A stretch of DNA of 10,415 bases from Nitrososphaeraceae archaeon. Lineage in GTDB: Archaea > Thermoproteota > Nitrososphaeria > Nitrososphaerales > Nitrososphaeraceae. This document shows, one piece after another, positions 1-10,415 of this stretch. Location of the stretch: NCBI GenBank assembly GCA_035250975.1, contig DATFEP010000070.1, positions 1 through 10,415 of the forward strand, in the 5' to 3' direction. The notes under the pieces were generated by a model. The model was not told where the DNA came from. It did no database searches and saw nothing but the letters and a program-made list of their open reading frames with translations. The translations under genes were made by a program, and so were the position numbers. Each line of letters opens with the position of its first letter. Position 1 is the first letter of the stretch.

Positions 1-2635
1 GTAGTTCTGTTTTGGATTGATCATCATCAGCATCAAAATGTGATACAGATAATTTTTTATCAGGTTTTGAATAATTCAAATTTGAGTTTTCATCTTTATT
101 AGATAATTTTGCAATTTTACAAATTTCTTCTGTGGAAATAGGTGAGTGGGGTGAAAGGGGTGAAGGCAATATAGAGATTGAGCTATTATAATGGTCTTCC
201 TTTTCTGTTATAGCATGACGTGTATCGCTATAATTGAGGTCATTATCAACTGATTCCAGATTATAATCTCTGTTATTCGGTATACCATTTTCATATAGAG
301 ACTGGTGCTTATCCCTAGGACTATTCATCGACTTCACCCTATTCACCACTGCCTCTTCTATTCCATAATTCATTATGTCAGTATCATTGTCATTATCTCT
401 ATCCTCATTTTCCTCGTTATTAGAATTGTTTACATCTTGTTTATCATTACCGACGTTGATGTCATCATTATTATTTTCATTATCATCGTCGTCACTTATT
501 TTTGGTCTGACTTTAATTTTGTTACTATATGTTTTACTAATCCTACTTATTATTTCAGTGTCAAATATGAGTATATTTCCATCTTTTCTATGTTTAGTCT
601 TTACACCAAAGATATCTCTCAATGTATTTGTTATAGTAGTTCTGTATATTGTGCCATATTCTTCTGTATGATATTCATTTGGTTTCTTATCGTCATCTCT
701 ACCCGGAATACTATCTGTCATATAGGACCAAAATGTGGAAAATGGAAATTCGTTACCATATTGAGATATCAAGTTTACTATTATAGGCAGTAATGCAGAT
801 TCTATAGTAGATTCTTTTCTTTGGTTCTTTAAATCCAAGAATTTTTGTAATGTTGCAATTACTATTTCTAAGGATTTTGTTTCATTAAATAATTGAATGG
901 GTGGTTTCGCTAATTCTTTATCTCTTCCATAAATCCCTATATCAATATCAGGAATAGGATCTTTGAAATGTACTAATCGATATATGAGCATTGTTTTTCG
1001 CAAGTCGGTTATCTCATTAAGCAGGCGTATATGTTCTAAACTTCCTGTTTCGGTTGGATTGAGTACCTCTTTGATATCATATTCTGCTATTCCTTTGTAG
1101 CAATGAATTGTAAATGTTCTATCCATTACTCCCTTTGCAACTGTTTGGTTTGGCGCTTTTTCTGCAATTATTATCTTCATACCAAAACTGAAAAAGAATT
1201 CTTGTTTGTTAGTAACAGTATTGATTCGTGAAACTCTCCCGTTATTGGAATATCCTGTTTTTAATACATTCATAAGATCCTGAGATTGGTCTATTCGTTC
1301 TGCCTCTTCAAGTATTATAGTGCATTGTCCTGGTTCAACGTTTCCAAGTAATCTAAATAGATTGGGAGCAGTAGGATCGGTCATTATAACAGGTCTGTAT
1401 GCAATAGCGCCAAAAGTATCACCAAATGAACTTTTACCACTTCCATTACCTCCAATAATAAGATCATAGTGAACAGTACTAAATCGATCTTGAAAGTATG
1501 AATGAAAAGCGTCTATGGCAATTGAATTTAATTTATGATCGTCTTGATCATTGTATTTTGAATTAGTGCAATTTATTTTTTTAAATAAAGAATCGTGATC
1601 CTCTTTATTTTTTGCTCTTTCTATGTATCTATTAATTTCATCTATATTTTCAAATTCATATGGTTCGTATGGATATTCTTCTGGTTGTGGTGGTACCAGT
1701 ATTCTACTATTTTCTTCAATCTGTTCTTTGATTTCAATGCTATTATCACTGCTATTATCGTAGCTAAGAAAACATGGTTTTCCATCTAGTATAATTGCTT
1801 CATATAATTTTCCTCTCCCTTTGTTGGAATATTTGTAAGTAGTGATTTTTGGTTTTTTCTTGTTATCTTTATTATTGTTACTATCATTGTCCTTGTTATG
1901 TTTATCATTCTTATGATTTAGATAATTATTGGTATTGTTAATTTTGCCGTTACTATTCTCATTTTCCCCAATGCTCTTATTTGTCAGGATCTGTTTTTCC
2001 AGATATTTTTCTTGTTCTTGTAGGATTTGATTTATTGAATCTTGTTTTTCCTTGAAATAGTTTTCAGGTGAAATATTGTCTTTCGTATCTTGGTTTATTG
2101 TATACACGGAATCATAGTTGGTGCCATCAATGAATTTGACCTTGAGAACTGATAATATGCTATCGTGATACATTTTAAAATTAATATCTTCAAAAATTCT
2201 TCCTACTGCTTGTTTTAGCACATATTTTCTTTCTTCTGGGACCAGTAATAATAATGCCTTAATAGAATCTAATGATAAATCCTGTAGACTTACTTTGATG
2301 TAGGGAACTCGTTCTAATAGAGAGATCTTTTTGTAATGCTGCGAAAATCTGTAGTAATATTTTCGATTATCAAGTATTTTCGGTTCATCAGAAAAATCTA
2401 GATCCAAATTGAAATCATACCAATTTTGTTCTTGAATTGTTTTATTACGAAATTTTTCGATTTGTTCCTTATACCTCTGAATATCCATATCTGTTGTTGC
2501 TAGTTGTTGTTTGATTTCATCACATAATGCTGAATTCGTATATACTTGCTCGGTTGATTTCATATAGTTATCGCCTCTACCTTTGTTTTTGTTAGCATCA
2601 ACATCGTTAGTCTTACTATCATAATACTGGGTCAT
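1..2635 (-). CDS. Large P-loop AAA+-type ATPase with a C-terminal wHTH-like region; putative replication initiator/helicase resembling DUF3631-containing proteins; >=878 aa, 3' end outside the window
   Basis: Manual translation from ATG 2635 (MTQYYDSKTND...), preceded by AAGGAG, finds no stop down to base 1. Walker A GGNGSGKS at 1453-1430 (aa 395-402), then TAPNLFRLLG, Walker B-like TIILEEAE (1321-1298), VLKTGY..GRVSR, FGMKIIIAE and a putative Arg finger VMDRT (R506). GRDKELAKP and a wHTH-like segment TITNTLRDIFGVKTKHRKDGNILIFD follow. It is probably missing from the ORF track because it has no stop in the window. Confidence 0.9.
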   Translation of the reverse strand, partial: MTQYYDSKTNDVDANKNKGRGDNYMKSTEQVYTNSALCDEIKQQLATTDMDIQRYKEQIEKFRNKTIQEQNWYDFNLDLDFSDEPKILDNRKYYYRFSQHYKKISLLERVPYIKVSLQDLSLDSIKALLLLVPEERKYVLKQAVGRIFEDINFKMYHDSILSVLKVKFIDGTNYDSVYTINQDTKDNISPENYFKEKQDSINQILQEQEKYLEKQILTNKSIGENENSNGKINNTNNYLNHKNDKHNKDNDSNNNKDNKKKPKITTYKYSNKGRGKLYEAIILDGKPCFLSYDNSSDNSIEIKEQIEENSRILVPPQPEEYPYEPYEFENIDEINRYIERAKNKEDHDSLFKKINCTNSKYNDQDDHKLNSIAIDAFHSYFQDRFSTVHYDLIIGGNGSGKSSFGDTFGAIAYRPVIMTDPTAPNLFRLLGNVEPGQCTIILEEAERIDQSQDLMNVLKTGYSNNGRVSRINTVTNKQEFFFSFGMKIIIAEKAPNQTVAKGVMDRTFTIHCYKGIAEYDIKEVLNPTETGSLEHIRLLNEITDLRKTMLIYRLVHFKDPIPDIDIGIYGRDKELAKPPIQLFNETKSLEIVIATLQKFLDLKNQRKESTIESALLPIIVNLISQYGNEFPFSTFWSYMTDSIPGRDDDKKPNEYHTEEYGTIYRTTITNTLRDIFGVKTKHRKDGNILIFDTEIISRISKTYSNKIKVRPKISDDDDNENNNDDINVGNDKQDVNNSNNEENEDRDNDNDTDIMNYGIEEAVVNRVKSMNSPRDKHQSLYENGIPNNRDYNLESVDNDLNYSDTRHAITEKEDHYNSSISILPSPLSPHSPISTEEICKIAKLSNKDENSNLNYSKPDKKLSVSHFDADDDQSKTEL
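141..167 (+). repeat. Three tandem 9-bp repeats GGTGAGTGG / GGTGAAAGG / GGTGAAGGC (iteron-like, left arm)
   Basis: Read directly at 141-149, 150-158 and 159-167; a G-rich patch in AT-rich sequence. Confidence 0.75.
321..347 (-). repeat. Three tandem 9-bp repeats GGTGAATAG / GGTGAAGTC / GATGAATAG on the minus strand (iteron-like, right arm, inverted relative to 141-167)
   Basis: Plus strand reads ctattcatc (321-329), gacttcacc (330-338), ctattcacc (339-347). Confidence 0.75.
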
Positions 2636-2655
2636 TTTCTTACTCCTTTTTCTAA

Positions 2656-2835
2656 TCATTCAAATTTCGATTTGCAATCGCTGCATACTCGTACAGGGAT
2701 TTGTTTTTGACCTGCAATGAGTACTATGTTTAAAGTTGCAGGGTTATTGCAATTTGTAGCATAACAAATATTTTTATTATAGGTATAATTTCTAGGAGAA
2801 ACAAATTTATCCTTAGGAATGTTGTTATTATTCAT
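2656..2835 (-). CDS. Small C4 zinc-finger/zinc-ribbon protein, 59 aa
   Basis: Manual translation: MNNNNIPKDKFVSPRNYTYNKNICYATNCNNPATLNIVLIAGQKQIPVRVCSDCKSKFE*. It has Cx4C...Cx2C, GGAGAAGG upstream of the ATG, and a stop 20 bp before the ATPase ATG. It is probably just below the ORF track length cut-off. Confidence 0.8.
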   Translation of the reverse strand: MNNNNIPKDKFVSPRNYTYNKNICYATNCNNPATLNIVLIAGQKQIPVRVCSDCKSKFE

Positions 2836-3091
2836 ACTTACAAATAACCTTCTCCATAGGTTTTTTGTTAGTACCTAGTTTACATGATTGTGGTCCAGGA
2901 AGACAAGAATCATGTAAACTATTCTTGTTTTTGCGTAATAGGTTTCTAATCCAATAAAGAATTTCGTATATCTTTCTTTGTATTGAATTAGTTACTTCTT
3001 TAACTATACTAAATCTAAATATTCTTTGCTGATTGTTACTTACAACCAGATTCCTATCAGATTTAAATATTTTAATTAATAATTTTTGCAT
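2828..3091 (-). CDS. Hypothetical basic protein, 87 aa (uncertain)
   Basis: ATG start, co-oriented with the element genes; its stop overlaps the Zn-finger ATG (ATGAATAA), as expected for translational coupling. No recognisable motif, and it contains a strong hairpin, so it may be non-coding leader. Confidence 0.4.
   Translation of the reverse strand: MQKLLIKIFKSDRNLVVSNNQQRIFRFSIVKEVTNSIQRKIYEILYWIRNLLRKNKNSLHDSCLPGPQSCKLGTNKKPMEKVICKYE
2876..2921. repeat. Perfect 14-bp inverted repeat with 18-nt spacer (hairpin)
   Basis: TAGTTTACATGATT (2876-2889) pairs with AATCATGTAAACTA (2908-2921); the spacer can add GTC/GAC pairs. Confidence 0.8.
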
Positions 3092-3291
3092 CGCTGTATT
3101 AATATAATTTGCATATAATAAATTAAACCAATTCTAAATTGAACATTTGATTTTATGTTACCCCCTGAATAAAGACTATAATAAAAACCTATATGTTACT
3201 AAAATACGATTTTGAAAAAGGTTTATAGGATAATTATTGAGAAAAAATTTAAGATACAAAAACTAGATATTGATTTAGTTTTAATAATTGA

Positions 3292-4854
3292 TTATATGAT
3301 TTTTTCTAGAACATGTCTTTTAATATGTGCTAATTTGGGGTTTTGTTGGACCAAATCAAAAATTGTATCAATTTTCTGGTTCATCTCATCATACTGTTGT
3401 TTTAGTTCAGATACTTCATTTTCTTTTCTTTGATTTTCTTCGATAATCTCATTATATGAATCATGAGATAACACCATTTTACACTTTACACAGAATTTCG
3501 ATCCTGGTTTATTAGGTTCATAACAATTAGGACATTCTCTAGATTTTAAAGCATTTGATAACTCTTGTTCTCTTATATTTATTATTCCCCTTTTTTCTAA
3601 TAGGATTTTTGAAGATTCATTGTTAAGATGGACATAAACCTGAGGCATCTTACTGGACATGGTCCATCCGGCGTGATCTCTTAGCACTGCTTCAGGAAGA
3701 ATTTTACTTTTTTCCGTAAGTGACGAATGTCTAAGGATATACACATTCCATGGTTTTGTAAGCATATTTCTTATCCAAGACTTGTCAGATTCTGGTATGG
3801 TATTATCATTTAATAGTCTTGGAAAATATTTTTTCTTGTAATATTCATATCTACTTTCTATTGCGTTGTAGGTTAATCTTGAACCATGATTATCTCCCAT
3901 AGATACAAAAACCCATGAATCAGGATTGTCGACATTGGTAGAATATTCTTCCTGGGATTTAGAAGATAAATACTCTTTTAAAAAAGGTATAGAATCTATT
4001 AACGGCACCTTTCTTGTTCCTGTCTTTCCTTCAACAATCCTAACTTCAGCATACTGTCTTTCTTTATCCTCCGTTACATGAAATTTAATATCTTTAATCT
4101 TTAGGTTTAATAGTTCATGTGGACGACAGGAGGTATCCACCGACAATGAGTGGTAGCATCTGTCTCTTGGACTTGGGCAATATTTTAGAAAGATTGCATG
4201 TTCCTGCTGGTCCCAGATATCTTCTGAATTGTATGACGATTTTTCCTTTCTTGGTAGCTTTCGAACTCCTCTCATACATTCTGGTGTTTCTCTCTTTCTT
4301 GGATCTGGTTCATCTGGATTGTACAACCACCTAAAGAATTTGTTTAGAATCATTTGTCTACCGTTATAGCTGCCAATCCACCTGTGAGTAGGATCTTCAG
4401 CAGACGACTTTCTGAGTTTATTCAGAAAACTAAGAATATCTTCTTTATTCATGTCTTTGAAAGATTTTTCATCTTGAAAATGATTTGACAACCAGACAAG
4501 AATCTTGATTTTACCTTCTTTTGTAGAATCTTTTATGTTTATTTCTGTCTGTTCCGCTAAAATATAACTGCAGATTTTTCGTGCATTCTCTACATTTCTA
4601 TTTGCTAATGTTCTTAAAATTCTGTTAAAATATGGTTTTGATAAAGACTCTGTTAAAGAATCTATCTTACGTTCTAGTTCTGCATATGATCTATTACCAT
4701 TTTCCTTTTCCTTTCCTTTTTTTGTTACCTGTAAAGTCTGCAAAGTCAATTTCGTTTTAAAAAATCTTTTCCTCGAAATTCCTTTGTAAATCTTATTCTT
4801 ATTCCTTTTTGTAGAATCCACGTTTGACGCGCGGGGAGTGGGATTCGAACCCAC
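3292..4854 (-). CDS. int: Tyrosine recombinase/integrase with C-terminal C4 Zn ribbon and coiled coil; true start uncertain (TTG 4749 or 4743 if independent of the tRNA)
   Basis: Catalytic set, numbered from 4854: R244 (SCRPHELLNL), K277 (EGKTG), Y372-x-x-R375 (YILRH), W397 (HAGW), Y407 (PQVYVH). CPNC...CVKC at aa 441-458. The first 8 codons of the track ORF (GSNPTPR) are tRNA T-arm and acceptor sequence, and the first ATG is only at aa 135. Confidence 0.95.
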   Translation of the reverse strand: MGSNPTPRASNVDSTKRNKNKIYKGISRKRFFKTKLTLQTLQVTKKGKEKENGNRSYAELERKIDSLTESLSKPYFNRILRTLANRNVENARKICSYILAEQTEINIKDSTKEGKIKILVWLSNHFQDEKSFKDMNKEDILSFLNKLRKSSAEDPTHRWIGSYNGRQMILNKFFRWLYNPDEPDPRKRETPECMRGVRKLPRKEKSSYNSEDIWDQQEHAIFLKYCPSPRDRCYHSLSVDTSCRPHELLNLKIKDIKFHVTEDKERQYAEVRIVEGKTGTRKVPLIDSIPFLKEYLSSKSQEEYSTNVDNPDSWVFVSMGDNHGSRLTYNAIESRYEYYKKKYFPRLLNDNTIPESDKSWIRNMLTKPWNVYILRHSSLTEKSKILPEAVLRDHAGWTMSSKMPQVYVHLNNESSKILLEKRGIINIREQELSNALKSRECPNCYEPNKPGSKFCVKCKMVLSHDSYNEIIEENQRKENEVSELKQQYDEMNQKIDTIFDLVQQNPKLAHIKRHVLEKII

Positions 4855-4913
4855 GTGTTCTTACGAACATGGGATTAGCAATCCCACGCCCTACCAGGCT
4901 AGGCGACCCCCGC
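4830..4913 (-). tRNA. tRNA-Ser(GCT), intron-less, CCA not encoded
   Basis: Minus strand GCGGGGGTCGCCTAGCCTGGTAGGGCGTGGGATTGCTAATCCCATGTTCGTAAGAACACGTGGGTTCGAATCCCACTCCCCGCG. Acceptor stem GCGGGGG/TCCCCGC, anticodon arm TGGGA-TTGCTAA-TCCCA, long variable arm TGTTC-GTAA-GAACA, T arm GTGGG-TTCGAAT-CCCAC, discriminator G. Confidence 0.97.
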
Positions 4914-4967
4914 TCTATAAAATATTTCATTTATCGATGGTATTAACTATGTAAATTGAAAGTTATA

Positions 4968-5543
4968 TTAATTTATTATTTCCCATTTGCCATCTTTTAA
5001 TATAAACGTGCTGGAATAATTTTTACCATTTCTTCTCGCACGGAATGGAATCCATTTTGCTGACAAATCATCAAAATGGTATACAACTTCGGTTATATCA
5101 TTAGGTAGATTTGCAAGTTGTGTTGGTACAATATCAACTAGATATTCAATTTTTTCAATGGCTATCTCGAATGGTTTATCAAGTTTATTTATAATACAAA
5201 ATACAATGTCTGAATTTATATTAATGACTCCAGCAAATTTCAATAAAACTAACACTGATCTTTTTCCCCTTCTATGTTTAATTTCTTTGATAATATTTTT
5301 AATAGAATACCATCGTTCAGGTGTGAGAATCGTAAAGAAGGAATCATCAAATTTACCAGAAAAAGCTAGTTCTATTAACGTTAGTGAATAGTCATTTTCA
5401 ACCATATGAGAATATTCTTTCTCTATTTCATCTAATGATAATTGTTCTTCTGTAACATAGAATGATTTTGTTAAATAAATATATATTACTTCTATTTCTC
5501 GAATAGAAAGATTGTGATAACGAAACTGTACATGAGATTCCAA
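4968..5543 (-). CDS. Hypothetical protein, 191 aa
   Basis: Uninterrupted ORF with TTG start and globular alpha/beta-like composition, co-oriented with its neighbours; no motif recognised. Confidence 0.8.
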   Translation of the reverse strand: MESHVQFRYHNLSIREIEVIYIYLTKSFYVTEEQLSLDEIEKEYSHMVENDYSLTLIELAFSGKFDDSFFTILTPERWYSIKNIIKEIKHRRGKRSVLVLLKFAGVININSDIVFCIINKLDKPFEIAIEKIEYLVDIVPTQLANLPNDITEVVYHFDDLSAKWIPFRARRNGKNYSSTFILKDGKWEIIN

Positions 5544-5800
5544 TTGATATTTTTAACTATTATTAACAAAAATTTATAGGTTTAATTATTTATTTAATAG
5601 AAATAATGATTTACGTTTTTCATATATTTTGAAATAACCTGTATAAATTATCACATATGTTTACAATTAATTTCATTTTTTAAATTGATATTGCTGATTT
5701 TGAGGTTGAATTTTGTTTAATGGTACACAAAGAACATATTTTTAGAACATAACAAGCCATCTTCGAAAAATATATGATGAAAATACGTTTTTGTAACAAA

Positions 5801-6079
5801 TCAATATTGTGGAGTTATTATTATCATCTCAGTCAATCGTTTATGAATAGATATATAATGTACACCTTTAAAGGTTACTTTATATGTTTGTGTGTTAGAC
5901 TTATATTCTAATAGGTCCTTTTGTAATAGTAATGCAAGATATTCTTTCAGTTGTGAATAAGATAAGAATGCACTGTACATGATTTTAGTAGCTGTAATAC
6001 CATCATTGCTTTTACTGTTAGAAACAGATTCTAGAATAAAAGCTATGATCTCATTTCTGCTTCTATTTTTCATGTTCAT
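5801..6079 (-). CDS. Winged helix-turn-helix transcriptional regulator (COG3432 / HTH_45-like)
   Basis: RSRNEIIAFILE...TKIMYSAFLSYSQLKEYLALLLQKDLLEY...YKVTFKG fits the archaeal RSRxEIIxxIL...TxIMYxAxLS...YxxTxKG pattern. Confidence 0.9.
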   Translation of the reverse strand: MNMKNRSRNEIIAFILESVSNSKSNDGITATKIMYSAFLSYSQLKEYLALLLQKDLLEYKSNTQTYKVTFKGVHYISIHKRLTEMIIITPQY

Positions 6080-6334
6080 TAATATTTATAATAATATGTT
6101 AACTTTAAGAAAGATTTAATTTAAAAAAATAGATAGAATAGAGGTTTTTTAAATTCTCCAAGTATTTTATGCATGACTCTTCAAAGCTATTCAAGATACT
6201 TAAGTATAATATTATAATATTTTATATTAAATTCAATTAAACAGGTTATTATCCTTAATCAAATACAAATTAATATGTTAAAAAAACTCATTCTTCTGCA
6301 AATAAATGATAATCATTTTGAAAATATTTACGAA

Positions 6335-6775
6335 TTATTTAGTATTTTTTTCGTTACTTATATTGAATGTAATATTTTGCATATTAATTTTTGATTCATT
6401 ATATAATAAATTTATTTCTACTAAAACTGTCCCAAATTTTTGAATATCAGGATTTATTGTCCATGAATAATTATACCATTTTGAGGGAGTAATATTTAAT
6501 GAAAATGGTTGAGCGATTCCTGACAAATAAATTATATTTCCTTCTATAAAAGCAGTTTGATTAATTTTATTATTTAGAGTAGTATCATTTAATAAAAATC
6601 GAATTATTTGTTCTTCTCCTAGATTGATAGGATTTTTTAATATTCTAACATCTAGTGACAGCAGATCATTAATTTTATACTCTTGAGAAAATGAGATGTG
6701 TAGATCAAATAATACTGATAGTATTATTATAACAAGTAATAATTGATTCAAGATATAAGGATTAACCAAAGACAA
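6335..6775 (-). CDS. Hypothetical secreted or membrane-anchored protein, 146 aa
   Basis: N-terminal hydrophobic stretch LLLVIIILSVLF followed by a beta-strand-rich (Ig-like) region with several NxS/T sequons (NDT, NQT, NIT, NYS, NES, NIS). Confidence 0.7.
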   Translation of the reverse strand: MSLVNPYILNQLLLVIIILSVLFDLHISFSQEYKINDLLSLDVRILKNPINLGEEQIIRFLLNDTTLNNKINQTAFIEGNIIYLSGIAQPFSLNITPSKWYNYSWTINPDIQKFGTVLVEINLLYNESKINMQNITFNISNEKNTK

Positions 6776-6796
6776 ACCTAGTAGAATTAAAGAATC

Positions 6797-6804
6797 CTAT
6801 AAAT
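6797..6804 (-). promoter_or_regulatory. Candidate TATA box (ATTTATAG) for a leaderless transcript of 6335-6775
   Basis: Lies 22-29 bp upstream of the TTG at 6775, the usual spacing for leaderless archaeal mRNAs. The AT-rich background lowers confidence. Confidence 0.4.
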
Positions 6805-6825
6805 CTTAACGTAATAAATGCTAAT

Positions 6826-6845
6826 TTGTCAAATTAATTTGACAA
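6826..6845. promoter_or_regulatory. Perfect 20-bp palindrome TTGTCAAATTAATTTGACAA (candidate operator)
   Basis: Read directly; extendable by CTAAT (6821-6825) and ATTAG (6849-6853) across a 3-nt bulge. Intergenic, just upstream of the candidate TATA box. Confidence 0.55.
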
Positions 6846-6871
6846 GAAATTAGAATAATATTTTATCAAAA

Positions 6872-7504
6872 TTAGATACATGCAATAGAAATTTCGTGAT
6901 TTTTCACAATTGATTTTTTAGTAGATAGAAAAGGATGTACAAGTATATCAACAGAAAGATCATTCTCATTAAACATATCTACATAAAATACTACGTCGCT
7001 CTTTTCTTGTAAAAATCTTCTGTTTGCAGGCAATCTAACCCAGCTTTCTTTCTTTTTGTATCTCATCATGCTTGTAACAAGAATAGGAATTTTTATAGAT
7101 TTACAATGTTTCAAAAGTAGCATTAGAAAGTTTGATAGGATATGTTGAACATTAGAAATTCCCTTAAAATAATTCCAATCAATTTTTTTATAATACAAGT
7201 TATAAAAGCTATTTAATGAATCAATAATAATTAATGAGGATGTTGTACTATTAGAAATTATTCGATCTAATAGAGATTCCAATTCTCCTTCGTCTGGGGT
7301 AACCAGTAAGATTGTTTTTGGTGAATAATTTAGGATGAAGCCCGAATTGGCATAGGCAGTAAAAGTTGTATCAAGATCTAGGTAAATTGTTTTTTTGAAG
7401 AAGGAGGTCATCATGGATGTAAAACAAAGTTTTGGGTATGGATTATAGAATAATAGAGTATTTAATCCATTATCAGTCAAGAAATTATCAAAAATATTGT
7501 CCAA
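6872..7504 (-). CDS. RecA/RadA-fold protein lacking a canonical Walker A (putative inactive ATPase paralog), 210 aa
   Basis: KTIYLDLD, Walker B-like LIIIDSLNSFY, IPILVTS and SDVVFYV occur in RecA/KaiC core strand order, but the P-loop position reads FYNPYPKLCF instead of GxxxxGKT. Confidence 0.7.
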   Translation of the reverse strand: MDNIFDNFLTDNGLNTLLFYNPYPKLCFTSMMTSFFKKTIYLDLDTTFTAYANSGFILNYSPKTILLVTPDEGELESLLDRIISNSTTSSLIIIDSLNSFYNLYYKKIDWNYFKGISNVQHILSNFLMLLLKHCKSIKIPILVTSMMRYKKKESWVRLPANRRFLQEKSDVVFYVDMFNENDLSVDILVHPFLSTKKSIVKNHEISIACI

Positions 7505-7614
7505 CTACTAATTAAAATAATTAATAATATAAAATGATAATGTCAACGCGAAAATTGGAAAAACAATAAAATTTAAAAAGATAGTGAATAATTGACTTTT
7601 GATTTATGTCCTTT

Positions 7615-7869
7615 TTAATTTATATCTTTTTCTCCTTGTCCCTCTATTACCATCATGGTTAAGGTGGATCTAACTTTATCTATCCTTCTTACATTCCATG
7701 TAACTACCTCACGTAGTTTATCCATTGAATCAGAGCGGATTCTTACTATTATGTCATAAACTCCAAATACTCCACTGACCTCTACAACTTCCGGCAATTT
7801 TTTTAGTTCTTTGATAATATCTGCTTCAGATCCTAAATCACAATTTATTAAAACATATGCTGTTGGCAT
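7615..7869 (-). CDS. Stand-alone Lrp/AsnC ligand-binding (RAM) domain protein
   Basis: MPTAYVLINCDLG...LPEVVEVSGVFGVYDIIVRI...RRIDKVRSTLTM is the RAM-domain signature; no N-terminal HTH. Confidence 0.93.
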   Translation of the reverse strand: MPTAYVLINCDLGSEADIIKELKKLPEVVEVSGVFGVYDIIVRIRSDSMDKLREVVTWNVRRIDKVRSTLTMMVIEGQGEKDIN

Positions 7870-7993
7870 TACAAAATATTATTATATTCATCTATTAATC
7901 CTTTTAGTCTTTAAATTCAAGAAATGTAGAATGAGTACTCCTATAAGAAATATTTTTTGAAAATTAATAATTTTGATGATAATATATTTTTAC

Positions 7994-9028
7994 TGCTCTG
8001 TTGTACAACTCATCTAGATAATCATCACTTTCTATCAATAATCAGTAATCATGTAACACTTATACTTCTAATAAACAAGTTATGCCATGATACTTTCAGT
8101 ATTACCTCCTTTAGGTATTCTCAAATCGAATAGCGGAAACATATTGTCCAAACATTCTTTTGATACAAAAGAAGACAGTTTCTTCTGTCATCCATCTCTG
8201 ACAATATAAAACCATTCTTTCCAGCATTGCTGTAAGTTATTTTTCTGTACTTTTTATAACCTTGTTTATGACGGGATGATTAGTAATTTTACATTTGCAA
8301 TTCTCTCTTACCTTTATTATTGCCGGTGGTATCTCTTTAAATAATAGAAATTGAAAATTCTTGTTATTGTCATAGGAGCCATCCATAATAATAGTATCTA
8401 TTATTATCTTGTTATTCTTTATCTTAATATCATTTATCAGCTCTGGCAATACTTTTTCTATCATGTACTTGTTTACTAGTTACTTTTAATTATAAGACTC
8501 TATTTCTCTTGATATCAACTGCTACATGTATCCCTAGATATCCTCTCTTCACAGTCCATTTGACGTATTCATTCTCTTTGGTTAGATATCTTTGCATCAG
8601 TACAATCAATAGCTATTACAAAATAACCATCATGTAGATAGATTTGTCCTTGCTTATTTTTTGATATCCAGCCTGTATCTTCTTCCGCTAATGTTACTAT
8701 GATCTGGAATTGATGGAACTGAATTGTATTTGGTAAAATGACCTAGTACTAAACCTTCTAGTCTTCTTATATGGTAGGTAAGTGAATATATGTATGTTCT
8801 CTGTACTCTCTGTACTACAATAATTTCATAAATGAATCTGATGTACGAAACTTCTAGCTTCTTCTTTACCCTAATTCATCTTTCCAATTCATATTCTAAT
8901 TATCAATAACATCAAATTCAAGTAATATTTCTCCTGTCTTTACGAGAGAATCTTTATTTCAAATTAATCATGTATTATGACCATAATAGTTCTACTAATT
9001 GTGTTGGAATAGTGAGATGTACAACACA
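7994..9028 (-). mobile_element. Decayed IS5-family insertion sequence (IS903-like group), about 1.03 kb
   Basis: Terminal inverted repeats TGTTGTACAACTCA (7999-8012) and TGAGATGTACAACA (9013-9026) match at 13/14. The left end TGCTCTGTTG resembles the IS903 end GGCTTTGTTG. The repeats enclose transposase remnants. Confidence 0.85.
8049..8971 (-). pseudogene. IS5-family DDE transposase pseudogene with multiple stops and frameshifts
   Basis: Fragments in changing frames: DSLVKTGEILLEFDVIDN*, LPYRRLEG...VPSIPDHSNIS, VIAIDCT (first D), RGYLGIHVAVDIK, IIMDGSYDNNKNF (second D; track ORF 8237-8464), RWMTEETVFFCIKRMFGQY (E region). Confidence 0.9.
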
Positions 9029-9082
9029 TATTTTCATATTTAGGGTAAAATTATTATTTTATTGATAGCAAAAATTTGATTA

Positions 9083-10138
9083 ATGTTAAAGATTGATGGT
9101 TCATTTGGAGAAGGAGGAGGACAAATACTTCGTTCTACTATATGCCTTTCTGTACTTATGGAAAAACCTGTAGAGATATTCAATATACGATCCAAAAGAC
9201 CAAATCCCGGTTTGAGACCTCAACATGTTCATGCGGTCAAAGCTTTGAGTACAATTTTCAATGCTACTGTGAAAAACCTATGTGTGGGAAACCAAAGTAT
9301 AAAATTTTACCCCAATAGTTTGCACATGGATAAAGGAATTACTGAATTAGAAATTGATATTGGTACGGCTGGAAGCATTTCCTTGATACTACAGACAATA
9401 GTTCCAGCAATATCATTATCTAAAAAAAATATTAGTATCAAAATTATTGGAGGAACAGATGTAATTGCAAGTCCTACAATTGATTATATGAAGTATGTTG
9501 TCTCTGAAGTATATAAAAATATTGGAATAATTTTTAAAATAGATGTTATAAGAAGAGGATATTATCCCAAAGGAGGCGGAATCGTTCAAACTAAAATACT
9601 ACCTTGTAAGAACTTAGGTCTGATCGATTTAATTAGCTGTCAAAGAAGTGAACCTATAGTTATAGGTGTTTGTTCTAGACTTCCTAGACATGTTTTGGAT
9701 CGTCAAATTTCTACTGTACTATTACATCTAGAAAAAAATGGTATAAGATGTAATAACTATATAGCATCGGTTGAAAATGCTATTTCTCCAGGATCGTCAA
9801 TATTAGTTTATACAAAATCTGATTTTGGTCAATTTATAGGTGGAGATGCGGTTGGACAAAAAAATAAAAGTGCTGAGGATGTTGGAAAAGAAGCAGTAAC
9901 TAAATTTCTGGAAAATTATATTAAAAATGTGTCTGTAGATCATAACTTGGCAGATATGTTAGTTATACCCGCTAGCTTGGCTAGAGGAAATTCTAAGTTT
10001 GTTATTGGGAAAGTCACAGAACATTTAAAAACAAATCTATACATAGTTAGTAAGATGGTTGGATGTAAATATAGTATTATACCCATTCAAGAAAAATTTT
10101 TAGTGAATATTGAAGGTAAATCAGACGTTAACATTTAA
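9083..10138 (+). CDS. rtcA: RNA 3'-terminal phosphate cyclase
   Basis: IDGSFGEGGGQILRS, IRSKRPNPGLRPQH, GTAGSISLILQ, GGTDV, RRGYYPKGGG, VDHNLADML and the adenylylated-His motif VTEHLKTN. Confidence 0.97.
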   Translation: MLKIDGSFGEGGGQILRSTICLSVLMEKPVEIFNIRSKRPNPGLRPQHVHAVKALSTIFNATVKNLCVGNQSIKFYPNSLHMDKGITELEIDIGTAGSISLILQTIVPAISLSKKNISIKIIGGTDVIASPTIDYMKYVVSEVYKNIGIIFKIDVIRRGYYPKGGGIVQTKILPCKNLGLIDLISCQRSEPIVIGVCSRLPRHVLDRQISTVLLHLEKNGIRCNNYIASVENAISPGSSILVYTKSDFGQFIGGDAVGQKNKSAEDVGKEAVTKFLENYIKNVSVDHNLADMLVIPASLARGNSKFVIGKVTEHLKTNLYIVSKMVGCKYSIIPIQEKFLVNIEGKSDVNI

Positions 10139-10415
10139 AAAATTTTTAATTTCAATAAATTATTAACAATGTTAGAATAAGAAAACAAACTAATATTGTC
10201 AATAGTATTATATTTTTGAATTGGAAAACAGTCAGAAAATCAATAGATGTATTATATGTGGATGTACTGAACATAAATTTATTGGTTGTATTAGCCATCT
10301 GAAAAACCATGAGAAAAATCAGATGGGAAGATGTGTTGAAAAACAGCGACAATAATTCATGTTTTTAAAATAGTTTTTTAAAGATTTGATGTTTTAAAAA
10401 AATAATATAAAACCT

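Follow-up and report, generated by a model that had tools for sequence, protein, structure and literature searches.

Facing triplets of 9-bp-phased repeats inside an MCM/Cch-like helicase gene: a candidate translated replication origin on integrated elements of soil ammonia-oxidising archaea

The window (i.e., the whole stretch of 10,415 nucleotides analysed here, positions 1 to 10,415 of contig DATFEP010000070.1 from a Nitrososphaeraceae archaeon, assembly GCA_035250975.1) carries a large helicase gene on an element integrated at a tRNA-Ser, beside a tyrosine integrase, and the coding sequence of this helicase contains two sets of short repeats that face each other. The features are the following:

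2 to 2659, minus strand: MCM/Cch/SaPI-Rep-like helicase gene, a predicted initiator; truncated at the contig end, with 886 aa present in the window
500 to 1882, minus strand: folded core (aa 260–720), with an N-terminal beta-rich part, AAA+ ATPase, helical lid and C-terminal alpha/beta subdomain
1430 to 1453, minus strand: P-loop GGNGSGKS (aa 403–410), with a weak AAA_29 match at aa 398–416
524 to 805, minus strand: C-terminal helix/beta-hairpin subdomain (aa 619–712), winged-helix-like by the order of its modelled secondary structure; candidate repeat reader
2 to 499, minus strand: predicted disordered linker (aa 721–886 in the window, 721–893 in the full-length copy P0002; pLDDT < 50), containing both arms
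321 to 347, minus (coding) strand: arm 1, gene-proximal, GGTGAATAG GGTGAAGTC GATGAATAG, coding for VNRVKSMNS (aa 771–779)
168 to 320, no strand assigned: spacer between the arms, 153 bp with 34% GC, coding, within the predicted disordered linker
141 to 167, plus strand: arm 2, gene-distal, GGTGAGTGG GGTGAAAGG GGTGAAGGC, of TTCACC type on the coding strand, where it codes for PSPLSPHSP (aa 832–840)
3292 to 4854, minus strand: tyrosine recombinase (integrase) ORF (Phage_integrase, 9.6e-08)
4829 to 4913, minus strand: tRNA-Ser(GCT), the integration target; element/host junction at about 4829, where contigs from 4 of 4 runs have loose ends (4829/4830)

The full-length copy of the helicase (P0002) has 977 aa and ends, after the linker, in a small Cys/His-rich C-terminal domain, so that the region described in the initial annotation as a low-complexity tail is in fact a linker leading into a further domain. 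A tblastn search of the rest of the assembly with the last 97 aa of P0002 did not recover the missing end of the window gene. Among relatives, a primase is encoded just downstream of the helicase or fused to its N-terminus (the gene downstream in two loci, L026 and L027, carries a PriX domain), and what follows the arms varies, being primase-like, ParB-like or a Cys/His domain. Contig depth in run X1, which is a poor measure, was about 5–6 for the element and 28 for the adjacent chromosome, and gave no sign of episomal amplification.

No family of Pfam, PHROGs or NCBIfam was found for the window protein. Indeed, Pfam gave no MCM match but only AAA_29 at 14–16 bits (cut-off 27), sequence searches of the PDB with the protein or with an 80-sequence profile returned spurious matches only, and the ESM Atlas returned unnamed clusters only, one of which, with DUF3631 on 25% of its members, is a mere lead. 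The motifs GGNGSGKS, which we take to be a Walker A, and TIILEEAE, presumably an acidic Walker B-type motif, are both present, and several of their residues are invariant in an alignment of 24 members (A1). Since the model of the whole protein was weak (pLDDT 55.4; nothing in Foldseek at E ≤ 0.001), the core was refolded separately with a deeper alignment (aa 260–720), which gave a pLDDT of 95.6 and a pTM of 0.92. The best structural matches of this core model were MCM helicases (Z 14–16 over 230–266 residues at 3.1–4.7 Å), such as 3f8t (Z 16.1, 257 residues, 4.7 Å), 8x7u_B (Z 16.0, 263 residues, 3.9 Å) and 8s09_3 (Z 14.8), with 8q67_F found by Foldseek at E 7.2e-07. Cch of SCCmec (5dgk_B) scored Z 14.0 over 333 residues, spanning model residues 1–447; like MCM it combines an AAA+ core with a C-terminal domain, and it is also carried by a mobile element, although the window protein has no Pfam MCM membership and structural-alignment identity to these proteins is 9–16%. 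The SaPI Reps compared were SaPIbov1 Rep, SaPI1 Rep1 and SaPI5 PriRep5, with Z 11.1 for SaPIbov1 Rep (8tch_B, 316 residues, rmsd 7.4, nearly the whole length), Z 11.1 for the SaPI5 primase-helicase PriRep5 (7ola_A, 311 residues) and Z 10.8 for the SaPI Rep chain 7pds_A (283 residues). D5-type chains scored lower (8hwa_A, Z 8.7; 8apl_A, Z 8.4). Note that the alignments to 5dgk_B and 8tch_B extend to model residues 447–449, and that the C-terminal subdomain occupies the place of the C-terminal domain in Cch, SaPI Rep and MCM.

The two facing triplets with 9-bp phasing at 141–167 (plus) and 321–347 (minus), separated by 153 bp, had been proposed in the initial annotation and are confirmed in the sequence, and so are, in translation, the unrelated peptides that the two arms encode. 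On the plus strand, the arm 1 site reads CTATTCATC GACTTCACC CTATTCACC. Each arm contains two exact GGTGAA cores and one core with a single mismatch, and both arms lie inside the helicase ORF, 51 and 112 codons past the end of the folded core. The arms are 75% complementary over 24 nt, with the matching parts limited to the 6-nt cores. GGTGAA as such is not over-represented in the window, with 6 occurrences where 3.9 ± 2.0 are expected and 45 of 200 shuffles reaching 6, yet four of the six fall within 141–347. The arrangement itself is rare: when the whole genome (2,488,707 bases) was scanned for three phased hexamers with three reverse-complement hexamers nearby, the window site was the sole facing 3+3 match with two detectors, and one of six matches with a looser, mismatch-tolerant one.

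The helicase family is large (1795 cluster representatives at E ≤ 0.001 and 296 at E ≤ 1e-30). No relative was found among the viral contigs of IMG/VR. Using the looser detector, two facing triplets were identified right after the core in 52 of the 81 assessable unique homologue zones, where about 0.2 would be expected by chance (~0.002 matches per zone, from the genome rate of the same detector); at least 3+3 exact 5-mers occurred in 29 of the 81 zones versus 2 of 3000 random zones. In these relatives the start of arm 1 lies −13 to 101 bp past the core end (median 19 bp), and spacers have a median length of 156 bp. Eighteen of the 29 zones that were negative with the looser detector were inspected by eye, of which 15 showed degenerate or differently arranged units, two (L042 and L049) one clear arm only, and one (L030) none. 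Repeat cores vary from locus to locus (GTGAA, CTGAA, GTGAC, TGACGG, TGGGAC, TGCGAC, TATGAC and others), and the two arms nevertheless keep the same word: when zones were searched, without bias, for the reverse complement of their own arm 1 word, two or more downstream copies turned up in 33 of 67, against 3.0% of cases for words of other loci and 1 of 67 zones for the same-orientation word. As an example, each of the six units reads GTGAAGGC in L097 and GTGACGGC in L098, and between L004 and L029, two loci of one genome, GTGAA has become CTGAA in 3 of 3 arm 1 units, a change that 2 of 3 arm 2 units match on the complementary strand. Irregular unit spacing is mirrored as well (8/9 in one arm, 9/8 in the other). 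Inverted triplets phased at about 9 bp are thus kept in the same place despite differing words, poorly conserved spacers and variable frames.

This conservation does not follow the reading frame. Among the 52 loci, both arms lie inside the ORF in 41, arm 2 lies outside it in 6 and both arms in 5, and one DNA word can be read in two or three frames (e.g., CCTTCAC as FT, PS or LH). Moreover, the position of the arms is conserved relative to the folded core, unlike their position relative to the ORF end. Since reading frames vary and arms extend beyond the ORF in 11 of 52 loci, the constraint, as judged from these sequences, is on the DNA, and these loci bear out the earlier suggestion that DNA rather than protein is constrained.

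The closest parallel to this arrangement comes from the staphylococcal pathogenicity islands. In the available parts of two sources (PMC9371898, PMC7581432), SaPI origins are described as 6–12 iterons just downstream of rep, at least two per side and in opposite directions, which are read by the C-terminal winged helix of Rep. The window family shares the facing short repeats 3' of a helicase-initiator (several, at least two per side, 3+3 in the window), the integrase-bearing island, the adjacent or fused primase, and a repeat word that differs from island to island. It differs in (i) an archaeal host, (ii) the absence of sequence-level similarity to solved chains, (iii) units phased at 9 bp, three per arm, around a spacer of ~150 bp, and (iv) the place of the arms, since the SaPI origin follows the rep stop codon whereas the arms of the window and of 41 of 52 relatives are translated as linker within the helicase ORF, with a further Cys/His domain after them in the full-length protein. 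SaPI origins are also AT-rich at their centre, and the family spacers are not AT-enriched: GC content is 34% in the window spacer versus 31% for the gene, and among relatives 0.35 in spacers versus 0.35–0.37 in flanks, with 0.53–0.54 in the arms. Hence, of the SaPI-style design proposed in the initial annotation (inverted sets around an AT-rich core), the facing sets stand, and the AT-rich centre does not. For Cch, the accessible part of PMC7581432 describes no origin of such architecture.

Other systems resemble the locus less closely. Rep_3-type iteron plasmids, which pair a small winged-helix Rep with direct repeats on one side of an AT-rich region, do not fit, as the protein is a large AAA+ helicase and the repeats form two facing sets; the recurrence of the same-orientation word in a single zone out of 67 likewise does not agree with a one-sided direct-repeat array of this type. 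The alpha helicase-initiator of satellite phage P4 reads short repeats via a C-terminal winged helix, and the likeness lies in the concept of a helicase-initiator with short repeats. However, D5_N and DUF5906 are absent from the window protein (P0001) and from the 24 members of A1, and because relatives use many unrelated cores and the window protein lacks such P4-like domains, the match of TTCACC to the P4 core pointed out earlier is coincidental; a literature search with the P4 iteron word returned unrelated primer matches only. One locus (L077) nevertheless offers a parallel case: 37 bp past the ORF of a D5_N/DUF5906 helicase (4234–5634) begins a set of 3+3 TGGACA units around a spacer of 20% GC. 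In SV40 large T and papillomavirus E1, mirror-symmetric inverted sites direct the head-to-head assembly of two hexamers. Both proteins resemble the core model (large T 1n25_A, Foldseek E 5.8e-06; E1 2v9p_A, Z 9.0); in contrast to the window family, their reader is an N-terminal origin-binding domain, their arms are adjacent and not ~150 bp apart, and their origin is non-coding. A functional parallel with these viral origins is mentioned in the part of PMC7581432 that was available.

Taken together, the locus is best read as an iteron origin of the SaPI kind that lies within the gene of its own initiator, a reading that we consider fairly probable. On the model of SaPI Rep and SCCmec Cch/Cch2, the element at tRNA-Ser would encode an MCM-like, self-loading initiator-helicase, and the two arms would be the iteron sets of its replication origin. 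After excision, helicase rings may bind each arm sequence-specifically, with one unit per subunit contact, the winged-helix-like C-terminal subdomain being the most likely reader; as the arms face each other, two complexes would assemble head to head over the ~150-bp spacer (168–320 in the window, the presumed site of assembly or melting) and open it, after which the primase would start synthesis. The origin would thus lie directly after the folded helicase core and, since it is translated as a disordered linker in most family members, the same DNA would serve as coding sequence and cis site.

The repeats and their reader would evolve together, giving rise to many specificities. The proteins of L097 and L098 differ by three residues in one hairpin (HTNKGNQ versus HRNKGSE), which is suggestive of this hairpin as the reader. 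In L004 and L029, by contrast, the winged-helix-like region is nearly identical despite the one-base change of the word, and therefore the reader may lie elsewhere or the differing base may go unread; besides the winged-helix-like domain, the Cys/His domain at the C-terminus or a different protein may read the repeats.

The same observations were weighed against other roles for the arms. They could form a protein-binding cis site of another kind, either an autoregulatory operator of the replication genes or a centromere-like partition site, since operators and plasmid centromeres typically carry repeat arrays in two orientations. Such a role would suit the ParB-like motif that opens the next gene in L003 (seen by eye), the location of arm 2, which often immediately precedes a primase-like gene or falls within its 5' end, and the unchanged winged-helix-like region of the L004/L029 pair. 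Yet the arms keep their place close behind the helicase core whatever gene follows, and it is precisely as origins that the whole-length structural relatives use such repeats, which makes this role unlikely in our view. A long-range stem formed by the arms in single-stranded DNA or in the transcript, acting as a priming site, terminator or regulatory structure, would account for arms that co-vary as reverse complements with mirrored irregular spacings and variant units, and whole-arm mirror symmetry (by eye, 25 of 27 positions in L037 and 27 of 27 in L097) fits a base-paired stem too. The window region does fold with its arms paired, but the scores are modest (z −2.27 as RNA, −1.41 as DNA), its match is confined to the 6-nt cores, and its mismatches do not fit G-U pairing on one strand. 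Three copies of one word in tandem are superfluous for a stem and would let its register slip, and some loci depart from two equal arms (2+4 units in L099; a single forward arm with two or three reverse ones in L055–L058), so that we regard pairing as quite improbable. Note that our arm-versus-arm register test is descriptive only, since the best register equals or exceeds a shifted one by construction.

Inverted repeats around a short segment, with a tyrosine recombinase encoded nearby, also recall a segment flipped by the element's recombinase, which would make the linker phase-variable. When 51 spacers were compared, however, all 20 significantly similar pairs were in the same orientation and none was inverted; recombinase-type core sites are palindromic, whereas each arm is a direct triplet, and the contigs of four sequencing runs showed neither a joint at the arms nor a circular junction. 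Flipping is accordingly very improbable. Hardly credible at all is an origin of the pattern by chance or through selection for low-complexity peptide repeats (xSP, acidic/Gly) in a disordered linker: the arms do code for small flexible residues typical of linkers and the GGTGAA total is unremarkable, but the idea is contradicted by the rarity of the strict arrangement (once in 2.49 Mb), by its recurrence among the homologue zones and by the pairing test, and peptide selection leaves unexplained the reverse-complement relation, the concerted changes of both arms, the variable frames and the arms outside ORFs.

Ammonia-oxidising archaea (AOA) are key nitrifiers. A survey of their integrated elements, in its accessible part, names replication proteins but no origin, and states that small AOA elements would suit shuttle-vector development (PMC6563490). 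Our literature search found no paper on iterons together with ammonia-oxidising archaea, and the mentions of iteron with Thaumarchaeota or Nitrososphaer that were seen were references or unrelated use. We lean slightly towards an undescribed family of mobile replicons in soil AOA, in which the origin would lie within the ORF of its own MCM/Cch-like helicase, the iterons would serve as codons of the disordered tether that joins the helicase core to the Cys/His domain, and specificities numbering well above 10 would have arisen by concerted change of all six units. A translated origin is an unusual case of dual coding, and a self-loading helicase origin in the style of SaPI and SCCmec would then reach into archaea. 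Together, the helicase-initiator, the primase and a cis site of ~210 bp would make up a minimal replicon that lends itself to testing, and natural variants such as L097/L098 offer ready specificity swaps that could show how MCM-like initiators read DNA. If true, the replicons of the family would be naturally orthogonal and compatible with one another, and an origin and its initiator would for the first time be defined as a pair for elements of Nitrososphaeraceae, which would open a direct route to a shuttle vector for these organisms.

Two triplets of repeat units with a 9-bp phase face each other inside the helicase-like gene of the window, and the GGTGAA triplets that the initial annotation had claimed at these positions are borne out by the sequence and by their rarity in the genome. 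The relevant features are as follows:

2–2659, minus strand: helicase-like ORF of 886 aa, cut by the contig end (the window being the first 10,415 bases of the contig)
141–167, plus strand: arm 2, the gene-distal triplet, units GGTGAGTGG GGTGAAAGG GGTGAAGGC, read from the sequence
321–347, minus strand: arm 1, the gene-proximal triplet, units GGTGAATAG GGTGAAGTC GATGAATAG, read from the sequence
3292–4854: tyrosine recombinase ORF, upstream of the helicase gene (Phage_integrase, 9.6e-08)
4829–4913: tRNA-Ser(GCT), abutting the integrase ORF

The facing arms are separated by 153 bp; in each, two units have the exact GGTGAA core and the third departs from it at one position. The six copies of GGTGAA in the 10.4-kb window do not exceed the shuffled expectation, and four of them lie within the two arms. 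Three purpose-written detectors, which search for a phased run of three similar hexamers and, 30–800 bp on, for three reverse-complement copies, were applied to the whole assembly (2,488,707 bases): the window site was the sole match of two of them, and the third, looser one returned this site and five AT-rich or weak matches. Since the detectors return almost nothing else in the whole assembly, the facing-triplet arrangement is real and not a chance pattern. Note that the spacer also carries a 12-nt direct repeat (ATATAGAGATTG / ATATAGAGACTG, at 169–180 and 293–304), 2 bp off one arm and 17 bp off the other, which may be due to chance.

The contigs of all four public sequencing runs compared diverge from the window at 4829/4830, and in one of them (X1) the contig depth, a rough measure, is ~5–6 to the left of this junction and 28 to the right. 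Therefore, a mobile element inserted at the tRNA gene occupies positions 1 to ~4829 and is carried by just a fraction of the population; to the right of the junction lie host genes (HTH_45, AsnC-type and RtcA). Two small ORFs are also located upstream of the helicase gene, and an inverted repeat inside a small ORF at 2828–3091 (2876–2895 / 2902–2921; 20 nt, 90% complementary, 6-nt loop) may act as an operator or form a terminator-like hairpin.

The family of the helicase-like protein comprises 1795 cluster representatives at E ≤ 0.001 (296 of those at E ≤ 1e-30); its named records all come from Nitrososphaeraceae or Nitrosocosmicus assemblies, and no relative was found in IMG/VR. Homologous loci were collected from relatives' genomes (with a match in 15 of 61 searched), from one genome per species (45 loci) and from metagenomes (80 of 137 relatives kept), and each was anchored where the conserved core ends, giving 123 downstream zones, of which 107 were unique and 81 assessable (at least 700 bp downstream). 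With exact 5-mers, at least 3+3 phased facing copies were identified in 29 of the 81 zones and 2+3 or 2+4 copies in a further 16, compared with 2 and 34 occurrences, respectively, among 3000 zones picked at random from the genome that contains the window. The looser hexamer detector was positive in 52 of 81 zones, against ~0.2 predicted from its five other matches per 2.49 Mb; the comparison of homologues suggested in the initial annotation thus finds the inverted phased triplets kept in these loci despite differing words and frames. The start of arm 1 lies −13 to 101 bp past the core end (median 19 bp), the spacer spans 62–604 bp (median 156 bp), and GC content is 53–54% in the arms and 35–37% in their surroundings. 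Reading by eye, which covered 18 of the 29 detector-negative zones, identified degenerate arms (L031, L033, L051, L073, L074, L081 and L088), an arm 1 of CTGACGCAC type with an arm 2 of GTGAATCAG type whose reverse complement matches at 7 of 9 positions (L101 and L109), TGATTCAC / GTGAATCA units in both orientations (L064, L110, L114, L117, L118 and L120) and a single clear arm (L042 and L049), and neither arm was seen in L030. Moreover, in a pairing test that does not presuppose a second arm, a tandem triplet was present near the core end in 67 of 81 zones, and two or more downstream copies of the reverse complement of the locus's own arm-1 word were present in 33 of these 67, against 3.0% for the words of other loci and 1 of 67 for the same orientation.

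The repeat word varies widely among loci (GTGAAG, CTGAAG, GTGAAC, GGTGAC, TGACGG, TGACAG, TGGGAC, TGGGGC, TGCGAC, TGCGTC, TATGAC and ATGTGA), and the change is always common to both arms. Indeed, one base differs in six of six units between the close relatives L097 and L098 (GTGAAGGC vs GTGACGGC), and between L004 and L029, which come from the same genome and whose DNA aligns closely here, GTGAA changes to CTGAA in all three arm-1 units and TTCAC to TTCAG in two of the three arm-2 units. An uneven unit spacing (8 then 9 bp) is likewise mirrored as 9 then 8 in the opposite arm. Both arms lie within the helicase frame in 41 of the 52 positive loci, arm 2 lies outside in 6 and both lie outside in 5; depending on the frame, CCTTCAC is translated FT, PS or LH and GTGAA is translated VN/VK, GE, SE or CE. 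The spacers are poorly conserved, with 20 alignable pairs among 51 spacers. Because of the word diversity, the joint changes of the arms, the variable frames, the out-of-frame arms and the poorly conserved spacers, the constraint, as read from these alignments, acts on the DNA and selection on the peptide does not fit, in agreement with the DNA-level constraint suggested earlier. Note that L099 has 2+4 units and the near-identical L098 3+3; units are thus gained and lost in 9-bp steps that keep the frame, as slippage in the arrays would predict.

Searches of the window's protein against Pfam, PHROGs, NCBIfam and PDB sequences gave no family name. A full-length copy from another assembly (P0002, 977 aa), otherwise near-identical, indicates that the missing end consists of an extra stretch and a small Cys/His-rich motif. 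The whole-length model was poor, with pLDDT < 50 for residues 721–893, and both arms (aa 771–779 and 832–840) are encoded within this predicted disordered linker; the repeats had been placed in the tail of the protein, which continues in P0002 to the Cys/His-rich end. The core (aa 260–720), modelled with 80 diverse relatives, reached a pLDDT of 95.6 and a pTM of 0.92 and matched MCM helicases (3f8t, Z 16.1 over 257 residues at 4.7 A; 8x7u_B, Z 16.0). A second structure search, independent of Foldseek, gave near-whole-model alignments with Cch of SCCmec (5dgk_B, Z 14.0, 333 residues), the SaPIbov1 replication initiator-helicase (8tch_B, Z 11.1, 316 residues), the SaPI5 primase-helicase (7ola_A, Z 11.1, 311 residues) and PriRep1 with DNA (7pds_A, Z 10.8, 283 residues). 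Judged from this model, the protein belongs structurally with MCM, Cch and SaPIbov1 Rep. Its final ~95 core residues form a helix/beta-hairpin subdomain where the Cch/SaPI matches have their C-terminal domain, and the secondary structure suggests a candidate winged helix. A P4-like identity was rejected, since no D5_N or DUF5906 domain is present, and TTCACC, put forward as a match to the P4 core, is just one among the many words of the family. In L026 and L027, the gene downstream of the helicase contains a PriX domain. In addition, a conserved Cys/His motif (W-x-C-x-x-C ... K-H-x-C-K), which Pfam does not recognise, forms the end of many members after arm 2 (P0002 at aa ~895–950, past the window end, L003, L031, L033, L035, L070 and L074) and is possibly a second DNA-binding module; a different Cys/His ORF is placed between the arms in L004 and L029.

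According to passages of PMC9371898 and PMC7581432, SaPI origins comprise 6–12 penta- or hexanucleotide iterons directly 3′ of rep; these flank an AT-rich centre in opposite orientations, two or more to a side, and are read by the C-terminal winged helix of Rep. A passage of PMC7581432 adds that SCCmec Cch2 binds repeats just 3′ of its own gene. The window resembles these origin-initiator pairs in the layout and position of its repeats and in the overall fold of its protein, although this protein is a sequence member of none of the curated families and, unlike in the SaPI layout, the putative origin is usually translated, has no AT-rich centre and has its arms ~150 bp apart. Our literature text search found no description of a replication origin in the elements that ammonia-oxidising archaea carry and no co-occurrence of iterons with ammonia-oxidizing archaea; in the accessible part of a survey of elements (PMC6563490), 'iteron' appears in the reference list only, and members of the family may be given as hypothetical proteins in its annotation tables.

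The arms are a real, conserved cis element and probably an origin. Given the fold common with SaPI/SCCmec initiators and the repeat layout and position, the most likely reading, which we consider reasonably probable by analogy, is an origin where the facing arms would direct the head-to-head assembly of two helicase complexes, which would open the intervening spacer, and where a primase, adjacent or fused, would prime synthesis. Against this reading, the spacer shows no AT enrichment, so that the AT-rich core expected from SaPI origins was not recovered. The beta-hairpin of L097 and L098 differs in three residues (HTNKGNQ vs HRNKGSE) while the rest of the core is very similar, which hints at the hairpin as a candidate repeat reader; this hint is weakened because the subdomain remains almost identical between L004 and L029 although their words differ by one base.

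The arms could also be a protein-binding site of a different type, for example an operator or a centromere, which seems unlikely. Pairing between the arms in single-stranded nucleic acid would agree with their mirror symmetry and with fold z-scores of −2.27 (RNA) and −1.41 (DNA), but the tandem triplication of the units and the 2+4 variant of L099 argue against it and leave it quite improbable. An invertible segment between the arms is very improbable, all 20 alignable spacer pairs being in the same orientation, and chance or peptide repeats are hardly credible.

Because in-frame stops interrupt many of the copies in relatives' genomes (for example, a TAG within Walker B in the 4520–4522 region of L029, and up to eight in the copies of genome G010) and matches per genome reach 10–16 in some relatives, these genomes hold many element copies, often decaying. 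In the window's own genome, contig C56 contains at ~40900–42231 a primase-like gene that shares 60% identity with the PriX-bearing gene following the L026 helicase, with GTATTCAC-type units resembling a remnant second arm before it (~40930–40965); since no helicase gene adjoins the primase-like gene, this locus is probably a decayed element.

A second, intergenic 3+3 facing set was found at L077:5671–5845 and L027:6682–6852, in which three TGGACAnnn units and three TGTCCA units flank a spacer of 117–121 bp with 20% GC. In L077, this set starts 37 bp past the stop of a D5_N + DUF5906 (SF3) helicase ORF (4234–5634), and its sequence resembles a classical AT-rich origin that would belong to another helicase family in elements of this kind. 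Since this set follows such a helicase ORF, these elements seem to use one origin format with two unrelated helicase families.
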